Positions 1-64,000 of a DNA stretch of 64,000 bases are shown here, in pieces (position 1 is the first letter of the stretch; each line of letters starts with the position of its first letter). The translations under genes and the position numbers were made by a program. Origin of the DNA: Dehalococcoidia bacterium (lineage in GTDB: Bacteria; Chloroflexota; Dehalococcoidia; UBA2979); assembly GCA_964291495.2 (NCBI GenBank), contig OZ219872.1, positions 480,001-544,000 on the forward strand, read 5' to 3'. The notes under the pieces were generated by a model that was given only the letters and a program-made list of their open reading frames with translations, was not told the DNA's origin and did no database searches.

Positions 1-1
1 C

Positions 2-1006
2 CGCTTCGCCGGTAGCGATGTGGGCCTCGTGCGCGACTGCGGGCGCTACCTCGGTCACGTCCGGGAGCGGGCGCTTGGCCGCACCTTTCGGTTCGGTCGA
101 GGCATCCTGGAGCCCTCGACCGCATTCGTGGTGCGCAACCCCGAGCAGACTCAACGCACCTTGCGCCCGGCGGAAGGCGTGCCCAACGCTGGAGTCACCG
201 TCATCGCCAGCGACGACTCGGCCCGCGGCCTCCAGGACGCCCTGCGCGACATCGAGGCTCGCGAGGGCGAAAGCGGCGCGCCAACTTCAGTGCTCGTGCT
301 CGGGCGCTACCGGGGCAGTGCAGGCGCGCTCCCGCCCCGCCGCGGGAGGCTGCGTCTCGAGTTCAGCACGGTGCACGCCGCGAAGGGCCGCGAGGCCGAC
401 TACGTGGTCGTGCTTGATCTCAGGGACGCGCGGCGCGGCTTCCCCGCCCAGTTCGAGGACGACCCGCTACTTGGGCTGGTGCTGCCGCCTCCGCACCGAG
501 GCGCGTTCGCGCACGCGGAGGAGCGGCGCCTCTTCTACGTGGCGCTCACGCGGGCGCGCCGCGGGACGTACCTCGTCGCCGACTCGCTGCGTCCCTCGGT
601 CTTCGTGGGCGAGCTGCTCCGCGAGTCGCCCGGCGTGCGCCGCCTCGGCGAGTTCAGGCGGGACCGCACGCCCGCCTGCCCGCGCTGCCGCACCGGCCGC
701 CTCGATGTCTCCCAAAGCGGCCGCAGCCTGAGCTGCCTGAACTTTCCCCTCTGCCGCTACCGCGCACCTCGCTGCCAGAGCTGCCGGAGAGGCTTCGCGG
801 TGATCTCCGGCGCCTCGTCCCGCTGCACGAACGCATCGTGCGGCGCCAGCCCGCCGGCCTGCGATTCGTGCCGCGCGGGGGTCATGGTCAACCGCAAGGG
901 GCGGACGGGCTGGTTCCTCGGATGCACGGAGTTCGCCTCGGACCAGCCCTGCACGAACACCCGCAGCCTCGACAATGCTCGAGGAAGGCGAGGCCGCCGC
1001 GGCTAA
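2..1006 (+). CDS. UvrD/HelD-like superfamily 1 helicase, C-terminal part with Cys-rich zinc-ribbon tail (5'-truncated by window)
   Basis: Frame is open from the window edge (RFAGSD). Motifs STVHAAKGREAD and EERRLFYVALTRAR. Three CxxC...C clusters resemble topoisomerase zf-C4 domains. Confidence 0.85.
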   Translation, partial: RFAGSDVGLVRDCGRYLGHVRERALGRTFRFGRGILEPSTAFVVRNPEQTQRTLRPAEGVPNAGVTVIASDDSARGLQDALRDIEAREGESGAPTSVLVLGRYRGSAGALPPRRGRLRLEFSTVHAAKGREADYVVVLDLRDARRGFPAQFEDDPLLGLVLPPPHRGAFAHAEERRLFYVALTRARRGTYLVADSLRPSVFVGELLRESPGVRRLGEFRRDRTPACPRCRTGRLDVSQSGRSLSCLNFPLCRYRAPRCQSCRRGFAVISGASSRCTNASCGASPPACDSCRAGVMVNRKGRTGWFLGCTEFASDQPCTNTRSLDNARGRRGRRG

Positions 1007-2157
1007 CCGCGCTGGCGGCGCATGACGCGGTAGATGTTGTTGCGCTGCACCTCGCTGGCGCCCTCGTAGATGCGGGCGACGCGGATGTCGCGGTAGAGAC
1101 GCTCGATCGGCGATTCGCGGAGGTAGCCGACGCCGCCGTGCATTTGCAGCGAGCGGTCGACCACGCGCTGCGCCGCCTCGCTGGCGTAGACCTTGCAGAT
1201 CGAGGCCTCCGCCGCCACGTCCTCGCCCGCGTCGAGTTGCAGCGCCGTGCGGTAGATCAGCGACTCCGCCGCCATCACCTCGATCGCCATGTCGGCGAAG
1301 GCGTGCTGCGTCACCTGGAAGTCGCCGATCGTCTGGCCGAACAGCTCGCGCTCGTGCGCGTAGCGCCAGCCCAGCTCCAGCGCCTCCTTCGCCACGCCGA
1401 GGCACATCGCCCCGATGCCGACGCGCGAGCCGTTGAGCACCGAGAGCGCGAGCCGGAAGCCACCGTCCGCCTCGCCGACAAGGCCCGCGCGCGGGGTGCG
1501 CACGCCGTCGAGGATCACGTGCGCCGTCGAAGAGGCGCGCAGCCCCATCTTGTCCTCGAGCCGCGCGACCTCGAGGCCGGGCGAACCGCCCTCGACGGCG
1601 AAGAGCGAGATGCCCTCGCGGCCGCGCTCCGGCGCGGTCTTCGCGAAGACGAGGTAGACGCCGGCGCGGTCGCCGTTGGTGACGTAGGCCTTCTCGCCGT
1701 CGAGGACGTAGTCGTCGCCGTCGGCGCGCGCGGTCGTGCGCAGCGCGGGCACGTCGCTGCCGCCTCCCGGCTCGGTGAGGCAGAATGCGCCGACGACCTC
1801 GCCGCTGACGAGCCCGCGCAGCCAGCGCTCGCGCTGCTCGTCGCTGCCGAATCGCTCGATCAGCGGCGCCGCGAGGCCGGTCGAGGCGGCGAGCACGAGC
1901 GCAGTTGAGACGTGCGCGCGCGACAATTCCTCGAGGGCGATCGCGAAGCCGATCTGGCCCAGCTCCGCGCCGCCCCACCCGGCGGGGAACGGTGTGCCGA
2001 AGAAGCCGACCTCGCCCAGCAGCGCGATCACCTCGTCGGCGATGCGCTCCTTCGCCTCCATCTCGTCGACGCGCGGGCGCAGCTCACGGTCGGCGAAGTC
2101 GCGCGCGGTGCGGCGCAGCGCGGCGATCTCGGGCGGCAGTCCGGCGTCGGCGTCCAT
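1003..2157 (-). CDS. Acyl-CoA dehydrogenase
   Basis: FCLTEPGGGSD, LDGEKAYVTNG, KMGLRAS, QMHGGVGY and IYEGASEVQR motifs. Confidence 0.95.
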   Translation of the reverse strand: MDADAGLPPEIAALRRTARDFADRELRPRVDEMEAKERIADEVIALLGEVGFFGTPFPAGWGGAELGQIGFAIALEELSRAHVSTALVLAASTGLAAPLIERFGSDEQRERWLRGLVSGEVVGAFCLTEPGGGSDVPALRTTARADGDDYVLDGEKAYVTNGDRAGVYLVFAKTAPERGREGISLFAVEGGSPGLEVARLEDKMGLRASSTAHVILDGVRTPRAGLVGEADGGFRLALSVLNGSRVGIGAMCLGVAKEALELGWRYAHERELFGQTIGDFQVTQHAFADMAIEVMAAESLIYRTALQLDAGEDVAAEASICKVYASEAAQRVVDRSLQMHGGVGYLRESPIERLYRDIRVARIYEGASEVQRNNIYRVMRRQRG

Positions 2158-2184
2158 CGAGGGCCCTCGCTACGTCCAGGCGGC

Positions 2185-2961
2185 TCAGCGCGCGCGGCCG
2201 CCGCCGTCGATGTTGTAGATCGCGCCGTTGATGTAGGAGGCGTCTTCGCTCAGCAGGAAGGTGACGAGCGCGGCGACCTCCTCCGCCTCGCCGTAGCGGG
2301 CCATCGGGTTGCGCTGCTCGTACTGGCGGCGGGTGGTCTCCGGGCTGTCCGGTGTGCGGCTCGACTCGAGGCGGCGCATCATCTGCGTATTGATCGGCGA
2401 GGGGCAGACGGCGTTGACGCGCACGCCCGCGTCGCCGAACTCGATGGCCGCGGTCTTCGTCATCCCGACGACGGCGTGCTTGCTCGCCCCGTAGGCGACG
2501 ATGCCCGGGGTGGCGCCCAGCCCGGCCACCGAGGAGGTGTTGACGATCGAGCCGCCGCCGCGGTCGATCATCCCCGGCGCCACGTACTTCATGCCCAGCC
2601 ACACGCCCTTGAGGTTGATCGCGATCACACGGTCGAACAGCTCCTCCGGGTACTCCGTGAGCGGGTGCACGGTGCCCTCGATGCCCGCGTTGTTGAAGAA
2701 GACATCGATGCCGCCGAAGTGCTCCGTCGCGCGCTCGACGTAGCGCTCGACCTGCTCGGCGTCCCGCACGTCGGCCTCGAGGGTCAGCACCTCGGCGCCG
2801 GCCTCGCGCACCGGCGTCGCCGCGGCGACGAGGTCCAACGCGTCGAGGTCGACGAGCACGATGCGCGCGCCCTCGCTGGCGAGTCGCAGCGCCGTCGCTC
2901 GTCCGATCCCGCCCGCGCCGCCGGTGATCAGCGCCGTCTTGCCCTCGAATCGCCCGTCCAT
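2185..2961 (-). CDS. Short-chain dehydrogenase/reductase (SDR)
   Basis: TGGAGGIG, NNAG and YGASK motifs. Confidence 0.95.
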   Translation of the reverse strand: MDGRFEGKTALITGGAGGIGRATALRLASEGARIVLVDLDALDLVAAATPVREAGAEVLTLEADVRDAEQVERYVERATEHFGGIDVFFNNAGIEGTVHPLTEYPEELFDRVIAINLKGVWLGMKYVAPGMIDRGGGSIVNTSSVAGLGATPGIVAYGASKHAVVGMTKTAAIEFGDAGVRVNAVCPSPINTQMMRRLESSRTPDSPETTRRQYEQRNPMARYGEAEEVAALVTFLLSEDASYINGAIYNIDGGGRAR

Positions 2962-3060
2962 CTTGTCCTCCGCTCCCCGATGCTCGCGCGTCTCTGTAGT
3001 CGCCCGGCGCAGCGTAGCGAATGTCGGCGGTTCGTACCTGCCGGGGGCGCGCGCCTCGCC

Positions 3061-4245
3061 TCAGGCCGCCGGCACGGACGCGAGCCGCGCGTCGACGCTG
3101 CGCAGCGCCGCCTCGGCCGTCGTGATCCCCTCGCGCTCCGCGAGGTGCAGCAGCCTCAGCGTCGTCGGCCCGACGCGCTTGACCAGCTCCTCGATGCGAT
3201 CGGCGCCGCCGCCGGCGTGGTCGACGCCGGCGGCAATCACGCCGCCGGCGCTCACGATGTAGTCCGGCGCGTAGAGGATGCCGCGCGCGGCCAGCAGCTC
3301 GGCATCGGCGGGGTCGTGCAGCAGCTGGTTGTTCGCCGCACCGCAGACCACGCGGCAGCGCAGCTGGGTGATCGACTGCGGGTTGAGCACCCCGCCGAGC
3401 GCGTTCGGCGAGAGCACGTCGCAGGGCTGCAGGTAGGCGCCCTCGAGGGCGACGTGCTCGCCGCCGATCTCACGTGCGAGGTCCGCGGCGACATCCTCGT
3501 AGAGGTCCGTGACGGCGACGTTGGCGCCCGCGGCAGCCGCCCGGCGCGCCACCTTGGCGCCCACCTTGCCCGTGCCGACGACGACGACGCGGCGGCCCAC
3601 TAGCAAGCTGTTGCCGAAGGCGAACTCGCAGGCCGCGTGCATCCCGTTGATGACACTACGCGCCGTCGGCTCCGAGGTGTCCACGTCGTGCCGGCCGCCC
3701 CGCGCGACGCCGGCGAGGTGGTCGGTCTCCCGCGCGATCGCCCGCAGGTCGTCGAGCGTCGTGCCGACGTCGGTGGTGGTGACGTAGCGTCCCCCGAGGC
3801 GTTCGACGAAGCGGCCGTAGGCGGCGAGCTGCTCCGGTGGTTTGGCTGCGGCATCGCCGACGATCGCCGCCTTGCCGCCGCCGTAGTCGAGGCCCGCGAC
3901 GGCCGATTTCGCGGTCATCGCCGCAGACAGCCGCAGCACGTCGACCAGCGCCTCGCCGATGTCCTCGTAGGGCCGCCATCGCGCGCCGCCAAAGCCAGGA
4001 CCGAGCACGGTCGAGTGCAGCGCGACCAGCGCGCGCAGCCCGGAGGCGGCGTCGTGGTGGTAGTAGACCGCCTCGTGGCCGTCGGGGTCGTAGGGGAGGC
4101 CCGTGCGGGCGCCATCGCCGTCCGGCGCGCGCGTCGAGGTCCAGCGCAGCAGGTCCGCGTCAAGCTCCTCAGCCGGGCCGAGCAGCCCTTCGAGGGCGGC
4201 CCGATCTTGCTCGAATCCGCGACCCGATCCGGATGCGTTCTTCAT
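3061..4245 (-). CDS. Glu/Leu/Phe/Val dehydrogenase family protein
   Basis: LGPGFGGAR, MTAKSA, GGGKA, DVGT, GTGKVG, GAANNQL and YAPDY motifs. Start re-placed at ATG 4245 (MKNASG), 6 nt after a TATTCT hexamer. Confidence 0.9.
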   Translation of the reverse strand: MKNASGSGRGFEQDRAALEGLLGPAEELDADLLRWTSTRAPDGDGARTGLPYDPDGHEAVYYHHDAASGLRALVALHSTVLGPGFGGARWRPYEDIGEALVDVLRLSAAMTAKSAVAGLDYGGGKAAIVGDAAAKPPEQLAAYGRFVERLGGRYVTTTDVGTTLDDLRAIARETDHLAGVARGGRHDVDTSEPTARSVINGMHAACEFAFGNSLLVGRRVVVVGTGKVGAKVARRAAAAGANVAVTDLYEDVAADLAREIGGEHVALEGAYLQPCDVLSPNALGGVLNPQSITQLRCRVVCGAANNQLLHDPADAELLAARGILYAPDYIVSAGGVIAAGVDHAGGGADRIEELVKRVGPTTLRLLHLAEREGITTAEAALRSVDARLASVPAA

Positions 4246-4343
4246 GCATTCAGAATAGCGCCGCACGGCGTTTGCGGCTTCCGCGATGCGAAGCGACGCG
4301 GTCCCGGCTGATCCGGTATTCGACAGCGATCCGGAGGGGATCG

Positions 4344-5009
4344 CTACGCGTCCCCGAGGGCTTCGTGGAGCAGCGAGGCGTGCCCCGCGACGAACGCGGC
4401 GGTTGCCTCGCCGAGCGGCGTCGCGCCGCGCCGCAGGTCGCCCGCCTCGTCGATATCGTCGCGCAGCGAGGGCAGCTCGAGCCAGGCGACGGCCAGCCCG
4501 GCCGTCTCGCCCAGCGCGCGGTGGCGCGCAGCCGATCCGATGCCAAACGCGGGCGCGATCGCATCCGGCGGGCGCAGCCCGAGCAGCCCCGTCCCGCCGT
4601 CGCGCGAGGGCGCAACGACGACCGAGGCCGCCTCGAGCGCCTCGAGGGCTCGGCGCAGTTCGGAGGGCTGTGCGCGCGGCTGATCGGCGGGCAGCACCAG
4701 CGCCGCGCACGCCTCCCGAGCGGCGGCTGCGGCGAGGGCCTGCGTGACGGCGGCGTTGTAGCCGCCGCCCGCGTCCGCGATCAGCTCCGCGCCCGCTCGC
4801 TCGGCGGCGGGCGCGTACTCCTCGTCCGGCGTCACCAGCAGCAGCAGCCCATCGTGCGCGGCGCGCACGGCGATCAGCACGTCCTCCAGCATCGCCAGCA
4901 CCAGCGAGGCGCGCTGCGGGGGCGTGAGCACCGCCGCCAGCCGCGACTTCGCCTCGCCGAGGCCCTTGACCGGCACGATCACGCACAGCCCGCCCGTCCC
5001 GGCGGTCAT
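4344..5009 (-). CDS. cofC: 2-phospho-L-lactate/PEP guanylyltransferase (F420 biosynthesis)
   Basis: VPVKGLGEAKSRL, DGGTG, FGxGSAARH and DID motifs. Start overlaps the cofD stop (ATGA). Confidence 0.9.
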   Translation of the reverse strand: MTAGTGGLCVIVPVKGLGEAKSRLAAVLTPPQRASLVLAMLEDVLIAVRAAHDGLLLLVTPDEEYAPAAERAGAELIADAGGGYNAAVTQALAAAAAREACAALVLPADQPRAQPSELRRALEALEAASVVVAPSRDGGTGLLGLRPPDAIAPAFGIGSAARHRALGETAGLAVAWLELPSLRDDIDEAGDLRRGATPLGEATAAFVAGHASLLHEALGDA

Positions 5010-5929
5010 TCGGTCGCCTCGAGGACGCGCCGCGCCAGCGCCTCGCGGCGCTCCGCGCTCGTCATCATCGTGTCGCAGACCACGGCGCGCAGGCCCAGCG
5101 CCTCGACGGCGCCGGCAAGCGCGCCGTCGACCGCATCGAGGACGAAGCCGTCGACCAGCCCGGCGTAGAGCCGCGCCACGCCGAGCGCGGACACCTCGTG
5201 GCCGAGGCTCCGCATGATCGCGGCGGCGGGGCCTTTCACCGCCTCGCCGCCGACGATCGGGCTGACCGCGACCCGCACCGCCCGCGAGCCCTCGAGGGCA
5301 TCGCGCACGCCGGGCACGGCAAGCAGCGGGTCGATCGAGACGAAGGGGTTGCTGGGCGCGATGATCACGGCGTCCGCCTCGGCGATCGCCTCGATCACGC
5401 CGGGGGCGGGCCGCGCCTCCGCCGCGCCGGGGAAGCGCAGCCCGGTGACGGTCGCCTCGGCACGGCCGCGCACGAAGTAGTCCTGGAAGCTCAGCTCGCC
5501 CTCGGGCGTCACCACGACGGTCGGGTGCGGGTCGTCGGTCACGGGCAGCAGCCGGAAGCGCAGGCCGCGCCGCCGCGCCAGCTCGGCCGTGACCGCGCTC
5601 AGCGGCTCGCCGGCCCGCAGCCGCTCGCTGCGCCAGAGGTGCGTGGCCACATCGCGATCGCCGATCCGGAACCACGGCTCCTCGCCCAGCGCGTCCAGCT
5701 CGTCGAGCATCGAGAAGCTGTCGCCGCTGCGGCCCCAGCCCTGCTCGCCCTCGAGGCCGGCGAGCGTGTAGACGACCGTGTCGATGTCGGGCGAGACGCG
5801 CAGCCCGCGCCATTCGAAGTCGTCGCCGACGTTGCAGACGACGCTGACGTCGGCCGGGTCCACGACCCGGCAGAGGCCGTCGAGGAAGCGCGCCGCGCCC
5901 ACGCCGCCGGCCAGCACGGTGATCCGCAT
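5006..5929 (-). CDS. cofD: 2-phospho-L-lactate transferase (F420 biosynthesis)
   Basis: LAGGVGAARF, NVGDD, SPDIDTVVYTLAG, WFRIGDRD, FQDYFV and PSNPFVSI motifs. Confidence 0.95.
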   Translation of the reverse strand: MRITVLAGGVGAARFLDGLCRVVDPADVSVVCNVGDDFEWRGLRVSPDIDTVVYTLAGLEGEQGWGRSGDSFSMLDELDALGEEPWFRIGDRDVATHLWRSERLRAGEPLSAVTAELARRRGLRFRLLPVTDDPHPTVVVTPEGELSFQDYFVRGRAEATVTGLRFPGAAEARPAPGVIEAIAEADAVIIAPSNPFVSIDPLLAVPGVRDALEGSRAVRVAVSPIVGGEAVKGPAAAIMRSLGHEVSALGVARLYAGLVDGFVLDAVDGALAGAVEALGLRAVVCDTMMTSAERREALARRVLEATE

Positions 5930-5965
5930 GTCGCCGCCTCGCCGAGCCCCGCGCCCGCCTCGCTG

Positions 5966-6943
5966 CTAGATGCCGGACTGGTAGCCGGCGTTCTCCTCGA
6001 TCACCCGGACCGGCGATCCGGCGAGGAAGGCGGCGATGTCCTCGACGGCGTGCTCGTAGTAGACGCGATAGCCGTCCTCGATCACGTACCCGACGTGCGG
6101 CGTGAGCACCGTGTTCGGCAGGCTGCGCAGCGGGTGGTCGAGCGGCAGCGGCTCGCGGTCGAAGGTATCGAGGCCGGCGCCGGCGATCGTGCCCGCCTCG
6201 AGCGCGTCCACGAGCGCGTCCTCGTCGATGATCGGGCCGCGCGAGGTGTTGACGATGTAGGCGCTGTCCTTCATCGCGGCCAGCTCGTCCGCGCCGATCA
6301 GCCCTCGTGTGCGTTCGCTGAGCTTGAGGTGGATCGTGACCACGTCCGAGCGCTCCAGCAGCTCCTCGAACTCCACGAGTTGCGCCCCCGCCTCCTCCGC
6401 GCGCTCCGCCGTCAGGTTCTGGCTCCAGGCGATCAGCTCCATCCGGAAAGCCGCGCCAATCCTCGCGACCTGCGTGCCGAGGTTCCCGAGGCCGAGGATG
6501 CCGAGCGTGGCGCCGCGCAACCCCTGCCCGAGCGCGACCTGCCAGCCCCCCTCGCGAATCGCGCGGTCCTCGTGCGTGATCTGGCGCGCGAGCGCCAGGA
6601 TCAGCGCCCACGTCAGCTCCGAGGTTCCGAAGCCGAGCGAGCCGGTCCCGGAGACGATCGCACCCAGCTCGCGCGCCGCCTCGACGTCGATCGCCGCGTT
6701 CTGGTTGCCCGTCGTGATCAGCAACTCCAGCCGCGGCAGCTTCTCCAGCAGGTCGCGCTGGAACGGGGTGCGCTCGCGCATCGCGACCACGACCTCGAAC
6801 TCGCGCAGTCGCTCCGCGACCGCCTCGATGTCGTGGAGGTGGTCGGAGAACACCTCCACCCGGGTTCCCGCCGGGAGGCTGGACCAGTCCGCCATCTTCA
6901 GCGCGACGTTCTGGTAGTCGTCCAGGACCGCTACGCGAACCAT
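5966..6943 (-). CDS. D-isomer-specific 2-hydroxyacid dehydrogenase
   Basis: VLDDYQ, MRERT, GLGNLG, NTSRG and LTPHVG motifs. Confidence 0.93.
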   Translation of the reverse strand: MVRVAVLDDYQNVALKMADWSSLPAGTRVEVFSDHLHDIEAVAERLREFEVVVAMRERTPFQRDLLEKLPRLELLITTGNQNAAIDVEAARELGAIVSGTGSLGFGTSELTWALILALARQITHEDRAIREGGWQVALGQGLRGATLGILGLGNLGTQVARIGAAFRMELIAWSQNLTAERAEEAGAQLVEFEELLERSDVVTIHLKLSERTRGLIGADELAAMKDSAYIVNTSRGPIIDEDALVDALEAGTIAGAGLDTFDREPLPLDHPLRSLPNTVLTPHVGYVIEDGYRVYYEHAVEDIAAFLAGSPVRVIEENAGYQSGI

Positions 6944-6994
6944 CGGGAACCTCCTCGCGACCTGCGCCCTCCGGCGCGCTGCTGGCTCTGACTG

Positions 6995-7888
6995 TTAGCC
7001 GTGACTGGGCGCGTCCGTCTCGTGACGCTGGTGATACTCCATGCCGGCCGTCGCCGGCGCCTTGCCGTCCACGATCGCCTCGGCGCGGGCTTTGGCGATC
7101 GCGTGGCCGATGTCGGGCCGGCTGATGATGTAGAAGCGGTCCTCGCGGATCGCATCGACGACGTGCCCGGCGATCTCGTCCGCCGTCGGATAGTCCGTGC
7201 GGCTCTGCGAGACGGCGAGACGGGTGTGGTAGCGCTCGAGGTCGAGCTCCGCCTGATCCTCCTGGCCGGGGTTCGCGAACTCCTCGGGGCGTCGCGTGCG
7301 GGTCACCGCGCCGCGGATGTGCGGGATCAGCACGGAGACGCTGACCGCGGCCTCTTCCTGCTTCAGCTCGTGCCAGAGCACCTCGCTGAGCGCCAGCACG
7401 GCGCTCTTCGTGACCACGTAGCTGCCGGTGCCCGGCCGCCCCGCGAGGCCGGCGGTCGAGGCGGTGTTGACGATGTGCCCCTCCTCGCCGCCCTCGAGCA
7501 TGATCGGGACGAAGACGCGCAGCGCGTGGATCATGCCCCAGAGGTTCGCGCCGATCGCCCACTGCCAGTCGCGTTCGGTGGTCGTCCAGATCGAGATGTC
7601 GCGGGTGTTGATGCCGACGTTGTTACAGAGCACGTGGACGCCGCCGAGTTCCTCGCTGACGCGCGCGGCCAGCGCCTCCACGCTCTCGCCGCTGGAGATG
7701 TCCGTCTCGACGGCGAGCACGCGCGCGCCGCGCTCCAGCAGCTCTTCCTGCGTCGCAGCGAGGGCGTCGACGTCCGCGTCGGCGAGGGCGACCGCCATGC
7801 CCTCGCGGGCGAAGCGGCGCGCCATGGCGGCGCCGAGCACGCCGCCGCCGCCCATCACCACCGCGACCTTGCCGGTGAACTCCTGCAT
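6995..7888 (-). CDS. SDR, paralog of the tandem SDRs at 58.5-60.3 kb
   Basis: Start MQEFTGKVAVV. CNNVG, NLWG, GGEEGHIVNTAS and YVVTK motifs. Confidence 0.9.
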   Translation of the reverse strand: MQEFTGKVAVVMGGGGVLGAAMARRFAREGMAVALADADVDALAATQEELLERGARVLAVETDISSGESVEALAARVSEELGGVHVLCNNVGINTRDISIWTTTERDWQWAIGANLWGMIHALRVFVPIMLEGGEEGHIVNTASTAGLAGRPGTGSYVVTKSAVLALSEVLWHELKQEEAAVSVSVLIPHIRGAVTRTRRPEEFANPGQEDQAELDLERYHTRLAVSQSRTDYPTADEIAGHVVDAIREDRFYIISRPDIGHAIAKARAEAIVDGKAPATAGMEYHQRHETDAPSHG

Positions 7889-8034
7889 CGCGCACCCCCT
7901 CGGCCGCCTCGCCCCACGCGGGGCCATCCGTACCACGCGCCGCCCGCGCGCGTCACGCCGCGGCTCGTCGCAGGATAGAATCCCCGAGGCCGTCGCGGCG
8001 CGCGCCGCGCACGATCTGTACGGAGGGAGCCCCC

Positions 8035-9117
8035 ATGCGCGCAGTGATCTTCCATGACGTCGGCAAGCCAATCACCATCGAGGAGATCGAGATCGACGAA
8101 CCACTCGCCGACGAGGTACTGGTCAAGACGGCCGCCAGCGGCATCTGCGGCAGCGACCTCCACTACTTCGACGGCACCTCGGCGATGCCCTACCCGGCCG
8201 TCTTCGGCCACGAGGGCGCGGGCGTGGTCGAGGCCGTTGGTTCCGGGGTCTCCGAGTTCAGCCCCGGCGACCACGTCATCGCCTGCCTCTCCGTCTACTG
8301 CGGGGAGTGCGTCGACTGCCTGACCGGACGCTCGAACCTCTGCGAGCTGAAGCCCGAGCGCGGCCCCGCTGACCCGCCACGGGTGTCACGCGACGGCGTG
8401 GGCCTGCACCAGCACGCCCGCGTGGGCAGCCACGCCGAGTACATGCTGCTGCACAAGAATGGGCTGGTGAAGATCCGCGACGACATGCCGCTCGACCGCG
8501 CCTCGCTGATCGGCTGCGGCGTCACCACGGGCTTTGGCGCCGCGCTGCGCACCGCGAAGGTCGAGCCCGGCAGCACCGTCGCCGTCTTCGGCACCGGCGG
8601 CGTGGGCCTCAGCGCGCTCAACGGCTCCGTCGTCGCCGGGGCGCGCATCGTGATCGCCGTCGACGTTCGCGACGACAAGCTCGTCAACGCCACTAACATC
8701 GGCGCCACGCACGTCGTCAACGGCGCCGAGACCGACCCCGTCGAGGCGATCCGCGAGATCACCGGCGGCGGCGCGGACTACACCTTCGAGGCGATCGGCA
8801 AGCCGCCGGTGGCTCGGCAGGCGTTCGACGCGCTGCGCGCCGGCGGCACCTGCACCGTCATCGGCGTGATGCCGATCGGCTCCGAGATCAGCATCACCGG
8901 ACGCGACCTGCTGCGCGAGAAGAAGCTGCAGGGTTCCTCGATGGGATCGAACCGGCTCAAGGTGGACATCCCGCGTTATGTCGATATGTACCTCGGCGGC
9001 AAGCTCAGGCTCGACGACATGATCACCAACCGTGGCACGATCGACGACGCCCCGGCCATGTTCGACGCCGCCATCGCCGCCGACGAGGCCCGCCAGATCT
9101 TCCTCTTCGACAGCTAG
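8035..9117 (+). CDS. Zn-dependent alcohol dehydrogenase (MDR family)
   Basis: CGSDLH, GHEGAG, CGECVDC...C, IGCGVTTG and GTGGVG motifs. Confidence 0.95.
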   Translation: MRAVIFHDVGKPITIEEIEIDEPLADEVLVKTAASGICGSDLHYFDGTSAMPYPAVFGHEGAGVVEAVGSGVSEFSPGDHVIACLSVYCGECVDCLTGRSNLCELKPERGPADPPRVSRDGVGLHQHARVGSHAEYMLLHKNGLVKIRDDMPLDRASLIGCGVTTGFGAALRTAKVEPGSTVAVFGTGGVGLSALNGSVVAGARIVIAVDVRDDKLVNATNIGATHVVNGAETDPVEAIREITGGGADYTFEAIGKPPVARQAFDALRAGGTCTVIGVMPIGSEISITGRDLLREKKLQGSSMGSNRLKVDIPRYVDMYLGGKLRLDDMITNRGTIDDAPAMFDAAIAADEARQIFLFDS

Positions 9118-9127
9118 CGAGGGTGTG

Positions 9128-9511
9128 ATGAACGATCCGGCCGCGTTCGCCGGCCTCGAGGACGAGGACCACGTCAGCCTCGCGACGTTCAGGCGCAGCG
9201 GCGAGGCCGTGCCGACTGCGGTCTGGTTCGCCCTCCACGAGGGCGCGCTCTACGCGCGCTCTCAGGCCGCCGCCGGCAAGATGAAGCGGATCCGCAACCG
9301 CGGCGACGTGCAAATCGCGATCTGCGACGCGGCCGGCGTCGTGAGCGGCCCGTGGCTCGCCGGGACGGCGCGCATCCTCGAGGACTCGGACCCGCTCGTC
9401 GCCACCGCCGACGCGCTGCTCGACGAGAAGTACGGCGAGCGCAGGCGCGCGCTCGCGCGCTCCCGCGCCCCGGACGTGCGCCTCGCCTGGATCGAAGTAC
9501 GGCCGGCGTAG
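9128..9511 (+). CDS. PPOX-class (split beta-barrel) putative F420-dependent oxidoreductase
   Basis: SLATFRRSGEAVPTAVWF, GKMKRIRN and KYG motifs. Confidence 0.85.
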   Translation: MNDPAAFAGLEDEDHVSLATFRRSGEAVPTAVWFALHEGALYARSQAAAGKMKRIRNRGDVQIAICDAAGVVSGPWLAGTARILEDSDPLVATADALLDEKYGERRRALARSRAPDVRLAWIEVRPA

Positions 9512-9536
9512 CCGGCCGGGGACGGAGAAGGACGCC

Positions 9537-10481
9537 ATGCCCACCGTCGAGACCGCGCTCGGCCCGCTCGACACGGCGAAGCTCGGCTTCACGCTCTCGC
9601 ACGAGCACATCATCAGCGGCGACCTCGCCGTGCGGCACAACTGGCCGCACGTGATCGACGTCGAGAAGGAGATCGTGGACGCCCGGGCCCGCCTCGACGA
9701 GGTCTGGGATCTCGGCGTGCGCACGATGGTCGACCTTACGACCGTGGACCTCGGGCGGGACGCCTCGATCATCCGCCGTGTCGCCGAGGGCACGAAGATG
9801 CAGATCATCGTCGCCACCGGCGTGCACCGGCGCCCCCCGCGCTACTTCGAGCGGCGCGTGCCCGAGCCGGTCGTCGAGCTGTTCGTGATGGACATCGAGC
9901 AGGGCATCGCCGACAGCGGCGTCAAGGCCGGCTGCATCAAGCTCGCGACCGAGGAGGAAGTGGACCCGCTCAACGAGCTGATGCTGCGCGCGGGCGCGCT
10001 CACCCATCGCGCAACCGGCGTGCCGATCATGACGCACTCCAACCCGTTCCACGGCACCGGGAGAGACCAGCAGGACGTGTTCGAGGCCGAGGGCGTGGAC
10101 CTCACACGCGTGGTGATCGGCCACTCCGGCGACACGGACGACCTCGATTACCTGATGAGCGTGATGGACCGAGGCAGCACGATCGGGATGGACCGCTACG
10201 GCACGAAGATCGGCGCCGACACGGAGAAGCGCACCGACGTGATAGCGGAGCTGTGCCGCCGCGGCTACGCGGACCGCATGGTGGTCTCTCACGATGCCGG
10301 GTCGTTCTCGCTCAACGTCCCGCGCCACATCCGCGACACGCGCTTCCCGGAGTGGAACTACCTCACGATCCCCACGAAGGTGATCCCCGGCCTGCGCGAG
10401 CGCGGCGTGCCCGACGAGCAGATCGAGGAGATCACGACCCACAACCTGCGCCGCCTCTTCGAGCAGCAAGGAGCCTACTGA
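9537..10481 (+). CDS. Phosphotriesterase-related amidohydrolase
   Basis: TLSHEH, LGRD, ATG, IKLA, MTH, IGH and SHD metal-ligand pattern. Confidence 0.92.
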   Translation: MPTVETALGPLDTAKLGFTLSHEHIISGDLAVRHNWPHVIDVEKEIVDARARLDEVWDLGVRTMVDLTTVDLGRDASIIRRVAEGTKMQIIVATGVHRRPPRYFERRVPEPVVELFVMDIEQGIADSGVKAGCIKLATEEEVDPLNELMLRAGALTHRATGVPIMTHSNPFHGTGRDQQDVFEAEGVDLTRVVIGHSGDTDDLDYLMSVMDRGSTIGMDRYGTKIGADTEKRTDVIAELCRRGYADRMVVSHDAGSFSLNVPRHIRDTRFPEWNYLTIPTKVIPGLRERGVPDEQIEEITTHNLRRLFEQQGAY

Positions 10482-10891
10482 TGATGTCGCACGACGAGGC
10501 GGACGCCTTCCTGCGCGAAGGGCGCATCGCCGACCTCGCCACGGTGCGGCCGAACGGCTCGCCGCACGTCGCGCCGGTCTGGTTCCACTGGGACGGCGAG
10601 GTCGTGAAGGTCTTCGCGCGGCCGACGGCGGTGAAGCTGCGCAACATCGCGAACGACCCGCGCGTCTCCGTCTCGGTCGCCACGCCCGACCGGCCCTACC
10701 GCTACGTCATCGTCAGCGGCACGGCCGAGGTTGCCGAGGGCGTGGACGTCAGCGAGCTGGTGCACACCATGGCGCGGAACTACATGGGAGACGTCGAGGG
10801 GCCGCCGTACGCCGAGGAGATCCTCTCGCGGATGACCCCGTTCAGCCTGATCACCGTGACGCCCTCGAAGATCAGCGGCTGGTCCGAGTAG
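10481..10891 (+). CDS. PPOX-class putative F420-dependent oxidoreductase
   Basis: LATVRPNGSPHVAPVWF and KLRNIANDPRVSV motifs. TGATG overlap with the upstream gene. Confidence 0.88.
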   Translation: MMSHDEADAFLREGRIADLATVRPNGSPHVAPVWFHWDGEVVKVFARPTAVKLRNIANDPRVSVSVATPDRPYRYVIVSGTAEVAEGVDVSELVHTMARNYMGDVEGPPYAEEILSRMTPFSLITVTPSKISGWSE

Positions 10892-10912
10892 CAGCGCAGC
10901 CCTCGGCGTCGA

Positions 10913-12622
10913 TCAGCGGCGCCACTCCGCGATGTTCCACAGCTCGCTGTCCCAGGCGTTCATGCGCACGCCCTGCAGGGTGCTGGCGTGCGCGGACAGG
11001 GAGGCCCGGTTCACGAGCGGGATCTGGTAGTAGTGCTGCACGACGATGTCGTTGAGCCGCTTGACCAGCTCCGCGCGCTCCGGACCGAGCGTGGTCGCCG
11101 CCAGCTGCTCGTACAGCGCGTCGTAGTCCGCATTGCAGGCGCGTGCGACGTTGCTGTCGCCCCAGTTGTTATCTCGCCTCTGGATGTGCTCGCAGCGCAG
11201 GCCGGAGAGGTAGTCCTGAGGATCGATGCCTGTCCCGGTCGTGTACATCTGCACGTCCGCGAAGAACCTGCGATACGACTCGCCCGGGCTCGCCACCGGG
11301 TCGCCGCCGAAGAACAGGCTCGCGTCGTGGTCCACCAGCTCGGTCTCGATGCCGATCTGACGCCACCAGTCACGGATGAGGGCCTGCGTCTCCTGGCGCA
11401 CCGCGTTCGTCGAGGTCTGGTAGACGATGCGCAGCGGCACACCCTCGTGCTCGCGGATGCCGTCGCCGTCGCTGTCGACGACGCCGCTCTCGTCCAGCAG
11501 CCGCTTCGCGCCCTCGATGTCCTGGGCGAGGCACCCGTCGTTCGCCGATGAGACGTAGCGCGGCGGCCCGGTGACCAGGTTGCAGGTGGGCCCGCCCGCG
11601 AAGCCGTACAGCCGGTCGGCCAGCAGCGTACGGTCGATCGCCATCGACATCGCCCGCGCGATCGGCGTGAAGGTCAGGAAGGGGTGCGGGTTGCGCCCAT
11701 CGAGGTACTCGGAGCGTTCGTCCCCCAGCGCGGGGTCGGGGTTCGTCTGGTTGACGACGATTCGCTCCACGTCGCTGGCGAAGGCGATGACCACCATGCC
11801 CTGGCCGGCGCCCTCGAACTCCGAGAACTCATCCGGCCGCAGCTGCAGGTTCCAGGCGTAGTCGGCCTCGCCCGTCCCCAGCACCGCCCGCGCCGCCGTG
11901 ATGGCGTCGCCGCCGCCCTTGAGGACCACGCGATCGAAGTACGGATCCTCGCCGCGGTAGTGCGGGTTGCGCTCGTAGACGGCCTGCTCGTTCGGCGTGA
12001 ACTCGACGATGCGGTACGGGCCGGTGCCCAGCGGCGCCTGGTTCTGCTCGTCACAGGATGTGGCCGCCGCGCCTACGCAGCCGGCGAACTGCGCGCTGCT
12101 CATGATCGGCGAGCCGGCGCCGACGAAGACGGTGTAGGGGTACTGGCTGGGCGCACTGAAGGTCATGCGGACGGTCAGCGCATCGACGGCCTCGACGGAG
12201 GCGATGTCGGCGAAGGCGCTATGCGGGATGCAGCCCGTCGCCTCATCGGTGCAGTAGCGCCAGGTGAAGACGACGTCCTCGGCGGTCACGTCGCTGCCGT
12301 CGGACCACTTGAGGTCCTCGCGCAGCGTCCAGGTGATGGACATCAGGTCGGCGGCCAGCCCGCCGTTCGCGAGTGTCGGGATCTCGGCGGCCAGCCGCGG
12401 CACGAGGTTGCCGTCCGGATCGTAGCTGGCCAGCGGCTCGAGGGTGATCGCGCCCGCGTCGCGATCCTTGTAGCCCGCCGCCAGGTACGGCCCGGGCAAC
12501 GTCGGCGCCTGCCAGTAGAGGATGGTCAGCACCCGCTCCGCCGAGGACTGGAACGGGTTGCAGGCCGCGAGCAGCAGCAGGAGGGCGGTCAGGCCGAGGA
12601 CGAGCGTCTGGCGCGTGCGCAT
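10913..12622 (-). CDS. Peptide ABC transporter substrate-binding lipoprotein (family 5)
   Basis: Lipobox LAAC. LREDLKWSDGSDVTAEDVVFTW and GTGPY motifs. No permease genes adjacent. Confidence 0.92.
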   Translation of the reverse strand: MRTRQTLVLGLTALLLLLAACNPFQSSAERVLTILYWQAPTLPGPYLAAGYKDRDAGAITLEPLASYDPDGNLVPRLAAEIPTLANGGLAADLMSITWTLREDLKWSDGSDVTAEDVVFTWRYCTDEATGCIPHSAFADIASVEAVDALTVRMTFSAPSQYPYTVFVGAGSPIMSSAQFAGCVGAAATSCDEQNQAPLGTGPYRIVEFTPNEQAVYERNPHYRGEDPYFDRVVLKGGGDAITAARAVLGTGEADYAWNLQLRPDEFSEFEGAGQGMVVIAFASDVERIVVNQTNPDPALGDERSEYLDGRNPHPFLTFTPIARAMSMAIDRTLLADRLYGFAGGPTCNLVTGPPRYVSSANDGCLAQDIEGAKRLLDESGVVDSDGDGIREHEGVPLRIVYQTSTNAVRQETQALIRDWWRQIGIETELVDHDASLFFGGDPVASPGESYRRFFADVQMYTTGTGIDPQDYLSGLRCEHIQRRDNNWGDSNVARACNADYDALYEQLAATTLGPERAELVKRLNDIVVQHYYQIPLVNRASLSAHASTLQGVRMNAWDSELWNIAEWRR

Positions 12623-12722
12623 GGGCCGACTCCTGAGACTCGGTACACGTTCGGGCGCTGCGATCGTGGCCGAGCGCGCCCCGCACCGCAAGACCCAAAC
12701 GAGCGGGCTGCCCGGGGCGCCG

Positions 12723-13880
12723 CTACGCCGCCCGCCAGGCCACCTCGCCGCCGAGCACCGTGAGCGCGGGCTCGAGGCTCAACTCGCCCTCGACGCTGTG
12801 GCCGGACATGTCGACCCAGCTCACCGCGCCCTCGACGAGATCGAAGACCGCGGCGTCGCCGGCCATGCCGGGCGCGAGCGAGCCGATCTCGTCGCCCAGG
12901 CCGAGGACGGCGGCGGGAGCAGCCGTGCTCGCCTCGACGGCGTCCTCGAACGGCATGCCGAGCGCGTGCAGCTGCGGGATCAGCTCGTGCATGCCGTAGG
13001 TGACGCGGCCCGGCGGCGGGAGGTGGATATCCGTGCTGATCGTCGAGGGCGCGAAGCCCTGCGCGATCGCCTGCCTCGTGACCTCGATACCGAAGTGTAC
13101 GCCGGCGTGCCCGACGTCCATCACGACGCCGCGCTCGCGTGCCGCCAACACCTCGGGGCGCACCGCGCCGCGCCCGTCCAGGATGCCCTCGAGGTGGGGA
13201 TTGAAGGCGTGCGTCACCACGTCGCCCTCGCCGAGCACCTCGAGGATCTCGGGCAGCGGGATCGGCGTGCCGCTGACGTGCACCATCAGCAGCGAGCCGG
13301 AGTCGTCGGCCGCCTTGCGCGCCAGCGCGAGCGCCTCGCGCGCGTCCCAGTGCGCGACGGCGTCGCGCTGCATCCTCACCTTCACCCCGAACAGGAAGCC
13401 GGGGTTGGCGCGGATCTGGGCGGCCGTCGCCTCGGCGTCGATCAGTCGCAGGTCGCGCAGCTCGCCGCCGACGGTGCGCCCGTGCGCCAGCCCGACCGCG
13501 CCGATGTGCAGCAGCGCGAGCAGCCGCACGCGGTGCGCGGGGAAGACATAGTCGCGCATCGCCCCGTAGTTGGCGATCCCCGCGCTCCCCGCGTCGAGGC
13601 CCGTCGTCACGCCCGAGGGCAGGCACGCTTCGTCGGCGTGGACGGCGCTGGTGGTGCCGCCGTGATAGAAGTGCCCGTGCAGGTCGATCAGCCCCGGCGT
13701 CACCAGCCGCCCGCTCAGCTCGACGACCTCGCCCGCCGTCTCCGCCTCGATCCGCTCGGCGACGGCGCTGACCCGCCCGTCGCGGAACGCCACGTCGCGA
13801 GGGCCGTCGATGCCCTGCGCGGGATCGAGCAGAGTCCCGCCGCGCAGCAGCAGGTCGTGTTGTGGCGTCGCTTCGGGCAT
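12723..13880 (-). CDS. Amidohydrolase (dihydroorotase/deacetylase-like metallohydrolase)
   Basis: PGLIDLHGH, GVTT.DAGSAG, GVKVR, MVH, VTH, DVGH and ISTD motifs. Confidence 0.9.
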   Translation of the reverse strand: MPEATPQHDLLLRGGTLLDPAQGIDGPRDVAFRDGRVSAVAERIEAETAGEVVELSGRLVTPGLIDLHGHFYHGGTTSAVHADEACLPSGVTTGLDAGSAGIANYGAMRDYVFPAHRVRLLALLHIGAVGLAHGRTVGGELRDLRLIDAEATAAQIRANPGFLFGVKVRMQRDAVAHWDAREALALARKAADDSGSLLMVHVSGTPIPLPEILEVLGEGDVVTHAFNPHLEGILDGRGAVRPEVLAARERGVVMDVGHAGVHFGIEVTRQAIAQGFAPSTISTDIHLPPPGRVTYGMHELIPQLHALGMPFEDAVEASTAAPAAVLGLGDEIGSLAPGMAGDAAVFDLVEGAVSWVDMSGHSVEGELSLEPALTVLGGEVAWRAA

Positions 13881-13926
13881 CGCCGTCAATCCCTTCCGCT
13901 CATCGAGCGCGGCGCACCGCCGCGCG

Positions 13927-14023
13927 CCCCCTCACCCCAACCCTCTCCCGCCAGGGGAGAGGGGGCCGGAGGGTCGTCCGCCCCTCACCCTCGCCCTCGC
14001 CCGCCAGGGGAGAGGGGGCCGGA
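13927..14023. repeat. Two tandem BoxC-like palindromic repeat units
   Basis: CCCTCACCC(CAA/TCG)CCCTC(T/G)CCCGCCAGGGGAGAGGGGGCCGGA at about 13929-13970 and 13982-14023. Confidence 0.8.
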
Positions 14024-14064
14024 CGGTCGCCACGCGCTCTGGCCCGCACGCGGCCGCGAGGGCG

Positions 14065-14832
14065 TTAGCGGCCCTTCCAGACCGGGGCGCGCTTCTCGGC
14101 GAAGGCGCGCGGGCCCTCCTTGATGTCCTCGCTGTACTTGATCGGGGCGAGGATGTGGCCCGCGATCTGCATGCCCTCCTGGCGGGTCAGCGTGACGCCG
14201 CGGTAGAGCACCTCCTTGAGGCCGCGCACGGAGAGCGGCGCGTTCTCCTCGAGGATGGCTGCGAATGCCTCCACCTCCTCGTAGAGCTTGTCGTCCGGCA
14301 CCACGCGCGTCGCGAAGCCCATCTCCAGCGCGCGCTGCGGCGTGATGTACTCGCCGGTCAGCACCACCTCGAGGGCGTTCCCGAGGCCGATGATGCGCGG
14401 CAGGTCCACCGTCCAGGCCGGCATCAGGCCGCGCTTCACCTCGCGGATGCCGAGCGTCGCCTGGTCGGAGACGAAACGGAAGTCGGAGAGCTGCGCGAGC
14501 TGCCAGCCGCCCGCGAGACAGTAGCCGCGGATGGCGGCGATCACGGGCTTCCAGACGCCGTCCGGCATCGCGTTGCCGATCGTGTGCTTCTTGCTCCAAT
14601 CCTCGCCGGCCGCGTCCACCTGGGCGCGCTCCTTGAGGTCCATGCCGGAGCAGAACGAGCGCCCGGCGCCGGTGAGGACGGCGATCCAGATGTCGTCGTT
14701 GTTCTTGACCTCCTCCCAGGCGTCGGCCAGCGCCTGGTTGAGCGCGTAGCTGAGCGCGTTGTGCACCTCGGGCCGGTTCATCGTCAGCCAGGCGACGTGC
14801 CCCCTGACCTCGAACTTCAGCTCGTCCGCCAT
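14065..14832 (-). CDS. Enoyl-CoA hydratase/isomerase family protein
   Basis: MNRPEVHNAL, FCSGMDL, KPVIAAIRG and EGPRAFAEKRAPVWKG motifs. Confidence 0.93.
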   Translation of the reverse strand: MADELKFEVRGHVAWLTMNRPEVHNALSYALNQALADAWEEVKNNDDIWIAVLTGAGRSFCSGMDLKERAQVDAAGEDWSKKHTIGNAMPDGVWKPVIAAIRGYCLAGGWQLAQLSDFRFVSDQATLGIREVKRGLMPAWTVDLPRIIGLGNALEVVLTGEYITPQRALEMGFATRVVPDDKLYEEVEAFAAILEENAPLSVRGLKEVLYRGVTLTRQEGMQIAGHILAPIKYSEDIKEGPRAFAEKRAPVWKGR

Positions 14833-14869
14833 CTGTCCGGTCCTTTCCTTCGGTTCGCTTGCCTCGCCG

Positions 14870-15982
14870 CTACGCTCCGGCGGCGGCGTGTCCCATCCGC
14901 TCGAGGGTGTCGTAGGCCTCCTCCATGAGGTCGAACACCACCTGCCGGGCGGGCTTGATCTCCTGCACGAAGCCGACGCCCTGCCCGGCCGCGACGGGGC
15001 CCGCCCAGTCCTCGAGGTCCCAGTCCTCCGCCGCCTGCAGCAGCTTGCCGCCGACGATGTCCTGCAGCGGCATCGGCAGCGGCTCGGGCGAGCCCTCGGC
15101 CTCCCACGCCTCGTAGTACTTGTTGCGGATGCCGCGGTTGCGCTTGCCATCCATCGCGGTCGAGACCCAGGCGTCCTGGTTCTGCGCCCGCAGCAGCCGC
15201 TGCTTCGCCCACTGCTTCGTCTCCGACTCGTGCGTCGCCTGCCAGATCGTGCCCGTCCAGACGCCGACCGCCCCGAGGGCGAGCGCGGCCACGATGTGCG
15301 CGCCGGTCGTGATCCCGCCCGCCGCGACGATCGGCGTGTCGTGCGCCGCCGCCAGTGCGGTCACCTCGCGCACGAGCGAGAAGGTGCCCATCCGCCCGGT
15401 GTGGCCGGCCGAGTCCTGACCCTGCGCGATGATCAGGTCGAGCCCCGCCTCGAGCTCGCGCGCGGCCTGCCTCGCGAGGCCGATCAGGCCCCAGACCTTC
15501 ACCCCTGCGTCGTGCATCTCGTTCAGCACGAAGGCGGGGCTGCCGAGGCCGGAGGCGAAGATCGGGATCCGTTCCTCCATCATGATCTCGAGCTTGGCGC
15601 GCGTCTCCGCGAGGCCGCGCAGCCGCGTGTTGCCCCACGGCGGGGGCGTCTTCGGCTCCGGGATCTCGTTCTCCTCGATCAGTCGATCGATGAAGTCCCA
15701 GTGGCTCTGCGGGATCTGCTCCTCGAGCTCCTCGCGCGTGCCCTCGACGTAGGAGGAGGGGATGGTGATGTCGACGCCGAAGGGGCGGTCGCCGACGCGC
15801 TCCTTGACCCAGCGGATGTTGGTGCGCATCTCCTCGGCGGAGACCGTGCTCTGGCCGAGCATGCCGATGCCGCCCGCGTTGGAGACGGCGACCGTCACAT
15901 CGCGCGTGTGCGCGAAGGCGATGATCGGGTACTCGCAGCCGTACTCCTCGCAGAGCCGCGTCTGCAGCGGGTCTTGCGCCAT
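14870..15982 (-). CDS. Nitronate monooxygenase / FabK-like flavoenzyme
   Basis: AVSNAGGIG, RPFGVD, QGQDSAGHTG, AAGGI and GVWTGT motifs. Confidence 0.9.
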   Translation of the reverse strand: MAQDPLQTRLCEEYGCEYPIIAFAHTRDVTVAVSNAGGIGMLGQSTVSAEEMRTNIRWVKERVGDRPFGVDITIPSSYVEGTREELEEQIPQSHWDFIDRLIEENEIPEPKTPPPWGNTRLRGLAETRAKLEIMMEERIPIFASGLGSPAFVLNEMHDAGVKVWGLIGLARQAARELEAGLDLIIAQGQDSAGHTGRMGTFSLVREVTALAAAHDTPIVAAGGITTGAHIVAALALGAVGVWTGTIWQATHESETKQWAKQRLLRAQNQDAWVSTAMDGKRNRGIRNKYYEAWEAEGSPEPLPMPLQDIVGGKLLQAAEDWDLEDWAGPVAAGQGVGFVQEIKPARQVVFDLMEEAYDTLERMGHAAAGA

Positions 15983-16081
15983 CCGTCCCCACCTCCGCGC
16001 GCCGGCGCTCCCGAGGCCGGCGCCGCCGATGATAGCGCCCCGCCCGATGCCCGCGACCGCTATCACCCTCCTCAGGGCAGC

Positions 16082-16285
16082 GAGCACATCCCTTCCGGTT
16101 CCCTCTCCCCGAGGGAGAGGGTTAGGGTGAGGGAGGATCCACCCTCCAGGATTGCGTTGCGCCATCGGGGCGTTCGGAGGCGCGCGGGAGTCTTCCCCCT
16201 CACCCCCGCCCTCTCCCCTGGGAGCGGGAGCCGGATCGGCTTGTGGGAGTTCACAAGGGTCTCCTCGGGGAGAGGGCGCGGAGGG
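16082..16285. repeat. Composite ~200-bp BoxC-like repeat element, copy 1
   Basis: Inverted CCCTCTCCCC-GAGGGAGAGGGTTAGGGTGAGGG / CCCTCACCCCCGCCCTCTCCCC units. Colinear with 26537-26742. Confidence 0.8.
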
Positions 16286-16305
16286 ACAGCGGCAGGGAGG
16301 CGCAG

Positions 16306-17244
16306 ATGACCGAGCAGCAGGCCGAGCGCGGGGTGGCGCTGGTGACGGGCGCCAGCCGCGGCATCGGCAAAGCGACCGCGGTCGCCCTCGCTGAGGCCGG
16401 CTACGACGTGATCGCCGCCGCCCGCACCCTCGAGGAGGGCGAGCCGCAGGAGATGACGGAGACCGTCCACGAGACGAACGTGCAGCCCGTCCCCGGCGGC
16501 AGCCTGCGCGACACCGTCGCGCAGATCGAGCAGGCGGGACGGCGCGGGCTCCCCGTCCGCTGCGACCTGATGAGCCGCGCCGACATGGACGCGCTGATCG
16601 AGACGGCGATCAGCGAGTTCGGCGGCATCGACGTCTTCGTCAACAACGCGCGCTACGTGGGGCCGGGCTTCAAGGACCGCTTCCTCGACACGCCCTACGA
16701 GGTCCTCGAGGACTCGATGCGCGTCAACGCGCTCGCGCCGCTCTACCTGCTCACGAAGATCGCGCCGCTAATGGCGGAGCAGGGCAGCGGGCTGATCCTG
16801 CACATCAGCTCGCTCGAGGGCGTCATGGAGTCGGCGAAGCTGCCGACGGGGCACTGGACCGGGCGCGGCGGGCTCTCCTACGGGGTCAGCAAGGCGGCCT
16901 TCAACCGTATCGGGCCGGCGCTCGCCAAGGAGTTGCGCGAGGACGGCATCGCAGTCGTCAACGTCGAGCCGGGCGATGTGGCGGTGGAGCGCAAGGCCGT
17001 GCAACGCGGCGACGCCTACGACCCGCGCAACCACGACTCGCCGCTGGCGGCGGCGCGCACCTGCGCGCACATCGCCGCCTCGAAGCATCCGATGTTCTAC
17101 TCGGGGCTCACGGTCTACGCGCCGGAGTTCGCGGTCGAGCGCGGCTTGATCGAGCCGGAGCAGGCCGCGCCCGGGCGCCGCGAGGAGTGGGGCCAGCCCG
17201 GCCGCCTGTTGCCCTTCTACAGCAACATGGCCCACGAGCGCTGA
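16306..17244 (+). CDS. SDR
   Basis: TGASRGIG, VNNA and YGVSK motifs. GGAGG SD before ATG 16306. Confidence 0.92.
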   Translation: MTEQQAERGVALVTGASRGIGKATAVALAEAGYDVIAAARTLEEGEPQEMTETVHETNVQPVPGGSLRDTVAQIEQAGRRGLPVRCDLMSRADMDALIETAISEFGGIDVFVNNARYVGPGFKDRFLDTPYEVLEDSMRVNALAPLYLLTKIAPLMAEQGSGLILHISSLEGVMESAKLPTGHWTGRGGLSYGVSKAAFNRIGPALAKELREDGIAVVNVEPGDVAVERKAVQRGDAYDPRNHDSPLAAARTCAHIAASKHPMFYSGLTVYAPEFAVERGLIEPEQAAPGRREEWGQPGRLLPFYSNMAHER

Positions 17245-17278
17245 GGCCGGGCGTACCCGTCGCCTGTATCCTCTGCCC

Positions 17279-17788
17279 ATGACCGCTGCGCCGACCGACG
17301 CCGCATCCGCAGCCGCGCTGGACGAGCGCCTGGCCCGCCTCGCCGAGGCGCGCGCGGCGCTGCTCGACACGCTCGCGGGGCTGGACCAGGCGCGCTTCGT
17401 GCGCCGGCCGCCGGACCCGGCTGCCGAGGGCGACCGGCGCTGGTCGATACGCGAGGTGCTATGGCACGTCGCCGACTCCGATCGCTGCTGGCGCGGGTGG
17501 ATCGAGGGGGCGCTGCGCGGTGAGGCCGTGACGCGCTTCCGCGGCGTCCGCCGCCCCGCCCACCTCAACACCCTCCCGCAGCTGATCGAAAGTCTCGAGG
17601 AGCAACGAGCAGCCACGCTCGCGTTGCTCGGCGGACTCGACGGCGACGCCGACCTCACGACGCAGCGTCCGACGCCGTCGCACGAGCGCTCGATCCTCGA
17701 GGCGCTGGACCACCTCAGCAACCACGACCGCGAGCACGCCGAGCAGATCGCGGCGCTGGCCGCGCTGCCGCCCGGGGAGGAACGCTGA
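17279..17788 (+). CDS. DinB/DUF664 superfamily protein
   Basis: WSIREVLWHV and HDREHAEQI His pattern. Confidence 0.85.
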   Translation: MTAAPTDAASAAALDERLARLAEARAALLDTLAGLDQARFVRRPPDPAAEGDRRWSIREVLWHVADSDRCWRGWIEGALRGEAVTRFRGVRRPAHLNTLPQLIESLEEQRAATLALLGGLDGDADLTTQRPTPSHERSILEALDHLSNHDREHAEQIAALAALPPGEER

Positions 17789-18276
17789 TGGGAACGCGAC
17801 TGCGCCCCGAGGGCACGATGCCGTGGATGCCCGGCTTCCGCTACGGCGCGCTGCTGCCGCCGCTCGCCCTCAACCTGCTGGTCAGCGACACCGAGCGCGC
17901 CGCCGCCTTCTACCGCGACGTCCTCGAGGCCGAGGTGCACTACCGCGACATCGACTTCGCCGCCGTGCGCGTCGGCCCCGCCGAGGTGATGCTGCACGCC
18001 GACCACACCCACGACGACCACCCCTGGAGCGCGGACCTCGCCGGCGGCGCGGCGCGCGGCGTCGGCGCGCAACTGCGACTGCTCGGCATCGACCCCGACG
18101 CCGTCGAGGCGCGCGCCCGCCAGCACGGCGCGCAACTCGTCGCCGCGGCCACCGACAAGGGCCACAGCTGGCGCGAGACGCTGGTGCGTGACCCGGACGG
18201 CTACGAGTGGGCCGTCGGCGTGCTGATCGAGCCCGCCAAGGGTCCCTTCGGCCCCCACGAGGTCGGCGCTCCATGA
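17788..18276 (+). CDS. VOC/glyoxalase family protein
   Basis: LLVSD.ERAAAFYRDVL and VRDPDGYEW motifs. Confidence 0.85.
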   Translation: MGTRLRPEGTMPWMPGFRYGALLPPLALNLLVSDTERAAAFYRDVLEAEVHYRDIDFAAVRVGPAEVMLHADHTHDDHPWSADLAGGAARGVGAQLRLLGIDPDAVEARARQHGAQLVAAATDKGHSWRETLVRDPDGYEWAVGVLIEPAKGPFGPHEVGAP

Positions 18277-19082
18277 CGGCCGAACCCGGAGCGACCTACC
18301 CCTCGCTGGCCGGGAAGCGCGCCGTCGTCATCGGCGGCTCGCGGGGCATCGGGCGTGCGATCTCGCTGCGCCTCGCCGCCGAGGGCTGCCACGTGCTCGT
18401 CAACTACGCCCGCAGCGCCGAGGCTGCCGAGCAGACCGCCGCCGAGTGCCGCGCCCGCGGCGTCGAGGCCGAGGCGGTGCGCGCCGATGCCGGCGACCGC
18501 GCCGACCTCACGGCGCTCTTCGCGCGTGTCGTGGAGTGGGGCGGCGTCGACCTGCTGGTCAACAACGCCGCGCGCGGCCTCGAGCGTCCGAGGCCGGCGA
18601 TCGCCCAGCGCCCCGGCCACCTCCACTCGACGATGGACGTGAACCTGTTCGGCCCGTGGCAGGCCGCGCAGGCGGCCGTGCCGCTGATGGAGGAGCGAGG
18701 CGGCGGGAGCATCGTCAACCTGCTCTCGCCCGGGGCCTGGCAGTACATGCCGGACTACTCGGCGGTGGCGGTGAGCAAGGCGGCGCTCGCCTCGCTGACC
18801 GGCTACCTCGCCGTCGAGCTCGCGCCGCGCGGGATTCGCGTGAACGCCGTCTCCGCGGGCTGGGTCGAGGCCTCCGAGGGCGAGCACTCCTACCGCAGCG
18901 GCGTCTCCGAGGCCGTCCGCCCGCACGTCCCGGCCGGCCGCAACGTCGCCCCCGAGGACATCGCCGCCGCCGTCGCCTGGGTCTGCTCCAACGAGGCTCC
19001 GATGCTCGTCGGCCAGACGATCCACCTCGACGGCGGCTTCGGCCTCGCCGCCTGGAACGCCATCCTCGATCCGGACGGGTAG
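18273..19082 (+). CDS. SDR (FabL-like enoyl-reductase type)
   Basis: GGSRGIG, VNNAA, YSAVAVSK (Yx6K) and ELAPRGIRVNAVS motifs. Confidence 0.88.
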   Translation: MTAEPGATYPSLAGKRAVVIGGSRGIGRAISLRLAAEGCHVLVNYARSAEAAEQTAAECRARGVEAEAVRADAGDRADLTALFARVVEWGGVDLLVNNAARGLERPRPAIAQRPGHLHSTMDVNLFGPWQAAQAAVPLMEERGGGSIVNLLSPGAWQYMPDYSAVAVSKAALASLTGYLAVELAPRGIRVNAVSAGWVEASEGEHSYRSGVSEAVRPHVPAGRNVAPEDIAAAVAWVCSNEAPMLVGQTIHLDGGFGLAAWNAILDPDG

Positions 19083-19110
19083 CGCAGGCGAGGCGACCTC
19101 CAAGACTCCC

Positions 19111-19286
19111 CCGTCATCCCGGCGAATTCAGATCCGTCATTCCGGCGAAAGCCGGAATCCAGGGATCGGCAGGGTGGCTCGGATTGCACCCCCACCCCCT
19201 CCCGGAGAGCGGGCGCTGCGCGCCGCTCGGCCCACCCACCCACCCCGGATTGGTTCTCTGTGGGGGGCTGCGCCCCCCACGCCCCC
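19111..19286. repeat. Cluster of short palindromic intergenic repeats (REP-like)
   Basis: CCGTCATCCCGGCGAA followed by CCGTCATTCCGGCGAAAGCCGGAATCCAG (19111-19162). GGGGGGCTGCGCCCCCCACGCCCCC at about 19262-19286. Confidence 0.7.
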
Positions 19287-19378
19287 GCTCGGGATGGGTC
19301 AGCCGCGGAGACGCCGCGCGGAGTCGTAGGCGTGATGCACCGAGCCGTATGCTGGACGCATCGCGGGGGGCGCCGACC

Positions 19379-20248
19379 ATGGACCGGGAAGAGATGACCA
19401 CCGCCGACAACGAACTCGACGGACGCGTCGCCCTCGTGACCGGGGCGAGCCGCGGGATCGGCCTGGCGATTGCGCGGCGGTTTGCCGCGGCGGGGGCGCA
19501 CGTTGCCGTCTCCGCGAGGAGCCTCGACACGTCAGCGACGTTCCCGGGGACGCTCGCCGAGACGGTGCGGCTGATCGAGGACACCGGTGGCAAGGCGTTC
19601 CCGGTCCGCGCGGACGTCACGCGGGCGGTCGACCGGGCGCGCCTGATCGAGGAGGTGCAGGCCGAGCTGGGGCCGATCGACGTGCTCGTCAACAACGCGG
19701 GGACGGCCTCGTACTCTCCGGCCGCCGACGTCTCCCCCGATGACTACGACTACACGGTCGCCCAGTACTTCCGGGCGCCGTTCGAGCTCTCGCAGCGCGT
19801 GATCCCGGGCATGCGGGAGCTTGGGGGCGGCTGGATCCTCAACATCGGCTCCTCCACCGCGCGACACCCCGATGGGCCGCCCTACAACGAGTCGGCCCGC
19901 ACGCTCGGCCTCGTCCTCTACGCGTCGCTGAAGGCGGCGCTGCATCGCTTCACCGCGGGGCTCGCGGCCGAGCTGCACGAGGACGGCATCGCCGTCAACT
20001 CCGTCGCGCCCGTCGCCGCCGTGCGCACGCCGAGCGTCGAGGCGGCCGGGGTGCTCTCCCCGGACCGGCCGGAGATCATCGAGCCCGCCGAGTTCATGGC
20101 CGAGGCGGCCCTGGCCCTCTGCGCCGGCGATCCGCGCACGCTGACGGGCCGCGTCGTCTACAGCAGCCCGATCCTGACCGAGCTGGGGCGCACCGTCCGC
20201 ACCCTCGATGGTCGCGAGGTCTACCCGGTCCAGCCCGTAGCGCGGTAG
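19379..20248 (+). CDS. SDR
   Basis: TGASRGIG, VNNAG and YASLK motifs. Start could also be ATG 19393. Confidence 0.9.
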   Translation: MDREEMTTADNELDGRVALVTGASRGIGLAIARRFAAAGAHVAVSARSLDTSATFPGTLAETVRLIEDTGGKAFPVRADVTRAVDRARLIEEVQAELGPIDVLVNNAGTASYSPAADVSPDDYDYTVAQYFRAPFELSQRVIPGMRELGGGWILNIGSSTARHPDGPPYNESARTLGLVLYASLKAALHRFTAGLAAELHEDGIAVNSVAPVAAVRTPSVEAAGVLSPDRPEIIEPAEFMAEAALALCAGDPRTLTGRVVYSSPILTELGRTVRTLDGREVYPVQPVAR

Positions 20249-20275
20249 GAGTGGCGCCGCCGACGAGACGGCGGG

Positions 20276-20734
20276 TCAGGCTTCGTGCGTTCCGGCGGCG
20301 TCGGCGAGCGCGCGCTCGAGCGCGGCCTCCTGCCGCGATCCGAGCAGCCGGGTGCCCTCGCCATCGACGAGCACGATCGTCCCGCGACCGATCGCCTGGT
20401 GCTCCTCGATCTGCACCGAGTCGAAGCGCGTGTCGACGATGAAGCCGGTCGGCGCGGTGTGCATCAGATCCTCGAGCGACTCGGTCAGCACGGAGACCGT
20501 CGCGATGCCGTCGAGGCGCCTCAGCGTCCCGATCAGCTCCGCCGGTTCCTGGTCGAGGTGCAGGCCGACGGAGAGCAGCAGATCCTCGACGTCGGGGTCG
20601 CCGCCGGGCATCGAGGGCGCGTCGCCGACCCTGAGCTCCTGCGGGTGCGAGGCGTTGAGTGTCGCGCCGATCCGCACGGCGTCGTCGGGCCGCAGAGTCC
20701 AGCAGAAGCGGATGTTGGTCTCTTCCCCCGCCAT
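20276..20734 (-). CDS. Hypothetical protein (152 aa)
   Basis: Fills the gap between convergent genes. Typical codon usage. TGcTAGGCT hexamer 6 nt before the ATG. No family recognised. Confidence 0.7.
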   Translation of the reverse strand: MAGEETNIRFCWTLRPDDAVRIGATLNASHPQELRVGDAPSMPGGDPDVEDLLLSVGLHLDQEPAELIGTLRRLDGIATVSVLTESLEDLMHTAPTGFIVDTRFDSVQIEEHQAIGRGTIVLVDGEGTRLLGSRQEAALERALADAAGTHEA

Positions 20735-20786
20735 GCGAGGAGCCTAGCACGTCCGGCGATGGCCCCGCCGATACCGCGCCGTCGCG

Positions 20787-22460
20787 CTACCCCGTGATCG
20801 CGCCCTCGGCGGCGCTCGAGACCGAGCGCGCGTACTTGGCGAACACGCCGCGCTGCCAGCGCGGCGGCGGGGGCGTCCAGTCGCCCAGGCGGCGCGCCAC
20901 CTCCGCCGCGTCCACCTCGAGATCAAGCGTGCGGCCGTCGATGTCGAAAGCGATGATGTCGCCCTCGCGGACGGCGGCGATCGGCCCGCCCGCGGCGGCC
21001 TCGGGCGCGACGTGGCCGGCCATCAGCCCGCGCGTCGCGCCGCTGAAGCGCCCGTCCGTGAGCAGCGCGACCGTCTCGCCGAGGCCGGCGCCGACCAGCG
21101 CCGCGGTCACGCCCAGCATCTCGCGCATGCCGGGCCCACCGACCGGGCCCTCGTTGCGGATCACCAGCACGTCGCCCTCGTTGATCGCGCCCTCCAGCAC
21201 GGCCTCGAGGGCGTACTCCTCCTGCTCGAAGACGCGCGCCGGGCCGCGGTGCTGCGTGCGCTCGTAGCCGGCGACCTTCACCACGCAGCCGTCGGGCGCG
21301 AGGCTGCCGTGCAGGATCACGAGGCCGCCCGTTTCCTTCAGCGGGTCGTCGAGCTCGCGCACCACGTCCTGGCCGGGCGTCTCGACGGCGTCCGCGGCCT
21401 CTTCGGCCAACGTCCGGCCCGTCACCGTCATCACGTCGCCGTGGACCTTGCCGCCCTCGACCAGCCGCTGCGCGACGAGCTGGATGCCGCCCGCGCGGTC
21501 GAGGTCGAGCGCGACGTAGCGACCCCCCGGCCGCAGGTCGCCGATCAGTGGGGTCCGCTCGCTGATCTCGTCGAAGTCGTCGATCTCCAGCGGGATGCCG
21601 GCCTCGCGCGCGAGCGCGAGCAGGTGCAGCACGACGTTGGTCGAGCCGCCCGTGGCGGCGGCGCACGCGATGCCGTTCTCGATTGCCTCGCGCGTCAGGA
21701 TGTCACTCGGCTTCAGCCCGCGCTGCAGCACGTCCATGACGAGCTGCCCCGCCTCGAAGCCGACGCGGTCCTTCCGAGGATCGGTCGCGCCGACCGACCC
21801 GCTGCCCATCGGCGCGATGCCGAGGAACTCGAGCACCATCGCCATGGTGTTGGCGGTGTACTGCGCGCCGCAGGCGCCCGCGCCGGGGCAGGCGGCGTCC
21901 TCGATCGCGGTCAGTTGCTCTTCGGTGATCGTGCCGGCGGCGTGCTGGCCGACTCCCTCGAAGACGTCCTGGATCGTGAGGTCTCGCCCGTCGAGGCGTC
22001 CGGGGTCGATCGAGCCGCTGTAGAGCACGAGGCTGGGGATGTCGAGGCGCGCGAGGGCGAGCGTGGCCGCGGGAATCGTCTTGTCGCAGCCGACGAGTAC
22101 GATCGCCGCGTCGAACCCGTAGCCGATGCCGCAGAGCTCGATCGAGTCGGCGATCAGCTCGCGGCTGATCAGCGAGGCCTTCATGCCCTGCGTGCCCATC
22201 GAGATGCCGTCGCTGATCGAGACGGTGTTGATCTCCATGGGCGTGCCGCCGGCGGCGCGCACGCCGACCATGACATGCTGCGCCAGCTCGCGCTGGCTGA
22301 AGTTGCAGGGCATGGTGCCGATCCAGCTGTGCGCGACCATCACCAGCGGGCGCTGCAGGTCCTCGCTGGTGAGCCCGACCGACTTGAGGTACGAGCGCGC
22401 GGGCGCGCGGTCCGGCCCGTCGACGAACGTGCGGCTGCGGTGCCGGGGGTCAAGCGTCAT
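20787..22460 (-). CDS. ilvD: Dihydroxy-acid dehydratase
   Basis: [45 protein letters not shown] and TDGRFSG motifs. Confidence 0.96.
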
Positions 22461-22526
22461 CTCACACCTCCGTGGTTGAGGCCCTCGGGATCGCGCGCCA
22501 AGCATCGCGCGGAGGAGCCGCGACTG

Positions 22527-23072
22527 CTAGGGGAAGTCCTCGTCCTCGCCCTCGACCGGTATCTCCGCCTCGTCCGAGTGGCCGTTGGCGCCGGGGCAGA
22601 AGTGCGCCCCGTCGCCCTCGAGCGGCTGGCCGCAGAGCGGGCAGCGAGGGCGCCCCGCGGCGACGACCGAGCCGATGGTGGCGACCAGCGAGCGCGCGGC
22701 GTCGCGGCCGATCTCCATGCGGAAGGCGGGGGTCGCCCCCTGCGTGAGCGCCTCCTGGTCGTCGGCGAGCAGGCGCACCCGCCCGCCGCCGTCCTCGCTG
22801 TAGTCGAGCCCGAGCCGCGCCACCTGGAACTCGACGTCGGGGTCGGGGCCGAACTCGCCCATCTCGGGCGGAGCGGGGAGCGGATCGTCGCGCCTCGGGG
22901 CGCGGTCGGCGAGCAGGCGCGAGATCGCGCGGCCGAGGACGGTGAGCTGCTCCTTCTCCATCCAGAGCGCGGCGCGCATCGCGCCGGAGCGGGCGCGCAG
23001 GCGGAAGGTGCGCTGGCCGGGCTCGCCGATCGCCTCGGCGTCCACCACGTCCACGAGGCCGAAGTCGATCAT
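22527..23072 (-). CDS. DUF3090 family protein
   Basis: AIGEPGQRTF, MEKEQL and AAGRPRCPLCGQPL...HFCP..NGH motifs. Confidence 0.85.
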   Translation of the reverse strand: MIDFGLVDVVDAEAIGEPGQRTFRLRARSGAMRAALWMEKEQLTVLGRAISRLLADRAPRRDDPLPAPPEMGEFGPDPDVEFQVARLGLDYSEDGGGRVRLLADDQEALTQGATPAFRMEIGRDAARSLVATIGSVVAAGRPRCPLCGQPLEGDGAHFCPGANGHSDEAEIPVEGEDEDFP

Positions 23073-23191
23073 CGCGCGCGCGGCCCCGCCGGTTCGTCAG
23101 GTCTCGAGGGTGTCGGTCGGCTGAGCGTAGGCAGCGCGCGATCGGCGGTCAACCGCCCCCGCGCTCGCCGCCCACCGCGGGGCCGCCGGGC

Positions 23192-24517
23192 TCAGTCCAC
23201 TTTCCGGATCGACGCCATGATCTGGTCGAACAGGGCATCGGCGGCGGGCGAAGCGGTGACGCGCTCGAACTCCGTGCCGGTCGTCGGGTCGATCGAGAGC
23301 ACGGAGCCCGTTCCCGCGTCGATCAGCGTGACCAGCGCCCACTGCGGGCCGGGAGGATAGCGCGGGGAGTAGTCGACGTTGGCGTACCCGCCCGGGGTCA
23401 GCTCGGCGCCCGCGGGCACGTCCACGACGAACGGCGACCCCGCGTAGATCCGGTAGGTTCCCTCACGCGCGGGCTCGCCTCGCAGCAGCACCGGCAGCGC
23501 GCCGGGAGCCGGGATGCCGGGGCGGACACGCCACACGAACTCGACGTCCCTCGCGGCGCGCGGATCGTCGACGAAGCCACCGCACCCGCCGCCGTCACGT
23601 TGTACGTACTCGATGCCGAACACCCGCGGAGTCGCCGCCGAAGCAACGCTCGTCACCCTGAAGCGGAAGCTGCAGTCGAGGCCGTTCGTTCTGTAGTCGA
23701 AGCTGTCGCCGACCTCGACGATGTCGTAGAAGGCGCCGCGCGATGTCCCACTCGCGTCCGCCGGGTGGATCCGCAACTCGACGCCGGCGGCGGGGAGGGC
23801 GTCGAAGTTCCCGATCGCGCTCGTAGCATCCCCGGCCGTCGTGAGGAGGGCGTAGCTCCCCGCCGCGGCCGCCGCGCCGGTCGTGTCGAGCTGGCTGTAG
23901 CGCAGGCTTGGGACCAGGAACCTCGTCGTCACCACGACGCCGAGCTCGTGGTCGAGACCGGGCTGCAGTGGCGGCCCCGCCGCCGTCAGGTCGAAGGTGA
24001 TGAGCGTGGAACCGGCCTCGTCGGTCGTGACGATGAAGGTGTAGGTCGTTCCTCCCGGCTGAACGAGGTGCGACGCGGAGACCGGCGGCGGACTCCCCTC
24101 CGGCGTGCGCCGCAGCCGGAAGCCGGCGTACCGCGCGGGCAGCGATGCCGCCGTGACGACCGTGACCTGCTGCCCGCGCTCCACGTGGTAGCGGCCGTTC
24201 CCATCCGGATCGAGCAGGGCGCCGTCGGGGATGTCCGCGACGCGGGCGTAGTCGTCGGGTGCTCCGAGGTAGACCGCGAGGATGCAGTCGGCGTCGGCCG
24301 GCGTCGCGCAGGCGCCGGGCGCTGGAGTCGGTGCGGGCGTGGCCGTCGGCGACGGCGTGGCCGTGGGGGTCGGGGTGGCCGCAGCCGTCGGCGTCACAAG
24401 CGCCGTCGGGACGGGCGTCGGCTCATCGCTCCACGCGTTGCCGCAGCCCGCAAGCCCACCGGCCGCGGCCAGCGCGACGGCAATCGAGAGCAGCACCAAT
24501 GACAGTCGGGTACGCAC
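23192..24517 (-). CDS. Hypothetical lipoprotein with Pro/Thr-rich linker
   Basis: Hydrophobic signal with LAGC lipobox, then a TPTATPSPTATP linker and an unrecognised domain. Confidence 0.75.
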   Translation of the reverse strand: MRTRLSLVLLSIAVALAAAGGLAGCGNAWSDEPTPVPTALVTPTAAATPTPTATPSPTATPAPTPAPGACATPADADCILAVYLGAPDDYARVADIPDGALLDPDGNGRYHVERGQQVTVVTAASLPARYAGFRLRRTPEGSPPPVSASHLVQPGGTTYTFIVTTDEAGSTLITFDLTAAGPPLQPGLDHELGVVVTTRFLVPSLRYSQLDTTGAAAAAGSYALLTTAGDATSAIGNFDALPAAGVELRIHPADASGTSRGAFYDIVEVGDSFDYRTNGLDCSFRFRVTSVASAATPRVFGIEYVQRDGGGCGGFVDDPRAARDVEFVWRVRPGIPAPGALPVLLRGEPAREGTYRIYAGSPFVVDVPAGAELTPGGYANVDYSPRYPPGPQWALVTLIDAGTGSVLSIDPTTGTEFERVTASPAADALFDQIMASIRKVD

Positions 24518-24616
24518 GGCATCTCGTCCGAGCGAATACTACGCCGCCTCCTCGCGACCGGTTCCCGCGCCCCCTTCGCGCAGCCCGCAGCGCGCGCCTC
24601 GCCTACCATGGAGACC

Positions 24617-25588
24617 ATGACCGCGCCCCCGCCCGACGGCATCGAGGTGCACGAGGACGTGCCGCTCGCGCGGCATACCTACCTGCGCCTCGGCGGGCCG
24701 GCGCGCTACTTCGCGATTCCCGAGGACGCCGCGCAGCTCGAGCGGCTGCTCGCCTGGGCGCGCGGCGAGGCGCTCTCCGTGCGCGTGCTCGGCGGCGGCT
24801 CCAACCTGCTCGTCGCCGACGAGGGCGTCGACGCCCTCGTCGTCTCGCTGCGCCGCGCGGCGGGCTCGTACCGCTTCGAGGGCGAGCGCGTGAGCGCCGG
24901 GTCCGCGGTGATGCTGCCCGCGCTGAGCCGCGCCGCCGCCGACCGCGGCCTCGGCGGCCTCGAGTTCGCGATCGGCATCCCCGGCGCCCTCGGTGGCGCG
25001 CTCAACAGCAACGCCGGCATCGGCGACGGCCGCGCGATCGGCGACCTCGTCGAGTCCGTCGACGTGCTCGGCGGGCGCGGTCGCATGACGATCCCGCGCG
25101 ACCAGCTCTACTTCGGCTACCGCCGCTCCTCGCTGCGCGGGGCGGGCGTCATGGTCCTCGGCGCGACGCTGCGGCTGCGCCCGCGCCCGAGCGAGGAGAT
25201 CGAGGCGGAGCTGCGCGAGCTGCTCTCGCACCGCCAGGCCACGCAGCCGACCGCCGGCCCGAACGCCGGCTCCGTCTTCACCAACCCCGAGGGCGACTAC
25301 GCCGGGCGGCTGATCGAGGCGGCGGGCTGCAAGGGCCTCGCCGTCGGCGAGGCGCGGGTGAGCGAGCTGCACGCCAACTTCTTCGTGCACGACGGCGGCG
25401 CCAGCGTCGCCGAGATGGTCGAGCTGATGGCGGAGGTGCAGCGCCGCGTCATCGAGCACTCGGGCGTGCGCCTCCAGCCGGAAATCGAGTGGTGGGGCGA
25501 CGGCCCCCTGCCCGAGGTGTTCGCCGAGCCGGAGCCGGACCTGCCGGACGAGTCGGAGGCCGCGAACGGCGAGCGCGCGGTCTTCTGA
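24617..25588 (+). CDS. murB: UDP-N-acetylenolpyruvoylglucosamine reductase
   Basis: T.LRLGGPA, LGGGSNLLV.D, GLEFAIGIPG, NAG, FGYRRS, NAGSVF.NP and HANFF motifs. Start may be 24608. Confidence 0.95.
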   Translation: MTAPPPDGIEVHEDVPLARHTYLRLGGPARYFAIPEDAAQLERLLAWARGEALSVRVLGGGSNLLVADEGVDALVVSLRRAAGSYRFEGERVSAGSAVMLPALSRAAADRGLGGLEFAIGIPGALGGALNSNAGIGDGRAIGDLVESVDVLGGRGRMTIPRDQLYFGYRRSSLRGAGVMVLGATLRLRPRPSEEIEAELRELLSHRQATQPTAGPNAGSVFTNPEGDYAGRLIEAAGCKGLAVGEARVSELHANFFVHDGGASVAEMVELMAEVQRRVIEHSGVRLQPEIEWWGDGPLPEVFAEPEPDLPDESEAANGERAVF

Positions 25589-25658
25589 GCCCGCCCGCGC
25601 CCTCGCCGCACACATCGGGCCGCCCAAGGCGCTAGGCTGCGCGCAAAGGAGCAAGGCG

Positions 25659-26459
25659 ATGAGCGAACGACACGTACTCGACGAGCAGAACGGCGCGGTG
25701 CTGACGCTGACGCTGAACCGCGCGGAGAAGCGCAACGCCCTCGGCAACCAGCTGCGCGGCGAGCTGGACGAGTGCCTCGCGCGCGCCGGCGAGGACGATT
25801 CGATCTCCGTGATCGTGATCAAGGCCAACGGGCCGGACTTCTCCGCCGGCATGGACGTGCGGGCGAACATCGGCATCAACGCCGAGCTGGCGGCGGCGCA
25901 GCGCGGCGTAACTGGACTGCAGGACTTCATGCTGCGCGTGCGCGACGTACCGAAGGCAACGATCGCGCAGGTGCACGGGCACTGCGTCGGCCTCGCAACG
26001 CAGCTCGCGATCTGCTGCGACATCGTCGTCGCCGCCGAGGACGCGCGGATCGGCGTGCCCGGCTGGCCGAACGACTGGATCGCGGACTGGTGGGTCTTCC
26101 GCGTCGGGGCGCAGCGCGCGAAGCTGATGAACTTCACCAGCGGCAGCCTGCTCAGCGGCCTCGAGGCGGTCGAGTGGGGCTTCGCCGCGAAGGCCTTCCC
26201 GGCGGAGCGCCTCGACGCGGAGACGCAGCGGCTGGCCACCTGGATCGCGAAGACGCCGGCGGAGATGCTGCGGCTCAAGAAGCACGCCATCAACCAGGCG
26301 GAGGACCAGATGGGCTTCCGCACGGTCGCGCGCTACACGGCCACCCAGAACACGCTGATCTCACGCTCGGAGAGCGGGCACACCGGCGGCGACTACGCAC
26401 GCGAGCACGGCTTCGCCGCCGCACGCGAGCGCTACGGCCCGCCGCCGCCCGTCGAGTAG
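25659..26459 (+). CDS. Enoyl-CoA hydratase/isomerase family protein (atypical active site)
   Basis: LNRAEKRNAL, FSAGMD and PKATIAQVHG motifs. Lacks the usual catalytic Glu residues. Confidence 0.88.
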   Translation: MSERHVLDEQNGAVLTLTLNRAEKRNALGNQLRGELDECLARAGEDDSISVIVIKANGPDFSAGMDVRANIGINAELAAAQRGVTGLQDFMLRVRDVPKATIAQVHGHCVGLATQLAICCDIVVAAEDARIGVPGWPNDWIADWWVFRVGAQRAKLMNFTSGSLLSGLEAVEWGFAAKAFPAERLDAETQRLATWIAKTPAEMLRLKKHAINQAEDQMGFRTVARYTATQNTLISRSESGHTGGDYAREHGFAAARERYGPPPPVE

Positions 26460-26536
26460 CCCTCGAGGGCTGCTACCAGGCCCAGGCGTCGTTGTCCTGC
26501 GCGAGGGCGCGCAGGTGGTTGATCTCGCCCGCGCGG

Positions 26537-26742
26537 AGCGCATCCCCTCTGGTCCCCTCTCCCCGAGGGAGAGGGTCAGGGTGAGGGAGGATCCCCCCTC
26601 TGAGTTTCGCTGCGCCGTCGGGGCTTGGGGAGGGGCGCGGGAGTTCTCCCCCTCACCCCTGCCCTCTCCCCAGGGAGAGGGGGCCGGATCGGGCTTATGG
26701 GAGGTTCGCACACGTCTCCCCAGGGCGAGGGGAGCGGAGGGG
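26537..26742. repeat. Composite ~200-bp BoxC-like repeat element, copy 2
   Basis: Colinear with 16082-16285 (CATCCC..GGT.CCCTCTCCCCGAGGGAGAGGGT.AGGGTGAGGGAGGATCC...CCCCTCACCCC.GCCCTCTCCCC.GGGAG...GCCGGATCGG). Confidence 0.8.
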
Positions 26743-27555
26743 CTAGCGGCCCTTGAAGACGGGCTTGCGCTTCTCGGAGAAGGCCTTCGGGCCCTCGGCG
26801 GCGTCGTCCGAGGTCTGAACGATGGTCATCGCCGCCTGCGCGGCCTCGAGCGCCTCGGTGAAGGAGGTGCTCTGGCCGCGGTAGACCAGCCGCTTCGCCA
26901 TCTGCATCGTGATCGGCGGGCCGGAGGCGAGCTTCGCGGCGTACGCGTAGACCTCGTCCATCAGCGAGTCGTGCGGGACGACGCGCGAGACGTAGCCGAT
27001 GTCGAGCGCCTCCTGGGCGCTGAACAGGTCGCCGCTCCAGATCAGCTCGAGCGCCTTCTGCAGGCCGACCAGCCGCGGCAGCAGCCAGGCCCCACCGTCG
27101 CCGGGGATCAGCCCGACGTTGACGTAGGCCATCCCGAAGCGCGCCTGATCCGAGGCAATGCGGATGTCCGCCATCGAGCACATGTCCATGCCGGCGCCGA
27201 CCGCCGCGCCGTTGATCGCGACGAGGTAGGGCTTGTCCAGGTACTGGAGCGCCTGCGGCACTCGCTGCACGCTGTAGCGAAGCGAGTTGCGGCGCATCGC
27301 CGGCGTCCAGCTCTCGTCCGAGGCGAGGATCGCGTTCTCCTCGGCGCGCGCCTTCACGTCGGCGCCCGCGCAGAAGGCGCGACCCGCGCCGGTCACGACG
27401 ACGACGCGCACGCTCTCGTCCTCGGCGGCTTCCGTGACGGCCTCGGCCCAGCTCGCCAGCAGTTGCTCGCTGAACGAGTTCATCCGCTCGGGCCGGTTGA
27501 GTGTGATCGTCGCGATGCCGTCCTGCACCTCGTAGATAATGTCCTGGTACTCCAC
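26743..27555 (-). CDS. Enoyl-CoA hydratase/isomerase family protein
   Basis: LNRPERMNS, FCAGAD, AINGAAVGAG, GLIPGDGG and EGPKAFSEKRKPVFKG motifs. GTG start. Confidence 0.93.
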   Translation of the reverse strand: MEYQDIIYEVQDGIATITLNRPERMNSFSEQLLASWAEAVTEAAEDESVRVVVVTGAGRAFCAGADVKARAEENAILASDESWTPAMRRNSLRYSVQRVPQALQYLDKPYLVAINGAAVGAGMDMCSMADIRIASDQARFGMAYVNVGLIPGDGGAWLLPRLVGLQKALELIWSGDLFSAQEALDIGYVSRVVPHDSLMDEVYAYAAKLASGPPITMQMAKRLVYRGQSTSFTEALEAAQAAMTIVQTSDDAAEGPKAFSEKRKPVFKGR

Positions 27556-27617
27556 GCCAACCGCCTTTCCGCTGGTCGCGCCTGCTTGCTCGTCTGCTCC
27601 CGTGCCGCCTCGCCCGG

Positions 27618-28382
27618 CTAGCGTCCCGTGAACCGCGGCGTGCGCTTCTCCGCGAAGGCGACGGCCGCCTCCATCGTGTCGTCGAGGTCGTTGAGGTAGG
27701 TGCGCGCCTCGACCTCGCGGTCGAGCATCGGCGCGTCCGGCATGTTGCGCATCGAGCGCATCAGCGCCTTCGTGCGGTAGACGTGCTGGGGCGGCAGCGC
27801 GAGCACGCGATCGGCCCAGTGCTGCGCCGTCTCCAGTAGCTGGTCGTCGGCGACAACCTCGTTGACGAGGCCGTGCTGGTAGGCGCGCCGCGCGTCGATG
27901 CGATCGCCGATCAGCGTCAGCTCCGCGCCGATGCACCACGGCAGCGACTCGACGGCCGAGAACCAGTACGGGCCCATCAGCCCCGTCGGGATTTCCGCCA
28001 TCCCGAACTGCGCCGACTCCGCGGCGATGCGGAAGTCGCAGCCGACGGTGATGTACCAGCCGAGACCGATCGCGAAGCCGTTGACGGCGGCGATCAGCGG
28101 CTTATCCGTGTCGACGATGCCGAAGATGTTGTACTCGTAGGAGTAGCGCGGCAGGGTCGCCTCGCCGGCCTCGACCTGCGCCTTGATGTCTCGCCCGGCG
28201 CAGAACGAGCGCCCCGTGCCGGTGATGATCCCCACCCAGGCGTCATCGTCGTTGTCGAAGTCGAGCAGCGCCTCGCGGAACGCGAGGCCCATCTCGTGGG
28301 TGAAGGCGTTCAGCCGCTCGGGCCGGTTGAACGTGATCCTCGCGACGTGGTTGTCGACCTCGTACTGGACGAACTCGGACAT
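27618..28382 (-). CDS. Enoyl-CoA hydratase/isomerase family protein
   Basis: FNRPERLNAF, FCAGRD, KPLIAAVNG, FGMAE and AFAEKRTPRFTG motifs. Confidence 0.93.
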   Translation of the reverse strand: MSEFVQYEVDNHVARITFNRPERLNAFTHEMGLAFREALLDFDNDDDAWVGIITGTGRSFCAGRDIKAQVEAGEATLPRYSYEYNIFGIVDTDKPLIAAVNGFAIGLGWYITVGCDFRIAAESAQFGMAEIPTGLMGPYWFSAVESLPWCIGAELTLIGDRIDARRAYQHGLVNEVVADDQLLETAQHWADRVLALPPQHVYRTKALMRSMRNMPDAPMLDREVEARTYLNDLDDTMEAAVAFAEKRTPRFTGR

Positions 28383-28411
28383 GGGTACCCCCTCCTCAGC
28401 GCCTCGCGGCG

Positions 28412-29326
28412 CTACAGCTGCGCCTGCTCCGCGACGCTCGCGAGCACGCGCATCGTCTCTTCGGCCGGCGGCCGTTCGCCCGCGAGGGCGGCCGCACGAA
28501 CCTCTCCCCAGCGCTCGAACGGCAGCGGCGTGCCGGGGTGGTTGTACACCCCGACGACCAGCCGGTCCGCACCCGCCGACTCGTAGGCGCGCTGCGTCTC
28601 GGGCGTGGCGTCCATCGCGAAGACGGTGATCTCCATCCTCGAGGCGTCGCGCCCCAGTTCGGCGCACCAGCGCTCGATCTCGCGCCGCCCCTGCTCGCAC
28701 TCCTCGGGTGAGGCCATGACCGGCAGCCAGCCATCGCCGACACGCGCGATGCGGCGGAACGTGCGATCCGAGGCGGGCGCGCCGATCAGCACCGGCGGGT
28801 GCGGCCGCTGCTTCGGGATCGGGTCGCAGCGCACCTCGCCGAAGCGGATGCGCTTGCCCTCGAAGCTGGCGCTGCCGTGCTCCCAGAGCTTCTTCATCGC
28901 GAGGACGGACTCGTTGGCGTAGCCCCAGCGGTCGGCGAAGTCCGTGCCGTAGAGCTCGATCTCCTCACGCAGCCAGCCCGCCCCGACGCCGAGCGTGACG
29001 CGCCCGCCCGAGAAGTTGTCGAGCGTGCCGACGGTGTTCGCCAGCGTCAGCGGGTGGCGCTCCGGCAGCAGCGTCACGCCCGTCCCGAGCCGCACCTTCG
29101 AGGTGACTGCCGCGATGAACGAGAGCAGCACGAAGGGGTCCGCCATCTCCCCGTAGAGCAGCGGGATGGCCTGGCCGGGGCGGCGGTACGGCGTCTCCGG
29201 GTTCACGGGTAGCACCGGGTGGTCCGGCACCCAGATCGACTCGAAACCGTGGCCCTCGGCGGCGCGCGCGAAGGTCACGGCGTCGACCGTGTAGCCGGTC
29301 ACGAACATCCCGACGCCGACCTTCAT
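28412..29326 (-). CDS. LLM-class putative F420-dependent oxidoreductase
   Basis: GFESIWVPDH, DPF, LGTGV, SGGRVTLGVGAGW and PKQRPHPP motifs. Confidence 0.92.
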   Translation of the reverse strand: MKVGVGMFVTGYTVDAVTFARAAEGHGFESIWVPDHPVLPVNPETPYRRPGQAIPLLYGEMADPFVLLSFIAAVTSKVRLGTGVTLLPERHPLTLANTVGTLDNFSGGRVTLGVGAGWLREEIELYGTDFADRWGYANESVLAMKKLWEHGSASFEGKRIRFGEVRCDPIPKQRPHPPVLIGAPASDRTFRRIARVGDGWLPVMASPEECEQGRREIERWCAELGRDASRMEITVFAMDATPETQRAYESAGADRLVVGVYNHPGTPLPFERWGEVRAAALAGERPPAEETMRVLASVAEQAQL

Positions 29327-29387
29327 CGCAGACCTCCAAGCCCGCGCGGGCGGCGCTGAGTATACGGGAGTGCGCGAGGGCGACCGG

Positions 29388-30353
29388 TCAGGCCTGCTGG
29401 AACGCCCTCGTCATCTCGCGGGCGGCCTCGGCGACGCCGCGCTCGGCGGCGTCGATCATGCCGAGGGCCATCCAGAAGTCGTGCGGCTGGTCGTCCTCGC
29501 GGGCCACGCTGACGTCGACGCCCGACTCGGCGAGCCGCTCGGCGTAGGCGAGACCCTCGTCTCGGAGCACGTCGTAGCCGGAGATCACCATGTGCGCGGC
29601 GGGCAGCCCCTCGAGGCTTTCCGCGCGCAGCGGCGCGACGCGCGGATCGGTCATGTCGCCGTCGCCGACGTACTGACGCCAGAACCACTGCATCATCGCG
29701 CTGGAGAGCAGGTACTTGGGATCTCCGAACTCGTGGAAGGAAGGGCGATCGAAGTCGCTGTCGGTGACGGGGCAGACCAGCAACTGGAAGGCGATCGCCG
29801 GACCGCCCTCGTCGCGCGCCTTCTGGCTGACGACCGCCGCGAGGTTCCCGCCCGCGCTGTCGCCGCCCACGGCCACGCGGCTCGCATCGACACCCAGCTC
29901 CCCGGCGTTGGCGACCGCCCACTCCAGCGCCGCGTAGCAGTCGTCGAGCGACGCGGGGTAGGGGTGCTCCGGCGCCAGCCGGTAGTCGACCGAGATGACC
30001 GCGCAGTTGGCGACGTTGGCAAGCAGCCGCACCGCGTCGACGCCGCTGTTGAGGTCGCCGATCACCCAGCCGCCGCCGTGGTACCAGACAAGCAGCGGGT
30101 GGGAGTCGCCCGGTCCCGGCTTCATGATGCGTACCGGGATATCCCCCGCCGGGCCGGGGATCGTGCGGTCCTGCTCGGCGTGCACGGGCGGGCCCATGCC
30201 CGCCGCGGCCGCCTCCGCCTGCAACGCCGCGAGGGCGTCGCGCCACGCCGCGGGATCGCGCTCCTCGATCGGCGGGAAGGCTGCTTCGAACTCGAGGAAT
30301 CCGTCGAGAAAGACCTGGGCCTGGGGATCCAGCGGGATAAGGCGCCTCCTCAA
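29388..30353 (-). CDS. Alpha/beta hydrolase, HSL-like esterase
   Basis: HGGGW, DYRLAPEHP and GDSAGG motifs. Exact start uncertain. Confidence 0.93.
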   Translation of the reverse strand: MRRRLIPLDPQAQVFLDGFLEFEAAFPPIEERDPAAWRDALAALQAEAAAAGMGPPVHAEQDRTIPGPAGDIPVRIMKPGPGDSHPLLVWYHGGGWVIGDLNSGVDAVRLLANVANCAVISVDYRLAPEHPYPASLDDCYAALEWAVANAGELGVDASRVAVGGDSAGGNLAAVVSQKARDEGGPAIAFQLLVCPVTDSDFDRPSFHEFGDPKYLLSSAMMQWFWRQYVGDGDMTDPRVAPLRAESLEGLPAAHMVISGYDVLRDEGLAYAERLAESGVDVSVAREDDQPHDFWMALGMIDAAERGVAEAAREMTRAFQQA

Positions 30354-30449
30354 TCCTGCAATCGCTACGGCCCGGCGGCCGAGGGCCGCGTGCCGCGGCT
30401 CAACCTACGGAGGGCGCCTCGGGGCGTCAACGCACGCCGGAGCGAGGCA

Positions 30450-31193
30450 CTACGGGCGCTGGCCGCCGACGGAGATCACCTCGCCGGTGATGTACTCGGA
30501 CTCCTTGCTGCAGAGGAAGCGCACCACGCTCGCCAGCTCGTCCGGCATCGCCGAGCGGTCGAGCGGATGCTCGTCGCTGCCCTCCGGCACGGTGCCCATC
30601 GTGCGGCCCATCCACTCGTTCCAGACGGAGCTTGGAGCGACGGTGTTCGCGCGGATGTTGTGCTCGCCAAGCTCGAGGGCGATCACGCGCGTGAAGGCGA
30701 TGATCCCCGCCTTCGCCGCCGCGTACTGCGCGCGGCCCTGCCCGCCTCGCCACGTCACCACGGAGGCGAAGTTGACAATGTTGCCGCCGCCCTGCTCGAT
30801 CATGTGCGGCACGGCCGCCTTCGTGCAGTAGTAGGTGCCGTGCAGGCAGACGTTGATCGGCGTGTGCCAGGTCACGTCGTCCATCTCGAGGAACGGCGTC
30901 TCCATGTCGCGGTAGGCGTTGTTGATCAGGTGGTCGATCCGCCCGTAGCGCTCGATCGTCTTGCCGATCAGCTCGGCGACCGACCCCTGGCTGGAGACAT
31001 CGCAGGGGACCGCGAGGAACTCGCGGCCATGCTCCTCGGCGAGCGACTCGCCGACGGCAAGCGTCCGCTTCTCGTTCAGGTCGCTGACCACGACCTCGGC
31101 GCCCTCGGCTGCGAAGCGGCGCGCCGTCGCCTGTCCCACACCGGCTCCGGCCGAGCCCGTGACGATCACCACCTGGCCCTCGAACTCGCTCAT
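30450..31193 (-). CDS. SDR
   Basis: TGSAGAGVG, INNA and YAAAK motifs. Confidence 0.92.
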   Translation of the reverse strand: MSEFEGQVVIVTGSAGAGVGQATARRFAAEGAEVVVSDLNEKRTLAVGESLAEEHGREFLAVPCDVSSQGSVAELIGKTIERYGRIDHLINNAYRDMETPFLEMDDVTWHTPINVCLHGTYYCTKAAVPHMIEQGGGNIVNFASVVTWRGGQGRAQYAAAKAGIIAFTRVIALELGEHNIRANTVAPSSVWNEWMGRTMGTVPEGSDEHPLDRSAMPDELASVVRFLCSKESEYITGEVISVGGQRP

Positions 31194-31321
31194 CGCCTCC
31201 CCCTCGTCGCTCGCGCGCCAACGCCGGGCGCGCCCGCGTCGAGGAGCATAGCGGGCGCGCCGCCGCCCCGCCGCAGCTAGGCGCCGGGGGAAGGCGCTAG
31301 ACTGGCCGCGGAGGGCACACC

Positions 31322-31774
31322 ATGAGCGCCGACGATCGGCTCGCAATCCTCGATCAGATCGGGCGCTACTCCTACGCCTGGGACGGGAAGGACTCGGATG
31401 CCTACGCCGCGCTCTTCACCGAGGACGCGGTGTTCGAGGTCTTCACCCGCGGCGACGAGCCCGTGATCCACAACGAGGGCCGCGAGGCGATCCGCCGCTG
31501 GGCGCGCGCCACCCACAGCGGCGAGGAGCCCGGCCTGCGCCACCACCCGCCGGACGAGCAGACCCGCCACAACCAGAGCGGGACCGTCTTCGACGAGCTC
31601 GGCGAGGACACCGCGCGCACCCGCACCATGCTGCTCTCCGCCAGGCAGGCCCCCGGCGACGTGATCCCGATCCCCTCGACCACCGGCGTCTACCGCGACG
31701 AGTGGCGCCGCACGCCCGAGGGCTGGCGCATCGCCCACCGCAGCCTGCGGATCGACACCCCTCGCGGCCGGTAG
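31322..31774 (+). CDS. NTF2/SnoaL-like family protein
   Basis: Y..AWD, LFTEDA, TRH and GVYRDEWRRTPEGWRI motifs. Confidence 0.88.
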   Translation: MSADDRLAILDQIGRYSYAWDGKDSDAYAALFTEDAVFEVFTRGDEPVIHNEGREAIRRWARATHSGEEPGLRHHPPDEQTRHNQSGTVFDELGEDTARTRTMLLSARQAPGDVIPIPSTTGVYRDEWRRTPEGWRIAHRSLRIDTPRGR

Positions 31775-31783
31775 TCGACGCGC

Positions 31784-34700
31784 TCACCGCACGACCACGG
31801 CGAACTCCTGCCGGGCGCTTCCGCCATCGTTCGAGGCCGTCACGACGACCGTCGCGCTGCCCGCCGCCAGCGGCGTGAGCCGCAGCCGTCCCGCTGACAG
31901 CCACGCGTGCACGATTCCGACCGGGTCCACGGAGACCTGATAGCGCTCGACCGGGCCGCTGAAGACATCCGCGAGATCGAACTCCCGCGCCTCCCCGCCT
32001 GCGGCGAGCGTGACGGCCTCAATGCCGCCGAGGGGCGCCGGCGCGGCGGCGCCGACCTGGACGAAGAAGCGCTGTTCGGTGCTGCCTGCGGAGTTCGTCG
32101 CGATCACGCCGACAGTCGCGACGCCCGCGGCCAGCGGGGTGAGCGTCAGCCGGCCGCCCGATTCCCACCCATGGACCACGCCGCCGGGGTCGGCGGATAC
32201 GTGATACCGGGCGCCCTCGCCGCCGAAGTAGTTCCCGAGGTCGATGTCACGCTCGGGCCCGCCCTCGGCGAGTGCGATGGGCTCCGCGCGGCCGAGCACC
32301 CGCGGCGCGGCCGGACCGACGGCCACGGCAAAGGCCTGGCGGGCGCTTCCGCTCGCGTTGCTCGCCGTCACCGTAACCGTCGCGACACCGGCCGAGAGCG
32401 GCGTCAGCCTCAGCCGCCCGCGAGACTCCCAGAGATGCAGCACGCCGTCGGGCCGCGACGCCACCTCGTAGTAGGCCACATGGCCAACGAAGTAGTCCGC
32501 GAGCGCGATCTCCTCCCCGGCGCCTCCCGCCGTGAGCGGGGCGCCCACAATCCGGCCGAGTGCCCTCGGCGCGGCGGGTTGCACCACGACCGTGAAGGCC
32601 TGCCCGACGCTGCCGCCCTCGTTCAGCGCCGTCACGTCCAACCTCGCCAGCCCCGCGGCAAGCGGCGTCAGGGTGAGCATTCCGCCCGACTCCCAGGGGT
32701 ACACGACGCCGCCCGGCGTCACCACCAGCTCGTAGCGTTCGACGGCGCCGGCGAAGTAGTTCCCGAGCTCGATCCTCGACGGAGGTCCCCCCATCGACAA
32801 CGGCAGGAGCGTGCGGGAGGCCAGGGACCGAGGTGCGGACGGTCCCACGGCCACCTCGAAGGCCTGCGATGCCATGCCTCCACTGTTCACGGACCAGACG
32901 GTGATCGTCGTGGATCCGGCCGCCAGCGGCGTGAGCGTCAGCCGCCCTTCCGACTCCCAGAGATGCACGACGCCGCCCGGCTCGGCGTTCGCGCCGTAGC
33001 GCGCGGAGCCCCCGAGGAAGTAGTGCGAGAGGTCGATGGTCCGCGCGCCGGTCCCGGCGCTGAGGGTCAAGTCCCCGAGCTCCTCGGTGATCCTCGGCGC
33101 GCGCCTCGTGACAACCACCACGATCTCCTGCGTGGCGCTCCCCGCTCCGTTCGTCGCGGTTACAGTCACCAGTCCGACGCCCACGGCGAGCGCCCTGACC
33201 GCGACAGTCCCCCCATGCGCCTCGACCGCCACGACGTGAGGGTTCGAGGACTCCGCCGCAAGCGTGAGGTCGTCGCCGTCGAAGTACGCCGCCGTATCGA
33301 CGAACGAGTAGCCGCCCTCGATGATCGCCACGAGGGGCACGCGTCCCAGCGCGCTGGGCGCTCCGTCCTGGACGGTGACGCGGAAGACTTGTCGGGCGAC
33401 GCCTCCCGCGTTCGTCGCCGTCACCGTCACCGTCGCGACGCCCGACGCGAGTGGCGTAAGCGCCAGCCGGCCGTCCGACTCCCAGAGGTGCACGATGCCC
33501 GCGGGCTCTGCGGCCACCTCGTAGCGCTCGACAGCGCCGCCGAAGTACGCCGCCAGATCCACTTCCCGCACGCCCCCGTTCGCTCGCAGGGCCGCATCCT
33601 CGATCTCACCCTCAGCGACCGGCGCGGGCGGCACCACCGTCACGACGAAGCTCTGCTCCGCGCTCCCTCCGGCGTTCGTCGCTGCCACCGTCACCGTCGA
33701 CTCGCCCGCCGCGACCGCCGTCACCGTGACCCTCGCGCCAGCCACCTCGACCGTCGCCACCGCCGTCTCCGAGGACTCCGCCGTGTACGTCAGCCCCGCG
33801 CCCTCGAAGTACGCCGAGGCGTCCTCGGCGTGCGTGCCGCCCTCGGTGAGCGTTGCGCCCGCGATGCTCCCGACGGCCGTCGGCGCGGGCGGCAGCACCG
33901 TGACGGCGAAGCTCTGCTGGGCGCTTCCCCCACCGCTCGTCGCCGTCACCGTCACCGTCGACTCGCCCGCCGCGACCGCCGTCACCGTGACCCTCGCGCC
34001 AGCCACCTCGACCGTCGCCACCGCCGTCTCCGAGGACTCCGCCGTGTACGTCAGCCCCGCGCCCGCGAAGTACGCCGAGGCGTCCTCCGCGTGCGTCTCG
34101 CCCCCGGTCATCGTGACCGCCGCGATGCTCCCGACTGCCGTGGGGGCGGACGCCGCCGCCGCCACTGTCACGGCGAACGACTGCTGGGCACTGCCCCCGG
34201 CGCTCGTCGCCGTCACCGTCACCGTCGCCTCGCCCAGGGCCAGCCCCGAGAGCGCGAGCTGCGATCCCGACCTCGAGACGTGGACGATTCCTGATGGAGA
34301 TACCGTCACCTCGTAGCTGGTGACGTCGGCTCCGAAGTAGCCGGCGAGCTCGATCGTGCGCGCTGCGCCTTCCGTCAGGGTGATCGAGGGAAGTTCGACG
34401 GTGACGGCGAAGGACTGCCCGGCGCTTCCGCCTGCGTTCGTCGCCGTGACCGTCACCGTCGCCTCGCCAGCTGCGACCGCCGTAACCGTGACCCTCGTGC
34501 CCTCCACCGCCACGGCGGCGACCGCGGCGTTCGAAGACCCCGCCGTGTAGGTGATTCCCTCGCCGCTGAAGTAGTTCGAGGCGTCCCATGCGTGCGCGTC
34601 GCCCTCGGTGATCGTGGCCGCCGCGATGCTGCCGACGGTCGCCGGCGCGGGCGGACGCACCGTGACCCCGAAGCGAAACTCAGCGGTTCCGCCAGCGGTC

Positions 34701-35908
34701 GTCACTTCGAGGGTGACCGTGGCCTTGCCGTTCGCGAGGGCGGTGAGTGTCAACTGCGAACCCGAGAGATCGAGTCCGACGATGCCTGCCGGGGAGACCG
34801 ACGAGTGGTAGCCCGTCGCGTCGGCTCCGAAGTGGTCCGAGAGGTCGAGCGTCCGCGTGTCGCCTCGAGTGAGCGTGACGGCGGGGAGTTGGACGGTGAC
34901 GGCGAAGGACTGCGAGACACTCCCGCCCGCGTTCGTCGCCGTCACCGTCACCGTCGCTTCGCCCGCCGCGACCGCCGTCACCGTGGCGGTCGCGCCCTCG
35001 ACCTCGACCGTCGCCACTTCCGTGCCCGAGGACTCCGCCGTGTACGTCAGCCCTCCGCCCTCGAAGTGCGCCGAGACGTCCTCGGCGTGCGTGTCGCCCT
35101 CTGTGAGGGTGAGCGCCTCGATGCTGCCGGCCGCGACCGGGGCCGGGGGTATGACGGTGACGGCGAAGGCCTGCTCCACGCTCCCGCCCGAGTTCGTCGC
35201 GGTCACGGCGATGGTCGCGCTCCCGGCGCCGACGGCGGTCACCGTCACTTCCGCACCATCGACCTCGACGGTCGCCGCCCCGGTGTCCGAGGACGTCGCC
35301 GCGTACGCGATCTCCGCGCCCTCGAAATGCTGCGAGGCTGTCACCGCGTGGGTAGCGCCCTCGGTGAGGGTGACTGCGGCGATGCTTCCGGTCGCGGTGG
35401 GGGCGGCGAGCATCGCCATCACCGTGACCATGAACCGCTTGCGCTCGCTGCCGCCCAGCTTCCGGCCCCGGACGGTGACGGTCGCCGAGCCGACCGCGAG
35501 CGGCTCGAGCGTGATCACCGTCCCCGATCGCGATGTGCGGACGATGCCGTTGGGGGACGCCGTCACCTCGTAGCCATGCACGCTGTCGCTGAAGTAGCCG
35601 GCCACGTCCACCGCGTGCGAGGCGCCGCCGAGCGTCAGCGAGACATCCGGGATGTCGTCCTCGGGCGTCGGCGCCTGCTGCGCCCGAAGGCCCTCGATGA
35701 CGTCGAGTGGATGGCCGGCGGAGAGCCACGACGGGTGCAATCCGCTGTCGCGGGGCGGTCCGGCCGACCGTTCGGAGGCCAGAACAGCGGGAGCACCGGA
35801 GATCAGGACCCACACGACAGCGATCAGGACGGCAGACCAGGCCCCGCGCCAGCCAGTGGGTAGCGGGGCGCCGAGGTGAACGCGTGCGGACCCGGCGCCT
35901 CTCGGCAC
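31784..35908 (-). CDS. Large exported protein with about 15 tandem Ig/cadherin-like repeats
   Basis: N-terminal hydrophobic signal. About 87-aa repeats ending in TVTATNAGGS..Q.F.VTV. Start codon uncertain. Confidence 0.85.
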   Translation of the reverse strand: MPRGAGSARVHLGAPLPTGWRGAWSAVLIAVVWVLISGAPAVLASERSAGPPRDSGLHPSWLSAGHPLDVIEGLRAQQAPTPEDDIPDVSLTLGGASHAVDVAGYFSDSVHGYEVTASPNGIVRTSRSGTVITLEPLAVGSATVTVRGRKLGGSERKRFMVTVMAMLAAPTATGSIAAVTLTEGATHAVTASQHFEGAEIAYAATSSDTGAATVEVDGAEVTVTAVGAGSATIAVTATNSGGSVEQAFAVTVIPPAPVAAGSIEALTLTEGDTHAEDVSAHFEGGGLTYTAESSGTEVATVEVEGATATVTAVAAGEATVTVTATNAGGSVSQSFAVTVQLPAVTLTRGDTRTLDLSDHFGADATGYHSSVSPAGIVGLDLSGSQLTLTALANGKATVTLEVTTAGGTAEFRFGVTVRPPAPATVGSIAAATITEGDAHAWDASNYFSGEGITYTAGSSNAAVAAVAVEGTRVTVTAVAAGEATVTVTATNAGGSAGQSFAVTVELPSITLTEGAARTIELAGYFGADVTSYEVTVSPSGIVHVSRSGSQLALSGLALGEATVTVTATSAGGSAQQSFAVTVAAAASAPTAVGSIAAVTMTGGETHAEDASAYFAGAGLTYTAESSETAVATVEVAGARVTVTAVAAGESTVTVTATSGGGSAQQSFAVTVLPPAPTAVGSIAGATLTEGGTHAEDASAYFEGAGLTYTAESSETAVATVEVAGARVTVTAVAAGESTVTVAATNAGGSAEQSFVVTVVPPAPVAEGEIEDAALRANGGVREVDLAAYFGGAVERYEVAAEPAGIVHLWESDGRLALTPLASGVATVTVTATNAGGVARQVFRVTVQDGAPSALGRVPLVAIIEGGYSFVDTAAYFDGDDLTLAAESSNPHVVAVEAHGGTVAVRALAVGVGLVTVTATNGAGSATQEIVVVVTRRAPRITEELGDLTLSAGTGARTIDLSHYFLGGSARYGANAEPGGVVHLWESEGRLTLTPLAAGSTTITVWSVNSGGMASQAFEVAVGPSAPRSLASRTLLPLSMGGPPSRIELGNYFAGAVERYELVVTPGGVVYPWESGGMLTLTPLAAGLARLDVTALNEGGSVGQAFTVVVQPAAPRALGRIVGAPLTAGGAGEEIALADYFVGHVAYYEVASRPDGVLHLWESRGRLRLTPLSAGVATVTVTASNASGSARQAFAVAVGPAAPRVLGRAEPIALAEGGPERDIDLGNYFGGEGARYHVSADPGGVVHGWESGGRLTLTPLAAGVATVGVIATNSAGSTEQRFFVQVGAAAPAPLGGIEAVTLAAGGEAREFDLADVFSGPVERYQVSVDPVGIVHAWLSAGRLRLTPLAAGSATVVVTASNDGGSARQEFAVVVR
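33640..34130. repeat. Near-identical intragenic tandem repeat, 261-bp period
   Basis: The block GACTCGCCCGCCGCGACC...GTCAGCCCCGCGCCC recurs at 33699 and 33960. Confidence 0.85.
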
Positions 35909-35981
35909 TGCTTAACCCCTGCCGCGGCCTGACATTCTGCTGCTGACAATAGTTGGTCTCAGCATGAAGGTGTGATACCGA

Positions 35982-38900
35982 TTGCGCTGTGCGCACCAGT
36001 GGCGGGTGGCCTCGTTCCCTCGCCGGCGCACAGGCAGGGGAATCTCGGTGCGGCGTTCCGGACCGCTCGCGCTGCTCGTCGGCGCGCTCGCAGTTGTCGC
36101 CCTCTCCACCAGCGCCATCCGCGCGCAGTCCCCGGCAGAGGGGCAGAACCTGCTGCCGAACGGCGGATTCGAAGACGGCCGGGACGGTTGGGTGCCCCCC
36201 ACCGCGGCGACCTTCGAAGTGGTCGATGAGCCCGTTCAAGAAGGCGACTCCGCGGGGAAGGTCACGGCAAGCGGCCCGGGCAGCTTCACCCTGATGACCC
36301 AGTACCGGCGCGTGTCAGTCGAGCCGGGGGCCGAACACACGGCGCGTGCATGGCTCAGCACCGGCAGTGGCGCCCCCGGCTCAGAGCCGCGCTGGATGGA
36401 GGTGAGCCTCGAGTTCGTCGACAAGGATGGCGCCCGGACGGGCAATATCGGCACCCGGAGGATCGATGAGCCGAGCTCGGACTGGCAACTCGTCGAGGTC
36501 GCTCCTGCAGCAGCGCCGGCCGATGCCGCGCATGCTCGCCTGCTGGTAACCGCGGGGGCCTCGGCGAGTGGCGCCGCATTCTACGTGGACTCGGCGGAGC
36601 TCACGGCCGGGCCGCCACCGCCGACGGCGACCACGACCGAGGAGCCCACCACGGCCGCGGACAGGCCGCCAACCACACCTGCGACGGCCGAGCCCTCGTT
36701 CTTCGCCTCGCTCACCAACGGCGACTTCGAACTGCCCGGCGCTACGCCGTACGGCTGGCGCGCGCACGCCGGCGAGGCTGCCGTCGTATCCGAGGGCGGC
36801 TCGCGGGCGGGCGCGCTCACCTCGCGGGGACGCTCGACGGCCTGGCTTCACCAGTCCGTCGCCGTCGAGGGCGGGCGCTGGTACGAGGCCTCCGGCCTGC
36901 TTCGGCCCGCGTCCAACGCCGCGCTCGCGCGCATCCGCATCGCCTGGTACGCCTCGGGCGACGCGAGCGGCGCGCAGCTCTCCACGGAGGACTCCGACGA
37001 ACTCGGCGGCGTCGGCGACTCCTACACGGCCGTCTCGACAGGCCCGATTCGCGCGCCCGACAACGCCCGGAGCGCACAACTGCGCGTCATGCTCCGTCCC
37101 GCAAGCGAGGGTCCGGCCGTGCTGCGCGCCGACAACGTCCGCCTCGAACGCACCGCGCCGCCGCCGAGTCCACCCGCCACGAGGGCGCCGGTGTCCGTGC
37201 CGACCCCCGAGGCGATGCCGACGTTCTTCGTCGCGCTCACGAACGGCGACTTCGAGCTGCCGGGCGATACGCCCTACGGCTGGCGCGCCCATGCGGGCGC
37301 GGTCCGCGTCGTCTCCGACGCCGGCTCGCGCAGCGCCGTGCTCACCTCGCGAGGGAACTCCACCGCCTGGCTGCGCCAGTCCTTCGCCGTCGAGGGCGGC
37401 CGCTGGTACGAGGCCGGCGGGCGGCTGCATGCGGTCACCAACGCCTCGCTCGCACGCATCCGCGTCGCCTGGTACGCCTCGGGCGACGCGAGCGGCGCGC
37501 AGCTCTCCACGGACGACTCCGACGAACTCGTCGGAGTCGGCGACTCGTTCGCCGCCGTGTCCACAGGCGCGATCCGGGCGCCCGAGGAAGCGCGCAGCGC
37601 GGAACTGCGGGTGATGATCCGCCCGGCGAACGCTGCTCCGGCGATCCTCCGCGCCGACGACATCTCCTTCCAGCGCACAGCCCCACCACCGCCGGACCTG
37701 ACCTCCGAGGCCCCGCCCACGCAACCGCAGCGGCCACCCGCGGCGGCGCCCTCGTTCTTCGCCTCCCTCACCAACGGCGATTTCGAGTTGCCCGGCGAAG
37801 CCCCCTACGGCTGGCGCGCCCACGCCGGGGACGCCCTCGTGACCTCCGAGGGCGGTTCGCGAGCCGCAGCGCTCACCTCGACAGGGGCTGCGGCTGCCTG
37901 GCTGCACCAGTCGTGCGCCGTCGAGGGCGGGCGCTGGTACCAGGCAGCCGGGCGGCTTCGGCCCGGCGCCAACGCAGCCCTCGCCCGCATCCGCATCGCC
38001 TGGTACGCCTCGGACGACGCGAGCGGGCCGCAGCTCGCCACCGCGGATTCCGAGGAGCTCGAGGGCGCGGGCGACTCGTTCGCCGCCGTCTCCACGGGCG
38101 CGATTCGCGCGCCCGACGAGGCCCGCAGCGCACAGCTCCGGATCATGTTGCTCCCTGCCGCTGAGGCCTCGGCGAGCCTTCTCGCCGACGACGTGTCCTT
38201 CGCCCGCACCGCGCCCCCACCGCCGGCGACGCCCGACACGCCGCAGGAGGCCGCCACACCCGCTCCCGAGGAAACACCGTCCTTCTTCGCCTCGCTCACC
38301 AACGGCGACTTCGCGCTGCCCGGCGAGACGCCTTACGGCTGGCGCGCGCACGCCGGGAACGCCGTCGTCACCTCCGAGGGCGACTCACGCTTCGCCTCGC
38401 TCACCTCACGTAGTGACACGACGGCCTGGCTGCACCAGTCCTTCACCGTCGAGGGAAGCCGCTGGTACGAGGCCACGGGTTCGCTGCGGCTCGGCGACAA
38501 TGCCTCGCTCGCCCGCATCCGCGTAGCCTGGTACGCCTCGGAAGACGCGAGCGGGCCGCAGCTCGCTGTCGCGGACTCCGAGGGGTTCGAGGGTGCAGGC
38601 GACTCGTTCGTCGCGGTCTCGACCGGCGCGATCCGTGCGCCCGACGAGGCCCGCAGCGCCCAGCTGCGGATCATGCTGCGACCCGCGGGCGAGGCCCCCG
38701 CGGTCCTCCACGCCGACGACATCTCGTTCGCGATCGCTACCGACCCGGCGCCCTCGCAGTCTCCGCCCGCCCTCGATGAGAGCCACGGGTCACCCTCGCC
38801 GGGAGCGGCCACCGCCGCGGGGACGCCCTCGGCCGCAGCGCTGGAGCCCTACCACCTGCGCAGCGCCTCAGCAGTGCTGTTGCGCATCACGGAACTGCTG

Positions 38901-39689
38901 CCCGACCCGGTCCAGAGCGGGTCGGACGCCGAGTACGAGTGGATCGAGGTCGCCAACGTCGGCACGGCCGCGGTCCCGCTCGCGGGCCTGATCCTCGTCG
39001 ACAACCATGGCCGCATCGCCCTGCCCACGCTGACGCTCCCGCCGGGCGCTGCGTTCGTCATCGCGGGCCCGCGGGCGGAGATCGGGGACGCCTACGCGCT
39101 GCGACAGGGCAGCGGGCTGTTCAACGGCCTCGGCAACTCCGGTGACCGCCTCGCACTCGCCACCGGCGGCGGAGCGATCATCGACGCGCTGTCCTACGGC
39201 AGCGACGACGGCGTGGACCAGCCGCCGCTCAAGGCTCCGGCGTCCGGGCACTCGCTGCAACGCCGCTTCGACCCGGCCGGCCGCCTGCTCGAGGCCGCCG
39301 TCGCCGAGCACCCCTCGCCCGGACGGATCGAGGCGCCCGCCGCGCCGGATGCCGCCCCGGCGTCGGGGCCGGGCGCGCCATCGGCCGCGACGGCCGGCGC
39401 GGCGGACGCCGTGGAGCGCACATCGCCGTCGAGCGTCGAGGCGCTGCGCAAGCAGCTCGACGATGCGGCGAGCGCGGACCGGACGGCCTGGATCGTGCTT
39501 GCCTCAGTCGCGGCGGTCGCCCTCGTGGCCGCCGCCGCGCACCGCGCCCGCGAGCTGCTGCGGGCGGCTCCCCCGGCGTCCGGACGTGCGCTCCAGCGCC
39601 GCGCCAGGCGCTGGCGGCGCTACGCCAGCGGCGAGCAGGTCACGCGGCGCGCGCTCAGTCCTCGTCGTCGTAGAACTCCTCGGGCATGA
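35982..39689 (+). CDS. Exported membrane-anchored protein: 5 CBM-like (NGxFE) jelly-roll modules, lamin-tail domain, C-terminal TM
   Basis: Signal peptide (probable GTG start near 36048). NLLPNGGFE, then four LTNGDF.LPG.TPYGW repeats spaced ~525-531 nt. LTD motifs ITELLPDP, EWIEVAN, LGNSGD and PSPG. TM AWIVLASVAAVALVAAAA. Confidence 0.82.
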   Translation: MRCAHQWRVASFPRRRTGRGISVRRSGPLALLVGALAVVALSTSAIRAQSPAEGQNLLPNGGFEDGRDGWVPPTAATFEVVDEPVQEGDSAGKVTASGPGSFTLMTQYRRVSVEPGAEHTARAWLSTGSGAPGSEPRWMEVSLEFVDKDGARTGNIGTRRIDEPSSDWQLVEVAPAAAPADAAHARLLVTAGASASGAAFYVDSAELTAGPPPPTATTTEEPTTAADRPPTTPATAEPSFFASLTNGDFELPGATPYGWRAHAGEAAVVSEGGSRAGALTSRGRSTAWLHQSVAVEGGRWYEASGLLRPASNAALARIRIAWYASGDASGAQLSTEDSDELGGVGDSYTAVSTGPIRAPDNARSAQLRVMLRPASEGPAVLRADNVRLERTAPPPSPPATRAPVSVPTPEAMPTFFVALTNGDFELPGDTPYGWRAHAGAVRVVSDAGSRSAVLTSRGNSTAWLRQSFAVEGGRWYEAGGRLHAVTNASLARIRVAWYASGDASGAQLSTDDSDELVGVGDSFAAVSTGAIRAPEEARSAELRVMIRPANAAPAILRADDISFQRTAPPPPDLTSEAPPTQPQRPPAAAPSFFASLTNGDFELPGEAPYGWRAHAGDALVTSEGGSRAAALTSTGAAAAWLHQSCAVEGGRWYQAAGRLRPGANAALARIRIAWYASDDASGPQLATADSEELEGAGDSFAAVSTGAIRAPDEARSAQLRIMLLPAAEASASLLADDVSFARTAPPPPATPDTPQEAATPAPEETPSFFASLTNGDFALPGETPYGWRAHAGNAVVTSEGDSRFASLTSRSDTTAWLHQSFTVEGSRWYEATGSLRLGDNASLARIRVAWYASEDASGPQLAVADSEGFEGAGDSFVAVSTGAIRAPDEARSAQLRIMLRPAGEAPAVLHADDISFAIATDPAPSQSPPALDESHGSPSPGAATAAGTPSAAALEPYHLRSASAVLLRITELLPDPVQSGSDAEYEWIEVANVGTAAVPLAGLILVDNHGRIALPTLTLPPGAAFVIAGPRAEIGDAYALRQGSGLFNGLGNSGDRLALATGGGAIIDALSYGSDDGVDQPPLKAPASGHSLQRRFDPAGRLLEAAVAEHPSPGRIEAPAAPDAAPASGPGAPSAATAGAADAVERTSPSSVEALRKQLDDAASADRTAWIVLASVAAVALVAAAAHRARELLRAAPPASGRALQRRARRWRRYASGEQVTRRALSPRRRRTPRA

Positions 39690-39729
39690 CCACGAACTCG
39701 GGGTAGGCCTCGATGCCCAGCTCGCCGGC
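39644..39729 (-). pseudogene. Duplicated 3' end of the amt gene (86-bp direct repeat of 41746-41831)
   Basis: 81/86 identical. Encodes AGELGIEAYPEFVVMPEEFYDDED* versus AGELGLEAYPEFVLMPEEFYDDED*. Confidence 0.9.
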
Positions 39730-39781
39730 TGAACTCGTCCATGTCTGAGAGTGGCCCTGTTCCCCCGACTAGACTGTCTGC

Positions 39782-41734
39782 ATGAGCTTCGCTGCTCGTG
39801 TCCTGCGTAAGCGCATGGTGTCGCCCGTCATCGCCACGCTCGCGCTGGCGGCGCTCGTCTTCGGTGTGGCGTGCGAGGACGGCCCCAAGCCTGCTCCCCA
39901 GCCCACCTCCATCGCGGACGGCCGGAGTCACGCAACGCCGAGCGGTTCGATGCCGACCTCGACGCCCGCACCGACAGTCGCGGCGACTCCACCTGTCGCT
40001 TCGACGCCTGCACCGTCGCCAACCGCGGCCGGCGCCACTGAGCCGACGGCCACCGCCACGCCGACCCCGGGACCAGGCCCGACTCCCGAATCGACGCCAG
40101 GCCCGACGCCCACGCCGCGCCCAACACCCAGTCCAAGCCCGGCGCCGACGGGGAGCCCGACGCCCGCGCCCGAGCGGCTCGACGCCCTCGATCTCATCGA
40201 ACCGGCACCGCGTGCGTTCGAGCACCGCACATTCGAGTCCGGCGAGCCAACGGGCTGGAACCAGGGGATCTTCGTCCTCGATCCGGTCACAGGGCTGACT
40301 GATGGGTACCGCGTGCCCGGCGCGGAGGCCCTTCACTACTACGAGCACTTCCCGGGCGGCTGGATCAAGTCGTGGGATCCATCGCTGGAGTGGGCCTTGC
40401 TGCTGCACCGGCCCAGCGGGAAGTCGTGGCGTTGGCGCGACGCCGAATTGCGGGTCGTGACGGCGTGGGCCGGGCTCGTGCTGTTCGAGGAGCTGCGAGA
40501 TGCAGGGCATCGCCCGACGGGCCGCCTCACGCTGGCGGATACCGGGATGCGGGAGGTCGGACGCTCCTCTATCGATACAAAATACGCTGAACGCTCTGCG
40601 TTGTTGTCTCCGGACGGCCAGACGCTCGCAGTCGACGCCGAGACGCGCGTGTACCTCGTGGGGGTCGAGTCGTCTCGGGTCACCGTCCTGTTTGAGACTG
40701 ATCCGGACGATGAAACGGCGAGGGCATGGATCAACCCGTGGTGGGACCGTCCGGGCATCCACGTGCGGTCCTCCCGTCACGACGGGAAGGACACCCGGCA
40801 CTACAACGACCACTACTTCAACTGGGAGGGCGACGCAGTGCCCGCGCCCGCCTGCCCGGATAGGGGTGGCCCGCGGGCAGGTTGGGTGGACGGTGCTACG
40901 TGGGTGTCACCGGACGGACGCTATGTGGCGTGGCTGGATGGTGCGCCCGTTTTCCTTGAGAACGTGATGGTCACGAAACTCGATAATCCCTGGCCAGCAG
41001 TGGTCGTGGCGGACCCTAATACCTGCGAGCCGCTCTTCCGAGTCCGCTCCGCACGGACAGGCGAGCGTGCCTGGAGCGCCGACTGGTTGGCCACGAGCGA
41101 GGGCATCGTCATCGGATCACGAGATGGGTACTTGATCGTCCGTGTTCGGCCCACGCCAGAAATCGTAGAGCTCCTGACCGGCGGAACGACAGGCAGCTGG
41201 GATACAGGTCCTCAGCCCGCTCCGACAGGAGATGGGCGCTACTTCGGGTACGGGTGGTGGGTCTACGACGCGTTCGACGAACGCTGGCTGCCGCCGTTCG
41301 GGGCCCACGCATCTCGTAGCGTTCTGGTGGGTATGGCGCCCGGTCCATTCTGGTGGGGCGACTCTCATCGCGAGCGCTGGTTCACGCCAACCGACTACTG
41401 GGGTCAGGGCTGGGTCGAGTGGCTGCTGCTTCCGCCGAAGATCGAGTTCCCTCCCTTCAGCGAGGAAATTACGTTCCGCGTCGCGCGGACCGGAGACTGC
41501 CTGCACCTCCGCGAGGACCCCAACACAGAAGCCGCTATCCTCGACTGTCTGCCGGACGGCACACGTCTGCTCTTCGTGCAGCAAGACCACCCGATCGAAC
41601 CGGATCCGGACGCGCACGGACTCTCGCTTGTCCACCCTTCACTCGAGGGCACTGTCGAGTCCGCATGGATCTACGTCCGCACCGAGGACGGCGCCGAGGG
41701 CTGGGTGAGCCACGACTACCTGGAGCACGACTGA
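39782..41734 (+). CDS. Lipoprotein with Pro/Thr linker, propeller-like middle and C-terminal SH3b-like domain
   Basis: Lipobox GVAC. PTP-rich linker. SPDG repeats. CLHLREDP...WIYVRT.DG.EGWVS..YL at the C-terminus. Confidence 0.8.
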   Translation: MSFAARVLRKRMVSPVIATLALAALVFGVACEDGPKPAPQPTSIADGRSHATPSGSMPTSTPAPTVAATPPVASTPAPSPTAAGATEPTATATPTPGPGPTPESTPGPTPTPRPTPSPSPAPTGSPTPAPERLDALDLIEPAPRAFEHRTFESGEPTGWNQGIFVLDPVTGLTDGYRVPGAEALHYYEHFPGGWIKSWDPSLEWALLLHRPSGKSWRWRDAELRVVTAWAGLVLFEELRDAGHRPTGRLTLADTGMREVGRSSIDTKYAERSALLSPDGQTLAVDAETRVYLVGVESSRVTVLFETDPDDETARAWINPWWDRPGIHVRSSRHDGKDTRHYNDHYFNWEGDAVPAPACPDRGGPRAGWVDGATWVSPDGRYVAWLDGAPVFLENVMVTKLDNPWPAVVVADPNTCEPLFRVRSARTGERAWSADWLATSEGIVIGSRDGYLIVRVRPTPEIVELLTGGTTGSWDTGPQPAPTGDGRYFGYGWWVYDAFDERWLPPFGAHASRSVLVGMAPGPFWWGDSHRERWFTPTDYWGQGWVEWLLLPPKIEFPPFSEEITFRVARTGDCLHLREDPNTEAAILDCLPDGTRLLFVQQDHPIEPDPDAHGLSLVHPSLEGTVESAWIYVRTEDGAEGWVSHDYLEHD

Positions 41735-41756
41735 GAGCGCCGAGAGCGGCGCGCGC

Positions 41757-43154
41757 TCAGTCCTCGTCGTCGTAGAACTCCTCCGGCATGAGCACGAACT
41801 CGGGGTAGGCCTCGAGGCCGAGCTCGCCTGCGTCCTGGCCGAGCCGTTCGACCTCGGGGGGGACGCGGACGCTCAGCGTCCGTGCCAGCACCTGCCAGAG
41901 CAGCCACGAGGTCGTGAACACGAACGCGCCGACGGCCAGCACGCCGACCAGCTGCACCCCGAGGTCGGCCCCAGCCACGATCGAGGCGGCGAGCGTGCCC
42001 CAGATGCCGGCGAAGAGGTGCGCCGGCACCGCGCCGACCACGTCGTCGAGCTGCAGCCGCTCGAACAGCTTGAGGCCGGCCGTACAGATCACCCCGCCGA
42101 TCGCGCCGATGATCACCGCCCAGTAGTGCTCGGTGATGTCCGGCCCCGCCGTAATCGAGACCAACCCGGCGATCGCGCCGTTGAGCCCGGCGAAGAGGTC
42201 CATGCGGTCGAGGATGTAGCGCGAGACGGCGAGGGCGGCCATCACACCGGCCGCCGCCGCGAGGTTCGTGTTGACCAGCACATGGCTCATCGCCACCGCA
42301 TCGGAGGCGCTGCCGAGGGCGAGCTGCGATCCGCCGTTGAACCCGAACCAGCCGAACCAGAGGATGAAGACGCCGAGCGTCACCACCAGGATGTTCGAAG
42401 GCGGCGTCGGCCGCGGCGTCCCGTCGCGGCGGAACTTGCCGAGCCTCGGACCGACCACGAGGATCCCCGCGAGCGCCGCCCAGCCGCCGACGCCGTGCAC
42501 GATGGTGGAGCCGGCGAAGTCCTCGAACCCCAGCTCGTCCAGCCAGCCGCCGCCCCACGTCCACGCGCCGACGATCGGGTAGATCAGCGCGGTGAGCACC
42601 AGCGTGAAGAGGAAGAACGTCCACATCTTGACGCGCTCGGCCAGCGCGCCCGAGACGATCGAGGCCGCCGTCGCCACGAACACCATCTGGAAGAACCAGT
42701 CGGACATCGTCGAGTAGTTGTTTTCCGTCACGAGCGCGACGGAGTCGCCCCCGCCGCCGACGAGCGCGATCTCCTCGGAGGTCGGGCCGTAGAGCAGGTT
42801 GAAGGAGCCGACCACCCCGCCGACGATGTCGACGTACATCAGGTTGTAGCCGATGAAGAAGTAGGCGAGCCCCGCGATCGAGTAGAGGCCGATGTTCTTG
42901 AGGCAGATCATCGAGGCGTTCTTCGTGCGCACCGAGCCCGACTCGAGCATCGTGAACCCGGCGCACATCCACATCACGAGCGCGCCCCAGACGAGGAACG
43001 AGAACGTGTTGAGGATGAACGCGGCCTCGGCGCCGATCTCGGCCTGCTGGGCATGGGCCTTACCGGACATCAGCAGGAACAGCACCAGCGCGAGGACGCC
43101 CGAAGCCGCCAGGATGGCGGCGGGGCGGCGCTTCGAGAGGATCGTGACGAGCAT
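41757..43154 (-). CDS. amtB: Ammonium transporter
   Basis: FFQMVF, SIVSGALAER, DFAGSTIVH, LWFGWFGFNGGS, GLVSITAG and DDVVG..PAH motifs. Confidence 0.95.
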   Translation of the reverse strand: MLVTILSKRRPAAILAASGVLALVLFLLMSGKAHAQQAEIGAEAAFILNTFSFLVWGALVMWMCAGFTMLESGSVRTKNASMICLKNIGLYSIAGLAYFFIGYNLMYVDIVGGVVGSFNLLYGPTSEEIALVGGGGDSVALVTENNYSTMSDWFFQMVFVATAASIVSGALAERVKMWTFFLFTLVLTALIYPIVGAWTWGGGWLDELGFEDFAGSTIVHGVGGWAALAGILVVGPRLGKFRRDGTPRPTPPSNILVVTLGVFILWFGWFGFNGGSQLALGSASDAVAMSHVLVNTNLAAAAGVMAALAVSRYILDRMDLFAGLNGAIAGLVSITAGPDITEHYWAVIIGAIGGVICTAGLKLFERLQLDDVVGAVPAHLFAGIWGTLAASIVAGADLGVQLVGVLAVGAFVFTTSWLLWQVLARTLSVRVPPEVERLGQDAGELGLEAYPEFVLMPEEFYDDED

Positions 43155-43283
43155 GGCGGCCTCCTCAGCTACTGCGCGCGCTGGGGAGGTGACGGCGATC
43201 GGGGCGCGGCCTCCGATCACGTCTCCGCGACGACGGCCATTATAGGGATCGCGACACGGTATCGGGATGCGCCGGGTAGGCCA

Positions 43284-44093
43284 TCATGCCGGGCCGGCCA
43301 GCCGGCGCAGCACCTCGTCGTGCAGGCGTCCGTTCGAGGCGACGCGCGCTCCGGCGCCCTCCGACGGGCCGCCCTCGGCGTCGGTGATGCGGCCGCCCGC
43401 CTCCTCGACGATCGGGATCAGCGCCGCGACGTCCCACGGGTGCAGGTCGACGCCGTCGAGCATCACGTCGGCGGCGCCCTCGGCGACGAGGCAGAAGCCC
43501 CAGAAGTCGCCGAGCCCGCGCACGCGCCAGGCCTCGCCGAGCAGCGCCCGCGCCCCCGGCCAGCGCTCGAGGGTGGCGAGCGTCTCGCCGTAGACCAGCT
43601 GCGCCTCGGCGATCGTTTCGGCCTCGGAGACGCGGATGCGCTCGCCCGCGCCGCGCGCGCCCGTCGCGCCCCGGTAGGCGCCGAGCCCGCTGCCCGCCCA
43701 CCAGCGCGTCCCGAGCGCGGGCGCGGAGACGACGCCGACCTCGATGCTGCCGCCGCGCTCGCAGGCGATCAGCGTCCCCCAGACGGGGATGCCACGCATG
43801 TAGTTGTGGGTCCCGTCGATCGGGTCGAGGATCCAGCGCGCCTCGGCGTCCTCGGCTGCCTCTCCGCCCTGCTCCTCGCCGAGGACGGCGTGTGCCGGGT
43901 AGCGCTCGGCGATCCGATCGCGCAGCAGCGCCTCGATCTCGCGGTCGGCGGGCGTCACGTACGTCCCGTCCGCCTTGCGCTCGATGGCGTGCTCGCCTCG
44001 ATAGTCCCGCATCGCGATCGCGTCGGCGGCGTCCGCCAGCTCGAGGCCGAAGGCGAGGATGTCGGCTGTGGGATCAGTGGAGATAGCGGTCAG
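43284..44093 (-). CDS. hisN: Histidinol-phosphate phosphatase (inositol monophosphatase family)
   Basis: K.DGTYVT.AD, GEE, WILDPIDGT, GDFWG and WDVAAL motifs. Last gene of the his run. Start is either CTG 44093 or GTG 44135. Confidence 0.85.
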   Translation of the reverse strand: MTAISTDPTADILAFGLELADAADAIAMRDYRGEHAIERKADGTYVTPADREIEALLRDRIAERYPAHAVLGEEQGGEAAEDAEARWILDPIDGTHNYMRGIPVWGTLIACERGGSIEVGVVSAPALGTRWWAGSGLGAYRGATGARGAGERIRVSEAETIAEAQLVYGETLATLERWPGARALLGEAWRVRGLGDFWGFCLVAEGAADVMLDGVDLHPWDVAALIPIVEEAGGRITDAEGGPSEGAGARVASNGRLHDEVLRRLAGPA

Positions 44094-44875
44094 CCTTCCA
44101 ACAGCGTGAAGTGCGGCTTCTTCCCTCGACCCCACGCGGATTCAACAAACGCTCGGCAGCGCTCACCGAGCCGCTCAGCATGTTCAGGAGCGGGCACCAC
44201 CAAGTAAGTGCGCGATGTGCCACGGTGGTACCGCAGGGCCATCACGTTCTGGCGTCGCGACAGCCGGAAGTGCCGACGCAGGGCCTCCATACGATTCTCG
44301 ACTTGGATCTCCACCGTCTGTCCCTTAACGCTTCGAGAGGAGTGGTGGTACACGATGATGCTCCGTCCCGCTTCCCAATGTGGTTGGAGATCGTGGTAGT
44401 AGGCGTACTTCCTGCCGTCATTGTTGCCGCTCCCACCCACGGCCACGGGCCCGACGCTTGGGATCTCAAGACCCGTGTTGGGATCAGCGAAGACGACCTG
44501 GGCGTCGGTCACTCTCTCGAAGCCATCGGCGAGCCACTTACTCCGCTTCTGCTCCCTCTCTCCCCATGGATCGTTCGGCGTTATGTCTAATTCTTGAGAG
44601 AAACACACGGTTCCATACGGCAGGGCGTCGCTCGCCTCTACTGCCGCAATGGTCCGCTTGCCTTGCACGATCGCCCGCATCGCTCGAAAGAGTTGTGGGT
44701 TGCAGCGCTCGAAGTCATCGCTGCGTGGCGGCTGAAGGTAGTCGACATCGTTACCGCCATCGCACGACTCAAACCGGTACCACAGCACGCCAAGGCGGAG
44801 GTCGTCGCCGCACAGAGCGCGGAGCAACCCATACTTGCCGAAGTCGCCGACATCTCCGGCGTAGCAGTCCTGCAT
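44090..44875 (-). CDS. Hypothetical protein, possible Rossmann MTase-like fold; lower GC than neighbours
   Basis: MQDCYAGDVGDFGKYGLLR N-terminus and VVFADPNTG. Visibly A/T-richer. TGATG overlap with the DNA methyltransferase stop. Confidence 0.75.
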   Translation of the reverse strand: MQDCYAGDVGDFGKYGLLRALCGDDLRLGVLWYRFESCDGGNDVDYLQPPRSDDFERCNPQLFRAMRAIVQGKRTIAAVEASDALPYGTVCFSQELDITPNDPWGEREQKRSKWLADGFERVTDAQVVFADPNTGLEIPSVGPVAVGGSGNNDGRKYAYYHDLQPHWEAGRSIIVYHHSSRSVKGQTVEIQVENRMEALRRHFRLSRRQNVMALRYHRGTSRTYLVVPAPEHAERLGERCRAFVESAWGRGKKPHFTLLEG

Positions 44876-45747
44876 CAGCCCGTGACCCCCTCCGCGAAGA
44901 CGACGCCGTCGCAGGCGGCGAAGCGGCGGCGCATCACCTCGAACGCCTCCGGCGAGCTGTCGGCGAGGACGAAGCGGCGGCCGTGGCGCAGCGCCGCCTC
45001 GCCCGTCGTGCCGCTGCCCGCGACGAAGTCGCAGACCAGGCCGCCTGGCGGCGAGGAGGCGCGCACGATCCGCTCGAGCACGCCGATCGGCTTCTGCGTC
45101 GGGTAGCCCAGCTTCTCCTTGCCCGTCGGGCTCACGATCGTGTGCCACCAGGTGTCGGTCGGCAGCTTGCCGCGCGCCGCCTTCTCCGGGCCCACGAGGC
45201 CGGGCGCCATATAGGGGATGCGCTCGATGTCCTCGACGTTGAAGAGATTGCGGGAGGCGTCCTTCGCGTAGAAGAGGATGTTGTCGTGCTTCGCCGGCCA
45301 GCGCCGCTTCGGCCGCGCGCCGTAGTCGTAGGCCCAGATGATCTCGTTGACGAAGTTGACACGACCGAAGATCCGGTCCGCCAGCACCTTCGCGTAGTGC
45401 ACCTCGCGGTAGTCGAGGTGCAGGTAGAGGCTGCCCGAAGGCGCCAGCACCCGCTGCGCCTCGACGAGGAACGGCTCGAGGAAGCCGAGGTAGTCGTCGC
45501 GGGCGTCCTCGAAGGAGCGGCTGCCCAGCCGCGCGGTCTCGTAGCGCCGCCCGCCGAAGCCGCTGCGGTCGCCCTCACCGTCCTCGACACGGCGCGTGCG
45601 CAGCTGCTCGCGCGTCTGCCGCCTGCCGGTGTTGAACGGCGGGTCGAGGTAGACGAGGTCGACGCTCTCGTCCTCGAGGGTGCGCGCGACCGCCACGCCG
45701 TCGGCACAGTGCACGACGCCGCGCGGCGCGGCAGGATTGCTGCTCAC
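44875..45747 (-). CDS. Site-specific DNA methyltransferase (N6A/N4C, beta-class motif order)
   Basis: VYLDPPF precedes DFVAGSGTTG. NEIIW and YPTQKP motifs. Confidence 0.92.
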   Translation of the reverse strand: MSSNPAAPRGVVHCADGVAVARTLEDESVDLVYLDPPFNTGRRQTREQLRTRRVEDGEGDRSGFGGRRYETARLGSRSFEDARDDYLGFLEPFLVEAQRVLAPSGSLYLHLDYREVHYAKVLADRIFGRVNFVNEIIWAYDYGARPKRRWPAKHDNILFYAKDASRNLFNVEDIERIPYMAPGLVGPEKAARGKLPTDTWWHTIVSPTGKEKLGYPTQKPIGVLERIVRASSPPGGLVCDFVAGSGTTGEAALRHGRRFVLADSSPEAFEVMRRRFAACDGVVFAEGVTG

Positions 45748-45754
45748 GGCGCCG

Positions 45755-46513
45755 TCACGCCGTCAGCGTGCCCTTGGTGCTCGGCACCTCGCCGGCGATG
45801 CGCGGATCGCGGCGGGTGGCGGCATCGAGGGCGCGCCCGAGCGCCTTGAAGGCGGCCTCGGCGATGTGGTGGTCGTTCGCCCCGGCGAGCTGGCGCACGT
45901 GCAGCGCGCAGCGCGCGCCCTGCGAGAACGACTGCAGGGCGTGGCCGATCATCTCCGTCGGCGCCTGGCCGATTCGCTCGCCGCCCCAGTCGAAATCGAT
46001 CGCGGCGTAGGGGCGGCCGGAGCAGTCGATCACCGCCTGCACCAGCGCCTCGTCGAGCGGAACCGTCGCGTCGCCCATGCGCACGAGGCCCGAGCGGTCG
46101 CCCAGCGCCTCGTCGACGGCGGCGCCGAGCGCGAGCGCGCAGTCCTCCATCGTGTGGTGCTCGTCGACGTGCAGGTCGCCCTCGCAGCGCAGCTCGAGGT
46201 CGAAGCGTCCGTGCTTGGCGAACGCCTCGAGGACGTGGTCGTAGAAGCCCACGCCGGTCGCGATCCCGGCGCGGCCGGTCCCGTCGATGTCGATCTCGAC
46301 GTGGATGCGCGTCTCCGCGGTGATGCGGTCGACGACGGCGCGGCGCTCGCCATCCTCGAGGTCGCGCTTGACGCGCTTGAGGTTGGTGTTGATCGCCTGG
46401 CGGGTCACGCCGAGCTCCTCGGCGAGCCGGGTCTGGCCGCCGAGCACGTCGAGCTCGCCCGCCTCGAAGGCCTCGCGTACGCGCAGATAGGTCTCGCTCT
46501 TGATCTCGACCAT
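45755..46513 (-). CDS. hisB: Imidazoleglycerol-phosphate dehydratase with N-terminal HTH extension
   Basis: R.TAET, TGVGFYDH, GDLHVDEHHTMED, PLDEAL, NDHHIAEAAFK and PSTKG motifs. An extra ~55 N-terminal aa contain QTRLAEELGVTRQAINTNL. Confidence 0.93.
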   Translation of the reverse strand: MVEIKSETYLRVREAFEAGELDVLGGQTRLAEELGVTRQAINTNLKRVKRDLEDGERRAVVDRITAETRIHVEIDIDGTGRAGIATGVGFYDHVLEAFAKHGRFDLELRCEGDLHVDEHHTMEDCALALGAAVDEALGDRSGLVRMGDATVPLDEALVQAVIDCSGRPYAAIDFDWGGERIGQAPTEMIGHALQSFSQGARCALHVRQLAGANDHHIAEAAFKALGRALDAATRRDPRIAGEVPSTKGTLTA

Positions 46514-46591
46514 TGGGCTGCCCTTCCGGTTCGCCCGATCAGCGTATGGCCTGCGTCAAATTGTGTCTACTCTTAGGTGTGATTGGCAGAT

Positions 46592-46614
46592 TGACGTACT
46601 ATTACTCTACGTCA
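46592..46614. promoter_or_regulatory. Palindrome TGACGTA-N9-TACGTCA in an AT-rich spacer (candidate operator)
   Basis: Perfect 7-bp inverted repeat about 80 bp upstream of HTH-hisB. A further CGTCAA half-site lies at about 46554-46559. Confidence 0.5.
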
Positions 46615-46655
46615 GCAGTGAACGGGTGACTCAGTCGCCGGCGGCGGAGGTTCGT

Positions 46656-46856
46656 CTAGGCGGTTTCGAATTGCAGGGCCGAGAGGTTGACATCAGATGA
46701 ACGCTCAGAGAGGCGCAGCATCTCGACGCCGACGACTTCGTTCGCCTCGTTGTAGTCGAGCACGACGCCCGGCGAGACTTCCTCGGACTCGACGATGGCC
46801 GAGTCGTCGAGGCGGAGGTAGAGAGCATCGGCCTCTTTGTCCACGCGCAGCTTCAC
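46656..46856 (-). CDS. DUF2283 family protein (putative antitoxin)
   Basis: D.EADALYLRL, ESEEV.PGVVLDY and VVGVE motifs. GTGA overlap with the upstream gene. Confidence 0.85.
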   Translation of the reverse strand: MKLRVDKEADALYLRLDDSAIVESEEVSPGVVLDYNEANEVVGVEMLRLSERSSDVNLSALQFETA

Positions 46857-47104
46857 AGTTGGCCCCTCATGGCTCGATCGAAGAATACGCTCACGACCCG
46901 CCACGGCACAACGCGAGTATTGACCGCCACGCGCAGCACCCGGTCGTCGCGCTCTGGTATACCCGCGAAGAAGCGCTCCACTTCAGGGTCATGCGCGTCG
47001 TGCGTTCTCAACTCTGGCGCCGCCACGACGCGCTCGGCCCACTCGATAGGAATCCTCCGCTCCGCCAGGGCGTCCAGCGCGTGCCGTGTGAACGACAGTC
47101 TCAT
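46853..47104 (-). CDS. DUF4258 family protein (putative RelE-fold toxin)
   Basis: FTRHA...LAERRI, RVLRVAVN and VVSVFFDR motifs. Paired with DUF2283. Confidence 0.8.
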   Translation of the reverse strand: MRLSFTRHALDALAERRIPIEWAERVVAAPELRTHDAHDPEVERFFAGIPERDDRVLRVAVNTRVVPWRVVSVFFDRAMRGQL

Positions 47105-47123
47105 GACGCCTGCGGCTGCACGT

Positions 47124-48290
47124 TCACCGCGCCCCGCCCTCCACCTCCCGGCGCGCCTCGGACAGGGCCGCGAGCAGGCGCTCGCTGTCCTCGGAAGTGC
47201 CGGCGGAGATGCGGACGTGGTCGCGCAGGCGCTCGTGGCCGAAGAAGCGCACGAAGACGCCGCGCCGCGCCAGCGCCTCGCGCAGCGCCGCGCCGCTGCC
47301 AAAGGCGAGGCGACAGAGCAGGAAGTTGGCCTGCGAGGGCACAGGCTCCAGCCAGCCGCCCGCGCGCAGCTCGGCCGCCAACCGGTCGCGCTCGCCGGCG
47401 ATCTCGCAGGCGCGCTCGTCGAGCAGCAGCGCATCCTCGAGCGAGGCGAGCGCGGCCGCCTCGGCGGCGGTGCTGACGCCGTAGGGCTGCTTGCACTGCA
47501 TCAGCAGCGAGGCGACCGGGGCCGGCATCACGCCGTAGCCGACGCGCAGCCCGGCGAGACCGGCCCACTTGCTGAACGTGCGCAGCACGATCAGCGGCGC
47601 CTCGCCAGGTCTGCCGTCCTCGGCGGCGCGGTCCGCGAGGCTTGGCGATCCGCTGTGCCCGCCCTCGCGCCCGCTCGCGAACTCCACGTAGGCCTCGTCG
47701 ATCACGACGATCGCGCCGCTTGTGCGCAGGCGCTCGGCGGCGCCGGGCGGCAGCAGCCCGCCCGTCGGGTTGTTGGGCGAGGGCAGGAAGACCGCCTTCG
47801 CGCCCTCGCAGGCCGCGGCGAGGCCATCGAGGTCCACCGACCAGTCGTCGCGCCTGGGCACGTCGACGAGCTCCGCGCCGGCGATCTCCGCGCCGAAGGG
47901 ATACATCCCGAAGGTCGGCGAGGCGATCACGACGCGGTCGCCAGCCTCGACGAAGATGCGGAAGACGAGGTCGATGATCTCGTCGGCGCCGGCGCCGGCG
48001 ACGATGCACTCCGGCGACACGCCGTGCCGCGCGCCGAGGGCGTCGCGCAGCCTTCGCTGCTCCGGGTCCGGGTAGCGGTGCGCCGCGTAGCCCCCGGCCA
48101 GCGCCTCGAGGGCGTGTGGCGAGGGGCCGTAGGGGTTCTCGTTGCCGTCGAGCTTGACGATCGCCTCGGGCGCGACGCCGTAGCGGGCGGCGACCTGCTC
48201 CGGCGGGTCGATCGGCTCGTAGCCGCGCAGCGAGCGCAGTGGCGGGCGCAGCGCGCCCTCGAGGTCGAAGCTCGCGGAGTCCGTCATCAC
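47124..48290 (-). CDS. hisC: Histidinol-phosphate aminotransferase
   Basis: KLDGNENPY, RYPD, GADE, SPNNPTG, DEAY.EF and RTFSKWAGLAGLRVGY motifs. Confidence 0.95.
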   Translation of the reverse strand: MMTDSASFDLEGALRPPLRSLRGYEPIDPPEQVAARYGVAPEAIVKLDGNENPYGPSPHALEALAGGYAAHRYPDPEQRRLRDALGARHGVSPECIVAGAGADEIIDLVFRIFVEAGDRVVIASPTFGMYPFGAEIAGAELVDVPRRDDWSVDLDGLAAACEGAKAVFLPSPNNPTGGLLPPGAAERLRTSGAIVVIDEAYVEFASGREGGHSGSPSLADRAAEDGRPGEAPLIVLRTFSKWAGLAGLRVGYGVMPAPVASLLMQCKQPYGVSTAAEAAALASLEDALLLDERACEIAGERDRLAAELRAGGWLEPVPSQANFLLCRLAFGSGAALREALARRGVFVRFFGHERLRDHVRISAGTSEDSERLLAALSEARREVEGGAR

Positions 48291-49642
48291 AGTCCCTCCA
48301 GCCTGCGCTCGATCGAGCGCGCGTGGCCGGTCAGCCCCTCGGCGCGGGCGAGCCGCGCGGCGTGCGGCCCGAGCTCGCCGAGGGCGCCCTCCGGCAGCGC
48401 GATCACGGAACTGACCTTGAGGAAGTCGAGCACGGAGAGCGGAGAGGCGTAGCGCGCCGACCCGCCCGTCGGCATGACGTGGCTCGGCCCCGCGACGTAG
48501 TCGCCGAGCACCTCGGGCGAGTGATCGCCGACGAAGACGCCGCCCGCTGCGGTGATCAGCGGCGCGATCGCCTCCGGCTCGCGCGTCAGCAGGCAGAGGT
48601 GCTCCGGCGCGAACTCGTTGGCGAGCGCCACCGCCTCCTCGACGCCGTCCGCGACGACCGCGCCTCCGCCCTCGACGGCCGCGCGCGCGATCGCGCCCCG
48701 CTCGAGGTCCTCGAGCTGCCGCTCGACCTCGGCCTGCACCGCCTCGGCGTGCGCGCGCGAGGTGGTGATCAGCACCGGCCTTGCGAGCGTGTCGTGCTCG
48801 GCCTGCGCCAGCAGGTCGGCGGCGCAGAGGTCGGGCGCGGCCTCCTCGTCGGCGAGCACGAGCGTCTCCGTGGGCCCGTAGATCGCATCGATGCCGACCT
48901 CGCCGAAGAGCTGCTGCTTGGCGAGCGTCACGAAGACGTTGCCCGGGCCGAAGATCTTGTCGACGCGCGGGACCGTCTCCGTGCCCAGCGCCAGCGCCGC
49001 GATCGCCTGCGCGCCCGAGGCGCGGAAGACGCGCCGCACCCCGGCCAACTCGGCCGCCACCAGCTTCAGTGGGTGCACGCTGCCGTCCTCGCGCGCTGCC
49101 GTCAGGCCGATCCGCTCCGGCACGCCCGCGACGAGTCCGGGCAGCGCCGTGTGCAGCACCGAGGAGGGCAGCACCGCCACGCTGCCGGTCATGTAGATGC
49201 CGGCCCGCGCGATCGGCTGCACCGTCATGCCCACGCCGTCCTCGAGGAAGGAGCGCGGGCCGTGCGCGAGCTGGCGCTCGTGGTAGTGGCGCACGCGATC
49301 GGCGGCGAAGCGCAGCGAGTCAAGCAGCTCGCCCGGCGTCTCCGCGAACGCGGCCTCGATCTCCTCGCGCGTCACCTCGAGCGGTGCGTCCGCGGATCCG
49401 TCGAAGCGCTGCGAGAAGGCGCGCACCGCCGCGTCGCCCTCCTCGCGCACGCGGGCGATGATCCGCGCCACTACCTCGGAGGCGCTCAGGTCCGCGCCGA
49501 AGGTCTCGCGGATCGAGGCGCGCACGGGCGGCGGCAGCGCGGGGTCGCCGAGCGGGTCGCGCCGCAGCACGCTCGCACGGGCGGCCTCGGCGCCCTGGAC
49601 GATGCGCAGTGCGGGTCCGGATGCGGGCGTGGTGGCAGCCAT
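48287..49642 (-). CDS. hisD: Histidinol dehydrogenase
   Basis: GAQAIAALALGTE, KIFGPGN.FV..AK, GPTE, DLLAQAEHD, APEHL and GDYVAGPSHVMPT motifs. Confidence 0.95.
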   Translation of the reverse strand: MAATTPASGPALRIVQGAEAARASVLRRDPLGDPALPPPVRASIRETFGADLSASEVVARIIARVREEGDAAVRAFSQRFDGSADAPLEVTREEIEAAFAETPGELLDSLRFAADRVRHYHERQLAHGPRSFLEDGVGMTVQPIARAGIYMTGSVAVLPSSVLHTALPGLVAGVPERIGLTAAREDGSVHPLKLVAAELAGVRRVFRASGAQAIAALALGTETVPRVDKIFGPGNVFVTLAKQQLFGEVGIDAIYGPTETLVLADEEAAPDLCAADLLAQAEHDTLARPVLITTSRAHAEAVQAEVERQLEDLERGAIARAAVEGGGAVVADGVEEAVALANEFAPEHLCLLTREPEAIAPLITAAGGVFVGDHSPEVLGDYVAGPSHVMPTGGSARYASPLSVLDFLKVSSVIALPEGALGELGPHAARLARAEGLTGHARSIERRLEGL

Positions 49643-50397
49643 CAGAGTCTCGGCAGGTACTCGCGGAGGCGCTCGGCGGCCAGCTCGGTCGCCTCCTCGA
49701 GGTAGCGCGCGACCTCCTGCTCGGTGACGTGTGAGAGCGACTCCTGGATCAGCCCGCCCGGGTTCTGCGCGACCTCCTCGACCTCCTCCTCGCTGAAGCC
49801 GCCGCGCCGCAGGTGAATCTGCATCACCCGCGGGAAGCGCTCCCAGTCCGGGCGCTGGTAGGTGATCCCGCGCGTGAAGTCGCGCCACTCCGGCCACAGC
49901 CGCGACTCGATGAACCCGACGGCGATCGCCGCCTCGGTCGCGTCGATGGCGGTGCGGATCTCGGTGAGGGCGGCGTCGTCCTCCAGCTCGCGGCGGTTCA
50001 TCTCGTACTGCAGGGCGCGATCCAGCACGTTCGCGCGCAGGTCGCCGCCGAGGGACGAGCGCTCGCCGAAGAAGCGGCGGTAGACGCTCTGGATGTAGTG
50101 CTCGTCCATCAGCAGGTGCGTCACGTAGCCCGCCACGAACGCCCTCGTGCTCTCGTTGAGGCCGGCGACGTCCCGCAGGTCCGGGTGCTCCTCGAACATG
50201 CGCGCCACCGAGTCCTGCTGCTCGAAGTCGTCGAGCTCGAAGAAGTGCGTGAGGCGGCGGTCGACGCGCAGCAGCACGCGGATGTCCGGCGCCGTCGATC
50301 CCATGTAGTAGGACCCGCGATCGGCGTCGATGTACGGGTGGCCGAGGCGGTCGGCCAGCCCGTAGGCGCTGGCGAGGTGTGATCCCAGTGAGGGCAC
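49642..50397 (-). CDS. Zinc-dependent phospholipase C / P1-fold family protein
   Basis: MPSLGSH, YMGSTAPD, THFF and GYVTHLLMD motifs. Sits between hisG and hisD with TGATG coupling to hisD. Confidence 0.75.
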   Translation of the reverse strand: MPSLGSHLASAYGLADRLGHPYIDADRGSYYMGSTAPDIRVLLRVDRRLTHFFELDDFEQQDSVARMFEEHPDLRDVAGLNESTRAFVAGYVTHLLMDEHYIQSVYRRFFGERSSLGGDLRANVLDRALQYEMNRRELEDDAALTEIRTAIDATEAAIAVGFIESRLWPEWRDFTRGITYQRPDWERFPRVMQIHLRRGGFSEEEVEEVAQNPGGLIQESLSHVTEQEVARYLEEATELAAERLREYLPRL

Positions 50398-50399
50398 GG

Positions 50400-51839
50400 T
50401 CAGACCTCCGCGGCTCCCGCCCGCAGCCGCTCGACCAGGTCGTCGCGCAGCTCGCCGCGCGCGCCGGGCGGACGCACCGTCGAGCCGATCGCGCAGTTCG
50501 TCGACTCCATGATGACGTCGATCATACGGAGCCGGTTGGCGCGCAGGGTGGAGCCCGTCTCCGTCCCCTCGATCAGGATCTCGGCGTCGTCCGGCACGAA
50601 GCCCTCGGACGCCCCGGAGATCGGCAGCACCTGGTAGCGCCCGAGGTGCCGCTCGCGTGCGTAGTGATCGGCCAGGGCGACGTACTCCGAGGCGACGCGA
50701 ATCGGCCGCTCCGGGTCGTCGCGCCGCCACCAGGCGATCGCCTCGGCGATCGTCTCGGCGGGCACGGCCTCGGGCACGACCGCGCCCAGGCGGTAGCGGC
50801 TGCGCCGCAGATCGCACAGCTCGGCCACCGGCGAGAGCGGGAATGCCGCGAGGTGCGCGGCGAGCCAGTCGCGCCCCGTCAGCGCAAGGTCGAAGCAGCC
50901 GAGCGCGACGGCCTGCGGCATGTCCTGCGGGCGGATCACCTTCACCTCGAGGCCCTCGATGCCGGAGCGCGGGTGGCGGTCCGTGGCGCCGTCGCCGTAG
51001 CCCTCGAAGCGCAGGCCGGCGGAGGCGAGCGCCTCGACAGTGTGCGGCTGCGCGTGCCCGTCCGGCAGCGCGAGGCGGAAGACGCCGCGATCGCCGTCCG
51101 AGCGCCGCGAGGCGATGCCGTCGAGGCCGCCGTTGCGGCCGTTGCCGCGGGGCAGCGGGCGCGCCTCGGCGGCGTCCCGGTCGCCGGCCGGCAGCGCGAG
51201 CAGCGGCCCCAGCGCCTCCGCGAGATCGCGGCTCGCGAGGGCGTCGCGGTTGGCGACGAGGGTTGCCGAGCCGCGTTGCACCTCGGCGACGACGGCCAGT
51301 CCCTCCCGGGCGAGAACGGCGTCGGCCCCAGCCTCGTCGAGCGGCACGCCGAGGATGGCGGCGTCGGCGTCCTCCGGCGGCCAGGCCTCGGGCTGGCCCC
51401 AGACCTCGATCACGCGGTAGTCCGGCACGCGAAGGTAGTTGAGCGCGCGCGTCGCCAGGTTCGGGTGCGTCGTCGTCACCCGCACGCCCGGCGTCGCGGC
51501 GAGGCGGTCGAGCGTGACGCCCTCGGGCGCTGCGAGCACCAGCCGCCGGCCGCCGAGGTCGAGCGGCCGCAGCGGCGTCAGCGAGTCGAGCGGGTAGCGC
51601 GCCAGCAGCTCGTCGACCCAGGCGCGGCTGGTGATGCCGAGGTCGTACTGGCCGAGCGCGACCTGGATCGGGATGTCCTCCTCGGCGAAGACGCGCACGA
51701 GCACGCCGGGCCGCCCCTCGACCGGGAAGCGGTACGCGCGCGATCCGCCCTCGTAGCCCTCGACGGCGAAGCCGGCCGCACGCAGGCGCTCGGCGAGCGG
51801 CGCGCGGAGGTCGCCGCGCGGGAGTGCGACGCGGATCAC
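50400..51839 (-). CDS. hisG: ATP phosphoribosyltransferase, two short-form HisG domains in tandem
   Basis: Domain 1: RVALPRG, DIP.QV..G.YDLGI. Domain 2: RLALPDG, RPQDMP.AV..G.FDLALTG.DW, SEY, GASE, ETGSTLRAN.L. GTGA overlap with hisZ. Confidence 0.88.
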   Translation of the reverse strand: MIRVALPRGDLRAPLAERLRAAGFAVEGYEGGSRAYRFPVEGRPGVLVRVFAEEDIPIQVALGQYDLGITSRAWVDELLARYPLDSLTPLRPLDLGGRRLVLAAPEGVTLDRLAATPGVRVTTTHPNLATRALNYLRVPDYRVIEVWGQPEAWPPEDADAAILGVPLDEAGADAVLAREGLAVVAEVQRGSATLVANRDALASRDLAEALGPLLALPAGDRDAAEARPLPRGNGRNGGLDGIASRRSDGDRGVFRLALPDGHAQPHTVEALASAGLRFEGYGDGATDRHPRSGIEGLEVKVIRPQDMPQAVALGCFDLALTGRDWLAAHLAAFPLSPVAELCDLRRSRYRLGAVVPEAVPAETIAEAIAWWRRDDPERPIRVASEYVALADHYARERHLGRYQVLPISGASEGFVPDDAEILIEGTETGSTLRANRLRMIDVIMESTNCAIGSTVRPPGARGELRDDLVERLRAGAAEV

Positions 51840-52864
51840 GACGCTGCCTCCGGCGCGAGCGCGGCAAGGCGCAGCAGGTCGGCGGCGAAGCCCGAGGCGG
51901 GCGCCGGGCGCCCCCCGATCGCCTCCGCCATGCCGTCGTAGCGCCCTCCGACAAGACAGGCCTCGCCGCCCGTGAAGGCGCGGAAGGTGAGGCCGGTGTA
52001 GTACTCGAAGCTGCCCCCGGCCGCGGGCGCGAGATCGCAGGCGACTCCCGCCGCCTCGAGCGTACGCATGGCCGCGCGCAGTTCCGCGATCGGCTGTGCG
52101 GCCTCCGGCAGCGCGGCCTCGACGTTGTCGAGGTAGCCCCCGCCCCCGCCGCGGATCTCCAGCAGCAGGCGCAGGCCGGTCGCCCGTTCCGGGCTCGCCG
52201 CCGCCGGCTCGCCGGCGACGGCCTCCACGGCGTCCGCGCCGCCCTCGATCACGCGGTCGAGCGCCTCGATCTGCCCGGCCGCGTCGAGGCCGGTCGCCGC
52301 CAGCGCGGCGCGCAGCAGGCCGGCGTGGGCGAGCTCGAAGCGCAGATCGCCGAGTCCGAGGGCGCTCAGCAGCTCGCGGGCGAGACCAAGCAGCTCGACG
52401 TCGCCCTCGGGAGCGGCGCGGCCGAACAGCTCGACGCCGCACTGCCACAGCTCGCGATCGCCGTCGCCGGCGTCGAAGCGGTAGACGGGCTGTACGTAGC
52501 TGAGCCGCGCGGCCTCGCCCTCGGAGGCGTCGGCCCGGCTCTCGAACCAGCGCACCGCGGGCAGCGTGCTGTCCGGGCGCAGCACCATCCGCTCGCCGCT
52601 CCACCCGTCCCAGTCGAGGAACGAGTAGACGCGGTCCAGCAGCTGCGGCGAGAGCGCACCGGCGCTGGTGAAGAGGTGCAACGGCTCCACGGTGGGCGTG
52701 CGGATCTCCTGGTACCCCGCCGCCGCCGTCACCTCGAGGAATCGCGCCTCGACGCGGCGGAAGCGCCGCATCTCGTCCGGTCCGATGTCGTGCATGCCGC
52801 GGCTGCGCAGGGCCTCGGTGCGGCTCGCGGCGGGGGTGCTTGTTTCGGTCTCGGATTCGCTCAC
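51836..52864 (-). CDS. hisZ: ATP phosphoribosyltransferase regulatory subunit (HisRS-like)
   Basis: RGMHD, GY.EI.TP.VE, LRPDST, Q.GVELFG, EYYTGL.F and GGRYD motifs. No anticodon-binding domain. Adjacent to hisG. Confidence 0.88.
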   Translation of the reverse strand: MSESETETSTPAASRTEALRSRGMHDIGPDEMRRFRRVEARFLEVTAAAGYQEIRTPTVEPLHLFTSAGALSPQLLDRVYSFLDWDGWSGERMVLRPDSTLPAVRWFESRADASEGEAARLSYVQPVYRFDAGDGDRELWQCGVELFGRAAPEGDVELLGLARELLSALGLGDLRFELAHAGLLRAALAATGLDAAGQIEALDRVIEGGADAVEAVAGEPAAASPERATGLRLLLEIRGGGGGYLDNVEAALPEAAQPIAELRAAMRTLEAAGVACDLAPAAGGSFEYYTGLTFRAFTGGEACLVGGRYDGMAEAIGGRPAPASGFAADLLRLAALAPEAAS

Positions 52865-52940
52865 GCTCGTCTCACTCTCTCGGCCTCGTGTGGGTGGTCT
52901 GGTCTCGTGGGCCGGGACGACGGCGCCGCTCTGTGCGGAC

Positions 52941-52974
52941 ACAGAAACGCCGCGACGGAGTTCCGCCGCGGCGT
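52941..52974 (-). terminator. Attenuator terminator hairpin upstream of hisZ
   Basis: Minus strand reads ACGCCGCGGCGGA-AC-TCCGTCGCGGCGT followed by TTCTGTGT. Confidence 0.7.
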
Positions 52975-52996
52975 GTCACTGGCATCAGCGTTCCGG

Positions 52997-53089
52997 CTAG
53001 CGATGCAAGCGGCTTCGCGGCGGCGACTCCTCGCCCCGATGGCTATGCGCATGCGCGCGCCCGCCGCTGATCTCGTACGTACGCATCAT
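52997..53089 (-). CDS. hisL: His-operon leader peptide MMRTYEISGGRAHAHSHRGEESPPRSRLHR
   Basis: 30-aa ORF with a CAT-GCG-CAT-AGC-CAT His cluster, directly before a terminator and hisZ. Too short for the ORF track. Confidence 0.75.
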   Translation of the reverse strand: MMRTYEISGGRAHAHSHRGEESPPRSRLHR

Positions 53090-53093
53090 GCCG

Positions 53094-53122
53094 ATCGTAG
53101 GAGCACCGCTCTGCGAGGGCAA
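53094..53122 (-). promoter_or_regulatory. Sigma70-type promoter for the his leader
   Basis: TTGCCC-17 nt-TACGAT. The second ATG of the leader lies 7 nt downstream, consistent with leaderless initiation. Confidence 0.6.
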
Positions 53123-53134
53123 GCGCGTCGCCCC

Positions 53135-53947
53135 TCACAGCGTGGTCACATCGCCCGCGGCGAAGCTGCGCTCCGATCCGTCGTCGAGGCGCAGCGTCAG
53201 CTCGCCGGTCTCCGTGACGCCGACGGCGACGCCCTCGACGACGCCCCCACCTGCCTCCGGACCGGCGGGTGCGAGCTGTATCCGCCGCCCGATTGTCTCG
53301 AGGCGCGCGCGCCAATCGGCGAGGAAGGCTGCAGGGTCGCGCTCGATCTGCTCCACGCGCCGTTCGAGCGCCCTGGACAGCTCGGCGAGCAGCGTCTCGG
53401 CGTCTGGCGGCGTCGCGCCCGCGCCCTCGATGCTCGTCGCGCGCGCGCGGTCGTCCGGGGGCAGTCCCGCGGTCGCGGCCTCTCGCAGGTTCAGGCCGAT
53501 GCCGAGGAAGACCTCGATGCCGCCCCGCGCGGTTCGCGCGTCGGCCAGTACGCCGGCCAGCTTGCGGCCGCCGGCAAGCACGTCGTTCGGCCACTTGAGC
53601 GTGACGCCGAGGCCGCAGGAGGACTCGACCGCCTCCGCGGTGGCGAGGCCGCCGGCGGCGCTGAGCAGCGGGGTGTGCGAGCCGGCGGCGGGGCAGAGGT
53701 GGAAGGTGACGAGCAGCGCCGCGCCCGGCGCGGCGACCCAGCGGCGCCCGAAGCGCCCTCGGCCGGCGGTCTGCTCGCCGGCGAGATGGGCGTCGCCGCA
53801 GCCGGCGGCCCCGCGCCGGTCCGCGCCCGCGCGCGCGTCGTCCATCGTCGAGGTGGTCTGCGCGACGGCATGCACCAGCGCGCCGATGCGCCCGCCGCCG
53901 CGCAGCGAGGCGTAGCGCTCGTGATCGAAGGCTGCGTCGGACGCCAT
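53135..53947 (-). CDS. birA: Biotin-protein ligase (no N-terminal HTH)
   Basis: TTSTMD, QTAGRGR.GR.W, LKWPND, RKLAGVL and GIGLN motifs. Confidence 0.93.
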   Translation of the reverse strand: MASDAAFDHERYASLRGGGRIGALVHAVAQTTSTMDDARAGADRRGAAGCGDAHLAGEQTAGRGRFGRRWVAAPGAALLVTFHLCPAAGSHTPLLSAAGGLATAEAVESSCGLGVTLKWPNDVLAGGRKLAGVLADARTARGGIEVFLGIGLNLREAATAGLPPDDRARATSIEGAGATPPDAETLLAELSRALERRVEQIERDPAAFLADWRARLETIGRRIQLAPAGPEAGGGVVEGVAVGVTETGELTLRLDDGSERSFAAGDVTTL

Positions 53948-53967
53948 CGGCGAGCCTCCCGGACGCA

Positions 53968-53996
53968 GAACACCCCGGCCGCTGGCCGGGGTGTTC
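53968..53996 (-). terminator. 13-bp perfect hairpin (terminator-like)
   Basis: GAACACCCCGGCC-GCT-GGCCGGGGTGTTC. U-tract is weak. Confidence 0.65.
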
Positions 53997-54019
53997 CGTT
54001 CAGTCTCACGGGCAGAGGA

Positions 54020-54091
54020 TCAGCCCGCGGACACCTCCGTGGAGATGTCCCACCGGTGGTCCTCGGCCTCGTGACTACGATCATCATCCAT
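54020..54091 (-). CDS. Putative 23-aa peptide MDDDRSHEAEDHRWDISTEVSAG
   Basis: Extended SD AAGGAGGTGA 7 nt before the ATG. Upstream TTGACG-18-TATCGT. Downstream hairpin. Confidence 0.45.
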   Translation of the reverse strand: MDDDRSHEAEDHRWDISTEVSAG

Positions 54092-54119
54092 GTGGGCATC
54101 ACCTCCTTCCTCGAAACCG

Positions 54120-54149
54120 ACGATAGGCCCGCCGCCGCGCAAGCGTCAA
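54120..54149 (-). promoter_or_regulatory. Sigma70-type promoter for the small unit upstream of birA
   Basis: TTGACG-N18-TATCGT on the minus strand. Confidence 0.5.
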
Positions 54150-55594
54150 TCGGCAGGCGGCGCGGTCGTCTCCGCCTCCTCGGACGGCTCGGGCTCCGCT
54201 TCGCCGAGGGTGTAGCCGCGGAAGGAGAGGAAGCCGATGAAGACCAGCACGGCGGCGACGGGGCCAACGAGGCGCACGCCGAGCGGGTCGCTCGCGCTGT
54301 CGCCGGCGAGCAACACGATCGCGAGCAGCAGCGGCGCGAAGGCCGAGGCGCTCTTCTCCAGCAGGTTCTGCGAGCCGTAGAACATCCCCTCGCGCCGCGT
54401 CGAGGTGCGCCGCGCGTCGTGGTCGACGATGTCGGCGATCAGGATGTTGGGCAGCATCAGGATGCCGGCGAGCGGCATCCCGGTGATGAGGATCACGACC
54501 GCCGCCTGCGCCACCCTCGAGATCCCCGGCATGAAGCCGGCGAAGAAGAGCAGGATCAGGCCGCCCATGCTCCACAGCATCGCCGTGCGGAAGGCGTACG
54601 CGTTGCCCCTGCGCCTTGCGAGCGGCGTGAAGATCGCGATCCCGATCAGCACGCCGAGGATCACGATGACCGTGAGCGCGAAGGTGAAGATGCCCTCGTC
54701 CTCGGAGCCGCTGAAGCCGAATGCCTCGCTCGTCGAGAGCGCCGCCGAGACGTAGAAGGGGAAGAGCGCCGTCAGCATCAGCTGGGCGATGCGGAAGAAG
54801 ATGAAGCTCGGCAGGAAGGCGACGAACTGCTTGTTGGAGAACGTCTCGCGGACCGAGCGCTTGAACCCCGGCGTCGAGGGCGTGTCGTCGCTCTTCGCGT
54901 ATCTCCAGCACCCGAACAACGCCGTGTAGCGGGTCGCCAGGGCGACCGCGGCCATGATCGCCGCCATCGTCGTGAACCCCACGAAGTCCACCAGCAGTGA
55001 GCTGATCGAGAGCCCAATGAAGGCCCCGAAGACGCCGAAGGCCAGCTGGTAGGCCGCCACCGTCACGCGGTGCTGGTGCGACCTCGCGATGTGCGGGAGC
55101 AGCGCCTCCAGCGGCGCCCCCGAGATGTTGCTGGACAGCCAGAAGATCTCGAGGATGACGACCAGCCAGAGCAGGTTCGCGAAGCTCTCGCCGGCCACCG
55201 GCGGGGCGAACAGCAGCGCGAACAGCAGCGCCCACCACGGCGTCCCGAGCAGGATCCAGGGGATGCGCCGCCCCCAGCGCGACCTCGTGCGATCGGTCAG
55301 GTAGCCGACGACCGGGTCGTCGACAGACTCCACGATGCGGGCGACGGTCAGGAGCAGGCCGAGCACGACACGCGGCGCGAGCTCGTCGGGGAACGAGAAG
55401 CCGCCGAGGTCGAGCCCCGGCAGGCCGACCGCGGGGATGCGGGTGTCGAGGTCATCCCGGTCGGACGGCGGCGCGTAGAAGAAGATCAGCCACAGCGAGA
55501 AGGCCTGCGAGATGACGTTGCCGGAGACGGACCCGCTGGCGTAGAAGACCCTGGTGCGCAGCGGCCGCTGTTCGTCTGTCACGCCGCCCCCCAT
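54146..55594 (-). CDS. MFS transporter, glycoside-pentoside-hexuronide (MelB-like) family
   Basis: DPVVGYLTDRTRSRWGRR.PW and ADIVD......RREG.FYG motifs. Multiple TM segments. Start is 55594 or 55582. Confidence 0.9.
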   Translation of the reverse strand: MGGGVTDEQRPLRTRVFYASGSVSGNVISQAFSLWLIFFYAPPSDRDDLDTRIPAVGLPGLDLGGFSFPDELAPRVVLGLLLTVARIVESVDDPVVGYLTDRTRSRWGRRIPWILLGTPWWALLFALLFAPPVAGESFANLLWLVVILEIFWLSSNISGAPLEALLPHIARSHQHRVTVAAYQLAFGVFGAFIGLSISSLLVDFVGFTTMAAIMAAVALATRYTALFGCWRYAKSDDTPSTPGFKRSVRETFSNKQFVAFLPSFIFFRIAQLMLTALFPFYVSAALSTSEAFGFSGSEDEGIFTFALTVIVILGVLIGIAIFTPLARRRGNAYAFRTAMLWSMGGLILLFFAGFMPGISRVAQAAVVILITGMPLAGILMLPNILIADIVDHDARRTSTRREGMFYGSQNLLEKSASAFAPLLLAIVLLAGDSASDPLGVRLVGPVAAVLVFIGFLSFRGYTLGEAEPEPSEEAETTAPPAD

Positions 55595-55633
55595 CCGGCT
55601 CGCGCCGGTTGCCGGCATGCTACGCGATCGCGA

Positions 55634-56395
55634 TCACTCCTCGCCGTAGACGCCCCGCAGCTCGGGAGGCAGCAGCGCGGCGACGGCGCCCATCACCGCC
55701 CGCGCGCCCTCCTCGTCGCTCATTCGCTCCAGCGTGAACGGCTCGCCGAACGTCGCGACCATCGCGCCGCTCTCGTCATCGCGCACGGCGACGGGGACCA
55801 GCGGCGTTGTGCCCGAGGACAGCCAGGAGAGCGCCGCGCCGGAACCCGGCCAGGCTGAAGCCAGCTCCGGCCCGGAGCCGCTCGCCGCCTCGGGCGTGAT
55901 GCCGAGGACGGCGCCTGCGCGCAGGATCTCGCGCGCCTCGCGCAGCAGCGACGAGCGGGAGCGCACCTCGTCGTCCGGCTTGGCCACCAGCAGCAGCCCG
56001 TAGGCGCTGCCGATCTTGGCGAGCAGCCAGGCCATCAGCCGGTCCGGCATCGGCACGCCGAAGTAGCGGAAGCGCTCGAAGCGGTCGGTGATCAGCCAGT
56101 GCACGGGCGGCTCGCCCCCGCGATGGCTCTCGAGCGCCGCGCCGGCCAGCGCCGCGCACCACCAGACGCGCAGGCCCGGCCGCTCGTAGTGGTTCATCAC
56201 CACGATGCAGGCGCCCTCGCGCGGCACGTGCTCGATGCCCTCGACGCGCGGGCGCGGCTGCGCGCCCCGCAGCATCGCGCGCGAGTCGGGCCCCAGCCTT
56301 CGCGGCCGCCGCAGCACGGCGACCTCGAACAGCCAGCGCACGATGTAAACGAGGCTGAAGTCGTACGACTGCGCGGTGGACGGATCGCGGTCCAT
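55634..56395 (-). CDS. PlsC-like acyltransferase-fold protein
   Basis: VEGIEHVP.EG..IVVMNH, LGITPE and PLVPVAV motifs. The HxxxxD motif is altered (HYERPG). Confidence 0.72.
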   Translation of the reverse strand: MDRDPSTAQSYDFSLVYIVRWLFEVAVLRRPRRLGPDSRAMLRGAQPRPRVEGIEHVPREGACIVVMNHYERPGLRVWWCAALAGAALESHRGGEPPVHWLITDRFERFRYFGVPMPDRLMAWLLAKIGSAYGLLLVAKPDDEVRSRSSLLREAREILRAGAVLGITPEAASGSGPELASAWPGSGAALSWLSSGTTPLVPVAVRDDESGAMVATFGEPFTLERMSDEEGARAVMGAVAALLPPELRGVYGEE

Positions 56396-56406
56396 CGGCT
56401 TGGCCC

Positions 56407-57696
56407 CTACGCGCCCTCCGCCGCCACGCCCGAGGCGACAAGCGCGTCTATCTCGTCCTCGGGCAGGCCGAACTCGCGCAGCAGCTCGCGGGTGTGGCGG
56501 CCGACCGGCGGGGCGGCGCTGCGCGCGCGCGTCGGCGTCTCCGAGAGCTCGATGATCGGGCCGACCACGCGCTGCGGGCCCGTCACCTCGTGCTCGAGCT
56601 CCGCCATGATGCCCTCGGCGGCGACCTGCGGATCGTCGGACATCTCCTCCGGCAGGTTGACCGGCGAGACGGGCGTGCCCGCCGCCTCGAAGGCCTCGAC
56701 CCACTCGGCGACGGTGCGCTCGGCGATGCGATCGCGGATCACCTGCTTCCAGCGCTCGGCCTCGGCCAGGTTGACGGGATCGAGGGCGTCGTAGTCCGGG
56801 TCGTCGCAGTTCTCGCCCTCGAGGCCGAGGACCTGCCGCATTGCGTCGCGGTTCGCCTTGGTGAGCGCGCCGAGGACCACGCCGCCGTCCTTCGCCTGGT
56901 AGCCGTTGTAGTAGAGCGCGAACTGCGTCCCCAGCTCGCGGCCGGCCATGCGGATGTCGACCACCTCGCGGTAGTCGGCGCCTCTCGCGCGCGCCTCGTC
57001 GACCTTCGCCATCGTCACGTCGCGCACGGCGCTGTCGGAGACCGGCTCGCGCATCGTGATGTGGCCCTGCCCGAACATCGCCGAGCGCAGCAGCGAGCCG
57101 GAGACCTTCTGGCCCTCGCCGGTTTGTTCGCGGTGGTAGAGGGCCGTGCTCACGCCCATCGCGGTGGCGATGCCCGTCATGTAGTCGGCCCAGGCGCCGG
57201 CCTTGAGCGCCAGCGGCTCGCCGCCCTCGCCGACCTTGCCCTCGCCCGCCATCAGCCCGGAGTAGGCCTGCGCGACGATGTCCGAGGCCGGGAACCCGGC
57301 CAGCCGCCCGCGCGTCCCGAAGCCCGTGCTCTCCACGTAGATCAGGTCCGGCCGGATCGCGCGCAGCGTCTCGTAGTCGATGCCCAGCCGCTTCGCCACG
57401 CCGAGGCGGTAGTTCACGATCACCACGTCGGTGCGCGGCACGAGCCGGTGGATCAGCGCCCGCCCCTCCTCGCGGCCGAGGTCGACGACGAGGCTGCGCT
57501 TGCCTCGGTTGAAGTTCTGGAACAGCTTGCCCTCGTTCGGCACGACCGCGCGGTTGCGGCGGTGCGGCTCGCCGCCGGGCGGCTCCACCTTCACCACGTC
57601 CGCGCCGAGGTCGCCGAGGATCACGCCGCAGACCGGCCCGGCGACCACCACCGAGAACTCGAGCACCCGGATCCCGTCGAGCGCGCCTGCGCGCAT
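56407..57696 (-). CDS. CoA-transferase family III (CaiB/BaiF)
   Basis: LDGIRVLE, AGP, DLGADVVKVEPP.GE, NRGKRSL, NYR and QAYSGLM motifs. Confidence 0.94.
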   Translation of the reverse strand: MRAGALDGIRVLEFSVVVAGPVCGVILGDLGADVVKVEPPGGEPHRRNRAVVPNEGKLFQNFNRGKRSLVVDLGREEGRALIHRLVPRTDVVIVNYRLGVAKRLGIDYETLRAIRPDLIYVESTGFGTRGRLAGFPASDIVAQAYSGLMAGEGKVGEGGEPLALKAGAWADYMTGIATAMGVSTALYHREQTGEGQKVSGSLLRSAMFGQGHITMREPVSDSAVRDVTMAKVDEARARGADYREVVDIRMAGRELGTQFALYYNGYQAKDGGVVLGALTKANRDAMRQVLGLEGENCDDPDYDALDPVNLAEAERWKQVIRDRIAERTVAEWVEAFEAAGTPVSPVNLPEEMSDDPQVAAEGIMAELEHEVTGPQRVVGPIIELSETPTRARSAAPPVGRHTRELLREFGLPEDEIDALVASGVAAEGA

Positions 57697-57786
57697 CGCG
57701 ACCTCCCGTGCGGGCGGCATCGGGCCACTCCCGCACCGCGCGCATGGTAGCGTGCGCCCGCAGCGAGGCGGGAGAGGAGCCGCGCG

Positions 57787-58518
57787 GTGATCAAGGCAAT
57801 CCTGGCGCTCTGGGCGGAGGACGACCTGGAGCCGCTGGACGTCCAGTGGGAGCTGGTCGACCGCTGCGCGGAGACGGTGCTCGGCAGCGGCGCCGCGCCG
57901 CCACCGCTCGGTCTCGCGCTCAACCTCGCCGACCTCGCCAGCGGCGAGCGCTGGGATCGCGGCGGACCGGAAGGGCCGATGGCGGACGCGCTGGTCGCCG
58001 TCTGGGCCAAGGACGCCTGGGCCGAGGACGGAACGCTCGCGGCCTTCGCCGACGCCCTCGCGGGCACGGAGGGCGTCGCCCGCCTCGCGGGCTGGACGGT
58101 CGAGGAGCACTACCCGAAGCGCTACGAGCGCGACTGGGTAGACGGCGAGCTGACGCCGGGCGTGAAGATGATGACGCTGATGCGGCTCGCTCCGGGCCGC
58201 TCGCACGAGCAGTGCGCACGCCACTGGCGCGAGGTGCACACGGGCCTCGCGCTGCGCATCCACGTCGGGATGCAGCACTACGTGCAGAACGTCGTCCACG
58301 CGCCCCTCGCCGGCGCCGACCCCGACGTCTTCGGCATCGTCGAGCTGCACATGCGATCGCGCGAGGCCTTCCGCGAGGAGCGCTACGACTCCGACGAAGG
58401 GCGGCGCGAGATCTACGAGGACATCCCGAAGTTCATGGCGCTGGACCGCGCGACCGGCGGCTACTTCACGGAGCGCATCCTGCGCACCCCGCCCGGAGAG
58501 GCGCGGGGCGCCTCGTAG
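57787..58518 (+). CDS. EthD-like domain protein
   Basis: HWREVH..LA, YVQN, GIVEL and ED.PKF in the C-terminal half. Confidence 0.75.
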   Translation: MIKAILALWAEDDLEPLDVQWELVDRCAETVLGSGAAPPPLGLALNLADLASGERWDRGGPEGPMADALVAVWAKDAWAEDGTLAAFADALAGTEGVARLAGWTVEEHYPKRYERDWVDGELTPGVKMMTLMRLAPGRSHEQCARHWREVHTGLALRIHVGMQHYVQNVVHAPLAGADPDVFGIVELHMRSREAFREERYDSDEGRREIYEDIPKFMALDRATGGYFTERILRTPPGEARGAS

Positions 58519-58547
58519 CGGCCGGGCTTCGCGGAAGGGACGCGGCG

Positions 58548-59387
58548 ATGCAACAGTTCGAGGGCCGCGCGGCGGTCGTCACCGGCGGTGCGAGCGGCAT
58601 CGGCCGCGCGCTCGCCACGCGCTTCGCCGAGGCGGGCATGCGCATCGTGCTCGCCGATGTCGAGCGCGACGCCCTCGAGGCGACCGCAGGCGAGCTGCGG
58701 GACGGCGGCGCGGAGGTGCTCGCCGTCGAGACGGATGTCTCGAGCGCGGAGAGCGTCGACGCCCTCGCAGACCGCGCGTACGAGGCGTTCGGCGCGGTCC
58801 ACGTGGTCTGCAACAACGCCGGGGTGGGCGGCGCGAACGTCGCCGCCTACCGCGCCACGCTCGCCGACTGGCAGTGGACGCTCGGCGTGAACCTCTGGGG
58901 CGTGATCCACGGCGTGCGCGCCTTCGTCCCGAGGATGCTCGACGGCGGGGAGGAGGGCCACGTCGTCAACACCGCCTCGATCGCGGGGCTGACTCCGCTA
59001 CCCGGCAACGCCCCCTACGGCGTGAGCAAGGCCGGGGTGGTCGCGCTGACCGAGTCGCTGTACCTGGAGCTGGAGCGGCGGGGCGCGCCGGTGCGCGCCT
59101 CGGTGCTCTGCCCGGGCATCGTGCAGACGAACATCCTGGACTCCCAGCGCAATCGGCCGGAGGCGCTGCGCAATCCCGAACCGCCGCGCCCCGATCCGGC
59201 GCAGGAGCGACTGCGCGAAGAGTTCGCGCGGAGCGCGATCGCGCCCGCCGAGGTCGCCGCGAAGGTCTTCGAGGCGATCCGCGATGAGCGCTTCTGGATC
59301 CTCACGCACGACATCGACTCGTGGATACGCCGCCGCAGCGAGGGCATCCTCTCTCGCGCCAACCCGCAGGCCCGGCCGCGCGGGTAG
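58548..59387 (+). CDS. SDR (tandem paralog 1)
   Basis: TGGASGIG, CNNAGV and YGVSK motifs. Confidence 0.93.
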   Translation: MQQFEGRAAVVTGGASGIGRALATRFAEAGMRIVLADVERDALEATAGELRDGGAEVLAVETDVSSAESVDALADRAYEAFGAVHVVCNNAGVGGANVAAYRATLADWQWTLGVNLWGVIHGVRAFVPRMLDGGEEGHVVNTASIAGLTPLPGNAPYGVSKAGVVALTESLYLELERRGAPVRASVLCPGIVQTNILDSQRNRPEALRNPEPPRPDPAQERLREEFARSAIAPAEVAAKVFEAIRDERFWILTHDIDSWIRRRSEGILSRANPQARPRG

Positions 59388-59408
59388 GCGGGACGGGGAG
59401 GACGAGCG

Positions 59409-60254
59409 ATGCAGGAGTTCGAGGGCCGCGTGGCCGTCGTCACCGGCGCGGCAAGCGGCGTCGGGCGCGGGCTCGCCCAACGCTTCGCCGAGGAGGGCAT
59501 GCGCGTCGTGCTCGCCGATGTCGAGCGCGACGCCCTCGAAGCGGCCACGGGCGAGCTGCGCGGCACGGGAGCGGAGCTGCTCGCTGTCGAGACCGACGTC
59601 TCGAGCGCGGAGAGCGTCGACGCCCTCGCAGACCGCGCGTACGAGGCGTTCGGCGCGGTCCACGTGGTGTGCAACAACGCCGGAGTCGGCGGGGGCCGGG
59701 GCGCGACGCAGGACACCACCGTCGCCGACTGGGGGTGGATCCTCGGCGTGAACCTCTGGGGCGTGATCCACGGCGTGCGCTCGTTCGTTCCGAGGATGCT
59801 CGACGGTGGCGAGGAGGGCCACGTCGTCAACACCTCCTCGGGAGCGGGGCTGGCCGCGACGCCGTTCAACACGGTCTACGGCACGAGCAAGGCGGGCGTG
59901 GTGGCGCTGACCGAGTCGCTGCACCTCGAACTGGAGCTGCGCGGCGCGCCCGTGCGCGCCTCGGTGCTCTGTCCCGGCCTGATCCGGACGAACATCCTCG
60001 ACGCCGAGCGCAACCGGCCGGAGGCGCTGCGCAACCCCGGCGAGCCGCCGCCCGAGGGCCGGGCTCGCGCCCGCCTGCGCGAGGCGATGGCCAGCAGCGG
60101 GACGCCGCCCGCCGCGGTCGCCGCGCAGGTCGTCGAGGCGATCCGCGATCAGCGCTTCTGGATCCTGACGCACGATGATATTGATCCGTGGGTGCGGCAG
60201 CGGGCCGAGAACATCCTGGCCCGCACGAACCCGAGCGCCAGCCTCGGCGGCTGA
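59409..60254 (+). CDS. SDR (tandem paralog 2)
   Basis: TGAASGVG, CNNAGV and YGTSK motifs. Long identical blocks shared with the preceding gene. Confidence 0.93.
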   Translation: MQEFEGRVAVVTGAASGVGRGLAQRFAEEGMRVVLADVERDALEAATGELRGTGAELLAVETDVSSAESVDALADRAYEAFGAVHVVCNNAGVGGGRGATQDTTVADWGWILGVNLWGVIHGVRSFVPRMLDGGEEGHVVNTSSGAGLAATPFNTVYGTSKAGVVALTESLHLELELRGAPVRASVLCPGLIRTNILDAERNRPEALRNPGEPPPEGRARARLREAMASSGTPPAAVAAQVVEAIRDQRFWILTHDDIDPWVRQRAENILARTNPSASLGG

Positions 60255-60297
60255 GCGCAGGCTCACGAGGAAACGGACGCGACGAGGGAGGCGGCCT

Positions 60298-61164
60298 GTG
60301 GAGCTGGGAGCGGGGTTCCCGCAGCGCGCGATCGGCAGCGACAGCGTGGCGTTGCGCGACTACGTGCAGGGTGTCGAGCAGCTCGGCTACGCGCACATCC
60401 GCGCCGCCGACCACGTGCTCGGCGCCGACGCGTCGCAGTACGAGCTGGAGGGGCCGTACACGCACCACGCGATCTTCCGCGAGCCGCTCGTGATGTTCGG
60501 CTACGCCGCCGCCGTCACCTCCAGCATCAAGCTCGTCACCAGCGTGCTGATCCTCTCGCAGCGCCAGACCGCGCTCGTCGCCAAGCAGGCGGCCGAGGTC
60601 GACCTGCTCTCCGGCGGGCGGTTCGAGCTGGGCATCGGCAGCGGCTGGAACGAGGTCGAGTACGAGGCGCTGGGCGTCGACTTCGCGACGCGCGGCTCGC
60701 GCATCGAGGAACAGATCGGGCTGCTGCGCCGGCTCTGGGAGGAGCCCCTCGTCACCTTCGAGGGCGAGCACCACGCCGTCCGCGACGCCGGCATCAACCC
60801 GCTGCCCGGGCGGCGCATCCCGATCTGGATGGGCGGCTACGCGCGCGTGATGATGGAGCGCACGGGCCGCCTCGGCGACGGCTGGCTCGTGCCGCCGCGT
60901 TTCCACAGTCCCGAGGGCTTCCTGCCGCGCCGCGATCGCGTGCTCGCCGCCGCCGAGCAGGCCGGCCGCGACCCCTCGGAGATCGGCTTCAACCTGAGCG
61001 TCAGCACGAAGGGCAAGGACCTGGACGAGCAGCTGCGCCGCGCCGAGCTGTGGCGCGGGATGGGCGCGACGCGCTTCACCGTCAGCACCAACACCTCCGG
61101 CATGGCGACGGTGGGCGAGCACCTCGAGGCGCTGCGCGCCTTCATCGAGGCGTACCCGGGGTAG
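60298..61164 (+). CDS. LLM-class putative F420-dependent oxidoreductase
   Basis: DHVLGAD, EPLV.FGY, QRQTALVAKQAAEVDLLSGGR and GWNEVEYEALG motifs. GTG start after GGGAGG. Confidence 0.92.
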   Translation: MELGAGFPQRAIGSDSVALRDYVQGVEQLGYAHIRAADHVLGADASQYELEGPYTHHAIFREPLVMFGYAAAVTSSIKLVTSVLILSQRQTALVAKQAAEVDLLSGGRFELGIGSGWNEVEYEALGVDFATRGSRIEEQIGLLRRLWEEPLVTFEGEHHAVRDAGINPLPGRRIPIWMGGYARVMMERTGRLGDGWLVPPRFHSPEGFLPRRDRVLAAAEQAGRDPSEIGFNLSVSTKGKDLDEQLRRAELWRGMGATRFTVSTNTSGMATVGEHLEALRAFIEAYPG

Positions 61165-61171
61165 GTGGCCC

Positions 61172-61756
61172 GTGAAGATCTACACGCGCACCGGCGACGA
61201 GGGCGACACCGGGCTGTTCGGCGGGCCGCGCGTGCCCAAGGACGACGCCCGCGTCGAGGCCTACGGCGCCGTCGACGAGCTGAACGCCGTCCTGGGCGTC
61301 GCCGCCGCGGGCCTCGACAGCGAGGCCTCACCGGACCTCGCGGAGATGCTGCACGAGATCCAGTCGACGCTGTTCGACCTCGGCGGCGAGCTGGCCACGC
61401 CGGACGCGCGCGAGCGCGCGGCGAGCGGCAAGCTCACGCCCCTGCTCGCCGAGGGGTCGAGCGAGCGCCTCGAGGGCTGGATCGACGCGCTGGAGGAGGA
61501 GCTGGAGCCGCTGACGCAGTTCATCCTGCCGGGCGGCGCGCCGGTGGCCGCCGCACTGCACCACGCGCGCACGGTCTGCCGCCGCGCCGAGCGGCGCGCG
61601 GTCTCGCTGGCGGCCTTGGAGGAGGTGGCGGGCGAGCTGCTGGTCTACCTCAACCGGCTCTCGGACTTCCTGTTCGTCGCGGCCCGCGCCGTCAACCGCC
61701 GCGAGGGCGTCGAGGAGCCGCGCTGGGCCTCGCCGCGCGGGGCTGGGGAGAGTTGA
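61172..61756 (+). CDS. pduO: ATP:cob(I)alamin adenosyltransferase, PduO type
   Basis: KIYTRTGDEGDT, YGAVDELN, FILPGG, RTVCRRAER and YLNRLSD motifs. Confidence 0.94.
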   Translation: MKIYTRTGDEGDTGLFGGPRVPKDDARVEAYGAVDELNAVLGVAAAGLDSEASPDLAEMLHEIQSTLFDLGGELATPDARERAASGKLTPLLAEGSSERLEGWIDALEEELEPLTQFILPGGAPVAAALHHARTVCRRAERRAVSLAALEEVAGELLVYLNRLSDFLFVAARAVNRREGVEEPRWASPRGAGES

Positions 61757-61768
61757 CGGCCTCGGGCG

Positions 61769-62845
61769 TTACGCGGTGGCGGCGACGGGAGCGAGCGCCA
61801 TGGCGGCCTCGCGCAGCAACTCGACGGTCTCGTCCCAGCCGATGCAGGCATCGGTGATCGAGACGCCGTAACGGAGCGTGCTCGCGTCGTCGCCGAGCGA
61901 CTGGTTGCCCTCGTTGAGATGACTCTCGAGCATCAGGCCGATGATGCCGCCGTTGCCCGCCGCGCGTTGCGCGATGACGTCGCGGAATGCGATCGACTGG
62001 CGCCGGTGGTCCTTGCTGGAGTTGGCATGGCTGCAGTCGACGAGCACGGTCGGCTGGAGGCCGGCGGCCTCGAGCCGCTCGTGCGTCGCGCGCACGGACT
62101 CCGCGTCGAAGTTCGGTCCGTCGCTGCCGCCGCGCAGCACGATGTGCCCGAAGGGGTTGCCGCTCGTCTGCACCGTGCAGGTCCGACCCTCGCGGTCGAT
62201 ACCCAGAAACGCGTGCGGCTCGCGCGCCGAGAGCAGCCCGTTTACGGCGACCTCGATGTTGCCGTCGGTGCTGTTCTTGAAGCCGACCGGCATGCTCAGA
62301 CCGCTTGCCATCTGGCGGTGCGTCTGGCTCTCCGTCGTACGCGCGCCGATCCCGACCCAGGAGATCAGGTCGGCGAGGTACTGCGGCGCGATCGGGTCCA
62401 GGAACTCCGTACCCGCCGGCAGCCCGAGGCCGCCGATCTCGATCAGCAACTGGCGCGCCCGCCGCAGGCCGGCGTCGATGTTGAACGAGCCATCGAGGTC
62501 CGGGTCGTAGATCAGGCCCTTCCAGCCGACGGTCGTGCGCGGCTTCTCGAAGTAGACCCGCATCACCACCAGCACGCGGTCCTCGATCTCACGAGCGAGA
62601 GCCGCGAGGCGCCGCGCGTACTCGATCGCCGAGCGCTCGTCGTGAATCGAGCAGGGCCCGGCGACGAACAGCATCCGGTCGTCCTTGCCGGACAGGATCT
62701 CCTCGATCTCGCGGCGGCCCCGCACCACGGTCTCCAGCACATCCGGCGGAATCGGCAGCTCGGTCTCGAACTCGGCCGGCGTCGGCAGCGGGATCGTGTC
62801 GACGACGTGGAGGTCGGAGACGGGGCGGTCGAGGTAGTCGGCCAT
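61769..62845 (-). CDS. DAHP synthase, class I-alpha (AroF/G/H type)
   Basis: GPCSIHD, MRVYFEKPRTTVGWKGLI, IGARTTESQ.HR, GFKN, DCSHANS and SITDACI motifs. Confidence 0.96.
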   Translation of the reverse strand: MADYLDRPVSDLHVVDTIPLPTPAEFETELPIPPDVLETVVRGRREIEEILSGKDDRMLFVAGPCSIHDERSAIEYARRLAALAREIEDRVLVVMRVYFEKPRTTVGWKGLIYDPDLDGSFNIDAGLRRARQLLIEIGGLGLPAGTEFLDPIAPQYLADLISWVGIGARTTESQTHRQMASGLSMPVGFKNSTDGNIEVAVNGLLSAREPHAFLGIDREGRTCTVQTSGNPFGHIVLRGGSDGPNFDAESVRATHERLEAAGLQPTVLVDCSHANSSKDHRRQSIAFRDVIAQRAAGNGGIIGLMLESHLNEGNQSLGDDASTLRYGVSITDACIGWDETVELLREAAMALAPVAATA

Positions 62846-63099
62846 GGCGTCCTCCCGGGACGGGTACGTGTCAGCGCGGTGCGCCGTGTTGCCTCAAGTG
62901 GCCGGGCGGCCGGACCGTCCGCGAGGGTGCCCGCGAACCTGGGGAGCCGTCGGCGCGAATAATCGTAGCATCGCGATCGTTCTGCCGATAGCGCGTGCTA
63001 TGTCAATCGGCGTGAACTTCGTCCGCCCTCGCGCCCCGTCGCCGCGGCGCGCTACCCTGCGCGCGGCGCATACGCAGCGCCGCACGAGAGGCAGGCCCG

Positions 63100-64000
63100 A
63101 TGGCGGATGACGGCGCCTTCGCGCTCCACGTCCCGGTGCACTATCGGCGGCTCGGCAACGGGCTGCGTGTCGTCGTCTCGCCCGACGACTCGGCGCCGAT
63201 CGTGGCCGTCGCCGTCTACTACGAGGTCGGCTTCCGGCTCGAGCCGCGCGGGCGCTCCGGATTCGCTCACCTCTTCGAGCACCTGATGTTCCAGGGCTCC
63301 GGCCAGCTCGCGAAGATGGAGCTCGTCCAGCTCGTGCAGCAGAACGGCGGCGTCCTCAACGGCACCACCCGCACCGACTACACCAACTACTTCGAGGTGC
63401 TGCCGAAGTCCGCGCTGGAGCTCGCGCTCTGGCTGGAGGCGGACCGCATGCGCGGTCCGCGCATCACCCAGGAGGAGCTCGACAACCAGCGCGACGTGGT
63501 CAAGAACGAGGTGCGCGTCAACGTGCTCAACCGTCCCTACGGCGGCTTCCCCTGGATCGACATGTGCGAGCGCGCCTTCCACAACTGGCACAACTCCCAC
63601 AACGGCTACGGCGAGTTCGAGGACCTCGACGCCGCCAGCCTCGACGACGTGTGGGCCTTCTTCGGCGACTACTACTCGCCCCGGAACGCCGTGCTCGTGA
63701 TCGTCGGCGACGTGGATACGGAGGAGGCATTCGCGCTGGCCGAGCGGCACTTCGGCTCGATCGAGGGCGCGCCGGCCCCGCCGCCGCCGGACCTCGGCGA
63801 GCCGCGGCAGGAGGCCGCGCAGGCCTTCACGAAGCCCGACCCGCTCGCCAGCCAGCCGGCGCTCGCCTTCGCCTACCACACGCCCGAGCGCGACACGACC
63901 GAGTTCCTCGCGATGGGCGTGCTGCACCAGCTGCTCGCGGGGGGCGACGACTCGCTGCTGCATCGCGAGCTGGTCAGCCGCCGTGGCTATAGCGGGCAGG
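63100..64000 (+). CDS. M16 (insulinase/pitrilysin) zinc peptidase, 3'-truncated by window
   Basis: Read by hand from ATG 63100: LGNGLRVV, GFAHLFEHLMFQG (HxxEH), LEADRM, VVKNE and YYSP.NAVL. Missing from the ORF track because there is no stop inside the window. Confidence 0.92.
   Translation, partial: MADDGAFALHVPVHYRRLGNGLRVVVSPDDSAPIVAVAVYYEVGFRLEPRGRSGFAHLFEHLMFQGSGQLAKMELVQLVQQNGGVLNGTTRTDYTNYFEVLPKSALELALWLEADRMRGPRITQEELDNQRDVVKNEVRVNVLNRPYGGFPWIDMCERAFHNWHNSHNGYGEFEDLDAASLDDVWAFFGDYYSPRNAVLVIVGDVDTEEAFALAERHFGSIEGAPAPPPPDLGEPRQEAAQAFTKPDPLASQPALAFAYHTPERDTTEFLAMGVLHQLLAGGDDSLLHRELVSRRGYSGQ

Follow-up and report, generated by a model that had tools for sequence, protein, structure and literature searches.

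Few enzymes double as transcription factors. Among such trigger enzymes, BirA, NadR, PutA, and the archaeal RbkR carry a fused DNA-binding domain (PMC5397151, section 14), and RbkR, which often autoregulates rbkR-ribB, was first recognised by comparative genomics (PMC5397151). The list given in that source contains neither IGPD nor any other enzyme of histidine biosynthesis. With regard to the his genes, HisR of Gram-positive bacteria is a free-standing TrpR-family repressor with a regulon (PMC9413887), and other his-gene fusions are listed in PMC9413887 and PMC1963479. Our literature search found no coverage of the control of histidine biosynthesis in Chloroflexi. A search aimed at fusions of a helix-turn-helix (HTH) domain with HisB gave none, which bears out the initial annotation of this DNA, according to which no described fusion of this kind was known.

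Here, we analyzed a hisB gene of a Chloroflexi genus, located in a window of 64,000 nucleotides (the whole stretch of DNA under study), the product of which has a three-helix HTH (residues 1-55) joined by a linker of 12 residues to a complete IGPD. A DNA-binding-type domain and an intact enzyme domain are present in one polypeptide, as in a trigger enzyme. Like BirA, NadR, PutA, and RbkR (PMC5397151), the protein has its DNA-binding-type domain at the N-terminus of a pathway enzyme, and candidate sites are found at its own promoter. It differs from them in having a minimal HTH of the phage type instead of a winged HTH or RHH domain and, presumably, a 24-mer instead of a dimer as enzyme scaffold; in addition, the fusion arose recently and is restricted to a single subclade within one genus. 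Like HisR (PMC9413887), it is a putative DNA-binding protein proposed by comparative genomics to control histidine genes. Unlike HisR, it is fused to an enzyme, its HTH is unrelated to TrpR according to a Pfam scan, and its candidate operator occurs once in the genome. Bifunctional HisB (HAD histidinol-phosphatase plus IGPD, NF003937) likewise has an additional domain in front of IGPD, on the outside of the oligomer, whereas the extension described here has 55 aa and is an HTH instead of a HAD phosphatase. An identity as bifunctional HisB was rejected, because NF003937 scored 225.7 bits against a cut-off of 443, essentially with the IGPD part, and a HAD domain was absent from the Pfam scan. 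The histidinol phosphatase of this locus is a separate HisN (TIGR02067, E 5.6e-72). The coordinates of all features are compiled in Table 1.

Table 1. Features of the fused hisB gene and its upstream region (positions within the window)
Feature	Position	Strand	Remarks
HTH-IGPD fusion CDS	45755..46513	-	252 aa + stop; ORF list
IGPD (HisB) domain, residues 57-252	45758..46345	-	motifs DH, DEHHTMED, GH, NDHHIAE, PSTKG; phmmer, NCBIfam
Linker, residues 51-62 (DLEDGERRAVVD)	46328..46363	-	dN/dS 0.97 over 45 pairs
N-terminal three-helix HTH, residues 1-55	46349..46513	-	Pfam, AF2, fold search, dN/dS
Shine-Dalgarno-like GGAAGGG	46521..46527	-	7 nt upstream of ATG at 46511-46513
-10-like hexamer TACGCT (TAnnnT)	46541..46546	-	10/10 fused loci, 26-28 nt before start codon
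Box 4, TTTGAC (consensus GTTGAC)	46555..46560	-	starts 10 nt after box 3, inside promoter spacer; identity 0.83
Box 3, GTAGACA	46564..46570	-	contains -35-like TAGACA, 17 nt upstream of TACGCT; identity 0.94
Box 2, CGTCAAT (consensus CGTCAAY)	46590..46596	-	orientation opposite to box 4; identity 0.92
Box 1 position, degenerate GTAATA (consensus GTCAAY)	46600..46605	-	10 nt upstream of box 2; identity 0.74
Inverted repeat TGACGTA-N9-TACGTCA	46592..46614	.	perfect; once in genome; right arm only overlaps conserved box

The enzyme part is well defined. PF00475 matched residues 86-229 over its entire length (profile positions 1-144 of 144) with 199 bits against a cut-off of 27 (E 5e-59), and the NCBIfam HisB equivalogs NF002111 (238.4 versus 231) and NF002114 (197.8 versus 189) were also above their cut-offs. 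The best phmmer match among solved IGPDs was 6fwh_A (E 1.8e-64, residues 56-250), and the alignments to solved IGPDs start from residue 52-63. Residues H93, H119/H120/E123, H191, and H215/H216/E219, which we take to be the Mn ligands, match the same residues in the solved IGPDs 6fwh and 2f1d, and the C-terminal PSTKG is present. The fusion ORF yielded the one PF00475 match in its genome and is the sole IGPD found there, so the protein must still work as an enzyme; on this basis, Mn-dependent assembly to a 24-mer and dehydratase activity are to be expected. In the 24-mer of IGPD, the N-terminal sheet forms the outer surface (PMC10978614). An AF2 model of the full-length protein had a mean pLDDT of 58.4, with values below 50 from residue 139, and its C-terminal half was unusable.

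The IGPD core is preceded in frame by about 55 residues, including QTRLAEELGVTRQAINTNLKRV, exactly as the initial annotation had reported. The fusion junction lies inside the linker, at about G55 and E56: unfused HisB proteins of sister species begin with M-x-x-RRA (N-termini MSERRATV and MTARRATL), and stand-alone relatives of the HTH end with KRDIEAG. The genes hisD-hisC are located upstream of hisB, and the order in the transcription unit is hisB-MTase-hyp-hisN. The second gene encodes a type II MTase (PADLOC PDLC03300, E 8.7e-129) and starts 7 nt past the hisB stop codon. The third gene, hyp, diverges fast and had no family match in Pfam, NCBIfam, and PADLOC scans; an ESM Atlas search with it gave unnamed clusters only.

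Residues 1-60 were modeled by AF2 with a pLDDT of 89.9 and form helices at 7-17, 26-34, and 38 to about 53-59, the third of which is the putative recognition helix of the model. The HTH fold that had been expected for residues 1-55 was therefore recovered as three helices. In contrast, the wing was not: in the AF2 models, the first strand to follow helix 3 is already that of IGPD, at residue 58. Together with a score for HTH_11 of 16.5 bits against a cut-off of 25, this speaks against the earlier assignment to the BirA-like winged HTHs. The best Pfam match was YdaS_toxin (PF15943; residues 22-50, E 9.2e-6, 25.8 bits versus a cut-off of 30), followed by weaker scores for Cro, HTH_11, P22_Cro, and KORA, and the domain stayed below every Pfam gathering threshold. 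A precomputed family table assigns PF15943 to the orthologues P0001-P0004 and to the relative P0007, and phrog_7061, annotated as 'HTH DNA binding protein', matched with E 2.2e-4. Among solved structures, the closest folds all belong to HTH DNA-binding domains, with weak scores. Foldseek ranked KorA DNA-binding domains first in a weak match (E 0.25, prob 0.98, TM 0.63), and a second fold search retrieved sigma region 4, LuxR type, KorA, and homeodomain structures at a middling Z of 6-7 (maximum 7.0); YlxM/UPF0122-like proteins are also among the fold neighbours. The domain thus resembles the three-helix HTHs of phage and plasmid repressors of the Cro/YdaS and KorA types (PF15943, PF09048, PF16509; 5clv, 2w7n), but only with scores under the curated cut-offs or E values of at least 0.25. 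It also lacks a dimerisation module of its own, the place of which is taken by IGPD, and its candidate sites are head-to-head pairs of direct repeats instead of a single short palindrome. Direct repeats within the box pairs would be unusual for Cro-like dimers.

The fusion was found in 10 of 19 genomes of the genus. The nine orthologues are full-length and stop-free with 90-97% identity, and the alignment of the 10 fused loci has zero indels across 252 codons. In a tree of HisD and HisC, the genomes with the HTH form one clade with a support of 100/100, as would be expected if the fusion was gained once. Purifying selection is stronger on the HTH (dN/dS 0.077) than on IGPD (0.185), and the linker evolves freely (0.97); these values were calculated for 45 pairs from 10 genomes that are non-independent, because all ten carriers descend from one event. 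Variable sites in HTH codons 3-50 numbered 4, 3, and 20 at codon positions 1, 2, and 3, respectively, and helix 3 has no amino acid exchange up to position 50 in any of the 10 species. The extension is therefore retained in close relatives, as the initial annotation had required of a genuine domain.

Selection was also seen upstream of the gene. In the 10 fused loci, a conserved array of four boxes reads GTCAAY-N4-GTCAAY, 19 nt, GTAGAC-N4-GTTGAC, and overlaps the promoter-like pair TAGACA-17/18-TAnnnT; from the sequences, it is the candidate operator. Mean pairwise identities were 0.74-0.94 in the boxes, compared with 0.28-0.29 in the stretches of 18-20 nt that separate or precede them, and the distances from box to box are fixed (10, 25, and 10 nt). 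The boxes are thus under selection, with fixed geometry. Box 1 is GTCAAY in 7 of 10 loci (exceptions GTAATA in G000 and G005, GTCAGC in G009), and box 2 is CGTCAAY in all ten, with its GTCAAY starting 25 nt before box 3 (26 in G012). Box 3 is GTAGACA in nine loci (ATGGACA in G004), and box 4 contains TTGAC in eight (TTAAC in G010, TTTAC in G014). A further CGTCAA half-site mentioned in the initial annotation is indeed present as TTGACG at 46554-46559, that is, as CGTCAA on the other strand, and falls in box 4. The spacer between the -35-like hexamer in box 3 and the -10-like hexamer has 17 or 18 nt in all ten loci. CGTCAAY-N17-20-RTRGACA was present at the hisB locus of 10/10 genomes with the HTH and of 0/9 genomes of the genus without it; as one event lies behind all ten carriers, this co-occurrence is co-inheritance. 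In the own genome, the array occurs once, and the search for a second copy gave one GTCAAY-N25-35-GTTGAC site on C5, at chance level. A consensus scan of 46300-47200 for sigma-70 promoters and terminators returned 0 terminator-like and 0 promoter-like sites; the promoter-like pair escaped it because TAGACA and TACGCT together match only 8 of 12 positions. Among the 24 sequencing runs listed, none is recorded as RNA. Rfam had no match in the same region at E values up to 1. RNAalifold predicted a weak stem around the Shine-Dalgarno sequence for positions -45 to +10 of the 10 loci (-5.9 kcal/mol, covariation term +0.26), which gives no support for an RNA element.

Stand-alone relatives of the HTH are few and have 63-87 aa; a profile search gave only four clear ones (P0007, P0008, P0009, and P0014). 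The single relative with known context is encoded on a viral contig (L036) and has 34% identity. At this locus, CGTCAAT-N9-GTAGA ends 12 nt before the start codon; it is the sole match in 6.2 kb on both strands, and any match was found in 7 of 200 shuffles. This parallel is one locus, and its boxes are much closer to the gene than those at hisB. A word-based search for shorter HTH proteins yielded nothing, single-protein scans of genome contigs with P0009 and P0007 gave no relative, and a metagenome scan with P0007 gave a MarR-like protein only. There was also no match to the HTH in GenBank phages with tblastn, nothing below E 0.26 in a BFVD fold search, and no paralogue in the own genome, where the next best hit had E 0.47. 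In a sample of 401 genomes of the phylum, only weak generic HTH matches were obtained, the best of which (G328) was a GntR-type regulator.

The HTH together with the candidate operator looks like a recent capture that was fused to an essential enzyme and is held by strong selection in ten species. In our proposal, the ancestor of one subclade of the genus acquired an entire small HTH gene belonging to a rare family associated with phages. The gene would have entered between hisC and hisB, bringing along about 100 nt of its control region, and its HTH would have become fused in frame to hisB. The HTH would bind the four conserved hexamer boxes, that is, two GTCAAY 10 bp apart and, after 19 nt, GTAGAC and GTTGAC 10 bp apart in opposite orientation. 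Since boxes 3 and 4 extend over the -35-like hexamer and into the promoter spacer, binding there would repress a putative internal promoter and result in autoregulation. The IGPD oligomer, which has its N-terminal face outside, may supply the multimerisation that such a small HTH needs, and repression could be tied to the amount of enzyme or its assembly state. We give about even odds to this reading, in which hisB received a phage-derived autoregulatory cassette of HTH and operator that acts to repress an internal promoter for hisB-MTase-hyp-hisN. For the parts of this reading our confidence differs: the HTH is very probably functional, its binding to these particular boxes is slightly favored, and a modulation of binding by the state of the enzyme is unlikely. 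The most far-reaching version, which we regard as rather unlikely, is that the 24-mer is a multivalent repressor particle with up to 24 phage-derived HTHs outside. Only the assembled particle, Mn2+-bound and perhaps sensitive to substrate, would then bridge the two head-to-head box pairs (about 51 bp), and its assembly or occupancy would set the transcription of hisB, the restriction-modification-like pair, and hisN.

An alternative to which we assign a minor, still appreciable probability is that the fusion is a frozen accident. The cassette would be kept because it provides the promoter, the Shine-Dalgarno sequence, and the start codon of hisB, while the HTH would no longer bind DNA usefully and would be conserved because an appendage of an essential 24-mer has to be soluble and well folded; the boxes would be promoter or UP-like elements or sites of another factor. 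At the junction, the extension has taken the place of the original start of hisB, which would lose its translation start along with the extension, and two box sequences look like -35 hexamers (TTGAC, TAGACA). Furthermore, box 1 has decayed in 3 of the 10 genomes, and codon 56 is GTG in 5 of them, so that an HTH-free IGPD could also be made there. However, an inert appendage would not be expected to have a lower dN/dS than the enzyme that carries it, nor an invariant helix 3. The array of four boxes at 10/25/10 also exceeds the needs of a promoter, and box 4, at only 7 nt from the -10-like hexamer, is no possible -35 element for it. Boxes 1 and 2 are reversed although 5/10 loci are without a divergent gene, and the same two words occur upstream of the distant stand-alone relative.

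Two further explanations appear improbable. In the first, the HTH acts like a controller (C) protein and times or limits the type II MTase and the family-less gene, a likely nuclease, instead of histidine synthesis. C proteins, too, are small HTH proteins that regulate their own genes through operators with several boxes, and the MTase adjoins hisB and is followed by the fast-diverging gene without a family match. However, the MTase-hyp pair also follows hisB in 7 HTH-less genomes of the genus and thus does not depend on the HTH. In addition, the HTH lies upstream of hisB, away from the putative nuclease, PADLOC had no match for it, and the boxes are pairs of direct repeats, unlike C-boxes, which are palindromic. 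Membership in the C protein class, with a free-standing HTH gene required by the restriction-modification genes and palindromic C-boxes, was rejected. In the second, the HTH is functional, yet acts as a nucleoid tether or binds RNA or a protein partner instead of being a transcription factor here. Strong selection on the HTH agrees with such a function, and its fold neighbours include YlxM/UPF0122-like proteins and sigma region 4, some of which work by contacting other proteins. Such a role leaves unexplained why a strongly conserved box array was co-inherited and why matching words are found upstream of the viral relative.

The initial annotation had put forward the perfect inverted repeat as the candidate operator of a BirA-like winged HTH. 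The repeat exists, its right arm overlaps box 2, and its left arm holds TGACG, the core of box 4. In contrast, the left arm is absent from 9/9 sister genomes with the fusion, and the palindrome therefore does not co-occur with the fusion in homologous loci. When the 142-nt spacer was shuffled 5000 times, at least one comparable repeat (perfect 7-nt inverted repeat, spacer <=15) was found in 422 shuffles, and the window contains 330 such repeats. Because the palindrome is lineage-specific and within chance, it is unsupported as an operator, and as the HTH_11 score and the wingless model also contradict this reading, we consider it very improbable. The spacer, described as AT-rich, is so in a relative sense only, with a G+C content of 56% compared with 71% for the genome.

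The fusion is almost certainly real and translated. The block ACCGG.AgGG.CgGCCCC is common to the 10 fused loci, and the start codon, which is ATG in six loci and ACC followed by GTG in four, always stands behind a conserved Shine-Dalgarno sequence. In the window, an in-frame start is absent between codon 36 and the IGPD core. That the extension is an annotation artefact, an untranslated leader in front of a downstream start, is hardly credible: GTG is kept at codons 23 and 36 in ten of ten loci, yet codons 3-35 have 4, 3, and 15 variable sites at the three codon positions, the frame is free of stops and indels in 10 species, a Shine-Dalgarno sequence and a start at codon 1 or 2 have been kept, and a start at codon 36 would halve the HTH, with no explanation for the selection on its first half.

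The locus raises the question of whether the oligomeric assembly of an enzyme can stand in for a repressor's dimerisation module. If the particle reading is true, it would represent a new trigger enzyme for amino acid biosynthesis and a new repressor design that borrows the quaternary structure of an enzyme. If binding is absent, the locus is still an example of how an essential gene can come to rely on an inserted cassette for both promoter and start codon.

The fused product carries about 55 residues in frame ahead of a complete imidazoleglycerol-phosphate dehydratase (IGPD). A Pfam scan of the 252-aa product placed IGPD (PF00475) at residues 86-229 (E 5e-59). Alignments to 18 distinct IGPD sequences of solved structure begin at residue 52-63 (in one case at residue 83) and reach nearly to the C-terminus, the best match being 6fwh_A (E 1.8e-64, residues 56-250), and the NCBIfam HisB equivalogs NF002111 and NF002114 both exceeded their cut-offs. 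In the alignments to solved IGPDs, the His/Glu motifs are complete (H93, H119/H120/E123, H191, H215/H216/E219), which we take to be the metal ligands of the enzyme.

hisB was found in 38 of 41 related genomes searched. Ten of these, all from one genus and including the genome studied here, contain the full-length fusion, which matched from residue 1 or 2 to 252 with 90-100% identity and no stops; the remaining 28 matches, one of them partial, begin at residue 44-61. With residues 1-60 as query, the helix-turn-helix domain (HTH) was detected in the same ten of all 19 genomes of the genus and nowhere else. The ten fused coding sequences are equal in length and free of indels. The dN/dS values (Nei-Gojobori, 45 non-independent pairs of the ten fused genes) were 0.077 for HTH codons 3-50, 0.97 for linker codons 51-62, and 0.185 for enzyme codons 63-252, and the variable sites in the HTH were distributed as 4, 3, and 20 over codon positions 1, 2, and 3. 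The extension is thus present, conserved, and under purifying selection in close relatives.

The best Pfam matches of the extension were small HTH families, all under their curated cut-offs: YdaS_toxin (E 9.2e-6, 25.8 bits, cut-off 30), Cro (E 0.0029), HTH_11 (E 0.0078, 16.5 bits, cut-off 25), and, weaker, P22_Cro and KORA. YdaS is a Cro equivalent. The best PHROG match was phrog_7061, 'HTH DNA binding protein' (E 2.2e-4). A model of residues 1-60 (14 aligned sequences, pLDDT 89.9) contained helices at 7-17, 26-34, and 38-59 and no wing; the full-length model was poor in its C-terminal half (mean pLDDT 58.4). Foldseek ranked KorA DNA-binding domains first (E 0.25, prob 0.98, TM 0.63). VIA-align placed a chain of an RNA-guided transcription complex and an archaeal transcription factor at the top, followed by sigma-factor region 4, LuxR-type domains, KorA, and homeodomains, all with Z 6-7.0, a range graded middling by the tool itself. 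Thus, the domain is predicted to be a minimal three-helix HTH that these scores assign to no curated family, and the BirA-like winged HTH_11 type proposed in the initial annotation was not borne out.

The origin of the fusion can be read from its junction. Unfused HisB of sister species begins with MSERRATV or MTARRATL directly after hisC, at a distance of no more than a few tens of nucleotides, whereas in the fusion ...KRDLEDG is joined to ERRAVV. The few stand-alone HTH relatives (P0007, 87 aa; P0008, 63 aa; P0009 and P0014, 73 aa each) terminate precisely at ...KRDIEAG or ...KKDISDG, which indicates that an entire small HTH gene lost the stop codon and took the place of the hisB start. A search of 1.84 billion representative proteins yielded 10 matches with E <=0.001, of which a single cluster was fused; a 5.8-billion collection contained the fusion in four 90%-identity clusters, one of them, from a Chloroflexi MAG, named simply HisB by NCBI. 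In a HisD+HisC tree of 20 loci, which left out G007 (hisD cut) and G002 (no hisB match), the ten carriers formed one clade with support 100/100, sister to seven non-carriers of the genus and with three other genera outside, so that a single gain explains the distribution. No HTH paralogue was found in the own genome, and tblastn of the HTH against GenBank phages yielded no match. A free 73-aa gene with 34% identity to the HTH lies on a 28.4-kb IMG/VR viral contig (L036), where its neighbours, from translations read by eye, resemble a ParB-type nuclease and a DNA ligase. The carrier genomes are mostly larger (2.9-4.1 Mb, n=10) than those of non-carriers (2.3-3.3 Mb, n=9), an impression only, with rounded sizes and related genomes.

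Features of the fused hisB locus (window positions; box statistics refer to the ten fused loci)
Feature	Position	Strand	Motif	Loci	Mean pairwise identity	Remark
HTH::hisB	45755..46513	minus				ORF list, 252 aa
MTase + hyp	44090-45747	minus				between hisB and hisN; compared in loci L013-L029
DUF4258+DUF2283	46656-47104	minus				small-gene hot spot; same stretch in L014 8364-9100, L015, L017, L021
Inverted repeat	46592-46614		TGACGTA-N9-TACGTCA
Further half-site	46554-46559		TTGACG
Box 1			GTCAAY	7/10	0.74
Box 2			CGTCAAY	10/10	0.92
Box 3			GTAGACA	9/10	0.94
Box 4			TTGAC	8/10	0.83
-10-like hexamer			TAnnnT	10/10

The ten fused loci align gap-free for about 95 nt back from the start codon, whatever gene sits farther upstream, with the consensus aGTCAa..tgCGTCAAc - ~19 variable nt - aGTAGACA.A.gTTGACt..AgGcCgTACGcTGga.GGGCGcACCGG.AgGG.CgGCCCC-start. 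Box 4 (GTTGAC) is the reverse complement of boxes 1 and 2, and box 3 is one base off box 4, which makes the array a head-to-head arrangement of two direct-repeat pairs. Start-to-start spacing is 10 nt for boxes 1-2, 25 nt (26 in one genome) for boxes 2-3, and 10 nt for boxes 3-4. TAGACA lies 17 or 18 nt ahead of TAnnnT, which ends 26-28 nt ahead of the start codon. Identity outside the boxes is at random level (0.28 in the 18-nt gap separating boxes 2 and 3, 0.29 in the 20 nt preceding box 1). HTH and boxes are inherited together: all ten carriers have CGTCAAY-N17-20-RTRGACA at the hisB locus and none of the nine non-carriers of the genus does, seven further matches in the genus being in G+C-rich stretches away from this locus, and the array is present once in the own genome. 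Two points count against the regulatory reading: all ten carriers go back to one event, and the promoter consensus scan reported nothing in this region. A frozen accident is a less likely rival, against which the low dN/dS of the HTH speaks.

Less probably, the HTH would be the controller of a restriction-modification-like pair. The order of the unit is hisD-hisC-[DUF4258-DUF2283]-HTH::hisB-MTase-hyp-hisN-amt, all on the minus strand, and the MTase, a type II enzyme (PADLOC PDLC03300, E 8.7e-129), starts 7 nt past the hisB stop. It follows hisB in 17 of the 18 genus loci compared, carriers and non-carriers alike, with hyp detected in 16 of the 18, so the HTH did not arrive together with this pair. 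From sequence comparison, MTase and hyp look like a restriction-modification pair inside the his operon, hyp being a putative nuclease with allele turnover. Across the genus, MTase sequences share 85-95% identity. hyp (256 aa, no family match) is only 36-48% identical in most genomes of the genus and about 81-86% in G011 and G017; it is split in two pieces in G017 and was undetected with this query in G001. The longest hisN ORF (43284-44135, minus, GTG at 44135) shares 46 nt with the end of hyp (44090-44860, minus); its true start may be farther downstream, as the TIGR02067 match begins at residue 27. The stretch from hisC to box 1 is a hot spot of small toxin-antitoxin-like pairs: DUF4258+DUF2283 in G000 (the own genome), G005, and G012, DUF2283 alone in G017, and another small gene pair in G009, one member of which is DUF4258/BrnT-like by eye. 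In the other five carriers, hisC lies about 105-125 nt from the fused-gene start codon. A consensus scan found no terminator-like site between hisC and hisB, so read-through from upstream is likely, to which a new promoter would add.

A non-transcriptional role of the HTH is another less likely rival, under which the co-inherited boxes would have no explanation. Applied to both strands of 6159 nt of L036, the pattern CGTCAAY-N5-30-GTAGA, which had been defined from the his loci, gave a single match (2912-2932); this runs in the same direction as the stand-alone HTH gene and stops 12 nt short of its ATG. Any match in the locus occurred in 7 of 200 shuffles. This single case may be taken as one independent hint of a link between HTH and boxes. 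The site reads CGTCAAT-N9-GTAGA, and its start-to-start spacing is 10 nt (one helical turn) shorter than that of boxes 2-3.

The palindrome that had been put forward as the operator fared worse. The observations of the initial annotation were confirmed in part, and its interpretation was supported in part; it was right about the HTH-IGPD fusion and the presence of the inverted repeat. However, shuffling the 142-nt spacer 5000 times gave a comparable repeat in 422 cases, 330 comparable inverted repeats occur in the window, and none of the nine sister fused loci has the left arm, so the repeat is neither rarer than chance nor a conserved element. Only its right arm overlaps the conserved boxes, being box 2; in the own genome, box 1 is degenerate (GTAATA), and a new TGACG word in the left arm might make up for the lost box.

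A wrong start sits badly with a conserved block with SD (ACCGG.AgGG.CgGCCCC) ahead of the start in all ten carriers, of which six have ATG at codon 1 and four have ACC there, then GTG at codon 2. PF00475 matches the own genome once, and no in-frame ATG, GTG, or TTG lies between codon 36 and the enzyme core in the window; IGPD would thus be made there only with the HTH or a truncated HTH. Codon 56, at the junction, is GAG in the window and GTG preceded by GAGGA in five of the ten fused genes (L004, L006, L007, L009, and L010), where it could be an internal start yielding HTH-free IGPD.

For the fused HTH-HisB as an autoregulator at its own putative promoter, we judge the odds to be about even. 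IGPD is a 24-mer of ~110 Å with 432 symmetry, the outer surface of which is formed by the N-terminal sheet (PMC10978614, Fig. 3 legend and section 5); an N-terminal HTH, attached through a free linker of 12 residues, would therefore be displayed on the particle's exterior. Anatomy, selection, and co-inheritance are established by the comparisons above; DNA binding, the sign of regulation, and any metabolic input we infer as follows. The HTHs on the particle would bind the four boxes. Boxes 3 and 4 overlay the -35-like hexamer and the spacer of the putative promoter, so a bound protein would keep RNA polymerase out, and the fusion would repress its own gene and those downstream of it (negative autoregulation).

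In open-access full-text literature (some papers by title and start of the abstract), we found no description of an HTH fused to imidazoleglycerol-phosphate dehydratase, of a histidine-biosynthesis trigger enzyme with a DNA-binding domain, or of a hisB with a DNA-binding N-terminal extension. The available parts of PMC9413887 and PMC1963479 do not mention a DNA-binding partner, and the term 'DNA-binding' occurs 0 times in PMC1963479. Enzyme-regulator fusions named in PMC5397151 (section 14) are BirA, NadR, PutA, and RbkR. We file HTH::HisB, with a putative regulatory function, among these trigger enzymes, from which it differs in enzyme, pathway, type of DNA-binding module, and scaffold. The enzyme oligomer would replace the missing dimerisation module of the HTH, and this role could tie repression to enzyme concentration or assembly.
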